Part shown: positions 1-64,000 of the stretch, piece by piece | Position numbering within the stretch: the first letter of the stretch is position 1 | How the letters are laid out: every line of letters begins with the position of its first letter | Made by a program: the position numbers and the translations under genes | Assembly (NCBI GenBank): GCA_049513715.1 | Contig: JBEKVV010000003.1 | Coordinates: 192,001-256,000 of the forward strand | Length of the DNA stretch: 64,000 nt | From: Candidatus Bathyarchaeia archaeon | Lineage (GTDB): Archaea; Thermoproteota; Bathyarchaeia; 40CM-2-53-6 | Reading direction: 5' to 3' | The notes under the pieces: model-generated | Told to the model about the DNA's origin: nothing | The model's database searches: none | What the model saw: only the letters and a program-made list of their open reading frames with translations

Positions 1-873
1 ATGGCTTTCGCAGCTCTCGGCGAGGTAATCTGTGAGAGAGCTGGAATCATCAACCTCGGAACAGAAGGCGTCATGTTAGTAGGCGCAATCTCCGCTTTCT
101 CCGTCACCTTCTTCCTCCACTCAGGTCCCCTGGGCGTCGTGATCGGGGCCATTGCCGGTGCGTTGCTGGGGTTGTTGATGGCGTTCATCGCCGTGACCCT
201 GAAGCAAGACCAAATCCTATCCGGGTTAGGAATCTACTTCCTCGGCCTCGGGCTTTCCGGTTTCCTTTACGAAGTATTGTTCGCCAAGATAGGTTCAACA
301 ATCAGAATTGAAGGACTGCCAAAACTCCCCATACCCTTCCTCTCAGAAATTCCAGTCATTGGTCCCTCACTCTTTTCCCAAGACTTCATGGAATACCTCG
401 CCTTCGTAACCCTCATAATCGTAGTCTTCGTCGTCGGCCGCACAACATTCGGCCTCAACCTGAGGGCTGTTGGAGAGAATCCGTCGGCGGCGGATACCCT
501 CGGCGTCAGTGTTCCGAAGATTCGGTACGTCGCCGTCATAATAGGAGCCGCCTTGGCCGGCGTAGGAGGCGCCTACCTAGCGCTATCGTCACACGCTTTT
601 CAGGCAGAGAACATCACGGCTGGGCGCGGGTTCATTGCGGTCGCAATGGTCTACTTCGGCAAATGGAAACCCACGAGGGCATTTTTCGGAACCTTCCTGT
701 TCGGAGCCGCGTACCTACTGGGGGCGTTCTTCCAAGTCGTAGGATCATTCGTACCCTACTACTTCCTTCTAATGGTCCCCTACATCCTAACCCTGGTAAT
801 GCTCGTTGCCATAGCGAGGCGTGCTCGCCAACCCTCAGCCCTCGGAACTCCGTACACAAGAGAAAGCGGTTAA
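1..873 (+). CDS. ABC transporter permease, nucleoside/BMP (CUT2) type; possibly 5'-truncated by window edge
   Basis: ALGEVICERAGIINLGTEG, LRAVGENPSAADTLG and GRGFIAVA motifs; multiple TM helices. Confidence 0.85.
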   Translation: MAFAALGEVICERAGIINLGTEGVMLVGAISAFSVTFFLHSGPLGVVIGAIAGALLGLLMAFIAVTLKQDQILSGLGIYFLGLGLSGFLYEVLFAKIGSTIRIEGLPKLPIPFLSEIPVIGPSLFSQDFMEYLAFVTLIIVVFVVGRTTFGLNLRAVGENPSAADTLGVSVPKIRYVAVIIGAALAGVGGAYLALSSHAFQAENITAGRGFIAVAMVYFGKWKPTRAFFGTFLFGAAYLLGAFFQVVGSFVPYYFLLMVPYILTLVMLVAIARRARQPSALGTPYTRESG

Positions 874-974
874 GCTAGCAGAGATACCAAATGTCGTGGT
901 CTAGCACACTGTGTCATGAGGAAGCGGTCATGCATACGAAGGTGTTAAATTAGTAGCCGCACAGCCTCCACAAC

Positions 975-2522
975 ATGACAACTGAGCCTGTAGCGTTTGT
1001 AAGAAAAGCTTCAGGGCTGCGCAGAGACGTCTCCTTATTGGACGCAGTTAGCCTTAACATAAGCAACATGTCGGGCGGAGCCGCCCTCGGAATAGTCGGA
1101 TTCACTACGGTGCTGCTCTCATCGACGTCGGGTGTGAACTTAGTATATGGTTCCATACTGGCTTGGGTGCTATCAATCCCCCAAATCATTGTCTATACGA
1201 TGATGACGACACGGATCAGCCGGACCGGCGGCGACTACGTATGGGTCTCACGAGTCTATGGTGGATTCTTTGGAGGATCTCTCTCATTCATGGGCTACAC
1301 GCTTGAGACGATGGCCTATCTAGCTCTGATCGCCTTGGCAGCGGTTGTCTCGATTGGTTCGGTTGGAGTTTCACTCGGATATGAGAACATGCTTCCCTTG
1401 GCGCTGCCAGGCAATATCCCTGGAGCCAATCTGGTGGGACAATTCGTCATAGGTGCCTTGGTCTTTGCTGTTCTCATAGCCGTTAACATCCTCAAACCAA
1501 AAGCAGGTTACAAGATTGTTGCGGTTGCAGTAATAGTCGCGATAGCAGCAACTTTTGTGGGTATCTTCACGCTCTTGGCTGCTGGGCAGTCTGGCGTGCA
1601 GAATTACATGAGTTTCCTTAACTCGATCGGCGTCAAGGATACGTACAATTCAGTTGCTAGTTCGTACAGCGGGCCTACGTTTGATCTGAAAGCAACCATC
1701 TTCATGCTTCCATTCTTCGCGATCTTCGTCTACCCGTGGCTGAACGCGGGACCTGCCGTAGCTTCCGAGATTAAAGGTAAGAGCGCACTCAGATACAACG
1801 TGCTCATTTCTTCAGTGGTTAGCCTCGTAGTTGTTACGGCGGCGTTTGCAAGCATGTACTATGCTGGCGGGTTCAGTTTCATTAATGGTGCATTAGCCAA
1901 TCCCACGCTAGTATACGAGTACACTTTCAACTTCTGGACCCTCGCAATGGGCGTATCTAGCAATATGGCCGTGTCGTGGTTCATCGGGTTAGGCTGGATT
2001 CTGTGGAACGTAGCTATCTTAGCTTATGGAATCATCGTTCTATCACGATACCTCTTTGCTCAATCCTTCGACCGATTCCTACCCGAGAAGATATCGCATG
2101 TTAGCCCGAAGTACTCTTCGCCTGTTGTCGCATTGCTAATTGAACTCGTAGGCACTGTAGTTTTGATTGGGTTAGCATCGTTCTTCTACGGTACACTGGT
2201 TTCACTCTACGGAGCTGTGGTTGCAGCAATGATCTATTTCTTCTTCGTAGGACTGGCCGCCGTAGCTTATGCTTTCAAGAATGAGAAAGGACAATCCAAA
2301 GCGGTTCTAGCAACCGCCGGTCTCTTGATGGCAATTGTCTTTGCGTACATTGTCTACCAGTTCCTCGCCTCTCCAGAAATATGGGGAGGAAACCCAATTG
2401 CATATGGTTGGGTAGTGGCCAGCTTCATCGCTGGAATCGGAATCTATGCGGTTTCGAAATCATACTACTCCAAGCGTGGTATCGACATCTCGCTCGCATA
2501 CAAGGAATTGCCCCCACTTTAG
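975..2522 (+). CDS. APC-family amino acid/polyamine permease
   Basis: FVRKASGLRR N-terminus, RTGGDYVWVSR, ASEIK, SRYLFAQSFDR; about 12 TM segments. Confidence 0.85.
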   Translation: MTTEPVAFVRKASGLRRDVSLLDAVSLNISNMSGGAALGIVGFTTVLLSSTSGVNLVYGSILAWVLSIPQIIVYTMMTTRISRTGGDYVWVSRVYGGFFGGSLSFMGYTLETMAYLALIALAAVVSIGSVGVSLGYENMLPLALPGNIPGANLVGQFVIGALVFAVLIAVNILKPKAGYKIVAVAVIVAIAATFVGIFTLLAAGQSGVQNYMSFLNSIGVKDTYNSVASSYSGPTFDLKATIFMLPFFAIFVYPWLNAGPAVASEIKGKSALRYNVLISSVVSLVVVTAAFASMYYAGGFSFINGALANPTLVYEYTFNFWTLAMGVSSNMAVSWFIGLGWILWNVAILAYGIIVLSRYLFAQSFDRFLPEKISHVSPKYSSPVVALLIELVGTVVLIGLASFFYGTLVSLYGAVVAAMIYFFFVGLAAVAYAFKNEKGQSKAVLATAGLLMAIVFAYIVYQFLASPEIWGGNPIAYGWVVASFIAGIGIYAVSKSYYSKRGIDISLAYKELPPL

Positions 2523-2711
2523 GCCGCCTACAGCAGAACGGTAAGCCTGATTGGCTTAGTTCGTAAGCTAGGCGAACTGATCGCGGCTACGCCCAGAAAA
2601 AAACGCGGGAGAAATGCGCCAAAGTCGTCCACGATAGAATATGAGCCATTCCATCCGCATAATCCCTGTCACGGGGAAGGCCAGTGCCGTATTGGACTGG
2701 TCTATTCTGCA

Positions 2712-3680
2712 TTATCCAGACGTGAGCTGCCAGCTAACCACTTTCTTATCGCCGATATTGACAATGGCTCCCCTGAGTACGCCGTCCGGATAATCGCTGC
2801 CCGGATTGATCACAAGCGTTCTTCCAATCCTGGTTGTTCCCCTGGATTCATGGATGTGGCCGCACAAGTGAAGAAGCGGCTGATGCTTTTCGACTGCGCG
2901 TCGAACCGATGTACTGCCAGCTCCAATCATGACCGCCTGCCCCTTATCAAACACAGGCTTCGGAGGATATACGGACTCGTCCAATTTCGGGCAAGTATCC
3001 AAGCCGCTGTTTATCGGGGGCGTGTGAACATTAAACACACAGTTCTCCATATCAGTTACAGAAGAAACCAATTTCTCTGTTACCGCTTCAAGATCTTCTT
3101 CGCTATGATCTCGCGGACACTTCCAAGGAGTGACGTTGCTCCATCCTAGGTTCACCATTTCGTGAAGCTCGTCTATTTTGATCACTTTGTTGTCGGAATT
3201 CTTCACATGCGGAGTGTCCCGGACGGCATCAACAATTTCTTGATAATCGTCATTTCCGCCCGTCAAATAACAAGTCACGCCCAGGTCAGAGAGGAAAGGT
3301 TCAGCACGGTCGACCCATTTTACCAATGTCTCCTTCATAGTGGCCATGAAGAGTTTGTCTACTTTCTCTTTGGATGCTTTGAGTTCGTCCATCTCTGCCT
3401 TGCTACAATGATAGTAGTAATAACCGCTGTCAGATATCTCCCGCTCCAAAGATTTCACCTCTTCGGCCCCACGCACAGTTTTCCCACCAAGATAGTCGGC
3501 CTTGAACGCCCCGTCGCCGAGGTCTACGATTGGAACAAGCATCTTGCCCGTTAGGTCGCCTCCAAGAATCAAGACGTCCACTTTGTAGAACTTGGCGGCG
3601 CTTAACAACTTCTCAAAACAACGTCCCGAACCGTGCAAGTCAGTTGCAAAGAAGATTTTCGTGAACTTCTTATCTGGCAT
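2712..3680 (-). CDS. Calcineurin-like metallophosphoesterase (Icc-related)
   Basis: DLHG, GGDLTG, GNDD, HTPP, GHIHE motifs. Confidence 0.85.
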   Translation of the reverse strand: MPDKKFTKIFFATDLHGSGRCFEKLLSAAKFYKVDVLILGGDLTGKMLVPIVDLGDGAFKADYLGGKTVRGAEEVKSLEREISDSGYYYYHCSKAEMDELKASKEKVDKLFMATMKETLVKWVDRAEPFLSDLGVTCYLTGGNDDYQEIVDAVRDTPHVKNSDNKVIKIDELHEMVNLGWSNVTPWKCPRDHSEEDLEAVTEKLVSSVTDMENCVFNVHTPPINSGLDTCPKLDESVYPPKPVFDKGQAVMIGAGSTSVRRAVEKHQPLLHLCGHIHESRGTTRIGRTLVINPGSDYPDGVLRGAIVNIGDKKVVSWQLTSG

Positions 3681-3917
3681 GTCTGCGCATCTTCGATAAT
3701 GGAATAATAAACGTGAGAGTACTAGAATTTATCCCCCTCTGCTTCCACCCTGAAAGGTCCAATTCGCCTGACAGATTGAGTGATGCATCGCGCACTAAGA
3801 CGCTTTGATCTTCGAGATTACCGTCGTCGAGTACCAGAGCCTCACATGACAAGAGCTGAAAACAGACCTATCCGGTTAGGTTTCTTCTTAAATCTCATAA
3901 CGCTAGATACATCGGAG

Positions 3918-5720
3918 TTGACCTTGCTCGAGATCGAAGGTAGGACGAGCCTACATGAAATGACGCGCACTCTAGTGGACACTGCGACGGGTAGGGTGAA
4001 AGCGGACCTCGTTATCCGTAATGCATTATTAGTGAACGTGAATACGGGAGAGATTCTCGAGAAGCAGGAAGTGGCTGTCAAGAAGGACCGCATTGCCCTC
4101 GTAGGTGACACTAGAGGAGCAATTGGACCTGAAACTCAGGTTATTGACGTCCGAGGAATGTATCTAGTTCCGGGTTTCATCGATGGCCATATGCACATTG
4201 AAAGCTCCATGGTCACCGCCACAGAGTTTGCGAAAGCAGTTCTCCCCCATGGGACGACCACAGCTTTCGTTGACCCCCATGAAATAACCAACGTGCTCGG
4301 CTTGGATGGTGTTCGATTCTTCCTGGAAGAATCGCGCGGCCTTCCATTGAAGGTACTAATCACATTTCCCTCTTGCGTTCCGGCGGCACCCGGTTTCGAG
4401 ACATCTGGAGCTTCTATAGGTCCAGCTGATGTGGAGGCTGCAATGAAGTGGAAGGGGGTTGTGGCGTTGGGGGAGATGATGAACTACCCCGGCGTACTCG
4501 CATCGGACAGCCAAGTTCATGGTGAGATCGCAGCCTCGCTCAAAGCAGGCCGCGTTGTGGAGGGGCACGCCGTGGACCTGTTGGACCAAAACCTAGCCGC
4601 GTACGCAGCCGCAGGCATCACGTCCTGCCACGAATCAACCAAGATGATTCAGGCAATGCAAAAGCTCCGGTTCGGGATGTACGCGATGCTTAGGGAGGCG
4701 TCGGCGTCGCATGATGTTGCCGACACCATTCGCGCTATAACCGAACAGAAACTGAACCCGAGGCATGTCTGCCTGGTGACCGATGATAGGGAGCCAGACT
4801 CCCTCTTACGAGAGGGCCACATAGATCATGTCATACGGAGAGCGATCGAAGAGGGTGTAGACCCTGTTACCGCTATTCAGATGGCTTCGCTGAATGTAGC
4901 TGAACATTACGAGTGCGCAAGGGAATTTGGCAGCATCGCTCCGGCAAGGTTCGCGGACATGGTGATTCTCAGCAAGCTGGAAACGGTTGAAGTTGACACG
5001 GTAATCGCCAACGGGCAACTAGTCAGCCGTGAAGGAAGACTCGTCGCCCACATTGCCCCACCGGTCTTCCCTGACTCAGCTCGACATTCCGTGCGGCTGA
5101 AACAACTCCCTACCGCGAACGACATATTGATTCGATCAAAAACCAATCAAGGTTCAGTGAGAGTTAGGGCGATTGGCGTCCAGCCTACCAGTATCTACAC
5201 GAAGAATGTTGAATCAGAGGTAACTGTCAAAGAAGGCAAAGCCCTTGCGAACGTAGATGAGGACATCCTAAAAATTGCAGTCTTCGAGCGGCACAAGGCT
5301 TCAGGAAATGTGGGGCTTGGCTTCGTCAAAGGTTTAGGCTTGAAGGAGGGAGCGGTGGCCTCGACGGTTGGCCATGACAGTCACAACCTCACTCTCGCTG
5401 GAGCCAATGACAGGGACATGCTTGCTGCGGCAAAAGTGCTGGTCGATATCGAGGGCGGAATGGCGGTGGTAAGAGAGGGGAAGGTGCTTGCACATGTTCC
5501 GTTACCTATCGCAGGCCTCATGTCAGACAAATCCGTAGAAGTTGTTTCAAATCAAGTCGTCGAACTAAAGAGAGCTTGGACAGACCTAGGTTCGACCCTT
5601 CCGTCACCGCACATAACCCTCGCCTTCACAACGCTATCGGTAATACCGGAACTCAGAATCACGGACAAAGGGCTTCTAGATACTGTTCACTTCAAGTTCG
5701 TGAGCCCACTAATCGAGTAG
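3918..5720 (+). CDS. ade: Adenine deaminase
   Basis: PGFIDGHMHIES, HGTTT..DPHEI, GEMMN, GHDSHN motifs; start is uncertain (TTG 3918 or ATG 3960). Confidence 0.92.
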   Translation: MTLLEIEGRTSLHEMTRTLVDTATGRVKADLVIRNALLVNVNTGEILEKQEVAVKKDRIALVGDTRGAIGPETQVIDVRGMYLVPGFIDGHMHIESSMVTATEFAKAVLPHGTTTAFVDPHEITNVLGLDGVRFFLEESRGLPLKVLITFPSCVPAAPGFETSGASIGPADVEAAMKWKGVVALGEMMNYPGVLASDSQVHGEIAASLKAGRVVEGHAVDLLDQNLAAYAAAGITSCHESTKMIQAMQKLRFGMYAMLREASASHDVADTIRAITEQKLNPRHVCLVTDDREPDSLLREGHIDHVIRRAIEEGVDPVTAIQMASLNVAEHYECAREFGSIAPARFADMVILSKLETVEVDTVIANGQLVSREGRLVAHIAPPVFPDSARHSVRLKQLPTANDILIRSKTNQGSVRVRAIGVQPTSIYTKNVESEVTVKEGKALANVDEDILKIAVFERHKASGNVGLGFVKGLGLKEGAVASTVGHDSHNLTLAGANDRDMLAAAKVLVDIEGGMAVVREGKVLAHVPLPIAGLMSDKSVEVVSNQVVELKRAWTDLGSTLPSPHITLAFTTLSVIPELRITDKGLLDTVHFKFVSPLIE

Positions 5721-5739
5721 ACCCAAACGGAAACCACTA

Positions 5740-6741
5740 CTACTTTGGTTCGAAAGTGTCTATCATGGCGTGAACGTCATCTGCGAGAGGATACAGAATA
5801 GGACATGTGCAGCCCGTGTTGCAGTATTCCTCGACCTTCTTGATGCAGTCGTCCGCTGTTCCACTTGCTGTAATCAATTGAACGAGCTTGTCGTCAACAA
5901 GCCTTTTCGCTTTTTCTAATCCTCCCGGTTTGGCTGGCCAGCCACCCAAGGCTTGCTTTACTTCCTCAATGAGGCTTTCTTTGACTCCGCTTGCTTTGGC
6001 GATGTGGGGTTGCTGTCCCAAGTATTGTGCGACCAGCGGGCGAGCACTATCCAACGCTCTGTCCACATCTTCGTCAAGTGAGCAAACGATAAGTTGCGGC
6101 CTATCAAGACCCTGCCATTTTCTGCCGCCTTTCTCAGCGCCTTGTTTAAGGTACTCTACGGCCTTGCGGTTATACTCCGGCGAGACAAGGTAATTCAGTA
6201 GAACGCCGTCAGCGATCTCGCCTGTGAGAACCATCATGTCCCAACCTGTTGCCCCAATGTAGATTGGGATAGGCCTCGGAGTAGACGGGTCACCATAAAC
6301 AACATCAAGCCGTATATCGCGAACATTCACGAATTCGCCTTCAAACGTCACGTTCTCCATCCTGAACAATCTTTGAAGAACCGTCACGTACTCACGCATT
6401 GCCTTCAAAGGTTTCTTGCGTTCGATTCCAACCTTCCACGCGAGCGGGTCCCACCACGCACCCACCCCGAGCAAACCGCGCCCATCAGACAGGTCGTCGA
6501 GCGTAAGGAAAGTTGCCGCCGTCAGAGCCACGTTCCGGGTCCAATTATTGATCACCCCCGTTCCAAGTTTGATTTTCTCAGTAACAGCCGCTATTGCGGC
6601 TAGCGGAGTGATCGCGTCACGCGCAAGCCGCGATTCCGCATGCCACACAGCCTCAAACCCCTTCTTCTCAGCGTACTGTGCCAGCGTCAACTCTTCGCGG
6701 AGCCGATGCTTATCTTGCAGGTAGAGGGCAACTCGATTCAA
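5740..6741 (-). CDS. LLM-class flavin/F420-dependent oxidoreductase (Mer-like)
   Basis: [44 protein letters not shown]; start moved to TTG 6741. Confidence 0.85.
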
Positions 6742-6790
6742 ATGAAGCGCCAGTAAGAATCTACCAAAGCACCCTGCAATTAGCTCTTGC

Positions 6791-6807
6791 TGGCACTCGA
6801 TGTGCCA
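6791..6807. promoter_or_regulatory. Inverted repeat TGGCAC-N5-GTGCCA in the divergent LLM/xdh intergenic region; candidate operator
   Basis: Perfect 6-bp arms; related site CTGCAC-N5-GTGACT at 6854-6870. Confidence 0.35.
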
Positions 6808-6932
6808 AATCAACGCGGCACTTTCTATCAATTGGGTTATGCGCAGAGAGATCCTGCACTCGCAGTGACTAAGGAGGAAGGTTAAGATACTTCAAAACGA
6901 TTCGCGATTAGAACACCGCCGGGGAATTATCA

Positions 6933-7409
6933 ATGCGAGTGGAGCGTGCAATCAGTTTCAAGTTGAATGGCAAACATATGACGGTCAAATGCCCACCCGC
7001 GTACACACTTCTCGAGGTTCTCCGAGAGCAACTCCAAGTGACAGGGCCAAAGGAAGACTGCGCTAAGGGGGAATGCGGAGCCTGCACAGTCCTCATGAAT
7101 GGCCAACCTGTATGCTCCTGCTTGGTCCTAGTTTCACAGACGCAGGGCGCTGACATCATCACCTCGGAGGGGTTGGTGAAAGACGGAAAACCGAACCCTG
7201 TCCAAGAAGCATTTGTCGAGGAAGGCGCTGTTCAATGTGGCCATTGTATTCCCGGCATGATAGTTTCTGCATCCGCTTTACTAATGCGAAACCCAGAACC
7301 GTCCCCAGCCGAAATAAGGACCGCTCTCGGCGGAAACCTCTGCAGGTGCACAGGTTATACGAAAATCATCGCTGCAGTTCAGAAAGCTGCGAAGAACTGG
7401 AACAGGTGA
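6933..7409 (+). CDS. Xanthine dehydrogenase family 2x[2Fe-2S] subunit (set 1)
   Basis: CAKGECGAC...C and QCGHC...CRC cysteine motifs. Confidence 0.92.
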   Translation: MRVERAISFKLNGKHMTVKCPPAYTLLEVLREQLQVTGPKEDCAKGECGACTVLMNGQPVCSCLVLVSQTQGADIITSEGLVKDGKPNPVQEAFVEEGAVQCGHCIPGMIVSASALLMRNPEPSPAEIRTALGGNLCRCTGYTKIIAAVQKAAKNWNR

Positions 7410-7414
7410 ATTCT

Positions 7415-8299
7415 ATGATGCGGTCCGAAATTGACGTTCTGTCACCCCGGACCCTGGACGAGGCACTCGACCTGTTGGGACAGAAACAAACTCAGTTGAA
7501 AATTGTCGCGGGAGGTTCGGACGTGATAGTCCAGCTAAGGGACGGCGTCATCAAAACAAACAGGCTTCTAAGCATTCTGGGGTTGAAGGAGCTTCGATTC
7601 ATCAAGCAAACCAACGGAAGCATACACATCGGTTCGCTGGCCACATACAGTGACATTACCACTTCAACGCTGACACGAACTCACGCGTGGGTCCTTGTTG
7701 AGGCAGCTAAACAGATTGGCGCAATACAACTGCAAAATACCGCAACGATAGGAGGAAATCTGGGTAACGCATCCCCAGCTGGAGACAGCCTACCGCCCCT
7801 TTACGCGCTAGACGCAGTTGTGGTGACACGGAGCAAGTCTGGTCAACGAGAAATCCCAATTGAAGACTACTTCACCGGTTACCGTAAGACCATGCTGAGA
7901 CCCGACGAGCTGATTCAGGAAATTCACTTTCCTCAACTTGGCACGAGCGACCGAGGCCGGTACCTGAAGCTTGGGCTGCGGGAAGCGAACGCTATCTCAA
8001 TCGTAGATGCCGCTGTAGTATTAAGGGATGGAAAACCCGATGGCTCATACGCCGAAGCACGAGTCGCACTAGGAGCTGTGGCACCCACAATTGTGCGAGC
8101 GCGAGGATGCGAGAAAGAGTTAACGAACAGAGTTCTGACTGCAGAGAACATTCGTGAAGCAGCATCTCTCGCGGCGAATGACGCCAAACCCATTGACGAC
8201 ATTAGGGCTTCAGCTGCTTACAGGAAGGAGGTTGTTGTTTCACTCGTTTACCAAGCGCTCTATGAGTCGCTGTTCGGAAGTGCAGGGAAAAATGAGTAA
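7415..8299 (+). CDS. Xanthine dehydrogenase family FAD-binding subunit (set 1)
   Basis: AGGSD, ATIGGNLGNASPAGD, PIDDIRASAAYR; start is GTG 7406 or ATG 7415. Confidence 0.92.
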   Translation: MMRSEIDVLSPRTLDEALDLLGQKQTQLKIVAGGSDVIVQLRDGVIKTNRLLSILGLKELRFIKQTNGSIHIGSLATYSDITTSTLTRTHAWVLVEAAKQIGAIQLQNTATIGGNLGNASPAGDSLPPLYALDAVVVTRSKSGQREIPIEDYFTGYRKTMLRPDELIQEIHFPQLGTSDRGRYLKLGLREANAISIVDAAVVLRDGKPDGSYAEARVALGAVAPTIVRARGCEKELTNRVLTAENIREAASLAANDAKPIDDIRASAAYRKEVVVSLVYQALYESLFGSAGKNE

Positions 8300-8531
8300 T
8301 CCTGTGAAGGTCAAGGTCAAGATCTTCGGCGCTCCCTCGTTAGCACTGGAAAGCAGAGAAGTGACACTTGAACTCAAAGAAAACGCGACAACCGACGACC
8401 TACTGAAATCCATTTCCGTCGAAGACAAGGATTACTTGTACGTCGTCCGCGGGGGCATCAGGCTCAACCGGTCCACCAAACTGAACGATGGAGACGAAGT
8501 CCTGGTTGTGCCGCCGATTGCCGGAGGATGA
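8292..8531 (+). CDS. MoaD/ThiS/SAMP ubiquitin-like sulfur carrier
   Basis: 79 aa; VKVKIFG start and LNDGDEVLVVPPIAGG C-terminus ending in GG. Confidence 0.9.
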   Translation: MSNPVKVKVKIFGAPSLALESREVTLELKENATTDDLLKSISVEDKDYLYVVRGGIRLNRSTKLNDGDEVLVVPPIAGG

Positions 8532-8535
8532 TCAA

Positions 8536-10857
8536 ATGACCGAAACCGTTGCCAAACAAGAAGAACTCAGATGGGTAGGGAAATCAGTCGCCAGAAAAGA
8601 TGGCCCCGGCAAGGCAACTGGAGAGACCAAGTTCTTCTCTGATATGAATCTGCCAAACATGCTCTGGGCCAGAGTGACGCGCAGCAAACACCCCCACGCA
8701 CTAATCAAAAGGATCGACACAAGCAAAGCAGAGGCCTTCCCTGGAGTCGTCGCAGTCCTCACACACAAAGACATCCCTGGGCAGAACTGTTTTGGCATCG
8801 TCACACCAGACCAACCCGTCCTATGCTACGACAAAGTAAGATACCTCGGCGATGCGGTCGCGGTGGTGGCCGCCGAAAGCATAGAGGCAGCTGAAACAGC
8901 AGCACGACTCGTCGAAGTCGAATACGAACCCCTCCCGACAGTTACGGACCCAGAAAAAGCAATGAAAACAGGCGCGTCGAAGGTTCACGAGAACGGAAAC
9001 GTCCTGAGGCATGAACACGTCAGGGTTGGCGATGTGGAGAAAGCGTTCCAGCAGGCAGCGATCGTCGTTGAGAACACTTTCCGTACCGGCAGGCAGATGC
9101 ACATGTTCCTTGAAACCGAAGCCGGCATTGGGATGCTGGATGAGGAAGGCAACTTGGTTCTCTATGTTGGAGGGCAGTCCCCTTACCGAGACCAAATGCA
9201 AGTCTCGCGAGCCCTCGGCATCCGCCCCGAAAAGGTCCGCGTGATATCGACACCTGTAGGCGGGGCATTCGGAGGAAAAGAAGAAAACACCGTCCAAATC
9301 CACCTCGCCCTGCTCGCAATGAAAACGAAACGGCCAGTGAAGATGGTTTGGACACGGGAGGAATCGGGCGTGGCGGGGATGAAACGCCACCCCATGGTAG
9401 TTACTATGCGAACCGCGGCCAGCAAGGAAGGAACGATTCTAGCAAACAAAGTTCGAATAGTGGCTGATACTGGCGCGTACGCCTCGCTGGGACCGACAGT
9501 GCTCGACGTCGCCGTCGAAAACTCCTGTGGGCCATACAGAATCCAAAACATCGACATAGAGGCTTACTTGGTGTACACGAACAACGGCGTCGCAGGAGCC
9601 TTCCGAGGGTTCGGCGCCCCCCAAGTCAACTTTGCTCTAGAAACAAACCTAGACATCATCGCGGAGAAACTGCGCATTGATCGACTCGAAATTCGAAAGA
9701 AGAACGCACTTCGCGAAGGCGACACCGGCCCCTTCGGTTACAAGATTCAGGGAAGCATCGGAATACGCGAAACACTCCTGAAGGCCGAAAAATCAGAGAT
9801 CTGGAAGAACCGCAGGAAATACCGGTCGTCCAGTTCAACCCCATGGTTGAAGAGGGGCGTCGGAATCACGGCAGCAGTCAAAGGATTCGGTTTCGGCGCG
9901 CTTCCCGATTTTGCTGCTGCATCGATTCAAATTACTCCAACCGGTAAGTTTGTTGTCGGAGTAAGTTGTCCAGAAATTGGTCAAGGAGCTATCACTGCGT
10001 ATTCGCAGATTGCAGCTGAAGCACTGCAATGTGACATTGGAGACGTCTACATCGCATCTGCCGACTCCCAGTTGGCACCGGACACTGGAACGTCTTCGGC
10101 TTCGATGGCCTTGGTCCGAGGCGGGAACGCCATTCTTGCAACGGCACCCAAGATGAAGGAACTGCTACTTGACACGGCGGCGACAATCACAGGTCAATCG
10201 AAGGAAACACTATCCCTAAAGAACACCGGGGTCGTCTCGCGGAAAAAAGGAAAAATCCTGAGCTACGGCGAGCTTGCCCAATACCTCCAAGAGACCAACG
10301 CGGAAACCAAGGTCATTGCTGGATTCAATGTCCCCAGAGTCGACAAGCCAGTTGAGGGAAGCATTGAGATTCCACATTGGTCCTACATGTACGCCAGCGC
10401 AGTATCACTGGTCGAAGTTAACACATTAACCGGCGGTGTGAAGGTCCTGAAGTTTTTCCTATCTACTGATTGCGGGAAAATCATCAACCCACAATCATAC
10501 ACCGGCCAGTGCGAGGGCGCCATCGTACAAGGGTTAGGGTTTGCGTTGACCGAGGACACTCAAATCGAAGACGGCATCGTCAAAACGAACAACTTCACGA
10601 CATACATAATCCCCTCAATCAGTGATGTGCCCGAAATTCAAGTGGACCCTGTTGAAACCTATGAGAAGATAGGGCCTTTCGGGGCGAAAGGGCTTGGGGA
10701 AATCGGCATCATACCCGTAGGTTCAGCTGTAGCCAGCGCAATCTACGACGCCACAGGTGCGCGCGTATTCATCCTCCCTGCGACTCCCGAACGTGTCTTC
10801 AGAGCTTTGCGAGAGAGGAATGGGTTGGGTAGCAATGGTGGCAAAGGTAAGGGTTAG
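8536..10857 (+). CDS. Xanthine dehydrogenase family molybdopterin-binding subunit (set 1)
   Basis: VGGAFGGK, GAFRGFG, EIGQG, GQCEG, AKGLGE motifs. Confidence 0.93.
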   Translation: MTETVAKQEELRWVGKSVARKDGPGKATGETKFFSDMNLPNMLWARVTRSKHPHALIKRIDTSKAEAFPGVVAVLTHKDIPGQNCFGIVTPDQPVLCYDKVRYLGDAVAVVAAESIEAAETAARLVEVEYEPLPTVTDPEKAMKTGASKVHENGNVLRHEHVRVGDVEKAFQQAAIVVENTFRTGRQMHMFLETEAGIGMLDEEGNLVLYVGGQSPYRDQMQVSRALGIRPEKVRVISTPVGGAFGGKEENTVQIHLALLAMKTKRPVKMVWTREESGVAGMKRHPMVVTMRTAASKEGTILANKVRIVADTGAYASLGPTVLDVAVENSCGPYRIQNIDIEAYLVYTNNGVAGAFRGFGAPQVNFALETNLDIIAEKLRIDRLEIRKKNALREGDTGPFGYKIQGSIGIRETLLKAEKSEIWKNRRKYRSSSSTPWLKRGVGITAAVKGFGFGALPDFAAASIQITPTGKFVVGVSCPEIGQGAITAYSQIAAEALQCDIGDVYIASADSQLAPDTGTSSASMALVRGGNAILATAPKMKELLLDTAATITGQSKETLSLKNTGVVSRKKGKILSYGELAQYLQETNAETKVIAGFNVPRVDKPVEGSIEIPHWSYMYASAVSLVEVNTLTGGVKVLKFFLSTDCGKIINPQSYTGQCEGAIVQGLGFALTEDTQIEDGIVKTNNFTTYIIPSISDVPEIQVDPVETYEKIGPFGAKGLGEIGIIPVGSAVASAIYDATGARVFILPATPERVFRALRERNGLGSNGGKGKG

Positions 10858-11110
10858 GCTGTTCCACGAGTTACTGCGGAGCGTTGGACGAAGCGAAATT
10901 GAACTCGAAGTCGACACACTGGCCGGCCTCGTTCAACAACTAATCAAAATGCACGCCACAGTCAAAGACGTGCTCTACGATGTCCACGGCGTCCTTCGAG
11001 GCAACATATTATTCTACGTGAACAGTAGGGTTCAGAATCCGCCTGACCTTTCACGGAAACTAAATGACGGGGACCTAATCCTATTAGTTCCACCAGCAGC
11101 CGGGGGCTGA
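10835..11110 (+). CDS. MoaD/ThiS/SAMP ubiquitin-like sulfur carrier (second copy)
   Basis: VRVRLF start, YVN, LNDGDLILLVPPAAGG C-terminus ending in GG. Confidence 0.9.
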   Translation: MVAKVRVRLFHELLRSVGRSEIELEVDTLAGLVQQLIKMHATVKDVLYDVHGVLRGNILFYVNSRVQNPPDLSRKLNDGDLILLVPPAAGG

Positions 11111-11116
11111 GAGCAA

Positions 11117-12004
11117 TTGCGCAGATTCGACATGTACGTTCCAGAGGACCTAGAAGACCTCCTGCAGTACCTGGACGAACATCAGACTGGCTTTCAGTTG
11201 ATTGCGAATGGAAGCGACCTGATCAATCGAATTCAGCGCAAGCAAATTAACCCTAAAACTCTTGTCGACATTTCCGGGCTATCCGAGTTCAACTATGTTC
11301 GAAAGGAAGGCAGCACGATAAAGATAGGAGCCCTAACGACCATCTCTGACCTCTTGTCATCTCCCGTTATAGACTCGCGGCATGAGGTCTTCAGAGAAGT
11401 TGCCGCAAGATTCGGTGGCCCCTCAATCATAAATGTGGCAACTGTTGGCGGCAACGTCTGTGCTGCATCATCCTCCGAGGACCTATTGCCGGTCTTCCTC
11501 GTTTTGGAGGCGAAAGTGAAACTTCGGAGCAAGCACGGCGAGCGTACCGTCACGCTCGAAGAGTTTCTGAAGGGAAAGAGGCTTACCGATCTTAGACCAA
11601 ACGAAATCCTTACCGAGGTTATGTTTGAAGAACTTGACGATAACTCGGCGTGCGCTTTCGAGAAGGTTGGAATGCGAAATTCATTGATAATTGCTTTCGT
11701 CAATTCTGCGGTACGTTTGACACTTGAAAAGGGGTCGAAGCGTGTCGTGGACATTCGGATCGCTTTCAACCGAGTGAACGGCAAAATCCCGCAGCGAGCT
11801 AGGAAGGTTGAAGAGAAGTTGCGGGGTGCGGCTCTAACCGAGGAGAACATCGCGGCCGCCGTCGCTTCGTTGAATAGTGAATTGAAACTTAGCTCCGATT
11901 TCAGGGCGTCCGGTGAATACCGCACAAATGTGGCTTGTGCGCTGTTCAAGCGCGCGCTGAACAGGTGTACTGAGAAACTAATTGGAGAGACCATAATTGT
12001 CTAA
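11117..12004 (+). CDS. Xanthine dehydrogenase family FAD-binding subunit (set 2)
   Basis: ANGSDL, ATVGGN, SDFRASGEYR. Confidence 0.9.
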   Translation: MRRFDMYVPEDLEDLLQYLDEHQTGFQLIANGSDLINRIQRKQINPKTLVDISGLSEFNYVRKEGSTIKIGALTTISDLLSSPVIDSRHEVFREVAARFGGPSIINVATVGGNVCAASSSEDLLPVFLVLEAKVKLRSKHGERTVTLEEFLKGKRLTDLRPNEILTEVMFEELDDNSACAFEKVGMRNSLIIAFVNSAVRLTLEKGSKRVVDIRIAFNRVNGKIPQRARKVEEKLRGAALTEENIAAAVASLNSELKLSSDFRASGEYRTNVACALFKRALNRCTEKLIGETIIV

Positions 12005-12470
12005 GCATTTGCTGAAACTCAATGTAAACGGGAAAGAACACGCGATGATGGTTGAATCCCATGAGCGGCTGTTGGATGTCCTGCGGAATCGGTTGGGGTT
12101 GAGGGGAACGAAAGAGGGGTGCAGCACCGGTGACTGCGGCATCTGCGCCGTACTGATGAATGGACGCTTGGTCAACTCCTGTCTGATCCTCGCCATTCAG
12201 GCACGCAACAAGCGAATTACAACCATCGAGGGCATTGGGACAGAGGAAAAACTGCATCCCATCCAGCGAGCCTTCATGAAATGGAACGCCTCTCAGTGCG
12301 GATTCTGTATACCGGCCATGATCCTCGCCGCCAAGGACCTGGTGGACAGGAACCCTGATCCCACTGAGGACGAGATTAGGAAGGCCACTAGTGGGATTCT
12401 GTGCAGATGCACGGGTTACGTCAAAATCGTCGAGGCTGTGAAAACCGCGGCCCAAGAGATGAAGAAGTGA
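11997..12470 (+). CDS. Xanthine dehydrogenase family 2x[2Fe-2S] subunit (set 2)
   Basis: GCSTGDCGIC...C and QCGFC...CRC. Confidence 0.92.
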   Translation: MSKHLLKLNVNGKEHAMMVESHERLLDVLRNRLGLRGTKEGCSTGDCGICAVLMNGRLVNSCLILAIQARNKRITTIEGIGTEEKLHPIQRAFMKWNASQCGFCIPAMILAAKDLVDRNPDPTEDEIRKATSGILCRCTGYVKIVEAVKTAAQEMKK

Positions 12471-12476
12471 GAACTC

Positions 12477-14792
12477 ATGGTTGAGCAAACAACCATCCAG
12501 AATCTTTCCAAGGGACGACAACTAGTAGTCGTCGGCAAGAGCGTTGAACGAGTCGACGCGGTCGATAAGGTTCTTGGGAAACCAATCTACACCATGGATA
12601 TCGTTCCTGAGAACGCCCTGCACTTGAAAGTGGTTCGGTCGAGTGTAGCGCACGCCCGGTTGAAGCGGGTCGATTTGTCTGGGGCGCGTGAATTCCCTGG
12701 CGTAGTGGCTGTGGTCACGGCTCAGGATATACCTGGAATAAACGAGTCGACGGCCCTGCTCCCGGACAAGCCATTGTTGGCGACCGATAGGGTGAGGTTT
12801 GTAGGGGAGCCGATCGCCGTAATCGCATCTTATGATCAATCAATTGCTGAGGAAGCGGTTGACTTGGTCAAGGTTGAGTATGAGCCGTTGCCCGCAGTGT
12901 ACTCACCAGTTGAAGCAATGAAAGCGAACGCTCCTAAAATCCACGAAGGGGGAAACGTTGCTAAACACATGAAGTTGCGCAAGGGCAATGTTGAAGACGG
13001 CTTCAACCAAGCGGACCTCATTGTTGCGGGCACCTATAATTCGCAATTCCAAGAACCCGTCCCTCTTGAACCTGAAGCAGGTTTTGTTATCCCCGAATCG
13101 GACGGCTCAGTTACGTGTGTTGGTTCCATACAAAGCCCATTTCATGTGCAAACTGGAATGGCCAAAATCCTTTCGCTACGGCCCGAGCAAGTGCGAGTGA
13201 TTCAGGCCGTCACGGGAGGAGCTTTCGGCCCGAAATCAGACGAGATTCCCCTTGACATTTTCGGCATGGCCGCACTAGTCGCCGTGAAGACAGGAAAGCC
13301 TGCGGCGTTGGCGTACACACGGGAGGAGTCCATGATCGGCCACACCAAACGCCACCCATTCATAATCAACTTGAAAGCAGGCGTGAAGAAGACCGGCAAG
13401 CTTACTGCTTGGGAAGCTGAAATGATCGCGGACACCGGTGCGTACGCTTCGCTCGGGCCGCTCGTCATTATTCGCGCGCTCTTCCACGCTACCGGACCAT
13501 ACGTGATCCCGCACGTGAAAACTGATTCCTATTGCGTATACACGAACAACACTATGGCAGGTTCATTTCGTGGCTTCGGCGGGCCACAAGCACATTTCGC
13601 AGCAGAATCACACATGGACGAGATTGCGAAAAAGCTCGGCATGGACCCAGTGGAACTACGCTTGTTGAACATTCTAAGGCCGGGGGAATTGATGGCTACA
13701 AGCCAAGTCGTTGATGAGGCCTGCGGCCTGGAGGAATGCGTGAATAGGGCTAGAGATGAATCCGGCTGGTACAAGAAGCGAGAGCAATTCAGCAAAATGC
13801 ATGGGACGATGAGGAAAGGCCTTGGCATCGCGATCATGTACCACGGCAACAGCCTAGGCCCGGAAGGTAGTGACTACGCCGCAGTGCACATGCATATCGA
13901 CAGAGACGGTACAGTGCACCTCAGAACCGGGCTCACAGAATACGGAACTGGTGCGACTTCCGGTTTGCTTCAGATTGCGGCAGAGGTCATGCACCTTCCG
14001 ATGAGTTACTTCAGGCTCGAACCACCCGACACTAAGTACTGCTCGGACACGGGACCGACGGTAGCCTCGCGGACCATCACTATCGGTGGGCGGGCTTCCC
14101 AAATGGTTTCTGGAAAACTCGACCGGAAACTCCGGGGGGTTGCAGCAGAGAAACTTCGCTGCAATGTTGACGAAGTAGAATCGAGCAACGGGGCCTATTT
14201 TGTGAACACTGACGCGAAACGTTCCGTGCCGTACCTCGACGTAGTCAAATGGGCCTACGAACATGGGGGAGCGCTCAAAGACGCTGGGACATTCACTGCT
14301 CCGAAATGTGAGTACGACCCGGAAACAAGCCAAGGAACCACCTACCTGCAGTACACATATGGTGCTGTCACCGCAGAGGTGGAAGTTGATACTGAAACTG
14401 GACGCGTGCAAGTCAACAAGATGGTGACCGCTTACGATGTCGGGAAGACCATCAACCCACTATCACTTGTAGGCCAGATTGAGGGTGGAACGGTGCAGGG
14501 CTTAGGTTACGGTTTGATGGAGGAGTTGGTTCACAAGAATGGTGTAGTCGTCAACCCCAACCTAGCTGACTACTACATACCCACATCTATGGACATACCC
14601 GAAATCAGAACCATAATCGTCGAATACCCCGGCCATCTCGGACCCTACGGGGCCAAGGCAATAGGCGAGCCACCAGTAGTCCTTCCGGCTGCAGCAATCG
14701 TAAACGCCATAGACAACGCAATCGGTGTCAGGCTGACGCAGATACCTGCAACCCCAGACAGAGTCCTCATGGCCATCAAGAACAAGGCTTGA
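12477..14792 (+). CDS. Xanthine dehydrogenase family molybdopterin-binding subunit (set 2)
   Basis: GGAFGPK, RALFH, SFRGFG, GQIEGG, AKAIGE motifs. Confidence 0.93.
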   Translation: MVEQTTIQNLSKGRQLVVVGKSVERVDAVDKVLGKPIYTMDIVPENALHLKVVRSSVAHARLKRVDLSGAREFPGVVAVVTAQDIPGINESTALLPDKPLLATDRVRFVGEPIAVIASYDQSIAEEAVDLVKVEYEPLPAVYSPVEAMKANAPKIHEGGNVAKHMKLRKGNVEDGFNQADLIVAGTYNSQFQEPVPLEPEAGFVIPESDGSVTCVGSIQSPFHVQTGMAKILSLRPEQVRVIQAVTGGAFGPKSDEIPLDIFGMAALVAVKTGKPAALAYTREESMIGHTKRHPFIINLKAGVKKTGKLTAWEAEMIADTGAYASLGPLVIIRALFHATGPYVIPHVKTDSYCVYTNNTMAGSFRGFGGPQAHFAAESHMDEIAKKLGMDPVELRLLNILRPGELMATSQVVDEACGLEECVNRARDESGWYKKREQFSKMHGTMRKGLGIAIMYHGNSLGPEGSDYAAVHMHIDRDGTVHLRTGLTEYGTGATSGLLQIAAEVMHLPMSYFRLEPPDTKYCSDTGPTVASRTITIGGRASQMVSGKLDRKLRGVAAEKLRCNVDEVESSNGAYFVNTDAKRSVPYLDVVKWAYEHGGALKDAGTFTAPKCEYDPETSQGTTYLQYTYGAVTAEVEVDTETGRVQVNKMVTAYDVGKTINPLSLVGQIEGGTVQGLGYGLMEELVHKNGVVVNPNLADYYIPTSMDIPEIRTIIVEYPGHLGPYGAKAIGEPPVVLPAAAIVNAIDNAIGVRLTQIPATPDRVLMAIKNKA

Positions 14793-14851
14793 AAAAATGA
14801 TTATATGGGCCCTGACCGCAGTCCCCTCCAAGGCAAAGGAGCCAACTTCGC

Positions 14852-15697
14852 ATGAGTAACATCTACCAAAAGATCAGCGAGTTGCTTCACAATCAGGAGA
14901 CCTTTGCCTTAGCGACCATTGTGAACTACAAAGGCTCAGTTCCCCGCCGAGTTGCCAAGATGATCGTCACCAAAGACCTCAAGACATACGGGACGATTGG
15001 CGGAGGTTGCGTCGAAGGCCAAGTAGCCGAAGAAGCAGCCCTTATGCTGCGCGAGGGAACTAGCGGTGTTGTTACAAAGTCATATGATCTGGTGGAAGAA
15101 GAATTCGGGGGAGTAGGCATGAGCTGCGGCGGCAAGATTGACGTGGCAGTGGAAATCGTTGAACCTGACCCCAGGCTTATTGTCGCAGGAAGCGGTCACT
15201 TGTCTTCTGCGATCGCTAGGCTTGGACGTGTGCTCGATTTTGACGTCATCGTAATCGACCCGATGGCGAAGAAGGAGAAGTTCCCTGAAGCTCGCGTCGT
15301 CATTTCAGATTTCGTGGAGAACAACCTACCTAACATCCCCACGTCGACGAACACGTACATTGTGATTGTTACAAGGCATAAGGACGACTTGCCAGCCTTG
15401 AGAGCCGCCCTCAAAACCAAAGCCACCTACATTGGGTTAATCGGAAGCCGGCGAAGAGTTCTGCAGGGATTCCGGATTCTCAACAAAGAAGGTTACAGCG
15501 AGCAGGAGCTCAGCAGGGTGAATGCTCCCATTGGGTTGGACATCGGCGCCGAAACGCCTGACGAGATAGCGGTCAGCATCATGGCTGAAATAATCCAGCG
15601 CCGCAGGCTGGGGGCAAGCAAGCCTGCAGAGCCCATGAAGGTCGAATTGGCATCATTGAAGTCAATTCCGCAAGATGCGGAGACTCCCAAACAGTAG
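14852..15697 (+). CDS. xdhC: XdhC/CoxF family Moco-insertion accessory protein
   Basis: GSVPR, GTIGGGCVE, CGG, YIGLIGSRR, PIGLDIGAETPDEIAVSI. Confidence 0.9.
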   Translation: MSNIYQKISELLHNQETFALATIVNYKGSVPRRVAKMIVTKDLKTYGTIGGGCVEGQVAEEAALMLREGTSGVVTKSYDLVEEEFGGVGMSCGGKIDVAVEIVEPDPRLIVAGSGHLSSAIARLGRVLDFDVIVIDPMAKKEKFPEARVVISDFVENNLPNIPTSTNTYIVIVTRHKDDLPALRAALKTKATYIGLIGSRRRVLQGFRILNKEGYSEQELSRVNAPIGLDIGAETPDEIAVSIMAEIIQRRRLGASKPAEPMKVELASLKSIPQDAETPKQ

Positions 15698-15813
15698 ACT
15701 CCACGCAGCAACTCACCGATCTCAGTTTCTGCTAACTGGTCTTGAGTCATTAGATCCTGGATACAACCACCAAGCAGACTTCGGACTGATTATCCTCGCC
15801 GCCCGAGCGAGAT

Positions 15814-16104
15814 TCAAGCGGATGATGGTTTGGTGCGGCTTCTCATATTCACCAAGTATGTAGCAGCGCTCGAGATTACGAGGGCAACGACGACCCAGGA
15901 TCCGATGTCTTCAACCAACCCGTCCCAGAGTATGTGCTGCTCTGGCATGGGGATAACTTGCAGCCTCCAGGGGACTGGAAAGCCCCGCATTACGACATCA
16001 ATTCCAATGTGGGGTTGGGGTGTCAGAAAGAGGCCTGACACCAAAGCAACTACAACGCCTAGAACAACAGAAAAGACCGCTGCACCCTTCATGTTTAGGT
16101 TCAC
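15814..16104 (-). CDS. Small membrane protein, 2 TM
   Basis: Two hydrophobic helices around RGFPVPW. Confidence 0.55.
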   Translation of the reverse strand: MNLNMKGAAVFSVVLGVVVALVSGLFLTPQPHIGIDVVMRGFPVPWRLQVIPMPEQHILWDGLVEDIGSWVVVALVISSAATYLVNMRSRTKPSSA

Positions 16105-16203
16105 GTTTCTCGGCTCCTGATTTGATTCTGTCTTAGGCGGCTATTTAGCCGATATTTCTGAACATGTGTTCTAACCATTCGAACGCTCAGGAGAGTTTTT
16201 ACG

Positions 16204-16219
16204 TACTACATCCATAGTA
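16204..16219. promoter_or_regulatory. Probable BlaI-type autoregulatory operator TACTAC-N4-ATAGTA
   Basis: TACTA/TAGTA inverted repeat between a T-rich TATA-like element and the blaI ATG. Confidence 0.6.
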
Positions 16220-16237
16220 GGTTAACGTGCTTCGAGC

Positions 16238-16612
16238 ATGTCATTGGGAGACCTGCAAGCAGACATCCTAGGTGCCCTGCAGAGACTAAGGAAGGCAACC
16301 GCCAGGGACATTATGGAGGAAGTGGGGGGCGAGAAGCATTTGGCGTACACAACAGTGAGCACAGTCCTAGACCGATTGCACCGAAAAGGGCTGGTCAGAA
16401 GGACTAGAGTCAAAGGAAGAGGGGGAGCCAAATATCTCTACTCGTACGCAGCCCCCATCGGTATGCGCTCCAACCTAGTAGATAGGGCGGTAGCCCAGCT
16501 GGTTAACGCCTTCGGCCCGTCCATCGTTCCAACAATTTACGATAGCCTAGAGCAAATATCAAAGGAAGATGTCAGTGAATTAAAGAGGAAGGTAGCAAGA
16601 GCACGAAGGTAG
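16238..16612 (+). CDS. BlaI/MecI/CopY family transcriptional repressor
   Basis: LAYTTVSTVLDRLHRKGLVRR winged-HTH signature. Confidence 0.9.
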   Translation: MSLGDLQADILGALQRLRKATARDIMEEVGGEKHLAYTTVSTVLDRLHRKGLVRRTRVKGRGGAKYLYSYAAPIGMRSNLVDRAVAQLVNAFGPSIVPTIYDSLEQISKEDVSELKRKVARARR

Positions 16613-16618
16613 CCAAGC

Positions 16619-17515
16619 TTGAGCTTAACTGCGATTTACGGCGCCTACTTTAGCGACTTTGGTACACTCGCTGCCCTAGCGCTACCACTGCTCACACTTG
16701 CGATTCTGTTTGTGCTGTTCAAGAGAACAAGTAGCCCTAGGGCGCGGTCTTGGGACCTTGGCCTCATGCTTATCTCTTCCATTTTCCTGTGGGTCTTCAT
16801 CGCCGTTAGCCTAATCCTCTGTTTCGCTTTCGCAGAAACATACGAGTACCAAATAGCAGCAGGCATACGCGCCGTTTTTGGAAGAGCCTTGCTGGTCGGA
16901 ATCGTCGCGGCTCTCCCCTTCTCGTTTCTGTTGCGTGAGATCTCTCCCCAGATCACTTTGGCAAGAGTAAAACGCCTAACAATTCCAGAGAAAGAGATTG
17001 CGAATTCCTTTGATGTTCTCCGCAGAAGAATGGGGATTACATCCGCTGAGTTGCGGCTCTCTAAATCCCGCGCCCCCGTTTCTTTCGCCATTCAGACTGA
17101 CAAGCCGATCGTCGTGATGTCTGAAAGTCTCCTCTCCTTGCTGAAGGATGATGAGATTGAGGCGGTGATGGCTCATGAATTGGCGCACATCAGAAACTCG
17201 GATACTACCCTCAAAGCGTTAGTTACCGCGTACAAGACTGCGCTACCTCACGATCCAATAATCCGCCTGGTGGAAGCCGCATTTCATAGGGAAAGAGAGA
17301 TGGTGGCTGACGAGACAGCTGCCGAAATCACAAAGAAACCGTTGTCGCTTGCATCAGCCTTGTTGAAAATCTATGAGGCCTTCCCCAAGAGCAACCTTCC
17401 GTCTTTGGGAACATTGTCGATTCTCGGAGCTGGGTCAACGTTGATGAGCCGCCACCCGCCAATCCGCCACCGAATTAGCCACCTTATCAATTTGGCAGAC
17501 ATCCACCATCAGTAA
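16619..17515 (+). CDS. M56/M48 membrane zinc metallopeptidase (BlaR1-like, no penicillin-binding domain)
   Basis: 3 N-terminal TMs, AVMAHELAHI, REMVAD, HPP..R. Confidence 0.85.
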   Translation: MSLTAIYGAYFSDFGTLAALALPLLTLAILFVLFKRTSSPRARSWDLGLMLISSIFLWVFIAVSLILCFAFAETYEYQIAAGIRAVFGRALLVGIVAALPFSFLLREISPQITLARVKRLTIPEKEIANSFDVLRRRMGITSAELRLSKSRAPVSFAIQTDKPIVVMSESLLSLLKDDEIEAVMAHELAHIRNSDTTLKALVTAYKTALPHDPIIRLVEAAFHREREMVADETAAEITKKPLSLASALLKIYEAFPKSNLPSLGTLSILGAGSTLMSRHPPIRHRISHLINLADIHHQ

Positions 17516-17639
17516 CGTGCATGGCTTGCCGAGCGTTTCAGGGACTCATCTAGAGGCGTGAATGAACCCCCCTGGCCGTTGTACGATATGCCCCGTGCCG
17601 TATTGCAGCCAGGCGGCTACATCTACATCTAAGTTCGGT

Positions 17640-18485
17640 TTACTGCGAACGCTGATCCTTCTGATCTTTCTTTTCTTTGGCGAGCTCTTGGATGCTGGTT
17701 ATCCCAAGCGGTGGAAATCCCAGCGATACGCCTGCGGTGGGTGTGTTTGTGGGCACAAGCATGAGTGTGCCTTTACTTTGTAAGCCAAGTTCGTAAAGGA
17801 TGTTCATCCAGCGCAATTCCAAAGCTCGCACGTTCTTATCGTAAAGGTTGGCTGCGTCCACCATCTTCTGAGCCGCCTCGTACTCAGCCATCGCAAGTGT
17901 TACTCTTGCCCGGCGTTCTCGTTCTGCTGAAGCCTGTCGTGACATCGCTTCTTGAAGCATTCCAGGAATCGCAATATCCTTAATCTCAACCGAGGCGACC
18001 TTGATTCCCCAACGCTCTGTCTTTTCGTCGATAATGTTTCGGGATTCGACTCCTACCTTTTCACGTTCAGTTAACAGTTCGTCGAAACTTGCTTTACCGA
18101 TGACTTCTCTCAGTGTTGTCTGCGCTGCCAAGGTTGTTGCCTCAAGATATCTCTCAACGTTCAGAATCACTTTCTCCACATCTATCGCCTGAAAGAACAT
18201 AATGGCGTCCACATTGACTGGCACGTTGTCTTTCGTTAACGTCTGCTCAGTTCTGAAAGGAACGGTTTGTACCCGCATCGAAACGATGTTGGGTATCCTG
18301 TCGACAAATGGAATTATGTAGAATAATCCCGGACCTTTCAGTCCCGTAAAGCGGCCCAGGCGAAGTACTGGGGCGCGTTCCCATTCTCTGATAACTCTGA
18401 TACCTGATGCAAATACGATTATGATGAAGAGGAGGAGGATAATCCCAGCAATTAATTCTGGTGTGATAATGTCTTCTAACGCCAT
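17640..18485 (-). CDS. SPFH/band-7 (stomatin-like) protein
   Basis: RLGR..G..GPGL, TKDNV, AQTTLR, WGIKV, AMSRQA.AERERRA. Confidence 0.92.
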   Translation of the reverse strand: MALEDIITPELIAGIILLLFIIIVFASGIRVIREWERAPVLRLGRFTGLKGPGLFYIIPFVDRIPNIVSMRVQTVPFRTEQTLTKDNVPVNVDAIMFFQAIDVEKVILNVERYLEATTLAAQTTLREVIGKASFDELLTEREKVGVESRNIIDEKTERWGIKVASVEIKDIAIPGMLQEAMSRQASAERERRARVTLAMAEYEAAQKMVDAANLYDKNVRALELRWMNILYELGLQSKGTLMLVPTNTPTAGVSLGFPPLGITSIQELAKEKKDQKDQRSQ

Positions 18486-18496
18486 TTATCGAGCCT

Positions 18497-19870
18497 TCAG
18501 GTTTGGGTTTGCTGGTGCTTGACTCTTAAGATTAGCCCTTCCCTGCCAACTATTTCGACCGATTCGCCCTCCTTCACGGTGCCCATGACGGATTCGGCTT
18601 TCCAGGTTTGACCCTCGACTCTAACCTCGCCGCGAGGTGAAAGCACTGAAACCGCTATGCCTATTTTGCCGGTGAACTGCTCAGGGCCGACCTTTACTTT
18701 CATCCGTCTTGCTTGAGCCACTTTGTAGACGACGACCCCGAACATCCCTGACATTACGAGTGCAACTGCGACCAGAGTCTGCCTAGCAGAGGTGACCGCC
18801 CTCGCGGAGAGTAGCTCCCAGCCGGGTAGTGGAAACGCCAAGAAGCTTCCGAGGATAATCACTCCAATTCCGGCGAGAGCGAAGATTCCGATGTGCGTTT
18901 TGATTTCGATGAGCGTGAGGGCGATTCCGAGGACGAACAGGAGAATCGCGGCTGCGTTGATGCCGATGATTCCGTATCCGAGGAGGGCGAGGAACACCAT
19001 CAGTCCCCCCGCTATCTCGAGCCCAAAACCAGGCGTCTTGAACCCAATTACCACTGCATAGAGGCCGACGAGAAATAGCACGGTGGCTATGAGGGGGTTC
19101 GAGAGCACCTGAAGCAGCATGATGCTGATTCCTGGGTTGTAAGTGTACGAGCTCGCTTGAGACATTCCTGAGAAATCGTAGCTTTGGGTGTACGGATAGC
19201 CGCTGATGGAATTACTCATCACGAGTTTCCATGCAGATGTACCCGCCCCGGTTGCGGTTAGAATGAGCGTGTAGGGTTCAAGTTGAGAGAGCAGGCTTTG
19301 CAGAGTGTCTGCGGCGAACTCAATGACATGGTACCTCAACGCTTCTTCAGGGCCGAGGTTGATGTTCTTCGTGATGAATTCTTGTGCGATTGTCTCATTT
19401 CTGCTATGAAGGCGAGCGTTGTTAACCATGAGTCCGGAAAGGGCGTTGATGAACTTTGAATCATTCAGAACTTGACCGGTTGAAGTATCCGGTTGCGCTG
19501 ACCCAATAGTTGTACCCGACGCCATGACTGCAATGTGGGACGCCATGAGAATGTATGTCCCACCACTCCAAGCTGTAGCCCCAGACGGGGTAACCCAAAC
19601 AACCACGGGTATAGGGGAGCTGTTGAAATCATTCATTATTTTTGTAACTGAGCCAACATCGCCGCCTGGCGTATTCAGCTCGTAGACAATTAGACGAGCC
19701 CCCCCAGCACTGGCCTCGGCAATGGAACGCGAAACCAACTCTACCGTGGGCTGCGAGATGTCTGAGCTTATCCGAACGACCAAGACGCTTCCAGGAGTTG
19801 CCCAAATAGCTGGTTGAAACCCAAGAACCAATACTGTTGCTAGGAGGACCGCGAAGAGGATAAGCCTCAT
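18497..19870 (-). CDS. nfeD: NfeD family membrane-bound serine protease
   Basis: LNTPGG, SGG, GSAQP, TM region, C-terminal OB domain (GEVRVEGQTW); operon with SPFH gene. Confidence 0.9.
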   Translation of the reverse strand: MRLILFAVLLATVLVLGFQPAIWATPGSVLVVRISSDISQPTVELVSRSIAEASAGGARLIVYELNTPGGDVGSVTKIMNDFNSSPIPVVVWVTPSGATAWSGGTYILMASHIAVMASGTTIGSAQPDTSTGQVLNDSKFINALSGLMVNNARLHSRNETIAQEFITKNINLGPEEALRYHVIEFAADTLQSLLSQLEPYTLILTATGAGTSAWKLVMSNSISGYPYTQSYDFSGMSQASSYTYNPGISIMLLQVLSNPLIATVLFLVGLYAVVIGFKTPGFGLEIAGGLMVFLALLGYGIIGINAAAILLFVLGIALTLIEIKTHIGIFALAGIGVIILGSFLAFPLPGWELLSARAVTSARQTLVAVALVMSGMFGVVVYKVAQARRMKVKVGPEQFTGKIGIAVSVLSPRGEVRVEGQTWKAESVMGTVKEGESVEIVGREGLILRVKHQQTQT

Positions 19871-19960
19871 GTTGCCTGCGTCTCCATGCAATTTCAGGGA
19901 CAGCTTCCTTTAAAGTGTGCTTCAATTCAGTCGGAAGGGCGACCTGAAGAGATCGAAATA

Positions 19961-20638
19961 ATGTCCATCAAGGTAACATTGACGCGGCCGACACGAAGAA
20001 TGCAGGCAGCGATGCTTGCGACGATTGGCAGGCGTTTTCCTGTCAAAGTTTGGAAACCGGGTCCGCCGTTTGAAACGCTAATCCACACTATACTGTCCCA
20101 GAACACGAACGACCGCAACAGCGACGCCGCCATGAGGAAACTTCGAATGCGGTACAAGATAACCCCAGCCGTGCTAGCAAAGGCGAATGTTGCTGATTTA
20201 ATTCCGTGTATTCGCTCTGCTGGGCTGTATAGGTCCAAAGGACCGAGAATCAAGGAAGTCTCAAGAATCATTCAAGAAGAGTATGGGGGGCGGTTGGCGC
20301 CGATTCTCGATTTGCCGTACGCGAAAGCGAAGGAGAGTTTGATGACGCTGCCAGGTGTTGGGCCGAAGACTGCGGATATCTTGCTTGCTTTTTGTGCAGA
20401 GCATCCCGTAATACCGGTGGACACACATGTCACCCGCGTAACGAAACGGCTGGGAATTGCGCCGAAAAACGCAACATATGAAAAAGTCCGCACAAGTCTT
20501 GAAGCGCTAATCCAACCAAAAAGAAGAATCCCACTACACCTGTCCATAATCGCGTTTGGTCGGGAAATTTGTAGGGCACCTAGACCTCGTTGCCCGAATT
20601 GTCCGGTGAACCGCACATGCCCGAGCAGCACCGTTTAA
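19961..20638 (+). CDS. nth: Endonuclease III
   Basis: ILSQNTND, HhH LPGVGPKTAD, VDTH, C-x6-C-x2-C-x5-C FeS motif. Confidence 0.92.
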   Translation: MSIKVTLTRPTRRMQAAMLATIGRRFPVKVWKPGPPFETLIHTILSQNTNDRNSDAAMRKLRMRYKITPAVLAKANVADLIPCIRSAGLYRSKGPRIKEVSRIIQEEYGGRLAPILDLPYAKAKESLMTLPGVGPKTADILLAFCAEHPVIPVDTHVTRVTKRLGIAPKNATYEKVRTSLEALIQPKRRIPLHLSIIAFGREICRAPRPRCPNCPVNRTCPSSTV

Positions 20639-20715
20639 CATAAAATCTACTGAAAACCAATCGCAATAACTCTTTTTAGTACATGGCATGCGCACGAATA
20701 GAACAAGGTGGACTC

Positions 20716-20889
20716 TTGTTGGCAACGGAAGAACCAGGCAACGACATACCGTTCTTCGCTGAAGTTACTGCAGGTGGAAGAATAACCATCCCAGAGGAAA
20801 TTCGCAAGATATTCGAGATCAAAGACGGCGACGCGGTCTTCTGCAGACTGAAACTGATGCCAAAGAAAAAGAACAACGCACCAAAGTAG
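20716..20889 (+). CDS. AbrB/MazE/SpoVT family DNA-binding protein
   Basis: GRITIPEEIRKIFEIKDGD; start is uncertain (20683 or 20716). Confidence 0.8.
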   Translation: MLATEEPGNDIPFFAEVTAGGRITIPEEIRKIFEIKDGDAVFCRLKLMPKKKNNAPK

Positions 20890-20894
20890 CGTAA

Positions 20895-21551
20895 CTACTT
20901 CGCTGATGCCGACAGTAGCGTTCTCCCCAAAGCGGTCAACCTCACTCTGAGCCGGCCGCGTTTTCCCCGTTCCACTTCGATGAGGCCAAGCTTTTGCAAC
21001 CCTGCACCTTCCTTTGAACCGCGTATGTGGTAGCTCAGAAGAGGCTTCCCGTAGCTTGACAACGTGCTGAGCTTCTCTAAGCTTTCAACGTCTCCGCCTG
21101 CCAGCTCGATAGCACGGAGGATCTCCATTTTGGGCTTGGTGACGGCCTGCGTGTAGCTCTGATTCATTACGGGGAGAACTGCTGGTTGCTCGCCCAGGAC
21201 ATCGAAGGCTCTTATTCCAAGGACGAACGCTGCCGTAACCCCTGCGCAGGTCAGATGGCTGTCCGCAGACCCAACGTTGATCAGGATATCGTCGAAACTC
21301 TCAGATTCCTTCTTCACAATCTCACTTACCGTCTCCAACATGGTTGGAATCGTTGGATCTTTAACTTGGACGATCTCGACAGCAAGTTTGAGAGTGCTAC
21401 CCAATTTCTCCGCAAGCTGGTTTGCTTGATTCAGGAAACCGTTAGGTGTGATGAGAGTGAGTTTGTGTGCCGGAAAATTCCTTAGCCCTATGAGAACCGC
21501 ATCCTCGCTGCCGCCACCCAGCAACGCAATTTGGAGCGTTCTCAGAGGCAT
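20895..21551 (-). CDS. CARF-like (Csa3/DUF6293-type) domain plus winged-HTH transcriptional regulator
   Basis: N-terminal Rossmann-like beta/alpha pattern, DILINVGS, LP linker, KPLLSYHI...L..LGLIEV...LTALG wHTH. Confidence 0.7.
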   Translation of the reverse strand: MPLRTLQIALLGGGSEDAVLIGLRNFPAHKLTLITPNGFLNQANQLAEKLGSTLKLAVEIVQVKDPTIPTMLETVSEIVKKESESFDDILINVGSADSHLTCAGVTAAFVLGIRAFDVLGEQPAVLPVMNQSYTQAVTKPKMEILRAIELAGGDVESLEKLSTLSSYGKPLLSYHIRGSKEGAGLQKLGLIEVERGKRGRLRVRLTALGRTLLSASAK

Positions 21552-21580
21552 AGTCTGGCTTCCGTACTGGTGTATTCAAA

Positions 21581-21647
21581 CCATTGCAGTCCATATTTAA
21601 TCCATTGATTGCATTCGACTGAGTCAAACAGCAATCAACCGCAATGG
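21581..21647. promoter_or_regulatory. Nested inverted repeats around the TATA box of the CARF-like regulator
   Basis: CCATTGC (21581) / GCAATGG (21641); TTGATTGC (21605) / GCAATCAA (21631); TTAAATAT on the minus strand at 21593-21600. Confidence 0.45.
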
Positions 21648-21761
21648 GCGTTCAGGTTTGACTGATCTCATCATCTAGGTTCGGACCCTGCAATAGTTCT
21701 CATCAGCGGTCGTTCAACCATAGCGCTTTATGATGCTTCCTCTCTCAAGCCCCTAGACCTG

Positions 21762-23024
21762 TTGGGGGAATTGAACTTGTCAAGGAAATACTCCGACCGA
21801 CTTTCGTTGACAGGTTCGATCCTGCTCTCTTCACCATTGTACATTGCAGTCTTCATTATGCGGTTTAGCTTCGGCTTGGTACTCTTCACATTACCAATCT
21901 ATCTTCCCAAGCAAGAGTTCTCCAACTTCGTCGTCGGCGTAATCGCTGCCGCATACCCAGTTGCCGAAACAATCTTCGGCCCAGTCATCGGCGTCCTATC
22001 GGACCGCTATGGAAGAAAAATGTGGATTTACATCGGACTGAGTATCTCAACCATGATTTTGTTTGCTTTCACGCTGAGCACTAACATCCCATACTTGATC
22101 GCAATTCATGCTCTCCAAGGCGTTGCAGCTGCAATGATCGTGGTTAGTTCGCTTACGCTAGTCACAGACGTGAGCACAGTCAAAACCCGGGGCCGCGAAA
22201 TGGGACTCTACGATTTCGCTAACCTGGGAGGTTACATGGTCGGAATCCTTGTAGCGGGAGTCCTTCTGAGAACACACTTTTCACTTGTACCCTTCTACTT
22301 CGGCTCGGCCTTGGCCGCCGCTGGAGCCATCTACGCATTCTTCAAAGTCAAAGAGAAAGCTGACGTAGGGAAAGACAAGGCGTTGTCTCCGGTTCAAACG
22401 ATGAGCTTGCTACTTCGAGACAGGCGCGCTGCCGCGATGTTTCCCATATGGTTGTCCGTGACCACGTTTATCGGGATGGCTTTGACCTTCGGCCCGCGAT
22501 TAGGCCCTTCACCGCTGCTCACAAGCTTCCTAATTGGAGGCAGTGTCTTGATATTGGCTTTCACGCAACCATTCTTCGGCCAACTTTCGGATAGATATGG
22601 CCGAGATCGATTGATGATGCTCGGAATGCTGTCACTCATCGGCTTTTTCGTGACCGTGATCGTGATGTTTCGTGGAAGGCATGAACCAATTTTCACTGTA
22701 CCTTTCCTAATCGTATTCGGGGTGGGAAGTTTCGCTTTCGCACCCGCCGCGTTAGCCACTCTAGGTGACTACGCGCCGGAGAAAGGGCGGGGCACAACGA
22801 TGGGCATGTACAGTGTCGTAATTAGCTTCGGTACAATCATCGGACCCCTACTGGGGGGTTACTTGCTTGACAACTACGGCTTGTCCAGCCTGTTTTACGC
22901 CGGTCTCATCATTTTGATGGTTGCGTTGGCTTTGGCCATTGGCATAGCTGGCCCAGATCTCAGGCAGACCGCATTTTCCCGGCCAGAGAAGCGAATTCGA
23001 GCCGCAAGCGGGAAAGCCTTCTAA
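21762..23024 (+). CDS. MFS transporter
   Basis: GVLSDRYGRK and GQLSDRYGR motif A; 12 TMs. Confidence 0.9.
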   Translation: MGELNLSRKYSDRLSLTGSILLSSPLYIAVFIMRFSFGLVLFTLPIYLPKQEFSNFVVGVIAAAYPVAETIFGPVIGVLSDRYGRKMWIYIGLSISTMILFAFTLSTNIPYLIAIHALQGVAAAMIVVSSLTLVTDVSTVKTRGREMGLYDFANLGGYMVGILVAGVLLRTHFSLVPFYFGSALAAAGAIYAFFKVKEKADVGKDKALSPVQTMSLLLRDRRAAAMFPIWLSVTTFIGMALTFGPRLGPSPLLTSFLIGGSVLILAFTQPFFGQLSDRYGRDRLMMLGMLSLIGFFVTVIVMFRGRHEPIFTVPFLIVFGVGSFAFAPAALATLGDYAPEKGRGTTMGMYSVVISFGTIIGPLLGGYLLDNYGLSSLFYAGLIILMVALALAIGIAGPDLRQTAFSRPEKRIRAASGKAF

Positions 23025-23079
23025 TCGAAGAAAGGAGGAATGGCTGGGCCGCGGTTTAGCCAGCCATTGGAAATCAGGT

Positions 23080-23529
23080 CTAACGTTGTGCTATGGGTTG
23101 TTCGTGAAACATCGTAGGTGGTCTTGGGAGCACGCTCTCGCGAAGAACGAAGGACATTGCGCCCGCGATGAGGACTAGAATTGCGCTTACCGCTCCAAGC
23201 TGCGAGTTGACGTTAGCGACGCGGAATGTTCCGACTAGCCCCAAGCTGAGAGTCAGCAAGATAGCGCCGAAGATTATTCCGCGCATTCCCGCTTGCGATA
23301 ATAGCCTTCTTGATGCGAGCGTGTAGCAGTGGATGGCTCCAAGTGAGCAGATGAGGCTCACGACCAAGACGACGGCGAAGACAAAACTGAAAGAGGCGGG
23401 TAGCGTGAATGGGTAAATGCTGGCTATTGGAATCGCGAGGATGCTGATGACGAGGCTGATGACTCCACCTATCACGAACAGTGCTGCGGCCATATCCAGG
23501 AACCCGGTTTTCAATGAAACTTTGCTCAT
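23080..23529 (-). CDS. Hypothetical 4-TM membrane protein
   Basis: Four hydrophobic segments. Confidence 0.6.
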   Translation of the reverse strand: MSKVSLKTGFLDMAAALFVIGGVISLVISILAIPIASIYPFTLPASFSFVFAVVLVVSLICSLGAIHCYTLASRRLLSQAGMRGIIFGAILLTLSLGLVGTFRVANVNSQLGAVSAILVLIAGAMSFVLRESVLPRPPTMFHEQPIAQR

Positions 23530-23708
23530 TTTTCAAACCTTCACCATTACCTTGCACAGAAATCGCGTTAAGTATTGTGGCACAATGTCGCACAAAGACA
23601 CTGGGTACCACTATTCCACCTGGCGATGAAGCGTACGACTCTGCCGAACATTACAGTGAATATCGCAACTATGAGCTCGTCTGGTTGTTGCAGGGACTGT
23701 GCGACTGA

Positions 23709-23939
23709 CTAGCGTCTCCTGATTATCATTTGGATAATTGCAATGACTACGAAAGCTATGCCTGCGTAGATTAGGCTGTGAGTTAGGAACCATACGACCA
23801 CGGCCGCGATGATGGGGAGTATGAAGTGAATTACTGCTTTCAGCAGTAGGATTATGATGATACCAACTATCAGTAGCACTGCAAAGATTGCGATCTCACT
23901 GAAACTGAACGGCAGCTGAAAGATGGAAAACATAGTCAT
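23709..23939 (-). CDS. Small hydrophobic membrane protein
   Basis: Almost entirely hydrophobic with an RRR tail. Confidence 0.55.
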   Translation of the reverse strand: MTMFSIFQLPFSFSEIAIFAVLLIVGIIIILLLKAVIHFILPIIAAVVVWFLTHSLIYAGIAFVVIAIIQMIIRRR

Positions 23940-23968
23940 TACCAGTGAGAATTATGATTGATTAGGTA

Positions 23969-25099
23969 TTAAGAACTTAGGATACGTGACCTTGCGCGTT
24001 CTCTTTTGGCAGGTTTCCTATTTGGGCGAAGGACAAGAACAGTCACCAGAAGCACGAAGCCAAATATGAAAGCAAAGGCGCCAGCGGGGAACTCAGGGAT
24101 TTGGAAACCTTTCGGAGGTAACGCTAGTCCGATGCTGTTTCCGACGTTCTGCTCGATTCCGTCATAGTAGAGCATGAACCCGTTGTTAGAGAATATTATT
24201 CGAGGATTTTCGACACCGCCTGAATCCCAGTTGCCAGAAGCGCCTGGATTCAAGATAGGATTTGCAGTGGATTTTTCCCAAGTACGCCCATCTTTTGATG
24301 TAGCGTATCCGATTTCTGGAACCAGTGAGCCCTGGTTGAGAGCTGAATACCACATTCCAAACATGAAGCCGTCGAAGAAGACTGAAGGAGAGAATACGCT
24401 CCTCGAATCCCAAGAGCTTGCGTTGGATGAAGGTTGAAGGACCGCCGTCGGCGCAGTCCAACTTTTTCCATCAAAGGATTGCGTATAGAGTATTCTGAGA
24501 ATCGAGCTTGACGGCGGATCAGGCTGCCCTCTGGCTGCGTACCACATATTGTAGAGCGCAGTCTCCACTTTTGCTACAAAAGGCGTTGATATTTGCCGTG
24601 AATCTACACTTGTAGGCCTCAGGACCGGGTTCCGCGAATACCTAGTCCAGTTCGTGCCGTCCGTGGATGTTGCGAGGCCGACTGCACCATTCTGAACCGT
24701 TAGGCCACCGCCAACGTACCACATTGTGAAAACCGTTCCGTTCCAGGCCACACTTCCTAGGCTCACGGATGCACTATCCCATGCGCCTGTCGGTCCCGGG
24801 GTCAAGACGGGGCTTGTGTGTTTGGTCCAAGTGTAACCGTCTGGAGAGGTTGCATATCCAATCCCTGCGACTTTTTGACTGCTGCCAACGTACCACATCA
24901 TGTAGCCGTTAGAAGGGTCGAAGAGTACTGTGGGAAGAATCACGTAATCTGAGTCCCAAGTGCCGGGGGTCGGACTCAAAACGGGGTTACCGGAATACTT
25001 GGTCCATTGGCCTCCTTGTGCCTGCACCCCCATGGGGAAATTACCTAAAACCGACAAGGCGAGAAGCATCATGAAGACCATGGTCGCCTGCTTAATCAT
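23969..25099 (-). CDS. Secreted five-bladed beta-propeller glycosidase-like protein (GH43/32/130-like) with PEF-CTERM-like tail
   Basis: Signal peptide; repeated IGYATS.DG..W.K...PVL.P blades; IPEFP followed by a TM helix and basic tail. Confidence 0.75.
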   Translation of the reverse strand: MIKQATMVFMMLLALSVLGNFPMGVQAQGGQWTKYSGNPVLSPTPGTWDSDYVILPTVLFDPSNGYMMWYVGSSQKVAGIGYATSPDGYTWTKHTSPVLTPGPTGAWDSASVSLGSVAWNGTVFTMWYVGGGLTVQNGAVGLATSTDGTNWTRYSRNPVLRPTSVDSRQISTPFVAKVETALYNMWYAARGQPDPPSSSILRILYTQSFDGKSWTAPTAVLQPSSNASSWDSRSVFSPSVFFDGFMFGMWYSALNQGSLVPEIGYATSKDGRTWEKSTANPILNPGASGNWDSGGVENPRIIFSNNGFMLYYDGIEQNVGNSIGLALPPKGFQIPEFPAGAFAFIFGFVLLVTVLVLRPNRKPAKRERARSRILSS

Positions 25100-25438
25100 G
25101 AAACAACACTTCGCCCCGATAACTCATGATTTTTCAACCGTCTATATCAATTGCGGTCCAACTATATGATTCTCGCCCGGTTTTCGATGTTTTCCCGAGG
25201 AACGCTGCAGTCTCGTTCGTCTCGTGGTTCTTCAGCGGGGACATTATCCTGCTGGCCTTTGCAGTGCTAAGAGAACGGCTGGTAAGTCACCAAGCGATTG
25301 GAATCATCTCCATCATTTCGTGGATAGCCATTGTCCGGTACTTCCCTTAACCTTAACTTGCACCGCACGGAACTTCGTCATCCTCGCGGAGATCGACCTG
25401 TGTAGGAATACATACGAATCAGCGAAGGAGGCGTTGGC

Positions 25439-26530
25439 TTGGGTGTACCAGAGAAGATTCGTGCAATAGAAGAAGAAATGAAAAGGACTCAAATCCACAA
25501 ACATACAGAGCACCATATCGGGTTACTGAAGGCAAAGCTTGCCAGACTCAAAGCCGAGCAAGACATCGCGCAGAAATCAAAGTCCGTCGGAGGGCTTGGC
25601 TTCGAAGTGAAGAAGGGGGGGGACTGCACGGTCGTTTTGATAGGTCTGCCGAGCGTGGGAAAGTCAACAATCCTAAACAGGCTGACAAACGCGAACTCGA
25701 AGGTAGCCGCTTATGCCTTCACCACGGTAACAGTGGTTCCTGGGCTGCTTGAATATGAAGGCGCCAAGATCCAGATACTTGACCTACCAGGAATCATTTC
25801 AGGTGCCTCCTCCGGAACTGGAAGGGGTAGGCGAGTGCTTTCGGTTGCTAGAAATGCCGACCTGATCCTACTAGTGCTCGATGTGTTTCAACCGGATCAA
25901 ATCAGCACTTTGAAGAAAGAGCTACACGAAATGGGCATACGACTTAACACCCGCCCGCCAAATGTCACTATCGAACAGGCCTCGCAAGGAGGTATAGGAA
26001 TAACTGCAACTTGCACCCTCACAAAACTTGACGAGGCCACCATACGTGCAATCCTCGGAGTGTACAAAATCCATGGCAATGTCATTATTCGTGAAGATAT
26101 TAGCGACGACCAACTGATCGACGTTGTAGCAGGAAACCGCATTTACATCCCCGCGCAGGCCGTGCTCAACAAAGTGGATTTGGTAAGCGCGAAATATGTC
26201 GAGGAGGCGAGAAAACGAATCGGGGAAGAATTCATTCCAATATCCGCTGACCAAAACGTAAACATTGACAAACTTAGGGAAGCTATCTACAAGCGTTCGA
26301 ATTTCATTAGAATCTACCTAAAACCCCGCAATGGCGAACCGGACTTCGATGAACCCCTCATAATCACTACTGGTTCCAGAATTTCGGATGTATGTGGGCG
26401 AATTCACAGAAACTTGGCGAGTGGAGCCAAATATGCGTTAGTCTCTGGCACTAGCGTGAGGTTCAGGTCTCAACGGGTTGGAATGGACCATGTATTACAG
26501 GACCGAGATATAGTAACGATCGTAAAATAG
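25439..26530 (+). CDS. DRG-family (OBG) GTPase with TGS domain
   Basis: GLPSVGKST, YAFTT, DLPG, NKVD, C-terminal TGS. Confidence 0.93.
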   Translation: MGVPEKIRAIEEEMKRTQIHKHTEHHIGLLKAKLARLKAEQDIAQKSKSVGGLGFEVKKGGDCTVVLIGLPSVGKSTILNRLTNANSKVAAYAFTTVTVVPGLLEYEGAKIQILDLPGIISGASSGTGRGRRVLSVARNADLILLVLDVFQPDQISTLKKELHEMGIRLNTRPPNVTIEQASQGGIGITATCTLTKLDEATIRAILGVYKIHGNVIIREDISDDQLIDVVAGNRIYIPAQAVLNKVDLVSAKYVEEARKRIGEEFIPISADQNVNIDKLREAIYKRSNFIRIYLKPRNGEPDFDEPLIITTGSRISDVCGRIHRNLASGAKYALVSGTSVRFRSQRVGMDHVLQDRDIVTIVK

Positions 26531-26649
26531 ATGCGAATCACGCAGCTGACGAAAGATATTGACGGTCTTCAGGAGCATCGAGGACACTCCAACCGCGAAA
26601 AGGACTCGGTGCACCTGAGCCTAGGCAAAAGGCGAAACAATGAAGGCTC

Positions 26650-28455
26650 GTGGTGGGCGTCCAAGGAGGAGTTCACTTGTCAAACTCGAAAGCATCTGGC
26701 GGTATTGAGGCGACTCTGCAAACTTGGGTAAAGGAAGTTGCAGGCAGGACCAAACCAAGCCGCATAGTCGAGTGTCACGGATCTCAAGATGAGTATGATT
26801 CTCTCACCAAGCAGATGCTTTCTGAAGGAACACTGATCCAACTCAACCAGAAAGAATATCCGAACTGCTACTTGCACAGGAGCAACCCTAACGACGTTGC
26901 TCGATCCGAAGATAGAACCTTCATTTGCACACGAAAACAGGACGATGTCGGACCCACTAACAATTGGATAGACCCTAGCCAAGCCAAGAAAATCCTATGG
27001 AAACTCCTGGCAGGATGTATGAGGAACAGAGTCATGTACGTTATCCCGTATCTTCTCGGCCCTGTCGGCTCTCCGTATTCCAGGGTGGGCGTCGAACTAA
27101 CCGACAGCCCTTATGTGGCGGCGAACATGATGATAATGACACGAGTTGGGCAAATCGCATTCGACCACATGAAGAGTACGGGCCACTTCGTGAAGGGCGT
27201 TCATTCAGCTGGGAACCTGGACCCCAAGAACAAGTACATCTGCCACTTTCCAGATGAAAAACTCATCATCAGCGTGAATTCAAACTACGGAGGAAACGCT
27301 CTCCTCAGCAAGAAATGTCATGCCCTCAGAATTGGCAGCGTAACGGCGAGAGAGGAAGGATGGTTAGCCGAACACATGTTCCTCATCGGCGCAGAAGACC
27401 CCGAGGGAAAAATAACCTATATCTCAGGAGCATTTCCAAGCGCGAGCGGAAAAACCAACGTTGCCATGCTAAGACCACCCCCGGGCATGGAAGACTGGAA
27501 GATTTGGGCTATCAGCGATGACATAACTTGGATTCATATAGACACACAGGGAACATTTCGCGCAATCAACCCCGAAGCTGGATTCTTCGGAGTGGCACCG
27601 AACACGAACATGAAGACGAATCCCAACATTATGGAAACCATAAAGAAGAATACGATATTCACGAACGTCGCATTAGCAGCGGACGGAACCCTATGGTGGG
27701 AGGGGATGGGGGACCCCCCTAGCAAGCTTTGGGACTGGCGTGGTAAAGAATGGATGCCTGGTGGTGAATCAGCAGCGCATCCGAACTCAAGATTCACAAC
27801 TCCCGTCAGCCAATACCCGTTTATCTCCCCAATGTTCGACGACCCAAACGGCGTTCCCCTTTCAGCCATGATGTTCGGGGGAAGAAGTGCAACACAGGTT
27901 CCGCTAATCCTTGAAACCGAAAATTGGGAACAAGGCGTCTTGATGGCGGTCATGCTGAAGGCGGAAACCACCACTGCTGCCGACGGAAAAGCTGGGGTTG
28001 TGCGAGCTGACCCGATGGCAATGAAACCATTCTGCGGTTACAACATGGCTGACTACTTCACGCATTGGCTGAAGTTCCGATTAAAATCAAACCGACCTCC
28101 AAAGATTTTCCTATTCAACGCCTTCAGGCGAAACCAAGCCGGACAGTTCCTCTGGCCGGGATACGGCCAGAACCTACGCGTGCTAAAATGGATGATTGAC
28201 CGATGCAACGGAAGAGCAGAGGCCGTAGAAACCCCAATCGGCTACGTCCCAACGCCTAATTCACTCGACCTTCACGGCCTCGATATCTCACCGAGTACTT
28301 TACAGGAATTGTTGCGAGTCGACGCCAAGGAGTGGGTTAGAGAACTTGAAGCATCGCAGACCCTCTTCGAGAGTTTCGGAGAACGCTTCCCGAGTCTTCT
28401 CTGGAAGGAATATTCAGACTTGATGGAGAAGCTGCGGAAGCAAACGGCATTCTGA
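26650..28455 (+). CDS. pckG: Phosphoenolpyruvate carboxykinase (GTP)
   Basis: DVAR.E.RT, YGGNALL.KKCHALR, AFPSA.GKTN, DDI.W, NPEAGFFG, HPNSRF. Confidence 0.95.
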   Translation: MVGVQGGVHLSNSKASGGIEATLQTWVKEVAGRTKPSRIVECHGSQDEYDSLTKQMLSEGTLIQLNQKEYPNCYLHRSNPNDVARSEDRTFICTRKQDDVGPTNNWIDPSQAKKILWKLLAGCMRNRVMYVIPYLLGPVGSPYSRVGVELTDSPYVAANMMIMTRVGQIAFDHMKSTGHFVKGVHSAGNLDPKNKYICHFPDEKLIISVNSNYGGNALLSKKCHALRIGSVTAREEGWLAEHMFLIGAEDPEGKITYISGAFPSASGKTNVAMLRPPPGMEDWKIWAISDDITWIHIDTQGTFRAINPEAGFFGVAPNTNMKTNPNIMETIKKNTIFTNVALAADGTLWWEGMGDPPSKLWDWRGKEWMPGGESAAHPNSRFTTPVSQYPFISPMFDDPNGVPLSAMMFGGRSATQVPLILETENWEQGVLMAVMLKAETTTAADGKAGVVRADPMAMKPFCGYNMADYFTHWLKFRLKSNRPPKIFLFNAFRRNQAGQFLWPGYGQNLRVLKWMIDRCNGRAEAVETPIGYVPTPNSLDLHGLDISPSTLQELLRVDAKEWVRELEASQTLFESFGERFPSLLWKEYSDLMEKLRKQTAF

Positions 28456-28577
28456 CTCAACGTGACTCGTATCGCCGAGGATTCGGCCCGAGCACTCGAA
28501 AAAGAATGAACCTCAATTGGACTTGAACCGGCATAGTTGCACAATCAATAAATTCGGCGGCACCTCCCAGCGGCGAC

Positions 28578-28934
28578 ATGGAAGCAATATTCCTAGTCCA
28601 ACCATGGGTTCAAGCCCGCACAGCAATGGACTGCTGCAAACTCTGTTACCAGGAAAGGGAAGGAAAGAGCCATCTGGAATGTAAAAGAGGCCACTTGTCG
28701 GCTTACAACCAACTCCTAGCCGTACTGAAACTTGAAAAAGGCTCACAGTTCGAAGAAGCACTGAAACGATTAGAAGAAGCTAAAGAGAAATGCGTCGCCA
28801 CTCCAAAACCAGACGAACATTGCCATGGAAAGTCGCAGGAAGCGCTGAAGTTCACGATTGATCTTTACGGTAAGATTCTCGACGATTACAAGAAACGACT
28901 TCCCAACAGGGAGTCCCCCACGCCTCGATCCTAG
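28578..28934 (+). CDS. Hypothetical Cys/His-rich helical protein
   Basis: Clean intergenic ORF; CCKLC, HLEC..GH, HCH. Confidence 0.55.
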   Translation: MEAIFLVQPWVQARTAMDCCKLCYQEREGKSHLECKRGHLSAYNQLLAVLKLEKGSQFEEALKRLEEAKEKCVATPKPDEHCHGKSQEALKFTIDLYGKILDDYKKRLPNRESPTPRS

Positions 28935-28994
28935 TCCACGACTCGATTCTAGAATTACTAGAGGCAACTGGACTGTGGCGGAGTAAAGCAGCAC

Positions 28995-30740
28995 ATGGAG
29001 CATAAACCCGGAACTGGGATAAAGTGGTTGGATTGGAATGATGACGCTTTCCGGCGGGCGAAGGAAGAGAGCAAACCCGTTTTGCTCGACATCGGCGCAG
29101 TCTGGTGCCACTGGTGCCATAGGTTAGATAGCGACACCTACTCAGTTCCGGAAATCGCTGAGTACATTGAATCGAACTTCATTCCGATTCGGGTGGATAC
29201 GGATAAACGCCCTGACATTAACCGCCGATACAACATGGGAGGCTGGCCGACCACAGCCTTCCTTTCACCCGAGGGCCATGTGATTGGCGGAGGAACCTAC
29301 TTCCCGCCCGACCAGATGAGACAAGTGCTGAGGGACGTCAAATCACTCTGGGAAAGTTCGAAAGACAAACCTGCACCTGAACGTGCGATGCCGCAACCCG
29401 AGAGCATCCCAATCGGCAACCTGTCAGCATCAATTGTGGACGAGGTTCTTGGGGAAGTCGCAAACAACTTCGACCCTATCTACGGTGGGTTCGGCTCACA
29501 GCCCAAATTTCCAAGCACCGATGCCCTTGAGCTTGCATTACTGAAGTACCATTACAGTGGAAATAGGGAGTTCCTTGGAATCACCACGGTGACGCTTCAA
29601 AATGCTGGAAAGAGCGGCACATACGACCGCGAGATGGGAGGATTCTTCCGGTATTCCACTCTCAGGGACTGGAGCGTTCCACACTTCGAGAAAATGAGCG
29701 AGGACAACGCCAAATGGCTACAGCTCTACCTACACGCGTACCAAGTGACGGGTGACCCCTTCTATGCCCAAATAGCCAGAGGAATCATCGACTACGTCAA
29801 CGAATGGCTGTCAGACCGGGAGAACGGGTGTTACTATGGAAGCCAAGACGCTGACGAGGAATACTACAAACTCCCCAAAGCTGAACGCACAAAACTAAAA
29901 CCACCTTACATCGACAAGCACATCTACACGAACTGGAACGCCATGATGGTCTCCGCTTACCTTGAGGGATCCTTCGTCCTAGGCGACGCGAGCGCCAAGG
30001 AGTTCGCGCTCAAGAGCCTCGACAGATTGCTGGCCTTGAACTTTAAGCCCAGTGATGGAATGTATCATTTCTATGATGGACAGCCTCAGTTGAAGAATCA
30101 GCTTTCTGACCAAGCTCAAGTAGCGAGGACACTCTGCCAAGCCTACCAGTGCACTGGAAACGAAAACTATCTTGCACGAGCGGAGGAATTGGTGGAGATT
30201 GCGACCCGTAACTTGTATGATTCCGAGCATGGGGGGTTCTTTGACACTGTTGTCAACCCTAATGCTCCTGGGTTTCTAAGTAAACCCGCAAAGCCGGTGG
30301 AAGAAAACAGCCCTGCTGCCCGCGCCCTGATACTGCTACATCATCTAACAGGCAAGCACAAGTACCGCCAGTTGGCGGAAGGCACTTTGAAGCGGTTTGT
30401 GGAAATCTACCCACAGTTCTCGTTTATGGCTGCGGAATACGCGATTGCTGTGGACTGTTTCCTTAATGAACCCACGGCCATCCAAATCATTGGTTCACTT
30501 GAAACGCCGCAAACGAAAGGCTTACTGACTGAGGCTCACAGAATCTATGAACCACGAAAGGTAATTCAACTCCTGGACCCAGGGAAAGATGCCGGGAAGA
30601 TTACGAGCCTCGGATACCCCGCGACTAGCCAACCAACTGCTTACATATGCGTTGGTAAAGCCTCTACAGCACCTATCATAGAGCCGAAACAGATCGCTCC
30701 AGAACTGACCAGAATGATTGCCACGCAACTCAAGAAGTAA
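28995..30740 (+). CDS. YyaL/DUF255 thioredoxin-domain plus alpha/alpha-toroid protein
   Basis: WCHWCH, RPDI, GGWP, PKFP, GGFFRYS, PHFEKM, QDAD. Confidence 0.9.
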   Translation: MEHKPGTGIKWLDWNDDAFRRAKEESKPVLLDIGAVWCHWCHRLDSDTYSVPEIAEYIESNFIPIRVDTDKRPDINRRYNMGGWPTTAFLSPEGHVIGGGTYFPPDQMRQVLRDVKSLWESSKDKPAPERAMPQPESIPIGNLSASIVDEVLGEVANNFDPIYGGFGSQPKFPSTDALELALLKYHYSGNREFLGITTVTLQNAGKSGTYDREMGGFFRYSTLRDWSVPHFEKMSEDNAKWLQLYLHAYQVTGDPFYAQIARGIIDYVNEWLSDRENGCYYGSQDADEEYYKLPKAERTKLKPPYIDKHIYTNWNAMMVSAYLEGSFVLGDASAKEFALKSLDRLLALNFKPSDGMYHFYDGQPQLKNQLSDQAQVARTLCQAYQCTGNENYLARAEELVEIATRNLYDSEHGGFFDTVVNPNAPGFLSKPAKPVEENSPAARALILLHHLTGKHKYRQLAEGTLKRFVEIYPQFSFMAAEYAIAVDCFLNEPTAIQIIGSLETPQTKGLLTEAHRIYEPRKVIQLLDPGKDAGKITSLGYPATSQPTAYICVGKASTAPIIEPKQIAPELTRMIATQLKK

Positions 30741-31149
30741 TCTTCAGATCTTTGACTTCCAGCTTTCTTCTAATCTCTTCCATTTCATCCGCACGAAGAA
30801 GCTTTCTTGCTGTGAAACCTGCGTGGTCATCAGCGTTACGTGGAATAATATGAACGTGGACGTGCGGAATCAATTGATTAGCCGCGGCGCCGTCATTTAT
30901 AGCGATGTGGGAAGCAGCAGCACCCATCCTTGAGATTATGAGCCGGTTCAAAGCGTGGACGCGCAAGTAGAGAGCGCAGAACTGCTTTTCAGTAAGATCG
31001 TTGACACGAGCATAATGTTTCTTGGGCATGACAAGCGTATGCCCAATCGAAATAGGGTACTTGTCCAAAATTGCGATGAATTCCTCGTCCTCGTATATTA
31101 TCTGTGAGTGAGCTGATCTTTGAACAATCTCGCAGAAGACACAGTTCAA
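30730..31149 (-). CDS. HIT family hydrolase
   Basis: CVFC, GHTLVMPK.H, HVHVHIIPR. Confidence 0.92.
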   Translation of the reverse strand: MNCVFCEIVQRSAHSQIIYEDEEFIAILDKYPISIGHTLVMPKKHYARVNDLTEKQFCALYLRVHALNRLIISRMGAAASHIAINDGAAANQLIPHVHVHIIPRNADDHAGFTARKLLRADEMEEIRRKLEVKDLKITS

Positions 31150-31296
31150 GTTGAAAACGATTCCCTCCCGTTACATCAACAAACGTGGATTTATGCTTCT
31201 CATGACCCACTGCGAATCTGCACCTCTGCTATGATGTATCCTACACTTCAATTAGGGCGAGATCTCAATGAGATGATGCGTGATGACGGTGAGCCA

Positions 31297-31656
31297 ATGA
31301 CTAACGAAAAACCCGCCAAAATCGCTTCCCAGAAAACCCTTAACCTGACAACTCAAGGAAGAAAAACTGGAAAGAGCCACACCGTTGAGGTCTGGTTCGC
31401 TGTCAGCAAAGACAAGGTATACCTCAGCCACGAAGGCAATGAAACCGACTGGATGAAGAATATTCAGAAGAAAAGTCAAGTCTCCTTGGATATAGGCGGA
31501 AAGAACTTCGAAGGGGAGGCGCACTACGTCCAAGACGGTACAGACGAATCCTGGGCAGGTAAGGTAGCCCTGTACGAAAAATACTACGGAATAGCATCGA
31601 GGGAAATCATCGAGGACTGGTTTTCCCTATCGAGAGTAATCATGGTTAACTTCTAG
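31297..31656 (+). CDS. Deazaflavin (F420)-dependent nitroreductase-like split-barrel protein
   Basis: LTTQGRKTGK.H.V.VW and DWMKN motifs. Confidence 0.75.
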   Translation: MTNEKPAKIASQKTLNLTTQGRKTGKSHTVEVWFAVSKDKVYLSHEGNETDWMKNIQKKSQVSLDIGGKNFEGEAHYVQDGTDESWAGKVALYEKYYGIASREIIEDWFSLSRVIMVNF

Positions 31657-31728
31657 GACGGATTAACGCTCGCGAGTTTAAGCTATATATGTGAACCAAA
31701 CGGACTGGGGCCGTCAAGCGGTTCGACA

Positions 31729-32382
31729 TTGCACTGTCCTTCATGCGGCAAAGACGTAATTGGAGACGCTAAGTTCTGCGAAAGCTGTGGGGCCAAGGTC
31801 GAAGGCTTACAGCAGCCTGCCCCCAGCGGAGGCCGATCACAGAGCCTGGTTCCCGTTTTCAGTGGGACAGAGTATATCATTGAGCAAAAGATTGTGGCAG
31901 TCAGGGACACTTATGGGATAAAGGATAGGAACGGAAACCTACTCGCCTACGTGAAGAGAAAAATCGTCAGCGTTGGACCGAACTTCTGGTTTGAGGCACC
32001 TGACGGTGCTCGGTTGGGAGAGGTTCACGGAAAGGTTCTCGCTGTGAGACCAACCTTTGAAATCTACGACAACCAAGGGAAATTGTTGGGCGTGGTCAAG
32101 AAGAAGATGCTGAAATTGCTGGGTTCTGAATGGTGGTTGGAAAGCCCTCCCGGCCAAGAGGTTGCCAGAATCAAAGGAAACATAACCGAACATGATTTCA
32201 CGATTCAGAACCCTGCAGGAGCACCAATCGCTCAGATTCACAAGAAATGGGTCAGCATCCGCGACTCGTATGGAGTAGAAATCGTAACCCCTGAACTGGA
32301 CCCATACGTAGTCCTGGCGTATGCTATTGCAATGGACCACGTGGAATACAGAAGCCAAAAACGCGTGGGTTTCGGCGTCTGA
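31729..32382 (+). CDS. Zinc-ribbon plus LURP-one/scramblase (Tubby C-like) protein
   Basis: CPSCG...FCESCG; DFTI...A.IHKKW...RDSY. Confidence 0.8.
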   Translation: MHCPSCGKDVIGDAKFCESCGAKVEGLQQPAPSGGRSQSLVPVFSGTEYIIEQKIVAVRDTYGIKDRNGNLLAYVKRKIVSVGPNFWFEAPDGARLGEVHGKVLAVRPTFEIYDNQGKLLGVVKKKMLKLLGSEWWLESPPGQEVARIKGNITEHDFTIQNPAGAPIAQIHKKWVSIRDSYGVEIVTPELDPYVVLAYAIAMDHVEYRSQKRVGFGV

Positions 32383-32506
32383 CAACGCACCTCACATGAT
32401 GCTATCTCCGTCTCTGAGACGCATTTTGCTGTGCAAGGTTCATGCCCCCATCTGCACCTTGTCTGTTCCACTTTTTGGATTGGAACGATCTGGTCACCAA
32501 CGGCGG

Positions 32507-34315
32507 CTAACTGGTGGTGTTTGACTCCTCCGAGGCTTTGTTAATTTTCGCTGCACTGTTTGGAGAACTGCGATCCTGCATTTCGCGAACGTACTTTACG
32601 GCTTCGCCGAAGGGTTGAGGCAGATATACCGGTTTCATTGCTGCTCCGTGCAGCGCGTACCCCTTCTGAGTTCCATACAGAAATAAGATGACCCCTATCG
32701 CTGTGGGCAGTGCCAAAACGTAGGGCAGGAATTGCCGAAAGGGTGGGAAAATGCGGGTCGCTAGATTGAGCGCAGCAGAGGTTATGTTCCTCGAGATTAT
32801 GGGAACAAAGTAATGTTGAATGAAGAGCAGAACCGAAAGCCCCAATCCGGCGAAGAGTAGTCTCATTGGGTAACGTCTGATGTGCTCAATCGTCTCAATC
32901 CCAGAGTAAGGTATCTCAAAAGTTCTTCTAGAGAACCGTCCTTGTTGGATGAAGACCCGCCTATTGGTTGCCACAACCTTCTGTGTTCCACGAGACCACG
33001 ATCTTGCAACCAACTCCGGTTCTGAAAGCGATGATCTGACTTCGGGCGGGAGCGTGGACAGCCCGGTCTCTCTTTCCAGCTCTCGTGTAAGTGCACTGTC
33101 AAGGTTCTCAATTAGTTTTGATAAAGCGAAAGGCTCTGCTTTCTCTTTGGCGTTGGCGGATAGTTTCTGCCACTTGGTGGGTTCATCAGCCAGCTGGGTT
33201 ACTGCTTGGGCAGCGCCGTCAACATCGCTAGGCCCCTTGACGTGTATACCCTCCTCTCCATTCTTGACTATCCATGATTGTCCGCCTACGCCAGAAGTGA
33301 TCACCGGAACGCCAGAGAACATGAATTCGAGTTGAGTAAGCCCGAGAGCTTCCATCCTGCTAAGAATTATGTTGAGATAGGAAGCCTTGATTAACTGGAT
33401 TTTCTCTCTTTCACTTGTTTCTCCGAAGTAAGTAACGTTTGGTAGCTCCGCGGCCTTCGTTTTGACCTGCTCAGCGTACCCAGTTTCTCCTCTTCCTGCG
33501 AGGATAAAATGAACGTCCTTTCTGTTTGTGAGTTTCTTCGCAACATCAAGTACGGCTTCGGGGTTCTTTCGTTCCTCGATTGACCCAAGGTATGAGACGA
33601 GCTTCAATTTGGGTTCGAGCTTTAGTCGTTGAAGCAGTTCTTCCGGCCCAAAGGAAGCGAATCTTAGGAAAGCGTCGTCATCTACTCCTCCCGGAAAGAG
33701 TGTGCATTTGTCCAGAGGAGCGCCCATTTTGACCTGCGCATCTCGTTCATACGGTGTGAGCACCAGGATGAGGTCGGCCACCCGGAGCACCTGTCTCAGA
33801 GAGAGCCTGTTCCAAGCCATTCGGAAGGACCGTTCGACCATAGAATACCTTCTGGCTGAGGGTTCCTGGTAATGCGACATGTGACAGAATATCAGCGGGT
33901 CTTGGAATCCGCCGAGGGCTTTGATGTTTCGCCTCCACTCGACGAATTTCGCGACCTCCTCAGGCCCGTTCCATAGAGTGCTGTGGGTGATCAGAACGTT
34001 GAGGCCGAATTCGTTTACAATTCTCTCTAATGTGTGTACTGCGTCTTTGAATCCGATCCGACGTGGAGGCCACTTCGTAATGAGGCTGCCGACCCTGATG
34101 ATGGGTATGCCAAGTTCACTGTCTTCTACACGGACGTAGCCCTTTTCCCCGATGACGGACTCGTTGACAACCTCTTTTCCGTCGTGGTAGATACTGGTGA
34201 TTAAGTGAGCTTCGTGGCCGATTTTATTGAAATAATAGACCATTCTCTGGGCCACGAGCTCTTGCCCTTTACTCTTGCTGGTCTGGTACATGATGACGCC
34301 GATTCGTTTTTTCAT
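32507..34315 (-). CDS. Glycosyltransferase family 4 with C-terminal PH-like and TM extension
   Basis: GSIEERK, EALGLTQLEFM..GVPVI (EX7E); tail VVATNRRV...EIPYSGI followed by 2 TMs. Confidence 0.8.
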   Translation of the reverse strand: MKKRIGVIMYQTSKSKGQELVAQRMVYYFNKIGHEAHLITSIYHDGKEVVNESVIGEKGYVRVEDSELGIPIIRVGSLITKWPPRRIGFKDAVHTLERIVNEFGLNVLITHSTLWNGPEEVAKFVEWRRNIKALGGFQDPLIFCHMSHYQEPSARRYSMVERSFRMAWNRLSLRQVLRVADLILVLTPYERDAQVKMGAPLDKCTLFPGGVDDDAFLRFASFGPEELLQRLKLEPKLKLVSYLGSIEERKNPEAVLDVAKKLTNRKDVHFILAGRGETGYAEQVKTKAAELPNVTYFGETSEREKIQLIKASYLNIILSRMEALGLTQLEFMFSGVPVITSGVGGQSWIVKNGEEGIHVKGPSDVDGAAQAVTQLADEPTKWQKLSANAKEKAEPFALSKLIENLDSALTRELERETGLSTLPPEVRSSLSEPELVARSWSRGTQKVVATNRRVFIQQGRFSRRTFEIPYSGIETIEHIRRYPMRLLFAGLGLSVLLFIQHYFVPIISRNITSAALNLATRIFPPFRQFLPYVLALPTAIGVILFLYGTQKGYALHGAAMKPVYLPQPFGEAVKYVREMQDRSSPNSAAKINKASEESNTTS

Positions 34316-34429
34316 AAACGCCCACTTCGACGTAGAACTCTGGCAGATAGCTTCGCTACCATGACTTAACTTATAATACTATGAAAGGCCCCTCCAGTTT
34401 CGTGGTGCGGTAATCTGAAGATTGAGGCA

Positions 34430-35188
34430 TTGTTCTCGGATTTTGATGGCACACTCTGCCAGCTAGATGCGCGTAGAGAGGAAGCGCGCATGCCTCCCAG
34501 GCTTAAGAGATTCCTAAACAAACTAAGCACAAAGATACCGTTCGGAATCATAACCACAAAAGACCTGGGTTTCATCAGGGAGCGAGTGCCCTTCGCACAC
34601 GGCATAGCTGCTTTGAGCGGTCTTGAGATGCAAGTCGGAGAGAGGCGGCTGGTGGATGAGGGCATTCCAGGTAACCTCGATGCCATTGAGGACGCCTACC
34701 AGATGGCTTTCGCGGGGTTAAAGGAGATTCACGATGATGGGGTAGGTATTGAAAGAAAGACAACTGAGGAGGACGAACTCATCGGTTTCTGCATTGACTG
34801 GAGAATGTCCCATAATTGGACTGAGGCGCGAACAAGAGTCATGCCATTAATAGAACAATGCAAGCAGGCAGGCCTCTACGTTACCGAATCGAAGGTGAGC
34901 CCTTTCGCAAACGTCTACTTCACGAAGGTTGACAAAGGCACCGCTTTTGCGAGGCTGAAGGCCGAACTTGGCGTAACTGGCACAGTAATGTACTTGGGCG
35001 ACTCAGAAGACGACAACCCTGCCTTTGAGCTGGCCGAAGTCTCAATTGGCATTAAACATCACAAAAATATGCCAGAACTCAAATGCAAGTACTTGTTGGA
35101 ATTCTTGAAGCTAGAAGGGTTCATCGCAATCCTGACGGACGAGAACCTCGAATTCAGAGAAGACTTGCCCGGAATCAATCCAAGATAA
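34430..35188 (+). CDS. HAD-IIB phosphatase, trehalose-6-phosphate phosphatase-like
   Basis: DFDGTL, GLE, DKG.A, YLGDSEDDNPAF. Confidence 0.8.
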   Translation: MFSDFDGTLCQLDARREEARMPPRLKRFLNKLSTKIPFGIITTKDLGFIRERVPFAHGIAALSGLEMQVGERRLVDEGIPGNLDAIEDAYQMAFAGLKEIHDDGVGIERKTTEEDELIGFCIDWRMSHNWTEARTRVMPLIEQCKQAGLYVTESKVSPFANVYFTKVDKGTAFARLKAELGVTGTVMYLGDSEDDNPAFELAEVSIGIKHHKNMPELKCKYLLEFLKLEGFIAILTDENLEFREDLPGINPR

Positions 35189-35540
35189 GCAGAAGTTGAC
35201 TCACGCAGAAACGACGGTCATAGAGGCACAATGCGTAAGCCTTGTCCCAATAAGTCTCTGTTCACATTGTGGCGCCACTCAGCACATCGAGCAATAACTC
35301 GTAGTTGATGACGCTGAAGCCGCCCAAGCCTAAGGGGAGACTAGGTGCAAGCAGAAATGGCAACCCCATTCATACCGCGAGTCCTGCAAAGAACCCTGCC
35401 CATTGTCGGTAGTGGTGACGAGTGATTACGTCCATCAATCATTATGGATACCCGTCCTTTTCCATTGTCCCTCATGTTCGAAAGACCAGAATCTGCCAAC
35501 AAGTAAATTACAAGCAAGCGAGGTAGACGCTAGTTGAATA

Positions 35541-35807
35541 TTGTTGCCTGATTGCGAATGTGGGCGGCTAGCCACCAAATATCTGGAAGCATCTCGAATC
35601 TACGTATGCGATAATTGCTTTCAGAATAGAATGCCCAGTGCATTCCTTGTAAGGTGTCAACTGTGCTTGAAAGCAACCAAGACTACGCGTATGATGCACT
35701 ACGAAACTCTTGAACAAAGGGGATATGTGACGAACGATACCCGCATCGACTCTAACCATCCATTAGTTCTACTTTGCGAGACATGTGCGCGCAAGGTTCT
35801 TGCATAG
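35541..35807 (+). CDS. Small zinc-finger protein
   Basis: CEC, CDNC, CQLC, CETC. Confidence 0.55.
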   Translation: MLPDCECGRLATKYLEASRIYVCDNCFQNRMPSAFLVRCQLCLKATKTTRMMHYETLEQRGYVTNDTRIDSNHPLVLLCETCARKVLA

Positions 35808-35892
35808 GCACGTGGAAATCAAATAGACCAATCACCGTGTCAATCCGTAGCGCCAAGGTGAAATCTAACCACATGCCACTCACTCTCCGGTC

Positions 35893-36357
35893 TTGATTGC
35901 GTTGCCTCGCAAAGCCGTAAAGAAACATATGTATCAAGTCTCGAAGGAAATACGTGCCTCTCTACCTTTCGTTTTTAGCTGGTGCACTGATTACAGAGAG
36001 GATGACACGAAGATTACGGGGTCGAAGAATCGACGCAAGATCCTGCACAGATCGAAGCAATACGTCATCTACCTTACAACATTCAAGGGTCGAAGACACC
36101 CTTGGAAGGCCGTCAGCATCGTCACACTAACTCCACCCAGTGCTTGGCACCTTGATTTTTTCGGTGATCATGAGGACTGCAGAGGCGAATACAGACTCAG
36201 GAGAGTAAAGCCTGGGTTAACTAGGTTAAGCATGGTATTCAACGAGGTGTACAAGATTACCAAAGCACCAACCAAGGCAGAGGACGCCGAGAGCACCAGC
36301 CAGCTCTGGGACAAGTACATCGAGAGGCTCGAAGCGGACTACCGACGCTCAGCGTAG
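35893..36357 (+). CDS. Hypothetical protein, possible SRPBCC fold
   Basis: I.ASLPFVFSWCTD start and W..Y..RLE C-terminal helix. Confidence 0.55.
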   Translation: MIALPRKAVKKHMYQVSKEIRASLPFVFSWCTDYREDDTKITGSKNRRKILHRSKQYVIYLTTFKGRRHPWKAVSIVTLTPPSAWHLDFFGDHEDCRGEYRLRRVKPGLTRLSMVFNEVYKITKAPTKAEDAESTSQLWDKYIERLEADYRRSA

Positions 36358-36524
36358 TCTTGAAAAGTTATACTTTGCACGTTATCGAGATTCTCCTCGC
36401 TTGGTTCCCTGCGTGCTTCGAGTGTCGCCGACTCCCGACCAAACCATTTTCTTCCAACCTTAGGCACTTTGAAATTCTTACACAGCCACGAAATACTCTA
36501 GGCCATAGAACCAAACCAGAGATC

Positions 36525-36974
36525 TTATGTGAGATTCACCATGTCTTCAGCAGCGGCTAGAATCCTGGTCAGAACGGAGAGAAACGAATCCATCTCCTGG
36601 GACGTAACCTGACGGGTCGTCCTCTCGATGAACTTGTCATGAAGTTTCAAGGCTCGCCTTAGCTTTTCGCCACCTTTGCCTGTTATAGCCACGTTGATCA
36701 TCCTTCTATCCGCGTCGCTTCTCACACGCCGAACAAGCCCGGCTTCTTCAAGATTGTCGATAACGATAGTCATGCCTGGGGCGGTCATGCTCTGCTCCTT
36801 AGCTAGCATTACCATCGAGGACGGGCCTAGTCCTGAGAGCATCCTAAGCGCCCGCAACTCAGCGGGAGTCAACTCCACGACCAAAAGGTTTCTCTCAACA
36901 AGCCTGTTCCATCTCTTGAATCCATCAGATAATGTGCGAACTAGATCGTACTTGGAGAGAGAGGTCTGCCGCAT
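36525..36974 (-). CDS. MarR family transcriptional regulator
   Basis: T..IDNLEEAGLVRRVRSDADRR....IT.KG. Confidence 0.9.
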   Translation of the reverse strand: MRQTSLSKYDLVRTLSDGFKRWNRLVERNLLVVELTPAELRALRMLSGLGPSSMVMLAKEQSMTAPGMTIVIDNLEEAGLVRRVRSDADRRMINVAITGKGGEKLRRALKLHDKFIERTTRQVTSQEMDSFLSVLTRILAAAEDMVNLT

Positions 36975-36975
36975 T

Positions 36976-37129
36976 TTACTTTTCCGCCAGTGTTCGCATC
37001 ATCAAATCTCGGTTGTTGTTGACGCCTCGAAAGACCGAGTTCAGCGCGATAATCGCTACGTTGACATCTATTGACGCCATGATTCCGCCGTCCAAATGAC
37101 TAAAGCTGATCTGCCCTAAGTCTATCCAT
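36976..37129 (-). pseudogene. Decayed 5' remnant of a DHA2/EmrB-type MFS transporter upstream of marR
   Basis: GGIMASIDVNVAIIALNSVFRG resembles DHA2 TM1; frameshifted relative to ATG 37129 and stops after 34 aa. Confidence 0.5.
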
Positions 37130-37133
37130 GCTG

Positions 37134-37168
37134 AAACTTAAGCCTTTAATGATTAATAGTTTAAGCTT
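37134..37168. promoter_or_regulatory. 35-bp quasi-palindrome CTTAA-N4-TTAAT-N-ATTAA-N4-TTAAG (copy 1)
   Basis: AAACTTAAGCCTTTAATGATTAATAGTTTAAGCTT between marR and amt1; second copy at 46110-46144. Confidence 0.7.
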
Positions 37169-37299
37169 CCGCCCGAAACGACCTCGTCGATGGTACTTTA
37201 CTTTTTGCTACCTCTGAAACGGGGCTTATACTCTCTATAGATGGGTTTTATAACAGAAGACTCTGCGCCTTGGCAGCATTCAAGTTACGGGTGATATAT

Positions 37300-38529
37300 G
37301 TGGCGCTGAACTCCGGAGACATCGCTTGGGTAATTTCCGCTACCGCATTGGTCATGATAATGACTCCGGCTGTGGGGTTCTTTTATGGTGGCCTCGTTCG
37401 AAGGAAGAACCTAGTCTCAACTATAGTTCAATGTCTGGCAATTTTCGCAGTCGTAAGTTTGGTCTGGGCACTTTGGGGGTACAGTATTGCCCTCGGTCCA
37501 TCAGTAAATGGTTTCATCGGAAGCCTAGCTGACTTGGGATTGAATAATGTTGGAGAGGCACCAAACCCAGGCTATTCAAACACGATTCCTGAACTTCTGT
37601 ATTTCGCCTTCCAACTTAAGTTCGCGGCTATCACACCCGCTCTTATCATTGGAGCGTTTGCAGAGAGAATTCGCTTCAAGTCTTTGATGCTCTACGTTGT
37701 GTTATGGACGACCTTCATCTACTGTCCAATCGCACACTGGAATTGGGCCGTGGGAGGCTTTCTAAGGTCGCTTGGTGTTGTTGACTTCGCCGGAGGTTTG
37801 GTAGTCCATACTTCAGCAGGGATCTCAGCACTTGCAGCTGCCTTAGTGGTTGGTAGAAGAAAAGGCCTAGGCGCGAAGAAACAGGAGATGAGACCTGCAG
37901 ATATCCCCTACGTGATTCTAGGTGCGTCAATACTCTGGTTCGGATGGTTCGGTTTCAACGCCGGCAGCGCGCTCGCGGCTGACGCCTTGGCGGTGAACGC
38001 GTTGGTTGTTACCAACCTTGCCGCAGCAGCGGCCGCAGTTAGCTGGATGCTAGTTGACGTGTACACGAAAGGCAAACCGTCGGCGGTCGGAATCTCAGTT
38101 GGAGCAGTCTGCGGGTTAGTGGCGATAACGCCAGCTTCCGGGTACGTGGGTCCGATGCCGTCCATAATCATCGGCCTCGTGGCCGGAGCCCTGTGCAACT
38201 ACGTTGCTAGCCTGAGAGTTAGAACAACCATGGACGACACGTTGGACGTATTTGCCGCGCATGGAGTAGGCGGAATGTGGGGAACGATAGCAACCGGACT
38301 ATTTGCAGCGACCGCAATCAACGCGGCGGGACCGAATGGGCTCTTCTACGGTAATCCCGCGCAACTAGGAATTCAAGCCTTCGCTGTCGCCATAGTCGCT
38401 CTCTTCGCGTTCTGCGGTTCCTACGTATTGCTTAAGATCGTTAACGCGATTTCGCCCCTCCGCGTGAGCGAGAAAGAAGAGGATACCGGACTGGACGTCT
38501 CACAGCATGGCGAAGAAGCGTACGCGTAA
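37300..38529 (+). CDS. amt: Ammonium transporter
   Basis: FFYGGL, DFAGG.VVH, LWFGWFGFNAGS, DDTLDVF..HG, HGEEAY. Confidence 0.95.
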   Translation: MALNSGDIAWVISATALVMIMTPAVGFFYGGLVRRKNLVSTIVQCLAIFAVVSLVWALWGYSIALGPSVNGFIGSLADLGLNNVGEAPNPGYSNTIPELLYFAFQLKFAAITPALIIGAFAERIRFKSLMLYVVLWTTFIYCPIAHWNWAVGGFLRSLGVVDFAGGLVVHTSAGISALAAALVVGRRKGLGAKKQEMRPADIPYVILGASILWFGWFGFNAGSALAADALAVNALVVTNLAAAAAAVSWMLVDVYTKGKPSAVGISVGAVCGLVAITPASGYVGPMPSIIIGLVAGALCNYVASLRVRTTMDDTLDVFAAHGVGGMWGTIATGLFAATAINAAGPNGLFYGNPAQLGIQAFAVAIVALFAFCGSYVLLKIVNAISPLRVSEKEEDTGLDVSQHGEEAYA

Positions 38530-38621
38530 ATAGGTAAAGTCAGTGCAGTTACGCTCTGGAGTGACAACAGACGAAATTCACTAGGCCCTCTGTTCTGCTG
38601 CTCCTTGTCATCGTTTTCGGC

Positions 38622-38960
38622 ATGGGTTTCTCCGGCTACCTGACCACCGGAGTACTCCTGTCTAACTCATGTCCCCTGAACGGTGGATGCACACGTGTGC
38701 TCGGCATTCCGTCTTGCATGTACGGGTTCACCATGTACACCATTATGCTGATCATTGTTCTGTTGACATCGATGGGGAAGATAGTGTTCGGAACGGGCCG
38801 GAAGCTCGTCCTTCTTGTGTCGGTTATGGGGATGCTGTTTTCCGGTTCCTTGCTCGTCCTGGAATTCGTGAACAAAAGCCCCTTAACAATCTGCGCCGCA
38901 GGATTCTCGATGTTCCTGTTGATTTTCCTTTTGACCCGCCTGTTCTGGAAGGAGCAGTAA
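38622..38960 (+). CDS. VKOR-like membrane protein, atypical
   Basis: SGYL, C-x5-C loop, LGIPSC.YGF, TM helices; no CxxC. Confidence 0.5.
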   Translation: MGFSGYLTTGVLLSNSCPLNGGCTRVLGIPSCMYGFTMYTIMLIIVLLTSMGKIVFGTGRKLVLLVSVMGMLFSGSLLVLEFVNKSPLTICAAGFSMFLLIFLLTRLFWKEQ

Positions 38961-39021
38961 TTCGACGAACATAGGACGACTGGAGCGGGCCGGACTGTTC
39001 TAAGCACGACAAGTGTTTTCG

Positions 39022-40155
39022 TTAGACGAATCTGTTGGGAGAAGTGAGCCTGAGTATCGGATCGGGCCGACCTTCGAACGCGACAGGCATCCTGCTTCCT
39101 GCTGCAAATCCCATTACTATACCCTCGTCTCCCATGGCTACGGCTGAATAGACGTGGTTGCGAACGGGGCCGATAATTGGTAGCAGGTCCTTAGTTTTCG
39201 AATACGAGTCCCCCCACTGATGTTCCCGCTCCAAACTCACTCCGCTGTAGTACCACGCGAGCTTCTGCTTGATGTTCTTGGGTTGATAGAGTTCCAACGC
39301 TAAGCGGCGCCCAAGGGGATAGAGAATGTCATACTTTTCTTCCATCGTCCAGATCACTTTGTCGCAAGGCCATATCTTCTTGGTCTCTGGCATCTCGCGG
39401 CTTGCTATGACAACACTCATTTCTTCCTCGAAGTGCTTTTCCAAGCCATAGAATGGTTTCAGGTTTGTTGCCATAATCAAACGACTGCAACGTACTTTCG
39501 CGCGTGGCGATCGGACGGTTACGTGATCTTGTTCTTCCTCAAAACCGATCAATTGGGAATTCTCAAAGACAGGTATATTGAATCTTTTGGCAAGCCCCAC
39601 CGCGAACTGAGCAGGGTGAAGCACGGAGCAGATTTCAAATGACAGGCCTGCGAGAAACTTGTTCCCGGTGAATGACTGTTCTATGTCCTCGCTTGCGTAC
39701 AGCTCGGTTTTTATCCCGATGCATGCAAGCTCCGTCTTCTCCCTTTCCAGTCTGCTCTCCTCTGCGTCGTTCTTGGCGACCATGATTGCTCCCGTGTGGC
39801 GAAGCCCGCAATCTATTCGGTTTTTCTCAATTATCGAGACCATCTGTGTGATTGTCTTTTCAGTTTCTTTCCAGAGCGTTGTCGCATCTTCTTTGCCGTA
39901 CCGTTCGACCGCTTCGACAAAGTTGCCACCCGAGCCATAATATAGAATGCCCGAGCTCGCACCAGTAGCTGCCGCGCCCACCTCATCCCTCTCGAGTACT
40001 AGAACCTTGTAACCAGCGTTCTGCAAATGAAAGGCGCAGGATATCCCCGCTATGCCGGCGCCCACAATTGCTACATCAACATTCGCATCTCGCTCTAGAA
40101 TTGGAAAACGTTCTGTGACAGGCCAAAGAGGATTAGCCTGCATGCCCGACATCAC
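39022..40155 (-). CDS. FAD-dependent oxidoreductase (DadA/PuuB family)
   Basis: IVGAGIAG, GAAATGASSG, LHP, D.LPIIG. Confidence 0.85.
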   Translation of the reverse strand: MMSGMQANPLWPVTERFPILERDANVDVAIVGAGIAGISCAFHLQNAGYKVLVLERDEVGAAATGASSGILYYGSGGNFVEAVERYGKEDATTLWKETEKTITQMVSIIEKNRIDCGLRHTGAIMVAKNDAEESRLEREKTELACIGIKTELYASEDIEQSFTGNKFLAGLSFEICSVLHPAQFAVGLAKRFNIPVFENSQLIGFEEEQDHVTVRSPRAKVRCSRLIMATNLKPFYGLEKHFEEEMSVVIASREMPETKKIWPCDKVIWTMEEKYDILYPLGRRLALELYQPKNIKQKLAWYYSGVSLEREHQWGDSYSKTKDLLPIIGPVRNHVYSAVAMGDEGIVMGFAAGSRMPVAFEGRPDPILRLTSPNRFV

Positions 40156-40215
40156 GGGCCAAGGATTGCGAGTCGCTATTCAAAGATTACCTCACCTAGT
40201 CACTGGAGGCGGCTA

Positions 40216-41283
40216 TTAGGTCGAAGGGGGCGTAGGCGTGTAGATTTCGTAGAATTTCCTATATTTCCACACTACAACAGAGACTAGCCAAGACACAAGA
40301 AAGATGGCTATTATGCCGAACCCTATGGTTTCGAAATCTAGGCCGCTAAGCCAACCCCAATAGGTGCCTGTCAGGTTCAATTCGTTAGCTATGACCTGGA
40401 GAAGCTCAGCGGTGCCAATTGCCAACGCGACAAGCACTGAAATGACCGTCACGGTCAGGTTGTAGTAGATTTTACGAATTGGATTAAGAAAGGCCCAACC
40501 ATAGGCCAAACGCATTGTCACACCATCGGTTGTATCGACTAGGACCATTCCGCATGTGAACATGAAAGGCAATATGAGAATCATCCACACTGGAACAGCG
40601 GAAGAGACACCGACACCAACACTGATCGCTATGAGAGCGATTTCAGTTGCAGTATCAAAACCTAATCCGAAGAGGATACCGATGGGGTAAATCTGCCACG
40701 GTCGCTTGACGATCTTGAACAATGGTCGAAAGTAGCGGTTTAGGAATCCGCGATTGTCCAGAAGATTCTCAAGTTCAGTCTGGTTCATCTTTCCGCGTTT
40801 CAGTTCCTTGAAGATTCGGTAAATGCTGAAAACGATGATCATGTTGACTATTCCTATCAACCACAGGAACACTCCTGAAACAGTTGTTCCGATTATTGTG
40901 CCACTGCTCTCCAAGACAGGTATATGACCAACTATCGTTCGAGTTGCAAAAATCAACGCCACGATAAGCCCAACCACAATTGTCGAATGCCCTAACGAGA
41001 ACCACATGCCAACAGTGAAAGGGCGTTGATTCTCCTGCATCAGCTTTCTTGTCGTATTGTCAATCGCAGCGATGTGGTCAGCATCAACACCATGACGCAG
41101 GCCGAACACATATGTGACTATTCCAAGGCCCGCAAGTAAAACCGAGAGCTTACCTATGATTGTCGAGGCGATAAAACCGAAGGCCGTCGCTAGCCCGATT
41201 AATGAGTAAATGGAAACTAGTTTGAGCTTCTCATTCGGCGAAAGCCCCGCCGTCGAATAGACGAGACCAGTTTCTTTGGACAT
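40216..41283 (-). CDS. NiCoT (HoxN/HupN/NixA) nickel/cobalt permease
   Basis: GLRHGVDADHIAAID, FSLGHS, GLGFDTATE. Confidence 0.95.
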   Translation of the reverse strand: MSKETGLVYSTAGLSPNEKLKLVSIYSLIGLATAFGFIASTIIGKLSVLLAGLGIVTYVFGLRHGVDADHIAAIDNTTRKLMQENQRPFTVGMWFSLGHSTIVVGLIVALIFATRTIVGHIPVLESSGTIIGTTVSGVFLWLIGIVNMIIVFSIYRIFKELKRGKMNQTELENLLDNRGFLNRYFRPLFKIVKRPWQIYPIGILFGLGFDTATEIALIAISVGVGVSSAVPVWMILILPFMFTCGMVLVDTTDGVTMRLAYGWAFLNPIRKIYYNLTVTVISVLVALAIGTAELLQVIANELNLTGTYWGWLSGLDFETIGFGIIAIFLVSWLVSVVVWKYRKFYEIYTPTPPST

Positions 41284-41316
41284 CTCAGAGGAAACGCTCC
41301 TTCCACAATCGGCGTA

Positions 41317-41344
41317 GTATTACTAATGGCAGAATGCGTAATAA
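41317..41344. promoter_or_regulatory. Probable NikR operator GTATTA-N16-TAATAA
   Basis: 6-16-6 inverted repeat between the divergent NiCoT and nikR genes; same spacing as the E. coli GTATGA-N16-TCATAC site. Confidence 0.7.
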
Positions 41345-41394
41345 CGATATTAAAGAGTACCGAACCATTCCCAGACCTCGGTGACATAGTGTCC

Positions 41395-41802
41395 ATGGCT
41401 AGAGTCGAGAGGATTAGCTTCTCAACACCTCCTCTACTCTTGAAGCAATTCAACGATTCCCTCAAAATGCTTGGGTACAAGGATCGATCAAAGGCGTTGC
41501 AGATTGCGATGAGGAACTTCATATCGGAATACTCATGGAGAAAGGAGAGGGGCAAACAGGCGGCCGGAGCGATCTTGCTGACGTACGACCACGAATCACA
41601 TGGCCTTCAAGATGCCCTAACGGACATTCAGCACCACTTTCGGAGTATAGTGAATTCGACCACTCATATCCATATTGACGAATCCCACTGTTTGGAAATA
41701 GTGTCCGTGAGAGGAAAAATGGAGCTGATCCAAGCATTAGCCAAGGAGTTAATGAAAAAGCGTGGTGTGACGCAACTCAAGTTGTCAACTGTTGCCGTTT
41801 AG
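41395..41802 (+). CDS. nikR: Nickel-responsive regulator NikR
   Basis: RISFS ribbon-helix-helix, GY..RS, YDH, QH, HIH....C.E. Confidence 0.93.
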   Translation: MARVERISFSTPPLLLKQFNDSLKMLGYKDRSKALQIAMRNFISEYSWRKERGKQAAGAILLTYDHESHGLQDALTDIQHHFRSIVNSTTHIHIDESHCLEIVSVRGKMELIQALAKELMKKRGVTQLKLSTVAV

Positions 41803-41932
41803 AGTAGTAGATTGGTTTGCAGCGCTGTTAGTGGGATTCGAATCCACTGGCGGTAGGACCTTGATAACTCGTACTTTCACTTAACTCTCTTACTTATCTC
41901 CACACGGGGTCTCTTATTTTCTGTGAGCAACG

Positions 41933-42256
41933 TTGCCGATTAGACCTGTACTTTTGAAGACTTTGGGCAGCGAGGCCCGGTTGAGGATTTTGTTGGTTCT
42001 CGCCAGAAACCGCGGTGAAGACTTATCCATCTATAAGATTGCGAAATTCAGCGGGTTGGATCGGAAGGTCATAAGGAAGCATTTAGGCAAACTAATCGAC
42101 GCGAACCTCGTCCACATGAAAAACTACGGCCCCATAGCCGTGTACAGCATAAGCAGCGACAATGCCCATGTCCAACGAATCATCGACCTATTCAATGAGG
42201 CAAGGCTACTCGCACAAGTTCCCGTCCAACTACACTGGTACGACATCCGCGCCTAA
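41933..42256 (+). CDS. Winged-HTH (ArsR-like) protein
   Basis: LGSEARLRIL, IYKIAKFSGL...IRKHL..L. Confidence 0.7.
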   Translation: MPIRPVLLKTLGSEARLRILLVLARNRGEDLSIYKIAKFSGLDRKVIRKHLGKLIDANLVHMKNYGPIAVYSISSDNAHVQRIIDLFNEARLLAQVPVQLHWYDIRA

Positions 42257-42453
42257 ACCCCACCAATTTCCAGAACCACCCCCCCCATTGCCGTAAACGA
42301 AAACCAACATGTCACGCTTATTAGAGACGCATCTGTATTGGCGGACAAGTTAGGTATAAGGGCTGAAGCGAACGTCCGACCGTAACCATCCGCGTTGACG
42401 TCTAAGTTTTCTCCCGAAGAACTAGCTGAACGAAACTGAACGAGGTGAAACGC

Positions 42454-42660
42454 ATGAGCGATGAACGTTCCTTCAACAAGCCAGTTGAGGAAGGCAAAGA
42501 ATACGAACTCGAAATCAAAGAGACCAGCCGTCGCGGAGACGGAGTCGCAAGAATCGAGGGCTTCGTAGTCTTCGTCCCACAAACCAAACCTGGCGATAAA
42601 GTGAAGGTCAAAATCAACTCCGTTGGACCCAGATTCGCAACCGGAGAAGTTGTCCAATAG
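42454..42660 (+). CDS. Single-TRAM-domain RNA chaperone
   Basis: KPVEEGKEY.LEI..SRRGDGVARIEGFVVFVP; GAGGTGA RBS. Confidence 0.92.
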   Translation: MSDERSFNKPVEEGKEYELEIKETSRRGDGVARIEGFVVFVPQTKPGDKVKVKINSVGPRFATGEVVQ

Positions 42661-42662
42661 AG

Positions 42663-42697
42663 GAATGGGGAGTTGTCCTCCCTATTCTCCACTTTTT
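42663..42697 (+). terminator. Hairpin plus T-tract after the TRAM gene
   Basis: GAATGGGGAG-TTGTC-CTCCCTATTC followed by CACTTTTT. Confidence 0.6.
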
Positions 42698-42773
42698 GTC
42701 CATTACGGGTGCTTTATTACGGATGAGGCCCATATTACGTCATAGTTGAGCTATCATAGCATCACTATCGAAT

Positions 42774-43427
42774 TTGCAGAGACTTAAATCAAGTACACAA
42801 GACAGGGACCTCGTATACTTACTCCGACTCGCAAAGAAGCACAGCTTAACAGCAAGTATTCTTTACGACTCTTTGCAAGCCACGTGGCAGCGCGGCAAAG
42901 CGCAATGCGGGAAACTCAAAATTGAGATGCGACTACGCGGAGTAAGTTCCTCGACATACTTGTTCTCGGTTGGCGGGAAGCTGTTCTCGCAAGCAAACCT
43001 TCAGAATGACTCAATTAGGAAACTGAAAAGACTCCCAGAAGAATTATCAACATATTTGGACGAAGACAAACGATCTGCACGCAGATTGGACGCGAACTCC
43101 ATAAGTGCCATTAGCAATTTACGATATGGACTGAGCGGTGTATCTTTCAGAGCTCGTGTGGCAAGGAAATCTGGAGTTAGAGCTGTGACCTCGAAGGATG
43201 GAACCCCTCTGTTGGTATGCGATGTAACACTCTCTGATGGGACAGGCGAGATTCCGTTGGCCGTTTGGAATAGTCAAATTGGCACCGTCTTTGAGGGCGA
43301 CGTAGTGCAGATTCAGAACGCGCGAGTCAGGAGCTTTAGAGGCCAAATTCAGCTTTCACTTGGCAGAAAGACCGGGCTTCTTACAGTTGTCGAACCCGTC
43401 AACCGAGAACTTCTGATAGCTGCCTGA
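42774..43427 (+). CDS. OB-fold (RPA/SSB-like) nucleic-acid-binding protein with N-terminal extension
   Basis: LSDGTGEI.L.VW...GDVVQI.NA.V..FRG. Confidence 0.75.
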   Translation: MQRLKSSTQDRDLVYLLRLAKKHSLTASILYDSLQATWQRGKAQCGKLKIEMRLRGVSSSTYLFSVGGKLFSQANLQNDSIRKLKRLPEELSTYLDEDKRSARRLDANSISAISNLRYGLSGVSFRARVARKSGVRAVTSKDGTPLLVCDVTLSDGTGEIPLAVWNSQIGTVFEGDVVQIQNARVRSFRGQIQLSLGRKTGLLTVVEPVNRELLIAA

Positions 43428-43800
43428 TTCTTCAAGGACCGAAGAACGGCGAACATCAGAACTGAGAGTCTGTCCCTTCTGAACCAAAGCCTAGTGCGTC
43501 GCTGACTCTTTCCAGCTGGTTCTTCATATCCTCGAGTTCAACTTTGTTATCGCGACCTTCATTTCTCCCATGTCGGCAACAATCCTACCCATAACCGGCC
43601 CATGTTAACTTCAAGCTTCTCCAACGGGGGCTTAATTCAGGCCTCTATACTCATGATCAAATTCTAGAAGTCTTCACTGAGTTCTGGCATATCTGTCGCC
43701 AGAGTTTGGTCTTCTGTCCCGGAACCCTCTGCGCCATACCACGTCTTCTTAAGAGTTACTTTGACTCATGCACTGCGACTGCAGAAAGGAACAGCTGAGA

Positions 43801-44487
43801 ATGTCAGTATACGCTCACATGGTGGAATTCTCGGTCAGCAGAAGCCGAGCGAATGCATACCTAGCCATCCCAGAGGGAGGAGACGTGCCGGGCGTGTTGG
43901 TTCTTCCTGCCTGGTGGGGCTTGACGGACTTCTTCAAAGGCGTGTGTGTTAGGCTCGCGAAATCTGGTTTCGTTGCTTTGGCGCCAGATATTTACCATGG
44001 CAAAACCGCAACAACAATCTCAGAAGCCAAACGCCTCCGGTCCAAGCTGAACAGCGCAAAACTAAACAAGGAGTTGGATTCCGCCACTGATTATTTGTTG
44101 GCTACGTTTGCTGAGACGGGAGGCAGGATTGGCGTGGTGGGGTTTTCACTAGGTGCATCGTGGGCGCTGTGGTTGGCTACGGCGAGACCGAAAGAGGTGG
44201 CAGCAGTGGTCACTTTCTATGGCACGAGCAAAGAAGACTACAAGAAGGCTCATGCCGACTTCCTCGGACATTACGCCGAGCACGACGAGTGGGAGCCACT
44301 TGATTCTGTCCGCGAGTTGGAGAAACGTCTTCGGGCAGCCGGTAAAGAAGTTGAGTTCAACGTATACCCAAGCACGACGCACTGGTTCTTCGAGGAAAAT
44401 CAACCGAACGCTTACAACCCTGAAGCCGCTAAACTCGCTTGGGAGAGAACCCTGCGCTTCCTACACACTCACTTGGATTTACAGTGA
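43801..44487 (+). CDS. Dienelactone hydrolase family protein
   Basis: AWWGL, GFVALAPD.Y, GFSLG, FYG, H.F, AWERT. Confidence 0.88.
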   Translation: MSVYAHMVEFSVSRSRANAYLAIPEGGDVPGVLVLPAWWGLTDFFKGVCVRLAKSGFVALAPDIYHGKTATTISEAKRLRSKLNSAKLNKELDSATDYLLATFAETGGRIGVVGFSLGASWALWLATARPKEVAAVVTFYGTSKEDYKKAHADFLGHYAEHDEWEPLDSVRELEKRLRAAGKEVEFNVYPSTTHWFFEENQPNAYNPEAAKLAWERTLRFLHTHLDLQ

Positions 44488-44775
44488 CTCGCTCGGAAGG
44501 AGGAGAAACAATGTTTCGATCTGCGGGAAGCTGAGGATTAGGTTGTCAGAGGAAATTGAAGATCACCTAGACTCGGGCATCGGATGAAAGGGGTGTTTGA
44601 TACCCTATGGAAGCGCAATGAGAAGCCAAAGGGGAAGCTCAAGATATCTTCGATATCAGGAAAAAAGCCCCTGCAGTTAATGAGATCGAACAGCAGGCGA
44701 GCTTATCGACCCATAATGCTCTAGTTCGATGCACAGGATACTTGAAAGCCGTTTGCTAGCCTTTGATCATTGGTT

Positions 44776-46008
44776 CTACATGTTCGTGTATGCTTCTTCG
44801 CCGTGTTGACTTATGTCCAAGCCTGCATCTTCGTCCTTCGGACTAACCCTCACCGGAGTGAAGACATTGATTATTCTTAGCAGCACGTATGTCCCGACGA
44901 AGGCGAAAAATCCCACGACAACTACTCCGAATACTTGCACTATGAACTGATACATATTTCCGTACAGCAGCCCGTTCGGGCCAGCTGCATTGATGGCGGC
45001 AGATGCAAAGATCCCCGTCGCTATTGATCCCAAGATCCCGCCTGCACCGTGGCAGGCGAATACATCCAGCGAGTCATCAAGTCGTGTCCTTGCGCGCCAA
45101 CCCGCCACAAAGTTACAAACAATACCAGCTGCGGCTCCTATTATGATGGAGGCCATCGGTCCAACATACCCAGAAGCAGGCGTTATCGTCGCTAACCCGC
45201 AGACTGCTCCAACTGAGATTCCGACCGCCGACGGCTTGCCCTTCCGGACCCAGTCAGTAATCATCCAACTCATCGCACCAGCCGCAGCTGCCAGATTTGT
45301 TACCAGCAAAGCGTTAGCAGCTAAACCGTCTGCCGCAAGAGCACTTCCCGCGTTGAAACCAAACCAACCGAACCACAAGATTGCAGCCCCCAAAATAACG
45401 AAGGGAACATTATTGGGCCTCATCTCCTTCCGCGGATTCACGTCCTTTCGTCTACCGATAAATATGGCCGCAGCAAGTGCCGAGACTCCGGCCGTCTCGT
45501 GCACAACCAAACCCCCAGCAAAGTCCACCACTCCCAATACCCTTAACCAACCACCCACAGCCCAGACCCAGTGCACGACTGGAACATAGACGAAAGTCGT
45601 CCACATTACAACGAAAATCAAGAGCGACTTAAAGCGAACTCTCTCAGCAAACGCTCCTATGATCAGTGCCGGGGTGATTGCGGCGAACTTGAGCTGAAAA
45701 GCCACATAGAGAACTTCCGGAATTGTAGGGGCATAGGCTGAGTTCGGTGTGATTCCGACATTGACCAATCCGAAATCAGATAGATTTCCGATAATTCCTC
45801 CAATTGAGTTTCCTCCAAGTGCAAGACTATAGCCCCATATTGCCCAAACCAGGCTTATGACGGCGAATATGGCGAGACACTGAACAATTGTTGAGACTAG
45901 GTTCTTCCTTCGAACGAGGCCACCATAAAAGAACCCCACAGCCGGAGTCATTATCATGACTAGAGCTGTAGCTGCGAGTACCCATGCTGTGTCTCCCGTA
46001 TTCAGCAA
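44776..46008 (-). CDS. amt: Ammonium transporter (second paralogue)
   Basis: Same Amt motifs; both pore His residues present. Confidence 0.95.
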   Translation of the reverse strand: MLNTGDTAWVLAATALVMIMTPAVGFFYGGLVRRKNLVSTIVQCLAIFAVISLVWAIWGYSLALGGNSIGGIIGNLSDFGLVNVGITPNSAYAPTIPEVLYVAFQLKFAAITPALIIGAFAERVRFKSLLIFVVMWTTFVYVPVVHWVWAVGGWLRVLGVVDFAGGLVVHETAGVSALAAAIFIGRRKDVNPRKEMRPNNVPFVILGAAILWFGWFGFNAGSALAADGLAANALLVTNLAAAAGAMSWMITDWVRKGKPSAVGISVGAVCGLATITPASGYVGPMASIIIGAAAGIVCNFVAGWRARTRLDDSLDVFACHGAGGILGSIATGIFASAAINAAGPNGLLYGNMYQFIVQVFGVVVVGFFAFVGTYVLLRIINVFTPVRVSPKDEDAGLDISQHGEEAYTNM

Positions 46009-46109
46009 CTAATCGCACCTTAACGGTCGATGTTGCCACAGATTGAGCGCGGTTATAACCTTGGCCGTTAGATTTCATTTACCAAAATCGCGGAGGCCTA
46101 CGCGTGCAT

Positions 46110-46144
46110 TAGCTTAATGCCTTAATGATTAAACGTTTAAGCTT
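46110..46144. promoter_or_regulatory. 35-bp quasi-palindrome (copy 2) upstream of amt2
   Basis: TAGCTTAATGCCTTAATGATTAAACGTTTAAGCTT. Confidence 0.7.
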
Positions 46145-46343
46145 CATCCTCGCAAGTTGGACTTGGATTAGTCCTGAGATCTGAAAGGTCAGCTAAAGCA
46201 GCAAAAACCCTGCGTAACCTCGAAGAAAACAGGATTTCGGTAATCAAAGCTGCCTTTGATCGGACCCGAAAACGCCCTAACAAGACAGGAGACCAGAAAC
46301 CATCGTCGTTCGTTTCATTGTGTGTGTCACTGTGCTTCGGATG

Positions 46344-46820
46344 TCACGTCAGCTCCGACAGCCTCAGTCGGACCAGGTCAGCGAGTTTTGCAGCGGCTTC
46401 TTTCACTGATGAACTCATAGTCTCCGTGAAAGTGAATTCAGGCTCAATGTCAATGGTAAAGAGCGTTATTGTCATTGGTATCTTGCTGGGGTCAAACTTT
46501 CTGTAAAGCTCCAATGCAGTTGGAAATCCTGTGACATGTGTTGAAGAAAATTGGTCGGCGTTTTTCAGTTCTGCTGCGTTGAACTCTGAGATCCGCCCGA
46601 CTTCCGAGTCCTTTTGGATGATAGAGTCAACCACGAGCACGTTCTCGTAACCTAGCATTTCCTCGACCATTCTCAAGCCGCCAACACTTAGTTCCTTGAA
46701 TTCTAACCCAGGCAGCTGTGAAAGGCTGTCCTTGAGCATTCTGACTATGTGTATTCCTACGCCGTCGTCTCCCATGATCGGGTTGCCGACGCCTAGGACC
46801 AGAGTCTTCGTATCAAACAG
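46344..46820 (-). CDS. Hydrogenase maturation protease
   Basis: TLVLGVGNPIMGDDGVG, VVD, STH; the conserved N-terminus requires a start upstream of ATG 46775 (CTG 46820). Confidence 0.9.
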   Translation of the reverse strand: MFDTKTLVLGVGNPIMGDDGVGIHIVRMLKDSLSQLPGLEFKELSVGGLRMVEEMLGYENVLVVDSIIQKDSEVGRISEFNAAELKNADQFSSTHVTGFPTALELYRKFDPSKIPMTITLFTIDIEPEFTFTETMSSSVKEAAAKLADLVRLRLSELT

Positions 46821-46823
46821 CCT

Positions 46824-48284
46824 TCATGGTCTTCGTAGGTTGCGCAATAGGTTTCGGTTCTTGTCGTAGATTTTGACATCCAAAGGCATTTGCCCGGGTA
46901 GCGTATGCGTGGCGCATGCGAAGCATGGGTCGTATGCCCTAAAAGCCATCTCAACCATGTTCAGAACCCCGTCCGAGACATCGCCTTTCTTGATGAGGCC
47001 TTCTGCGGCTTGTTTGATTGACATGCTAATGGCAGCGTGGTTGTTCGTGGTAGCCACGATCAAGTTCACGTTCTTCACGAGGCCTCTCTCGTCTGTCTTA
47101 TAGTGGTGGATCAAGGTTCCACGAGGTGCTTCAACGCAACCTACACCCTCGTCGGGGATTTCGGTTGGAATCGTGCGAACGTTTGGATTCGTGACTTCCG
47201 GGTCGCGGCTTAACTCAAGCATTCTTTCAGCTGCGTACATCAACTCTACCAAACGAGCCCAGTGTGTTGCGAGCGTTGAGTGAACCGGTTTCTTGCCAAG
47301 GGTTTCGTACATTTTTGTGTATTCGGCTTGCGCAAGAGGCGTGGCCATTCCGTCAGACACATTGAGTCGTGCTAGTGGCGTTGCACGGTAGACCCCACTG
47401 TTCTTTCCGCCGACTAGCCCTCTCCATCCTATGGATTTGAGGTATGGGTACTTCAGGTATGTCCAGGGTTCAACGTGTTCAGCGATGTACTTCTGGTAAT
47501 CAGCCGCGGGGTATTTCGCAAACTCCTTGCCTTCGGGGTCGACGATTCTGATGTTTCCGTCGTAGAAGTTGACTCGGTTCTGCGAGTCAACGGTGCCCAT
47601 GTAGTATGTTTCGGTCGCATACATGTCGCTCGTGATGAGGTTCATGTATTCTTTGTTGTGGAGGACGAGGTCGTCGAAGATTTTCAATGTAAACTGGGCG
47701 AACTCGACTTCAGACTTGGCGATTTCTTCAATCCTTGACCTTTCGGTTTCGTTGATTGCTTTGCTAACGCCGCCTGGGAGTCCGAAGCTTGGGTGAACTC
47801 TCTTTCCGCCGATAATTGCGATCGCATCTAGTGCATCGGAGCGGTGTTTTATGACTGAGGTTCCGACCTCTGCGCCCACTTTTCCTATTACGCCGAGTAT
47901 GTTTCGTTCTGCTTTGGGTGCAGTAGGGCCCATTATGAAGTCGGGTCCTGCGAGGATGTAGAAGTGGGTCGTGTGGTCGGCGACGAAGAAGGCGCTGTAG
48001 AGAAGTTCTCGGAGCTTCTTCGCTGCAGGTGGTGGGTCAACGTGAAAGAGGGCGTCCAGCGCCTTAGTTGCGGCAACGTGGTGGGCTTCTGGGCAGACTC
48101 CGCAAATTCGACTGGTAATGTCAGGCATTTCCTCGACTGGTCTGCCCTCGCAGAATTTCTCGAAGCCTCGCAGTTCTGGGACTTGGAAGTACGCGTTCTC
48201 AACGTTTCCTTCGTCGTTCAGGAAAATCGAAATCTTTCCGTGCCCTTCGAGCCTTGTGACAGGATTTATTGTTACGGTCTTCAT
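46824..48284 (-). CDS. mvhA: [NiFe] hydrogenase group 3c large subunit
   Basis: TRLEGH, RGFE, RICGVC, EAPRG, DPCFACATH plus cleavable tail. Confidence 0.95.
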   Translation of the reverse strand: MKTVTINPVTRLEGHGKISIFLNDEGNVENAYFQVPELRGFEKFCEGRPVEEMPDITSRICGVCPEAHHVAATKALDALFHVDPPPAAKKLRELLYSAFFVADHTTHFYILAGPDFIMGPTAPKAERNILGVIGKVGAEVGTSVIKHRSDALDAIAIIGGKRVHPSFGLPGGVSKAINETERSRIEEIAKSEVEFAQFTLKIFDDLVLHNKEYMNLITSDMYATETYYMGTVDSQNRVNFYDGNIRIVDPEGKEFAKYPAADYQKYIAEHVEPWTYLKYPYLKSIGWRGLVGGKNSGVYRATPLARLNVSDGMATPLAQAEYTKMYETLGKKPVHSTLATHWARLVELMYAAERMLELSRDPEVTNPNVRTIPTEIPDEGVGCVEAPRGTLIHHYKTDERGLVKNVNLIVATTNNHAAISMSIKQAAEGLIKKGDVSDGVLNMVEMAFRAYDPCFACATHTLPGQMPLDVKIYDKNRNLLRNLRRP

Positions 48285-49237
48285 TGTTTCGTTCTCCTCA
48301 TGAGTGATTGGGCAAGGCCAAACCTGTAAAACGTCCCGATGGGGTCGACAACTCCGTCTACGAGTTTCTGAATATCCTCTTCAGTTTCCGCATCGAAGAC
48401 CGAGGAGAGTGCTGAGAGCATCTTTGCGCCTTGGTCTAGGACATTGGGTAATGGACCATAGCAGCCTCTGCAAGGCATGTTGGCGTCTAGGCAGACTGCC
48501 TCGCAGCCGCCTCTTGTTGCCGGGCCCATGCAAATGATACCTTGCTCAAGCAGGCACTTCTTGGGATCCTGTATGGTTTCGTAAGTTCGGACTAATTTCG
48601 CGACTTTTCTATCAGTTTTTTCACGCTTGCATTCATGGCAGAGCGATTTGTCGGAAGCCCCTAGAATAGCGCCTTTTGGTGGCAATTTGCCGCTCACGAA
48701 GGTTTCGATTACTTTTCCGACCTGTGGTCCGACAGGAGGACAACCAGGTACAAAGTAATCGACATCGACCGTTTGCTCCAGTGTCTTGACGGTGTTATAG
48801 AACTCGGGAATTGTAAGCGTTCCTTCGGGTGCCTCGAATTTCGATTGTGGGTAAGTGTTTTCAGGGTTCTCTGTGGTGGGGGTTTCCTTGTAGGACGACT
48901 TGAAGATCAGTTCCCGACTTTTTGTGTTCGCGAGTGCTGGAATGCCGCCTCCACATGCGCAGGAACCAAAAGCAACTAGTAGTTTGGATTTCGCTCTGAG
49001 CAGTTTCGCTACGTGCTCGTTTTCAGAGTTTTGAATCGCGCCGTTGAAGAACGTCACGTCGATGTTCTTGTCGGGCATGGCTTCGAGGTCTGAGTATTTG
49101 TAGTCAAGTGCAGCTGGCCAGTAGACTATGTCGATCTTTTCTTTCAGGTCGAGCAGTTTGGTTCCTAGTTCGAGGATTGCGATTTCGCATCCGCCGCAGC
49201 TACTTGCCCAGTTGAATGCAACCTTCGCTTTCGTCAT
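48281..49237 (-). CDS. mvhG: [NiFe] hydrogenase small subunit
   Basis: SCGGC, GSCA, PGCPP, C..C, CMGP, CRGC. Confidence 0.93.
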   Translation of the reverse strand: MTKAKVAFNWASSCGGCEIAILELGTKLLDLKEKIDIVYWPAALDYKYSDLEAMPDKNIDVTFFNGAIQNSENEHVAKLLRAKSKLLVAFGSCACGGGIPALANTKSRELIFKSSYKETPTTENPENTYPQSKFEAPEGTLTIPEFYNTVKTLEQTVDVDYFVPGCPPVGPQVGKVIETFVSGKLPPKGAILGASDKSLCHECKREKTDRKVAKLVRTYETIQDPKKCLLEQGIICMGPATRGGCEAVCLDANMPCRGCYGPLPNVLDQGAKMLSALSSVFDAETEEDIQKLVDGVVDPIGTFYRFGLAQSLMRRTKQ

Positions 49238-49680
49238 TATTGCGCCACCACTTCTATCTTCGACTTCCAATTCAGAGGCCCAAGTGTTCGAATGTTCTCA
49301 GTCATACTGTCCACGATCCTGGCGTATCTTTCCCCTTCAGACGCGGACACCCACTCCAATCTGACGCGGTCCTTTTCGATACCGAACTGATCGAGCATTT
49401 TCTGGAGTAGTTTGAACCGCCTCATGGTCTTCACGTTGCCGTTAGTGTAGTGACAGTCTCCGGGGTGGCATCCTGCGATCAGAACACCGTCTGCACCTGA
49501 GGCAAGCGCCTTCAGAATTAATGTTGGGTCAACGCGGCCTGAACAGTTGACTCTGATGGGGTTGATGTTTGGTGGGTACTTGATTCTGCTCGTGCCGGCC
49601 AGGTCGGCGCCAGTGTAGGCGCACCACTTGCAGAGGAAGCCAACGATTTTTGGTTCAAATCGTGTGGACAATTCCATCAT
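49237..49680 (-). CDS. mvhD: Methyl-viologen-reducing hydrogenase [2Fe-2S] subunit
   Basis: CKWCAY.GAD.AG, CSGR, GCHPGDCHY, WVSASEG. Confidence 0.95.
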   Translation of the reverse strand: MMELSTRFEPKIVGFLCKWCAYTGADLAGTSRIKYPPNINPIRVNCSGRVDPTLILKALASGADGVLIAGCHPGDCHYTNGNVKTMRRFKLLQKMLDQFGIEKDRVRLEWVSASEGERYARIVDSMTENIRTLGPLNWKSKIEVVAQ

Positions 49681-49683
49681 CTC

Positions 49684-51642
49684 TCAAGCGCAAATCGCCT
49701 CAACTTCTGCTAGTAGTTGGCGGTTTGTGAAGTTCTGTTGTTCAATTGCGCCTGACGGGCATGATGCGACGCAGACTCCGCATCCTTTGCAGAGAGCCAC
49801 TGTGATTTCTGCAACATTCTTTGTGCTGTCGAAGGTTATCGCGTTGTATGGGCATAGGCCGACGCAGATCTTGCAGCCGGAGCAGGACTCTTCGTCGATT
49901 AAGGCGACCGTGGGTTCCAGTTCCACTTCTTTCCTGTCGATGAGTGAGAGCGCGTTCGCTGCTGCGGCCGCCCCCTGAGCAACGCTGTCTGGAATATCCT
50001 TCGGACCTTGACAGGAGCCGGCAATGTATACGCCGTCGGCAGCTGTTGAGACTGGGGCGAGTTTCGGGTGCTTCTCCAAGAAGAAGCCATCCTTGCTTCG
50101 ACTAATCGAGAAGGTGTGGGCAACCTGAACTGCGTCTTTCCTTGGTTCCAAACCAAGGCTTAGTACGACCATGTCCACGGGTATCCTTCGAACAATGCCG
50201 AGAAGGGTGTCTTCTGCGACAACAACCAGTTTGCCCTTTTCGGATTGTTCTTGTGCTACATCAGTTACTTCAGCAACTCTGCCCCGGATGAAGGTGACAT
50301 CTTCTTCTAGCAGGCGCTTGTAGAATTCCTCATAGCCTTTCCCAAAGGCCCGCATGTCAATGTAAAACTCGTACACTTTCGCCTCAGTCTTCTCGTGCAC
50401 GAGGTGGGCTGTTTTCAGCGAATACATGCAGCAGACTCGGGAGCAGTACTCGTTGTAGTTCCTGTCTCGGCTTCCGACGCAGTGGACAATGGCCACGCTT
50501 TCTGGCGCTTTGCCGTTCTTGAGCAGTATCTTGCCGCCAGTTGGTCCAGAGGCGTGTGTGAGGCGCTCGAATTCCAGGCTTGTGATTACGTTGGGCAGCC
50601 TCTTGTAACCATATTCCTTGATGCGAGAGGGATCGAAGAGGTCGAAACCTGTGGCCAGAATTGCCGTGCCGACCTTCAAGTCCACGACTTTTTCCTTTTG
50701 ATCGAAATCGATGGCGCCACTCGGGCAGAATTTCTGGCAGACTTTGCAGACGCCCTTCGTGAAGTATAGGCAGTGTTCCCTATCGATTACAGGGGTGCTG
50801 GGAACAGCTTGCGGAAACGGCCTGTAAATTGCCTTTCTCTTTCCCATACCGCATTCGAATTCGCTTGGGACGCTTAATGGGCATTTGGTTTCGCAGGTGC
50901 CACAACCGTTGCATTTCTCCTCGTCGACGTACCGGGGTTTTCGGCGCACTGTTGCAGTGAAGTTGCCAACGTATCCTTGAAAACCGATAACCTCACTGTA
51001 TGACAGGAGGTCAATGTTCTCATGTTGGCCTACGAACACCATCTTTGGTGTGAGGATACAAGCAGCGCAGTCAAGCGTTGGGAACGTTTTGTCGAATCGT
51101 GCCATGTAGCCTCCGATCGTGGGCTCTTTCTCGACAAGGTACACGTGTTTTCCTGCATCTGCCAACTGTAATGCTGCTTCGATGCCGGTAATTCCGCCCC
51201 CCACGATCAGAACATTGGGGTCGACGGGAACTTTCTTGACTTCTATAGGCTCATTGTATGCGACCCGCATCACCGCGGCGCCAACAATCGCCTTCGCGCG
51301 CTCCGTAGCCAAGTGCCGGTCTTCCGTTATCCAAGAGCACTGTTCACGAATGTTGGCCATTTGAAACAGGAATGGATTGAGGCCCGCGTTGCCGACAGCG
51401 CGCCTGAAGGTTCCTTCATGCATTAGAGGGGAGCAGGATGCAACTACGACCCTGGTTAAGCTGAGTTCTCTGATGTCCTTCTTGATCATTTCTTGGCCGG
51501 GGTCGGAGCATGTGTATTGGTAATCTCGCGCGACTACTACGTCGGGGAGACCTTTGGCATAATCCGCTACTGCTTTGCAGTCGACCGTTTTTCCGATGTT
51601 TGTGCCGCAGTGGCAGACGTAGACGCCTATCTTTTCAGCCAT
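49684..51642 (-). CDS. hdrA: Heterodisulfide reductase subunit A
   Basis: CHCGTNI, NIREQC, DKTFPTLDC, CVGSRD..YCSRVCC, GPKDIP, C-terminal ferredoxin. Confidence 0.95.
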   Translation of the reverse strand: MAEKIGVYVCHCGTNIGKTVDCKAVADYAKGLPDVVVARDYQYTCSDPGQEMIKKDIRELSLTRVVVASCSPLMHEGTFRRAVGNAGLNPFLFQMANIREQCSWITEDRHLATERAKAIVGAAVMRVAYNEPIEVKKVPVDPNVLIVGGGITGIEAALQLADAGKHVYLVEKEPTIGGYMARFDKTFPTLDCAACILTPKMVFVGQHENIDLLSYSEVIGFQGYVGNFTATVRRKPRYVDEEKCNGCGTCETKCPLSVPSEFECGMGKRKAIYRPFPQAVPSTPVIDREHCLYFTKGVCKVCQKFCPSGAIDFDQKEKVVDLKVGTAILATGFDLFDPSRIKEYGYKRLPNVITSLEFERLTHASGPTGGKILLKNGKAPESVAIVHCVGSRDRNYNEYCSRVCCMYSLKTAHLVHEKTEAKVYEFYIDMRAFGKGYEEFYKRLLEEDVTFIRGRVAEVTDVAQEQSEKGKLVVVAEDTLLGIVRRIPVDMVVLSLGLEPRKDAVQVAHTFSISRSKDGFFLEKHPKLAPVSTAADGVYIAGSCQGPKDIPDSVAQGAAAAANALSLIDRKEVELEPTVALIDEESCSGCKICVGLCPYNAITFDSTKNVAEITVALCKGCGVCVASCPSGAIEQQNFTNRQLLAEVEAICA

Positions 51643-52536
51643 TTACCTCACAACCTCCAAGTACTTCTCCAAGACTGGTTGACTTGGAATAAGTTCCTCG
51701 TTGATGCCCAGCGCTTTTCTGGAGAAGCCGAATGCTAGGCCTATGAGCTGTGTGAAATACAGAATTGGAATGTTGTATTTGGTTCCGAAGAGTTTGTTGA
51801 CGTTGCCTTGGTAGGCCTCAAGGGTCATGTGACAAAGCGGGCAAATGGTACTAATCATCTCCGCTCCATTGTCGAGAGCATTTTGAATCAGCCCTCTTGC
51901 AAGGTTCAAACCAACTTTCTCACTCGTCATCGCCAGCATTCCACCGCAGCATTTCGCTTTCATCGGGAAGTTCACTGGTTCAACTCCGAGCCAAGTGAGT
52001 AATCTGTCGAGTAGCATGGGGAACTCTTTGTCGTCGATCTCTCCGAAAGGTCGCGTCAATTGGCAGCCATAATACGGTGCGACCTTTAGGCCTGAAAGGG
52101 ACCGCTTCACTCTGGCCTTGATTTCGTTCTCTCCAACATCGTTAACAATTACTTCTAGCAGGTGCCTGACCTTGACGGTTCCGAAGTATTGAAGGTTGGC
52201 GGCTCTGAGCGCAGACCCGATGGTTCTCTTGAGCCTCGGGTTCTCGCCCATGTAGTGGTTAGTCTTGTTTAGGGTTGTAAGGCAGGCTGGACAAACAACC
52301 ACTAGGTCTTTCTTTTCTTTCTCGGCTAAAGCCAGATTTCTTGCCGAAAGAAGATGAGATTTGAGCTCATCGATGGACATGTACGCGGACGCGCCGCAGC
52401 AATTCCAATCATCTAATTCCGAGATTTTGACATCGAGGGCCTTGCAAACTATCCGCGTGGATTTGTCGTAGGCTTTGTTCATGCCCTCGACCGAGCAACC
52501 GGGATAGTATGAGAAGTCAGATTGAGTGTGTGACAT
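51643..52536 (-). CDS. hdrB: Heterodisulfide reductase subunit B
   Basis: Two CCG domains (YPGC..WNCCG..CPAC; YYGC..CCG..CPLC). Confidence 0.93.
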   Translation of the reverse strand: MSHTQSDFSYYPGCSVEGMNKAYDKSTRIVCKALDVKISELDDWNCCGASAYMSIDELKSHLLSARNLALAEKEKKDLVVVCPACLTTLNKTNHYMGENPRLKRTIGSALRAANLQYFGTVKVRHLLEVIVNDVGENEIKARVKRSLSGLKVAPYYGCQLTRPFGEIDDKEFPMLLDRLLTWLGVEPVNFPMKAKCCGGMLAMTSEKVGLNLARGLIQNALDNGAEMISTICPLCHMTLEAYQGNVNKLFGTKYNIPILYFTQLIGLAFGFSRKALGINEELIPSQPVLEKYLEVVR

Positions 52537-52537
52537 C

Positions 52538-53155
52538 CTAGCTCGCCTTCTTGGCGCCAAGTCCAGGCCGCAATCCGGCAATCATTGGCTCTGACATGCT
52601 TCCGGCGCATTTCTTCAATTCTGAGGTTCCCCGAATCTTGTGGGGAATCATGGGCAACCTTCCACGCAGGAACAGTTTCGTGGCCCTTGGAATCATGTTG
52701 AGCATTGCGAACGGGTTCGTCTTCAGGTAGAACTTGCTGACAAGCTCTGTTTCCGAAATCCTACCGTATTTGTCAACAATGTTGACGAACAACTTGGAAA
52801 GTACTGGCGCCGCGGCTCTTTTTGGTGTGAGCCCGAACTCAATCGCGAGGCGTTTCAATTCGTACATTACATCGGTTAGCTTGATTCCTGAGGGGCATCG
52901 GACGGTGCATGAGTAGCATGATGCGCATAGCCAGATCGTGTTACTCTTCAACACTCGATCTAGCATTCCGGCTCTAAGTGCGGCGATCACTTCTCGTGGT
53001 GTGTAGTCCATCGCGTAGCTTGTGGGGCATGAGGCGCTACAGGTTCCGCATTGTATGCATTCTTTGATTTTTTCGCCGCCCGGGATCCGGTAAATGTCTT
53101 GAAGGAAGACTTCGCCCAGCGAGTGGGCTTGCCGATCGGGGTGAGCAAGGGCCAT
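52538..53155 (-). CDS. hdrC: Heterodisulfide reductase subunit C
   Basis: CIQCGTCSASCP and WLCASCYSCTVRCP. Confidence 0.93.
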   Translation of the reverse strand: MALAHPDRQAHSLGEVFLQDIYRIPGGEKIKECIQCGTCSASCPTSYAMDYTPREVIAALRAGMLDRVLKSNTIWLCASCYSCTVRCPSGIKLTDVMYELKRLAIEFGLTPKRAAAPVLSKLFVNIVDKYGRISETELVSKFYLKTNPFAMLNMIPRATKLFLRGRLPMIPHKIRGTSELKKCAGSMSEPMIAGLRPGLGAKKAS

Positions 53156-53210
53156 AGGTATCGCTACGCGATTAAGACGAAGATTTCGGGTATATGTGTA
53201 GCATATAGAA

Positions 53211-53558
53211 ATGCAAGACTGGTATAGCTTCGTAAGTACTAGTAAATACACTAAGTGCATAGCACTCCCACCAAACGCTCAAAGACCAATAATCACGCCC
53301 CACAACAGCGCAACGAAAACCTTGAGCCCATTACACCCAGACCAAATACTGAGAGTCTTAGAAATCACAGATTCACTCAACATACACCGAGAAACGGTCT
53401 TCATACCCCTACTAATGGAAAAGGCTGGATCTGCCATGATACTTCCCGACGGCCGCTTGCAGATAACTTGCCCCGACTCCGGGAACTTTGAGGAATGGCT
53501 CAACGAGCTGCGAGCGCAATTGGAAAAGATGGACCTATCGAAACTGAAGAAACGCTAG
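53211..53558 (+). CDS. Hypothetical protein; true start probably downstream
   Basis: Globular-looking C-terminal 78 aa; fills the gap between hdrC and proC. Confidence 0.5.
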   Translation: MQDWYSFVSTSKYTKCIALPPNAQRPIITPHNSATKTLSPLHPDQILRVLEITDSLNIHRETVFIPLLMEKAGSAMILPDGRLQITCPDSGNFEEWLNELRAQLEKMDLSKLKKR

Positions 53559-53595
53559 ATATCAACTCAACCCGCATGCGCAACTCTGGTGACAA

Positions 53596-54444
53596 TCATG
53601 CATGCTCACCCTCATTCGTGCTAACGGATGAGTTTCTGCCTTTGCCTAGGGACTTGCTGCGTTCATAGGCTGCCCAGATGGCCTTTGACAAAACTGTCCG
53701 CAAGCTTCCCTTCTCTAATTGGTATAGGGCTGCGGCGCTTGTTCCGCCTGGTGAAGTGACCAGGTTGCGTAACTCGGCGGGGTGTTTTCCCGACTTCATT
53801 GCATACATTATGGACCCACGCATCGTTTCAGTGACCAACTGGTATGCCACGTGCCGCGGGAAGCCCAAGTGGACGGCAGCGTCAACCATTGCCTCCATAA
53901 CCAAGAAAACATACGTGGGGCCCGTCCCACTGACGGCAGTTGCCATGTCTAAGAACTTCTCATCGCTCACGTAGAGCTCTTTGCCCAAGGCCTGTAAGAT
54001 CTCCCTAGCTTGTCTGAGTTGCTTTTTGCTTACGCTGCGAGTAGCAGTCCAGACGCTCATACCCTCTCCAATCTGCGCGGGCGTGTTAGGCATTACCCGG
54101 ACTACACTGCTATGTCCCACACCCTTGCCTATCGTCCCGACTCTCGCGCCAGCAACGATTGACATGATCATCTGTTCAGTTCGCAACGCGCCTTTCAGGC
54201 TCAATAGGACGCTGTCTAGGTCCTGAGGCTTTATCGAGAACACGAGTATCTTGCCGGACTTTGCTGCTTCACGGTTGTTCGCGGTGGTCTTGATTCCGTA
54301 CTTTTGCTCTAACTCTTTTCTGCGTTCTTGTCGCGGTTCTGCGACAGTAATTGACTTGTTGCTTAGGAGTTTTCTTGACAAAAGCCCTTGAACCATAGCT
54401 TCTGCCATGACACCGCCACCGATGAACGATACAGAGTCTAGCAA
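53596..54444 (-). CDS. proC: Pyrroline-5-carboxylate reductase
   Basis: FIGGGVM, IKPQ, RVMPNTP, SGTGP, VTSPGGT. Confidence 0.95.
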   Translation of the reverse strand: MLDSVSFIGGGVMAEAMVQGLLSRKLLSNKSITVAEPRQERRKELEQKYGIKTTANNREAAKSGKILVFSIKPQDLDSVLLSLKGALRTEQMIMSIVAGARVGTIGKGVGHSSVVRVMPNTPAQIGEGMSVWTATRSVSKKQLRQAREILQALGKELYVSDEKFLDMATAVSGTGPTYVFLVMEAMVDAAVHLGFPRHVAYQLVTETMRGSIMYAMKSGKHPAELRNLVTSPGGTSAAALYQLEKGSLRTVLSKAIWAAYERSKSLGKGRNSSVSTNEGEHA

Positions 54445-54543
54445 TTTGTTGAATTCCAGTCTGCGAGGGCTTCTAGATACATGTAGGTCTGGAAGATTAG
54501 AGTGGTGCTTCCCCGCTCTTTTGAGTGTGGCGAATGGCCGACG

Positions 54544-55626
54544 CTAACGAGTTGCCCAGCTTAGGATTGTTTCCTGGTGTGTGTCTGTGCTCTTCAGGTT
54601 TGATACTCGGACGCCGATCAATCGGATTTTCTTCGGCGATGCTTCGAATTCAGCAAACAGGGCCCTAACGAACTCCTCAATGATGGCTCTTTCGTCGGTG
54701 AATCTCCAATGTGACCGGGCGCGAGTGAAGGTTGTGAAGTCTTCCAATCGAACCTTAATGCCTACGGTTCGAAAGAGCATGTTCTGTGACAGAGCTCGGG
54801 TGTGAACGTCTTCGATCAATGAGGCAAATGCTTCCTTCACCTTTCCCTTGTCTGCTACGTCTTCTTCGAATGTGGTTTCGGTGCTGATGGATTTGATTGA
54901 GTATGATGCAACTACTTCCTCTTCATCCATTCCGTTTGCAACCTGCCATAGCCGCGTTCCCCACTTTCCGAAAAACTCCGTAAGTTTCCCCGGGTGTGTC
55001 GATGCTAGCTCCCCAATTGTGCTAATCCCCATCTGCTTGAGAAGGTCCGTGCTCTTCTTGCCGATTCCACTGATTTTGCTTGCGGGCAAGGGTGCAAGGA
55101 ATTCCTTCGCTCTCTCCGGTGTGACTACTGTTAGTCCGTCTGGTTTTTTGTAGTCCGAGGCGATTTTGGCTATGGACTTGTTCGGAGCGATCCCCACTGA
55201 ACCTGTCAGCTGTGTCTTTTCTTTGACTTCCTGCTTTATTCTCGTTCCTAGGGTTGCGGCTTCTTCGAAGCTGGACACCTTTCCAGTAACATCCATGAAG
55301 GCTTCATCGATGCTCATCTGCTCAAACTTAACAGCAAACTGACTGAGAATCCGCATGACTTCCTCGGAGGCACGCTCGTAGAGCTCGTAGTTCAGCGGCA
55401 GGTAGACGCCGTCAGGGCAGAGCCGGTAAGCTTGTGAAATCGGTAAAGCTGACCGCACGCCATACTTTCGTGCCTCGTAGGAACACCCAGCAACCACTCC
55501 TCGTCCCTTTCCGCCTTTCGGGTCCGCGCCGACGATCACAGGTTTTCCTTTCAAGCTTGGATTTTCGCGCTGCTCGACTGATGAATAGAAAGCGTCCATG
55601 TCAATGTGCATAATCACCTTAAGCAA
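54544..55626 (-). CDS. dinB: Y-family DNA polymerase IV
   Basis: HIDMDAFY.SVE, SYEAR, SIDEAF, AKIASD..KPDG. Confidence 0.95.
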   Translation of the reverse strand: MLKVIMHIDMDAFYSSVEQRENPSLKGKPVIVGADPKGGKGRGVVAGCSYEARKYGVRSALPISQAYRLCPDGVYLPLNYELYERASEEVMRILSQFAVKFEQMSIDEAFMDVTGKVSSFEEAATLGTRIKQEVKEKTQLTGSVGIAPNKSIAKIASDYKKPDGLTVVTPERAKEFLAPLPASKISGIGKKSTDLLKQMGISTIGELASTHPGKLTEFFGKWGTRLWQVANGMDEEEVVASYSIKSISTETTFEEDVADKGKVKEAFASLIEDVHTRALSQNMLFRTVGIKVRLEDFTTFTRARSHWRFTDERAIIEEFVRALFAEFEASPKKIRLIGVRVSNLKSTDTHQETILSWATR

Positions 55627-55650
55627 CGCTTCTTCCTCACATTTCAAGCG

Positions 55651-55664
55651 TAGCACTAGTGCTA
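55651..55664. promoter_or_regulatory. Perfect 14-bp palindrome TAGCACTAGTGCTA upstream of dinB
   Basis: Seen directly; about 25 bp upstream of the probable start. Confidence 0.4.
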
Positions 55665-55978
55665 TTCATCTCTTCTTTTGTTGAGACGAGCGGGTAACGG
55701 GTGTGACTCCGGATACTAGTTGGAAGAGACACCTATCTTCTCATAGGCGGACCCTCGCCTTGGCAGTATATTGTGAAAGTGTTCCGCTATCCGGGACTTT
55801 TCTTGCTTATGGCTCTCTGCTGCGCTCTCTCGAAAGTCCTAATGTCAAAACTAAGGCAATCAGCATTGGGTCACCACAATGGCCTAGTGACAATTCATGA
55901 CTGAGGCGTAGACCTAATTCCACCCATTGGAGGGCTACAAGAAATCTTAAGATGCCTATTTGTTCCTAGGCAGATCGG

Positions 55979-57067
55979 TTGGCCTTGAGGTATCTCATAC
56001 TCGTCCTCGCCGTGCTCGTATGCTTTTCGATGACCACTGCCATCCCTCTCGCATCCTCTGCCGTACACGGTCAGCTTGTCCTTGCCCCCTCATCGAGCGG
56101 TTGGGATAGCGATTCGATATGGAGGCCCTCCGTCGTTAAGATTGGGTCTAGGTTCATGATGTGGTATTCTGGTGAGAGCAATTCCATCGGCAACATCGGT
56201 CTTGCAACTTCAACCGACGGCCTAGCGTGGACTCCTTACCCGCAGAATCCTGTTCTAACACCTGGAGCGAGCGGCGAATGGGACGGGAATTCAGTAATTG
56301 AGGCATGGGTCATCTATGACCAGGGTCAGTATAAGATGTGGTACGGTGGACAAACATGGACTCCAACGAATCAGTTGAACTCCTTTCAAATCGGCTACGC
56401 CACCTCCCTAGATGGGATCCATTGGACTAAGTACTCCGGCAATCCGGTCTTCACACCAGGCCCAGCCGGTTCTTGGGATTCCATGTGGGTGTACAGGCCC
56501 ATAGTCATTGTGACCGGATCCTCATATCTAATGTTCTACCAAGGTAGTTCACAAAGTGGTGGAGGCCGAGGCATAGCAACATCATCTGATGGCATACATT
56601 GGAGCCGAATAGGCGTGATCAACCTGCCAACATCAACCTGGGATTCCTACCGCCAACGTGTGACAGGAGTGATGGAAGGAGCGGGAGGCTTTCTCATGGC
56701 GTTTGATGGCTGGACTGGAACCGACGCGGACCCAACGGACATCGGTCTTGCATCTTCAACCGATGGAACCAACTGGACTCCTTACCCCGACAACCCAGTA
56801 ATCACTGCGAGAAGTTCAACCTGGGACGGAGGCGGAATCGGTTATCCTATGGTAGTACTTGTAAACAACCAGTACTACGTGTACTTCAGTGCCTATCCAG
56901 CAAACTCACTCAACAAAAATATTGGAGTAGCAGTGCTGCCCGCGTCTCAATACCCAATCCCCGAATACACATCAATGCAGTTCATGCTTGTCGGAGCAGT
57001 CTTGGCAACCGCGGGTTGCCTAGCATTCCTAAATCGCGAAGCACGAGCGAAACACCGTCCTAGATAA
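55979..57067 (+). CDS. Secreted five-bladed beta-propeller glycosidase-like protein with PEF-CTERM-like tail (paralogue of 23969-25099)
   Basis: Signal peptide, IGLATS.DG..W blades, IPEY followed by a TM helix and basic tail. Confidence 0.75.
   Translation: MALRYLILVLAVLVCFSMTTAIPLASSAVHGQLVLAPSSSGWDSDSIWRPSVVKIGSRFMMWYSGESNSIGNIGLATSTDGLAWTPYPQNPVLTPGASGEWDGNSVIEAWVIYDQGQYKMWYGGQTWTPTNQLNSFQIGYATSLDGIHWTKYSGNPVFTPGPAGSWDSMWVYRPIVIVTGSSYLMFYQGSSQSGGGRGIATSSDGIHWSRIGVINLPTSTWDSYRQRVTGVMEGAGGFLMAFDGWTGTDADPTDIGLASSTDGTNWTPYPDNPVITARSSTWDGGGIGYPMVVLVNNQYYVYFSAYPANSLNKNIGVAVLPASQYPIPEYTSMQFMLVGAVLATAGCLAFLNREARAKHRPR
56193..56787 (+). repeat. Intragenic direct repeat of about 49 bp (56193-56241 vs 56739-56787)
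   Basis: ACATCGGTCTTGCA.CTTCAACCGA.GG......TGGACTCCTTACCC in both copies. Confidence 0.7.
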
Positions 57068-57126
57068 CAGATCACCTGATCTTCGGGCATAGCTCGCTCT
57101 GACCGCTACGCGAATTCGCGTAAGCC

Positions 57127-57711
57127 CTAAGCGTAGGTCTTTACTAGAGTGTCGAGTTTCGCGACGGCTTGGTTTGTTACGATTTTCTTTATGTCGTTGC
57201 CTTGGTGGTCTTGCGTTACGAGTAGTGGTCCGAAGTCTTTCACTTCCCAGATCCATACGAGTTCGGTTGGGCCCAGTTCCTCTAAGAGCCTCTTCTTGAC
57301 CTTCACGATTTTTGAGACGGCCAGTGCTGATGCTCCACCGGTGAATTCCGAGTACACTGCTCCGAAGTTCGCCAAGCCTTTCTTCCCGACTTCCCCGAGC
57401 CCACCTTTACCTATGATGATTTTCGTCTTGTATTTCTCAAGGACTGGTGGGGTGAGTGCGTCCATTCTGGTGCTCGTAGTGGGGCCTCCGGCCACTATTG
57501 TCCATTCTTCTCCTTTCTTTTGTGCAATGGGGCCACAGTGGAATATTGGAAGTCCAACCACATCTTGAATGAAGTTGTCTGGTTCGAGCAGCTTCTTGTG
57601 CGCCTGGTCTCTGGCTATGACAATGTCACCAGTCACGAAGAGCACGTCGCCAGCTTTGATTTCAGAGACACGATTGTTGTCTTCTGGAACTTTCAGTCTG
57701 AATTCTGTCAT
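57127..57711 (-). CDS. Class I fumarate hydratase beta subunit
   Basis: ARDQAH, HCGP, GPTTSTRM, IGKGG, FGPL. Confidence 0.92.
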   Translation of the reverse strand: MTEFRLKVPEDNNRVSEIKAGDVLFVTGDIVIARDQAHKKLLEPDNFIQDVVGLPIFHCGPIAQKKGEEWTIVAGGPTTSTRMDALTPPVLEKYKTKIIIGKGGLGEVGKKGLANFGAVYSEFTGGASALAVSKIVKVKKRLLEELGPTELVWIWEVKDFGPLLVTQDHQGNDIKKIVTNQAVAKLDTLVKTYA

Positions 57712-57718
57712 TTCTGTT

Positions 57719-58582
57719 TCACCTGACCACCTTGAAATGCTCGCCTTTGAGCTCGGCTACGGCTACTCTGTTTGCCCAGCATGCGAAGGAGATTGCGATG
57801 GGAAGGCAAGCCGTATGGGTCCCTGCAGTCTCAATGTGGACATCGAGAACCGTTATATCACCGCCTAACCCCATGGTTCCGATTCCGAGCTCATTGATCG
57901 CCTTGACCAATGACTCCTCAAATTTTGCAATCTCAGGGTCCGGGTGACGCGTTCCAAGCGGCCTGAGCAATCCGAGCTTCGAGTTGAGCATTGCGTGAAC
58001 CGCCGACCCACCTATTCCAATTCCTAGGATGTTCGGTGGGCACGTCTTTCCTCCAGCGTCGATAACCACTTGGAGAATGTGCTTGAAGATATCTTGCCGG
58101 CTAGCGGTTGGAACCATCATCTTCAGGTTCGTGAAATTCTCTGAACCTGCACCTTTCAAAATCATTTTCATCATCGTCTTCTTAGTTGACTTGTCTATCA
58201 AAATCTCGGGTTCATTCAACCCGGTATTCGTTCCCGTATTCTTCCGGGTCAGGGGGTTAACGACGTTTGCCCGCATTCCACCCTTTGCTGTAAGGCCTTG
58301 AACACTATGCTCCAGGGCTTTCTCGACTTCATCGAGATGGTTGATGAGCTCTCCGGATATGAAGAGGGTGACGAGTCCTGTGTCTTGGCATAGGGGTATG
58401 TGTTTCTCGTCGCTCAAGTTGGCGCTGTTCAAAATAGCTTCTAGCTGCTTCTTCGCTATATCCTTCGTTTCATGAGCGTGCGCTTGCTTGATGGCGTCTT
58501 GAATGTCGTTTGGCAACTGTGTCGTTGTGTGAACCAGCATTTCGCTCAAGACGGGTTGCAGTTCCTTCGCCGTAAACTCCAT
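57719..58582 (-). CDS. Class I fumarate hydratase alpha subunit
   Basis: PLCQDTG, KGAGSEN, CPP..GIGIGG, G.MGLGG, CWA.R. Confidence 0.92.
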   Translation of the reverse strand: MEFTAKELQPVLSEMLVHTTTQLPNDIQDAIKQAHAHETKDIAKKQLEAILNSANLSDEKHIPLCQDTGLVTLFISGELINHLDEVEKALEHSVQGLTAKGGMRANVVNPLTRKNTGTNTGLNEPEILIDKSTKKTMMKMILKGAGSENFTNLKMMVPTASRQDIFKHILQVVIDAGGKTCPPNILGIGIGGSAVHAMLNSKLGLLRPLGTRHPDPEIAKFEESLVKAINELGIGTMGLGGDITVLDVHIETAGTHTACLPIAISFACWANRVAVAELKGEHFKVVR

Positions 58583-58746
58583 TTAGGCCACCTGTAATCC
58601 GAGGAACCACTTGCCGGCTACACGACTTATGCAGCGCGTCATTATTGCCTGTAGAATATATTCGAAAGGCCCACCCTTGACAGAGTGGAGGCCTGAAGAG
58701 GCGCCCATAAGCTAGAGATACCATACGCTCCATCTGAGATGGGAAC

Positions 58747-59073
58747 TTGGGTGGGAAGATTCACAAGGCTACTATAGGCAACCTACGGGAGATTCTTCGC
58801 GGCGGAAAGCCTGTAGTTGTGGACTTCTGGGCTGGATGGTGTCACCCATGCCATGTAATGGCGCCGATTTTGAGAGGCTTGGCGAAGGAGTATGATGACC
58901 GAATAGTGTTCGCAAAAGTAGATGTCGAGAACAACAAAGACCTAGCTAATCAGTTCAACATCAAGAGCATACCTACAATGGTATTCTTCAAGAAAGGGAA
59001 GGAGTGGGACAGGTTGAGCGGCGTAAAGGGCCGAGCAGAACTGAACAAAATCCTGGAGAAACTCTCAGAATAA
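58747..59073 (+). CDS. trxA: Thioredoxin
   Basis: DFWAGWCHPC, SIPT. Confidence 0.92.
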   Translation: MGGKIHKATIGNLREILRGGKPVVVDFWAGWCHPCHVMAPILRGLAKEYDDRIVFAKVDVENNKDLANQFNIKSIPTMVFFKKGKEWDRLSGVKGRAELNKILEKLSE

Positions 59074-59143
59074 CCTTGTTTGTCAGATCCGCGAAACCAA
59101 CCCGGGAAAGACTGCGGCTGCCGAAGGTGTGGCCAGAGACGAT

Positions 59144-59857
59144 TCAGTGTTTGAATCGAACGGTTTTTCGTTTGAGTTGTTGTATGAAGTTGGTTGGGTT
59201 TAGTTTCTTGGGGCATGCGTCGGCGCAGTTGAACACTGTGTGGCACCTCCACACTCCATTCTCGCAGCCAATCAACCGCAATCGTTCAGCTCGGGTCCCG
59301 TCTCTTGTGTCGTTGATGAAGCGTGCGGCCTTGAGGAAAGCTGCGGGCCCAGGATAACTTTCGTTAGTCCAGCTCATTGGGCATGCTGAGTAGCAGGCGG
59401 CACAGTCGATGCAATCTATCGCAGTATCAATCGTTTCCCGATCTTTGATCGACTGGAGGAACTCTTTTTCTGGGTAAGGCTCGGGGCCTTCGAAGTACGG
59501 TTTTATCATCTCGATCTTATGGAAGAATGGGCGCAGGTCAACCACAAGGTCCCGAATCACTGGCAAGTGAGGTAAGGGGGCAACCGTGATTTCGTTTCCG
59601 AGTGTGCTTACTTGGGTGTTGCACGCCAATCTTTGGCGACCGTTGATGAACATTGCGCAGCTCCCGCAGACAGCGCTCCTGCATGACGACCGGAAGGCCA
59701 GTAGTCGGTCTTGGTGATCCAGAACTTGGTATAGCGCGTCTAACACTGTCATTCTGGGTTTGACGGGAACTTCGAACGTGTCGTAGCGCGGCTCGGTGTC
59801 GGTTTTTGGGTCGAAGCGTTGAATCTTCAAGCGAATTGTTTCTAGTGCTTGGGTCAA
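59144..59857 (-). CDS. sdhB: Succinate dehydrogenase/fumarate reductase iron-sulfur subunit
   Basis: SCRSAVCGSC, CIDCAACYSACP, WRCHTVFNCADACP. Confidence 0.95.
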   Translation of the reverse strand: MTQALETIRLKIQRFDPKTDTEPRYDTFEVPVKPRMTVLDALYQVLDHQDRLLAFRSSCRSAVCGSCAMFINGRQRLACNTQVSTLGNEITVAPLPHLPVIRDLVVDLRPFFHKIEMIKPYFEGPEPYPEKEFLQSIKDRETIDTAIDCIDCAACYSACPMSWTNESYPGPAAFLKAARFINDTRDGTRAERLRLIGCENGVWRCHTVFNCADACPKKLNPTNFIQQLKRKTVRFKH

Positions 59858-61551
59858 TACTTTCTCTCCTCCGGTTGATACGTGGTTATCTTAACGTCTG
59901 AGAACTCGATACGCGGCGCCTCCGGTGTTCTATAGGCCAATGTATGTTTCAGGAATCTAACGTCATCCCGTTTTGGAAACTCCAATCGGACATGTGATCC
60001 GCGTGATTCTTCTCGGCTTAGGGCAGAGGCCACGATAACATCGCTTAGGTCAACCATTTCTTCGAGTTCGATTGCTCGGATTAGATCCAGGTTGTAGACT
60101 TTGTAAGCCATGATGGGCCTGAGCTTCGTTAGTCTAGTTTTCATTTGTTTGAGCTTGGCCTTCGCTTCCTCTAGTCCTTCTTTGCTTCTGAACATGAAGG
60201 CTTTCTCAACCATCATGTTTCGCATCTCCTCTCGGATGACTGCGGGGTCTTCGTTGCCGCCTCCGTTCAGGAGATGTTGAATGTGTTCTTTCTCTGCGTT
60301 CAATGATTCCTGCAGGAATGCTTCCTTTGGCTCCCCTCGTGCAATGCTCATGACGAATTTGCCCGCCTCTTCTCCTGCAATCTTTCCGAAAACGATTGTG
60401 TCAAGGAGTGAGTTGCCGCCAAGCCTATTTGCGCCGTGAACGCTGATGCAGGCGCATTCACCTGCAGCGTACAGCCCCTTGAGTTGTGTTTCGCATTTTG
60501 CGTTGCAGTCAACGCCACCCATACTGTAGTGTTGGGCTGGTTGAACTGGGATGGGTTCTTTTATTGGGTCAACTGCAGCAAAGTCCATTGCGAGGTCGCG
60601 AATCCCAGGCAATCTAAGCATGATCTTCCTCTCTCCAAGGTGCCGCACGTCCAAGTAGACGTAGAGGTTCTTGACGCCGCGGCCATCATCGATCTCTTTC
60701 TGAATCGAACGGCTGACGATATCTCGGGGGGCCAATTCCATGGCTTTAGGGGCGTAACGTTGCATGAACCGTTCCCCTTGGGAATTGACTAAGTAGCCGC
60801 CCTCGCCGCGGGCTCCTTCGGTGACTAGGATGCACGTGGGGTAGAGTGTAGTTGGGTGAAATTGGACGAATTCCATGTCTTTGAGGGCTACACCTGCTTT
60901 GTACGCCATGGCCATGCCGCTACCAGTATTGATGATGGAGTTGCTCGTTCTTGCGTAAATCCACCCGGCTCCGCCTGTTGCCAGAATTACGGCTTTTGCT
61001 TTGAAGGCCTCCAGGTCACCCGTTATGATATCGAATGCAACGACGCCTTTGATTGCGCCCTTGTCTGCGATGAGTGAGGTGGCGAACCATTCGTCGTAGA
61101 ATTTGACTTTGCGTCTGAGTGCTTGCTCGTATGCGGTGACTAGGAGGTAGTGTCCTGTCTTGTCGGCGGCGAAGCAAGTTCTTGGGTACCCGGCTCCTCC
61201 GAAGGGTCGCTGGGCGATTTTTCCGTCATCTGTTCTGCTGAAGGGACAACCCCAATGCTCCATCTCGATAATTCTTGCAGGCGCGTCCTTCGTCATTGTT
61301 TCGACTGCGTCTTGGTCGGCGAGGAAGTCACTGCCTTTGATGGTGTCGTATGCATGCTTTTGCCAGTTATCGTCCTTGTTGGCTTCGATGTTGCCTAGTG
61401 CTGCGTTGATGCCGCCTTGAGCCGCTCCCGTATGGGACCTGAGCGGATGCACTCGGCTAATCACTGCGGTGTCAGCGTACTTGGAGGATTCGATTGCTGC
61501 ACGTAAGCCTGCGAGACCGCCGCCGATAATGACCACGTCATGTGAAATCAT
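59854..61551 (-). CDS. sdhA: Succinate dehydrogenase/fumarate reductase flavoprotein
   Basis: RSHTGAAQGG (covalent-FAD His), QFHPT, EGARGEG, HYSMGG, HGANRLGGNSL, REESRG. Confidence 0.95.
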   Translation of the reverse strand: MISHDVVIIGGGLAGLRAAIESSKYADTAVISRVHPLRSHTGAAQGGINAALGNIEANKDDNWQKHAYDTIKGSDFLADQDAVETMTKDAPARIIEMEHWGCPFSRTDDGKIAQRPFGGAGYPRTCFAADKTGHYLLVTAYEQALRRKVKFYDEWFATSLIADKGAIKGVVAFDIITGDLEAFKAKAVILATGGAGWIYARTSNSIINTGSGMAMAYKAGVALKDMEFVQFHPTTLYPTCILVTEGARGEGGYLVNSQGERFMQRYAPKAMELAPRDIVSRSIQKEIDDGRGVKNLYVYLDVRHLGERKIMLRLPGIRDLAMDFAAVDPIKEPIPVQPAQHYSMGGVDCNAKCETQLKGLYAAGECACISVHGANRLGGNSLLDTIVFGKIAGEEAGKFVMSIARGEPKEAFLQESLNAEKEHIQHLLNGGGNEDPAVIREEMRNMMVEKAFMFRSKEGLEEAKAKLKQMKTRLTKLRPIMAYKVYNLDLIRAIELEEMVDLSDVIVASALSREESRGSHVRLEFPKRDDVRFLKHTLAYRTPEAPRIEFSDVKITTYQPEERKY

Positions 61552-61565
61552 TCTTGTTTTTCCCC

Positions 61566-61895
61566 TTAACTTGGAAAAAGCAACGGCCACAAACCGTACA
61601 TGCCGAAGAGAAACGCCACGAACCCGAGCATCCACAAACCCACTGAAACGAACCGGCGGGCCTGGTATCCCAAGCCAAAGTCGAGAACAATTGTTCTGAC
61701 ACCGTTGAGGCCGTGAAATAATGCGAAGGCTAGGATGGATACGTCGACACCAGCCCGAAAGAGAGCCGCCCAGTTTGTCGCGAAGTTTGATGCCCACAAG
61801 TGCAGGCCTAACAGTGCCACCAAAAGTACTGCTGTGATTCGTTGCAGAAGCCAGAGGACTACGCTTCTCCAAATTCTCATTTGTGCCATGCTCAT
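61566..61895 (-). CDS. sdhD: Succinate dehydrogenase membrane anchor subunit D
   Basis: WLLQRITA, LHLW, FHGLNGVR. Confidence 0.88.
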   Translation of the reverse strand: MSMAQMRIWRSVVLWLLQRITAVLLVALLGLHLWASNFATNWAALFRAGVDVSILAFALFHGLNGVRTIVLDFGLGYQARRFVSVGLWMLGFVAFLFGMYGLWPLLFPS

Positions 61896-62317
61896 GTCAC
61901 CTTCGGCAACATCGGCAATCCCAGCAGGATTATGTAGGCGCTGACTACGATGGCAACCGCCATCGTTAGCCAGAAGCTGACTCGGTGCTTTCTTACCCCG
62001 AATCCCAAGTCTAAGAAGACGATTCGTATTCCGTTGAGGCCGTGGTAAGCGATTATGCCCAAAGCAATCAAATCAAAGATTTCGGTTGCAGAACCACCGG
62101 CCCAGAATGGGTTTCTAAGCGCGTCGAAAATCGTCACTTGAAATCCCTTTGTGACTCCAAAGCTTGCTTGGGCGATTGCAGTGATGTGCGTGAGCAAGAA
62201 GAAAACCAAGTACAGCCCTGAAAGGCGTTGAATGACCCAAGCATACATTCCTACGCGTATGTTGCGAGGGTTGAGGTCGCTACTCTTGTCAATTAACCAT
62301 CGAGTTTTGCTACCCAT
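61892..62317 (-). CDS. sdhC: Succinate dehydrogenase cytochrome b subunit C
   Basis: AWVIQRLSG, LTHI, YHGLNGIR. Confidence 0.88.
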   Translation of the reverse strand: MGSKTRWLIDKSSDLNPRNIRVGMYAWVIQRLSGLYLVFFLLTHITAIAQASFGVTKGFQVTIFDALRNPFWAGGSATEIFDLIALGIIAYHGLNGIRIVFLDLGFGVRKHRVSFWLTMAVAIVVSAYIILLGLPMLPKVT

Positions 62318-62323
62318 TCTTCT

Positions 62324-62530
62324 TCAATCCCAACCATACATTAGTTCTGAAACCGAATAGAGGAGAGCAGCGAAGCAGACTATTGCGAGGCCTGCGAAGA
62401 CTCCGAACATCCTTTGAAACCCAGCCATGTCCGCCATCATTGCCTCGTAAACAAACACGAGCTCTAGAACAATCAACACCCCTGCCAACGCGAACCATCC
62501 CTTAGACAAAGTCGCTTGCATCACATTCAC
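62324..62530 (-). CDS. Small 2-TM protein within the cytochrome b-sdh operon
   Basis: Two hydrophobic helices; abuts neighbouring genes. Confidence 0.6.
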   Translation of the reverse strand: MNVMQATLSKGWFALAGVLIVLELVFVYEAMMADMAGFQRMFGVFAGLAIVCFAALLYSVSELMYGWD

Positions 62531-62791
62531 CTACTCGAACCATCCAACCTTATTCCGAATACGTCCCGCTTTCTTGTCCAATCGGTACATTGCTTTGGCG
62601 AGGAATGCTACAGCCACCGTGCCTACGAACAAGTTCCCCGCGATAAGCAATCCATCCAAGATTGTGAATCCCTTCGTTGCCACCTGAAGTAGAAGGGGCA
62701 TCAGGTTCGAAAGGGCGAAAACGCTCACACCAAAAGCCAAGGCAAGCAGCAGTAAGCGCCCGGTGCGGGTGAAGTTGCGGCGATCACTCAT
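62531..62791 (-). CDS. Small 2-TM protein within the cytochrome b-sdh operon
   Basis: ATG overlaps the subunit IV stop (ATGA); two TMs; ends VGWFE. Confidence 0.65.
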   Translation of the reverse strand: MSDRRNFTRTGRLLLLALAFGVSVFALSNLMPLLLQVATKGFTILDGLLIAGNLFVGTVAVAFLAKAMYRLDKKAGRIRNKVGWFE

Positions 62792-63315
62792 TGTGGTGTA
62801 CCTCTTTTGACACGTCTGTTGGCTGCGAAAGCCAGTAAGATCAAAAGTACCGCAATTGAATTGACTGTAATGAAGGCGGTCGTGAACTTGAGACTTGAGA
62901 AAGACCCAGTTTGGCCTGGGGACAGGTATCCGTAGATTGTTAGGCCTAGGAACTCGGTTACCATCAGAAAGGCAGCGGCTATGAAGATAGGCCTTCGGAG
63001 GGGCCGTCGTTCTTCGCCCCGGTCGAGGAACGGAATTAGTACAATGAAGATTGCCACCCCGGCCATCAGGATTATTCCGTGAAGTGGTGTCACGTTTTGG
63101 GTTTTCAGAAACTGGTAGAAGCCCATGAAGTACCATTCAGGCTCTAAGATGCTTGGCGGGTTCAAGGGGTCAAACTTCTCGCCAAGCTTCAACGGGAACA
63201 GTGACACGAACACTGCGAGGAACCCGATGACGGCGATCGCGAGACTCATCTCTGCTAAGAGTACGTTCGGGAAGAATCGCACCTTGTCGTCTTTCTCTCT
63301 AGAGTGGTTGTGCAA
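62788..63315 (-). CDS. petD: Cytochrome b subunit IV (PetD-like C-terminal half)
   Basis: FFPN, PEWYF, LIPFLD....RP..RP. Confidence 0.9.
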   Translation of the reverse strand: MHNHSREKDDKVRFFPNVLLAEMSLAIAVIGFLAVFVSLFPLKLGEKFDPLNPPSILEPEWYFMGFYQFLKTQNVTPLHGIILMAGVAIFIVLIPFLDRGEERRPLRRPIFIAAAFLMVTEFLGLTIYGYLSPGQTGSFSSLKFTTAFITVNSIAVLLILLAFAANRRVKRGTPQ

Positions 63316-63964
63316 TGTGATGCCTCTTTACCATCCAGAAGTGCAGTAACATCAGAACCATCAACAAGCCCGGGATGAGCCAGACATGAAACGCAAAGAA
63401 ACGCCCCACTGTGTCGTCGTAATTCGTTCCCCACACGAGAGAGGTCATCATGGTTCCGAATAACGGAACCGCCCCGGCCAATCCAAGTCCAATGCCTGCG
63501 GCGCCGACAGCTTCTTGGTCCCAGCGGAGAACGTAGCCGGTGAAACCTGCCATTATTGTGAAAGCGCCAAGTCCTACGCCAACCATCCAGTTGAGTTCTC
63601 TAGGTTTCTTATAGGCACCTGTGAAGTAAACCCTAAGCATGTGGAGTATCGATGTGATTATCATTCCATTTGCGGCATAGAAATGAACGCCGCGAATGAG
63701 CCACCCATAGCGAACGTTTGTAGATATGTCTTGCAGACTACTATACGCGGCGTCTGGCGAGGGTTTGTAATACATTCCAAGCATCATTCCGGTAATTGCG
63801 AGTAGAAAGAAGAACAGGAAAGTCAAACCACCGAGACAGTACATGGGGCTCAACGCACCTTTGGCTACCGTTGCTCTCAGGATTGGTTCGATCTTGGTCC
63901 GCGAAACGAACCAGTTCCAAAGCTTTCGAAGAATCGCGGTTGGAGAGATCATCAATACTCTCAT
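63299..63964 (-). CDS. petB: Cytochrome b6-like N-terminal half
   Basis: YCLGG, R.VH..A.N....H..R, KPRELNW, FTGY.L.WDQ, RFF..H...H. Confidence 0.92.
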   Translation of the reverse strand: MRVLMISPTAILRKLWNWFVSRTKIEPILRATVAKGALSPMYCLGGLTFLFFFLLAITGMMLGMYYKPSPDAAYSSLQDISTNVRYGWLIRGVHFYAANGMIITSILHMLRVYFTGAYKKPRELNWMVGVGLGAFTIMAGFTGYVLRWDQEAVGAAGIGLGLAGAVPLFGTMMTSLVWGTNYDDTVGRFFAFHVWLIPGLLMVLMLLHFWMVKRHHIAQPL

Positions 63965-64000
63965 GCCTCTCCATAGAGCGGAAGGCCGCTCTCGTAACCG
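63961..64000 (-). CDS. 3' end of an upstream gene in the same operon (identity not visible; Rieske protein expected)
   Basis: ...GYESGLPLYGEA-TGA overlaps the petB ATG (ATGA). Confidence 0.4.
   Translation of the reverse strand, partial: GYESGLPLYGEA

Follow-up and report, generated by a model that had tools for sequence, protein, structure and literature searches.

Two ubiquitin-like proteins encoded within a double molybdenum hydroxylase operon of Bathyarchaeia are candidate enzyme-dedicated sulfur carriers

Results

The window analysed here is a 64,000-nt stretch from Candidatus Bathyarchaeia archaeon (GCA_049513715.1, contig JBEKVV010000003.1, positions 192,001 to 256,000 of the forward strand). 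The host is a soil archaeon. Nine open reading frames, all on the + strand, follow one another in the order FeS1-FAD1-S1-Mo1-S2-FAD2-FeS2-Mo2-XdhC. Their junctions, read from the sequence, are overlaps of 8–23 nt or gaps of 4–6 nt, with 59 nt separating Mo2 from xdhC; the overlapping or nearly abutting order given in the preliminary description was recovered for every frame. A scan for bacterial-type promoters and terminators stayed at chance level (7 vs 5.1; 10 vs 11). Two genes are frequently kept 5′ of the operon in relatives: an adenine deaminase (3780..5720, + strand, TIGR01178 above cut-off), which provides a context for purine-type substrates, and a divergent luciferase-like (F420-type) oxidoreductase (5740..6831, − strand; 78–88% identity).

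The operon encodes two full sets of the Mo-binding, FAD and 2×[2Fe-2S] subunits typical of the xanthine oxidase family. Enzyme 1 consists of the two-[2Fe-2S] small subunit FeS1 (6933..7409, Pfam Fer2 and Fer2_2), the flavoprotein subunit FAD1 (7415..8299, Pfam FAD_binding_5 and CO_deh_flav_C) and the 773-aa molybdopterin-binding subunit Mo1 (8536..10857), assigned by its motifs, its best model being PucD, below cut-off. Enzyme 2 comprises the flavoprotein FAD2 (11117..12004) and the two-[2Fe-2S] subunit FeS2 (11997..12470), both assigned by Pfam, and the 771-aa molybdopterin-binding subunit Mo2 (12477..14792), assigned by Pfam and motifs. Mo1 contains RQMHMFLE, GGAFGGKEE, AFRGFG and AKGLGE (722); its Q187, F356-G360 and E722 are invariant in 49 aligned Mo1 rows and correspond to the Gln, the FRGFG and the catalytic Gly-Glu that the family conserves, motifs that Mo2 contains as well. 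Mo2, with GGAFGPKSDE, IIRALFH and AKAIGEPP, is about 38% identical to Mo1 orthologues. Both fall below the xanthine dehydrogenase equivalogs PucD, XdhA and XdhB (661.9 bits for Mo1 and 555.2 for Mo2, vs 783.65). The substrates are probably purines or related N-heterocycles, which would be hydroxylated. Selenium-dependent hydroxylases were also considered; the best SelD hit in the genome scored 83 against a TIGR00476 cut-off of 125, making a selenium ligand unlikely.

The two remaining small genes lie on either side of Mo1, and their prior description as Gly-Gly-terminated beta-grasp proteins holds for both. S1 (8292..8531, + strand) encodes a short-type protein of 79 aa ending in PPIAGG*, and S2 (10835..11110, + strand) a MoaD/SAMP1-type protein of 91 aa ending in PPAAGG*. 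They belong to different length classes, share 35% identity and both exceed the Pfam ThiS (PF02597) cut-off of 22.5 bits, with 36.8 for S1 and 34.1 for S2. AlphaFold predicts a beta-grasp fold for S1 (pLDDT 88.7); the best structure match of the model is the mycobacterial MoaD 6jbz_B, and it also matches ubiquitin and SAMP1 chains. S2 passes the archaeal MoaD model TIGR01687 (50.8 vs 49.5) and S1 does not (30.1). For TIGR01682 (cut-off 66.15), S1 scored 24.4 and S2 20.7, the moeA-linked MoaD of the same genome being itself below at 43.2. The name SAMP, used at first for both proteins, is loose, as neither reaches the SAMP1 model NF041918 (25 and 33.8 bits vs 60).

Each protein has features of its own. 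S1 lacks the F-A-x-L-R helix motif of the aligned MoaD/SAMP chains, the Leu-Arg of helix 1 being lost, and S2 displays a family-invariant RLFH(E)L motif with an invariant His where the aligned MoaD chains carry Ala. Both retain invariant surface residues of their own, which could indicate a partner other than MoaE. The Gly-Gly end is invariant in 49/49 S1 and 49/49 S2 rows, picked as near-full-length matches. Median dN/dS values, computed from 49 sequences per family, were 0.096 for S1 (125 unsaturated pairs), 0.125 for S2 (129 pairs) and 0.094 for Mo1 (88 pairs); S1 and S2 are under purifying selection comparable to that on Mo1 and are not chance ORFs. Profiles of S1 and S2 gave the moeA-linked housekeeping MoaD 9.6 and 16 bits, vs 126–158 for the family members scored, which sets the carriers apart from it by profile score. 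Trees rejected none of the placements tested, six long-branch rows having been removed before the clade tests: grouping of the carriers with ordinary MoaD had p-AU values of 0.55 and 0.74, and a local S1/S2 duplication one of 0.70. S2 grouped with the carriers of a third type of operon (see below) with supports of 95 and 93, then 71 in a later tree. A position of S1 as sister to the short carriers linked to AOR genes had a support of 89 in one tree, was absent from the next and is not claimed.

The relatives are Bathyarchaeia. Among 401 genomes of the class, strong S1 matches were confined to two genera (19/22 and 6/10 genomes). The linkage between these small genes and the hydroxylase genes, for which a survey had been proposed, proved to be conserved: S1 lies 5′ of Mo1 in 19/19 relatives and S2 3′ of Mo1 in 18/19, the single miss being a contig end. 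Across the genus, S1 is 62–77% identical, compared with 49–67% for the moeA-linked MoaD. Depending on the relative, S1 occurs as a free protein, in masked form or as a fusion with Mo1. The S1-Mo1 fusions form 16 clusters; they are in frame, their linkers can be as little as three residues long, and they retain Gly-Gly in 16/16 cases, the residues that follow being variable. S2 is masked in some relatives and fused to FAD2, again with Gly-Gly kept, in 2 clusters; because the carrier portion of this fusion has a near-identical counterpart in a free S2 of 91 aa, the fusion may be a recent read-through or an assembly error. A cluster of 123 members does not represent 123 fusions, the 15 members listed being 7 full fusions, 5 free S2 and 3 Mo fragments. 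Free carriers are found in the majority of genomes (S1 in 18/26, S2 in 22/27), although free S1 occurs in 0/6 genomes of the second genus. The masked and fused forms would fit a release by JAMM cleavage. When one natural S1-Mo1 fusion was modelled as a single chain (pTM 0.86), the Gly-Gly linker and one loop had pLDDT values below 50, which weakly suggests a cleavable junction. This model came with neither inter-domain error nor control and is uninformative on docking.

A related operon of a third type, with the order Mo-carrier-FAD-FeS, recurs in other lineages; a carrier holds this Mo-carrier-FAD position in a related clade in Bathyarchaeia and in another class. The carriers of a divergent cross-class family end in PALDGG or PALNGG and are missed by Pfam ThiS. 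An orphan, near-identical copy of a third-type carrier is located away from any Mo gene. Most homologous loci of other lineages (25/31) have no carrier, which marks the carrier as accessory and makes an obligate subunit unlikely. Among Mo2 homologues of other classes, the eight closest lack it (48–53% identity, GPKSDE motif kept), and it is missing at 11/17 of the third-type relatives sampled, one further having a copy broken by deletion, and at all 54 more distant loci inspected. No MoaD gene was seen in two plasmid regions examined, out of 1292 records matching Mo2.

The last gene of the operon encodes an XdhC-family cofactor chaperone (14852..15697, + strand), the sole XdhC_C match in a genome with 8 XDH-type Mo subunits, 6 of which have no adjacent carrier. 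In most relatives XdhC is replaced by another type (33–42% identity) while S2 remains 57–70% identical, and in the second genus XdhC is not adjacent to the operon. The suggestion that the small proteins feed sulfur to XdhC or the cofactor, one per enzyme, survives as to the one carrier per enzyme set; its dedicated carrier-XdhC pairing is weakened by the exchange of XdhC under unchanged carriers.

We searched the window for MoaE, ThiF, class-V aminotransferase and NTP_transf_3 and found none. The preliminary description was correct on this absence from the window, which means little, since all four are encoded elsewhere in the genome. The single MoaE has intact HR and KKEVPIWKKE motifs; moaE is present in 19/22 and 9/10 genomes of the two operon genera vs 2/22 in a sister genus without the operon. 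A MoeB/UbaA-like (ThiF) E1 gene adjoins ThiI (UbaA model, 197.7 vs 450). A SufS desulfurase scores above cut-off, whereas on the NifS/IscS models even the best scores of the two leading desulfurase-like proteins fall well short of the cut-offs. MoaC and a MocA-like protein, the latter below cut-off, are also present. The genome holds 12 ThiS/MoaD matches, one of them adjoining moeA genes; this moeA-linked type was retrieved, with that query, in 9/22 relatives. Three JAB/JAMM matches occur, and the two that were read both have E..H-x-H..S..D motifs. Such genes were present in 12/12 genomes examined; since they are common in archaea, this lends weak support to a cleavage step. The carriers fall outside the class of AOR-linked MoaD genes: all 10 AOR matches of the genome lie outside the window and the carriers' neighbours are XDH-family subunits.

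Discussion

From gene content and conservation, we consider that there is about an even chance that S1 and S2 are thiocarboxylate sulfur carriers, each dedicated to one enzyme, for the making of the hydroxylases' molybdopterin cofactor. Where a carrier is masked or fused, a JAMM protease would begin by cleaving behind its Gly-Gly. The Gly-Gly end of the carrier would be adenylated by the single MoeB/UbaA-like E1 and converted to a thiocarboxylate, the SufS-type desulfurase providing the sulfur. This thiocarboxylate would serve the single MoaE in forming molybdopterin, and completion and insertion of the cofactor would fall to the MocA-like enzyme together with the general XdhC. Against this explanation stand the 12 ThiS/MoaD matches already in the genome, the need for extra carriers being not obvious, the 6 XDH-type Mo subunits that have no adjacent carrier, the invariant residues peculiar to each family, and trees that do not place the carriers.

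A bolder possibility, which we hold to be unlikely, is that the carrier thiocarboxylate donates the terminal Mo=S sulfido ligand, replacing the NifS-persulfide step, with the XdhC-held cofactor or the apo Mo subunit as acceptor. The xanthine oxidase family is defined by this ligand (PMC13653126), each enzyme set comes with one carrier, the same Mo-carrier-FAD position recurs in a related clade in Bathyarchaeia and in another class, the invariant residues are family-specific and unlike those of MoaD, and SufS alone passes its model, NifS and IscS failing in the two top desulfurase-like proteins. How a specific Ubl is linked to its apo-enzyme is moreover stated to be unknown in the Discussion of PMC11323500. 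Against sulfido donation, two distant XdhC types have been exchanged with no matching change in S2 and XdhC is non-adjacent in the second genus, the 25 carrier-less loci presumably mature their enzymes without an adjacent carrier, and the SufS desulfurase is at hand in the genome. The main text of a 2026 review on the sulfido ligand contains no occurrence of MoaD, thiocarbox- or ubiquitin, and adjacent MoaD genes also accompany tungsten AORs, for which the standing proposal is pterin synthesis. A scheme in which each carrier is co-made with or fused to its enzyme, released by JAMM, charged as a thiocarboxylate and then passes sulfur to the cofactor at or close to its own apo-enzyme is, to our mind, similarly doubtful.

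It is improbable that the carriers act in the manner of SAMPs, as covalent modifiers or folding tags that are attached to the subunits or translated ahead of them, removed by JAMM and controlling assembly, activity or turnover. Such a role would suit their fusion to the downstream gene with Gly-Gly always kept (S1-Mo1 in 16 clusters, S2-FAD2 in 2) and the lack of free S1 in the second genus; conjugation of SAMP1 inhibits MoaE in a reversible manner (PMC4443979), and conjugates have been seen for each of the three Ubls of T. kodakarensis (PMC11323500). Yet the carriers are free in most genomes, the S2-FAD2 fusion may be an artefact or of recent date, both proteins score below the SAMP1 model, and any sulfur carrier may form conjugates as a side reaction.

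We find it distinctly improbable that S1 and S2 are ordinary, redundant MoaD/SAMP paralogues that serve a general sulfur pool, placed in the operon for co-regulation and devoid of enzyme specificity. T. kodakarensis Ubls are indeed largely redundant (PMC11323500), S1 and S2 may stand in for the moeA-linked MoaD in the relatives where it was not retrieved, the trees did not reject a grouping with that MoaD, and the orphan third-type carrier sits apart from Mo genes; but two different carriers are kept in nearly every copy of the operon, each with its own invariant residues, and S1 is more conserved across the genus than the moeA-linked MoaD. Finally, that the carriers are fourth, structural subunits docking on the hydroxylases is very improbable: the in-frame S1-Mo1 fusions with linkers down to three residues, the one-to-one gene dosage and a conservation near that of the Mo subunit would agree with it, but carriers are missing at the eight closest Mo2 homologues, at 11/17 third-type relatives and at all 54 distant loci, Gly-Gly is retained though unneeded for such a role, and purified AOR contained no AorD/AorE (PMC6365974).

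The operon pairs two enzymes with two different carriers, against a single MoaE and a single XdhC in the genome, and nature provides free, masked and fused carrier variants as well as carrier-less homologues that can serve as controls. It thereby offers a test case for how a specific Ubl pairs with a specific pterin enzyme, a question stated to be unknown in the Discussion of PMC11323500. Should the carriers only feed MoaE, as in the reading that we favour, the AOR-linked arrangement would gain the xanthine oxidase family as a further case, and producing archaeal molybdenum hydroxylases in heterologous hosts may become easier. Should they supply the Mo=S ligand, they would be the first ubiquitin-like proteins found to donate the catalytic terminal sulfur in xanthine-oxidase-family enzymes and, next to XdhC/NifS and the eukaryotic sulfurase, would define a third route of sulfuration; this would also account for the service of one particular Ubl to one particular pterin enzyme. 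The Ubl-subunit fusions are reminiscent of the precursor fusions of ubiquitin, here in a prokaryotic and metabolic context. In agreement with the earlier view that such a maturation route would be undescribed, our literature search, which covered few subscription journals, found no paper linking Ubl genes to XDH-family genes.

The best family and structure matches of Mo1 and Mo2 are Bacillus PucD, Eubacterium barkeri nicotinate dehydrogenase (3HRD) and 4-hydroxybenzoyl-CoA reductase (1RM6), which have a three-subunit architecture in common with both sets described here; in contrast to PucD-type enzymes, ours score below every named equivalog cut-off (best 662 vs 784 bits). As with XdhC and NifS4 of Rhodobacter capsulatus, XdhC stands at the end of the hydroxylase operon and a desulfurase, here SufS, is encoded in the genome. 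The Rhodobacter route (PMC10609526, PMC13653126) uses a persulfide and no ubiquitin-like carrier, whereas the genome studied here has one XdhC, which is exchangeable and does not follow the carriers. The MoaD-MoaE synthase and the SAMP1-MoaE/JAMM1 system of H. volcanii, in which JAMM1 cuts the SAMP1-MoaE fusion after Gly-Gly (PMC4443979), share with our operon the fold, the Gly-Gly end, the Gly-Gly fusion to a downstream protein and the JAMM genes. The fusion partner is here a Mo or FAD subunit, however, moaE is unlinked and JAMM cleavage is a prediction from the genes. The closest parallel in gene arrangement is found in the MoaD genes that strictly adjoin tungsten AOR genes (Iyer, Burroughs and Aravind 2006, PMC1779556; Makarova and Koonin 2010, PMC2948915). 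Their MoaD-like products AorD/AorE are not in the purified enzyme (PMC6365974), and in T. kodakarensis, with UblB and UblC, one Ubl is specific for one tungsten enzyme (PMC11323500). There too, a gene for a MoaD-fold protein with a Gly-Gly end lies beside pterin-enzyme genes, apart from the housekeeping cofactor genes, and is proposed to act in the cofactor synthesis of that enzyme. The bathyarchaeial operon differs from these systems in that the partner is a Mo-FAD-FeS enzyme that belongs to the xanthine oxidase family and has a terminal sulfido ligand, and in that two carriers accompany two enzymes in one operon and occur in masked and fused forms as well.

Two carrier genes in a nine-gene operon

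Window ORFs and profile searches recovered nine overlapping or abutting genes, FeS1-FAD1-S1-Mo1-S2-FAD2-FeS2-Mo2-xdhC, where Mo, FAD and FeS are subunits of two xanthine dehydrogenase (XDH)-family enzymes and S1 and S2 encode small carriers of the ThiS/MoaD fold. S1 (8292-8531, 79 aa) and S2 (10835-11110, 91 aa) share 35% identity; both end in Gly-Gly and score above the Pfam cut-off for ThiS. The predicted structure of S1 is a beta-grasp (pLDDT 88.7) whose best structural match is MoaD 6jbz_B. ORFs, ThiS matches and this model bear out the gene order of the preliminary description, with its two Gly-Gly beta-grasp genes. Median dN/dS values are 0.096 for S1, 0.125 for S2 and 0.094 for Mo1. Mo1 and Mo2 score below every named enzyme cut-off in a curated profile search. 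Adenine deaminase and F420-type oxidoreductase genes often lie upstream in the window and its relatives, which suggests purine-type substrates. A BlaI-like repressor and M48/M56 peptidase pair (window 16238-17515) is often kept just 3′ of the operon.

Close relatives are Bathyarchaeia by record title. A carrier-XDH linkage had been proposed for survey and is upheld, in genomes and loci that are kin, so that the counts are not independent: in the 19 relatives that have a Mo1 orthologue, S1 always lies before Mo1, and S2 comes after it in 18, a cut contig accounting for the exception; of the 80 metagenome loci retained from the search with S2, the window's own contig included, 79 have an adjoining XDH subunit. 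Gly-Gly is present in all 80. Across 401 genomes of the class, strong S1 matches are confined to two genera (19/22 and 6/10), as are strong S2 matches (18/22 and 8/10). A carrier is lacking from all 54 loci sampled at greater distance (Mo identity 25-48%), most of which are bacterial and many of which lie on short contigs. Three records titled bacteria (L046, L049, L053) contain the operon at 73-78% identity to archaeal Mo1 and are probably mislabelled bins rather than cases of transfer.

Cofactor machinery and ordinary MoaD

The lack of moaE, E1, desulfurase and mocA in the window had been noted; genes of these kinds are present elsewhere in the genome (99% complete). Profile searches found 12 ThiS matches, one MoaE, with HR and KKEVPIWKKE motifs intact, one MoaC, one XdhC, eight XDH-type Mo subunits, ten AORs and three JAB proteins; SufS is above cut-off, a MocA-like protein below it (160.8 vs 186.45), and no SelD passed. 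One of two ThiF proteins adjoins ThiI and the other lies within a eukaryote-like ubiquitin operon. Because E1, MoaE, SufS and others are found elsewhere, ordinary MoaD chemistry misses no needed component.

Two of the eight Mo subunits have a carrier within their own gene set. Another carrier, encoded by a ThiS-fold gene with a GGG end, precedes a second double XDH-family operon (L029:5920-15384; G000:C3 ~393-402 kb) by 1.5 kb. This operon includes coxG, is separated from the carrier by a cyclase gene and has a nucleoside-type ABC transporter in its vicinity. Several further loci were noted. The eukaryote-like ubiquitin operon (L033:4245-8535; G000:C1 ~277-282 kb) encodes a JAB protease, ubiquitin ending GG, E2, a ubiquitin-E1 fusion and a zinc-ribbon protein. 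Two related MoaD-fold genes (L023:4618-4920 and 6911-7240; G000:C4 ~117.6 and 120 kb) flank an AOR gene, on the opposite strand, and end without Gly-Gly (…YPWLGHEDF, …YPYAENF); the C-terminal domain of the two-domain protein P0072 resembles them. Of two related ThiS-fold genes (L027:5221-5652; L030 ~5631-5855), that of L027 adjoins an NrfD/ferredoxin cluster, and its product is extended at the N-terminus by a stretch similar to a twin-arginine signal. MoaE of genera g1 and g14, a divergent type co-occurring with the operon, reaches 72-98 bits with the Pfam profile vs 125-139 for the typical form (few family members).

Helix 1 of MoaD has no counterpart in the S1 model; in alignments its Leu-Arg motif is absent from S1, and S2 has an invariant His where Ala is usual. 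These changes are compatible with a MoaE partner, since in T. kodakarensis pterin synthesis is supported by a ThiS-type Ubl whose fold is simpler (PMC11323500). The moeA-linked MoaD scores 16 bits on the S1 profile and 9.6 on the S2 profile, and as query was recovered in 9/22 relatives. Topology tests rejected no grouping of the carriers, so that the earlier criterion of a grouping with ordinary MoaD is neither upheld nor refuted by them.

The most probable reading, to which we give roughly even chances and whose chemical steps we infer, is that the shared E1 and SufS would charge each carrier, which would then supply MoaE; the resulting cofactor would be destined for the co-expressed enzyme, and JAMM would free masked or fused carriers.

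XdhC and the carriers

A less probable reading is that the carriers would donate the terminal sulfido ligand. The accepted route of sulfuration relies on XdhC and NifS4 (PMC10609526, PMC13653126), and the main text of PMC13653126 mentions neither MoaD, thiocarboxylate nor ubiquitin. Compared with that of the window, the operon-end XdhC falls into two groups, one of 70-76% and one of 33-42% identity; in both, Mo2 stays at 75-81% and S2 at 55-70%. The XdhC tree is deeply split between these two types and the Mo2 tree lacks that split. XdhC of the second genus lies several kb from the operon or outside the stretch examined. Since XdhC changes type without S2 or Mo2, the earlier proposal that carriers feed XdhC is disfavoured for a tight pair but not for a loose one. 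At two second-genus loci (L052:13332-14264 and L054; Pfam match for L052) an MtrH-like methyltransferase gene takes the place of xdhC 3′ of Mo2.

Masked and fused carriers

S1 is free in 18 of 26 genomes, masked by 1-2 residues in six and fused to Mo1 in two; no free S1 occurs in the six second-genus genomes. Of 27 S2 loci, 22 encode a free form and four a masked one; one is frameshifted. Metagenome loci gave 73 free and seven masked S2, and 34 free and five masked S1. A protein search returned 16 S1-Mo1 fusion clusters, 12 of them full length, and each of the 16 keeps PPxxGG followed by variable residues; the linker in one fusion model has pLDDT <50. Gly-Gly is also kept in two S2-FAD2 fusions, although each comes from a single short contig and one of them has a nearly identical counterpart in a free S2. 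A carrier thus fuses to its own downstream neighbour, whichever gene that is.

In H. volcanii, JAMM1 cleaves SAMP1-MoaE directly after Gly-Gly, residues that are required (PMC4443979). JAB genes are present in all 12 genomes tested, among them nine of the two genera that have masked or fused carriers; a strong CysO-type match occurs in 6/6 second-genus genomes and is absent from 2/3 masked first-genus genomes. We infer that JAMM cuts masked and fused carriers after Gly-Gly. That the carriers are covalent modifiers or removable tags we regard as improbable. Tandem two-domain ThiS proteins (P0028, P0034), with an internal and a masked terminal Gly-Gly, recall a polyubiquitin precursor in layout.

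A third operon type and carrier loss

A Mo-carrier-FAD-FeS operon is present in six Bathyarchaeia genomes and, truncated where the contig ends, in a seventh, a count biased by two genomes reached via carrier search. In trees, its Mo subunit and Mo2 form one well-supported clade, and its carrier groups with S2 (support 95, 93 and 71 in three trees); co-inheritance of carrier and Mo clade is likely, not firm. An orphan near-copy of this carrier (L194:5905-6222; G006) has no Mo enzyme gene within ~6 kb.

Two families of another class have a divergent carrier at the same position, intact in five of six members and broken by a deletion in one. At L322:5849-6073 (G634), the carrier between the Mo and FAD genes has a deletion near its end that deprives the product of its last strand and of Gly-Gly. 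Those of L323, L324, L328, L333 and L334 end in WPALDGG(V) or WPALNGGV. The Pfam ThiS genome search missed this family in three genomes tested, and the L323 carrier has no NCBIfam match at E 1e-10.

The remaining 25 of 31 sampled clade members, the eight closest Mo2 homologues included, have no carrier within ~3-4 kb. In six carrier-less genomes that were checked, each encodes 4-6 other ThiS proteins; those listed do not group with S2. That the carriers are unspecific and redundant seems to us quite unlikely. The least probable reading, a structural subunit as entertained earlier, is contradicted in its obligate form by the 25 carrier-less members, which make the carrier a losable accessory factor.

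Comparison with known systems

Our literature search found no description of a carrier link to XDH-family genes. The main text of PMC1779556 contains neither 'dehydrogenase' nor 'Xdh', that of PMC2948915 neither 'xanthine' nor 'dehydrogenase' (XDH terms are also absent from two of its three supplement files), and in the part of PMC1949818 consulted xanthine occurs only within a reference. A survey of archaeal fusions describes MoaD-MoaE and MoaD-MoeB (PMC11237513), 'xanthine' being absent from its main text. Tungsten AOR genes with an adjacent MoaD gene are known (PMC1779556, PMC2948915), and AorD/AorE are absent from the purified enzyme (PMC6365974). The operon is a real and conserved arrangement that, apparently undescribed before, extends this pairing of MoaD genes with particular enzymes to the xanthine oxidase family; its natural variants, with free, masked, fused or lost carriers, are informative.
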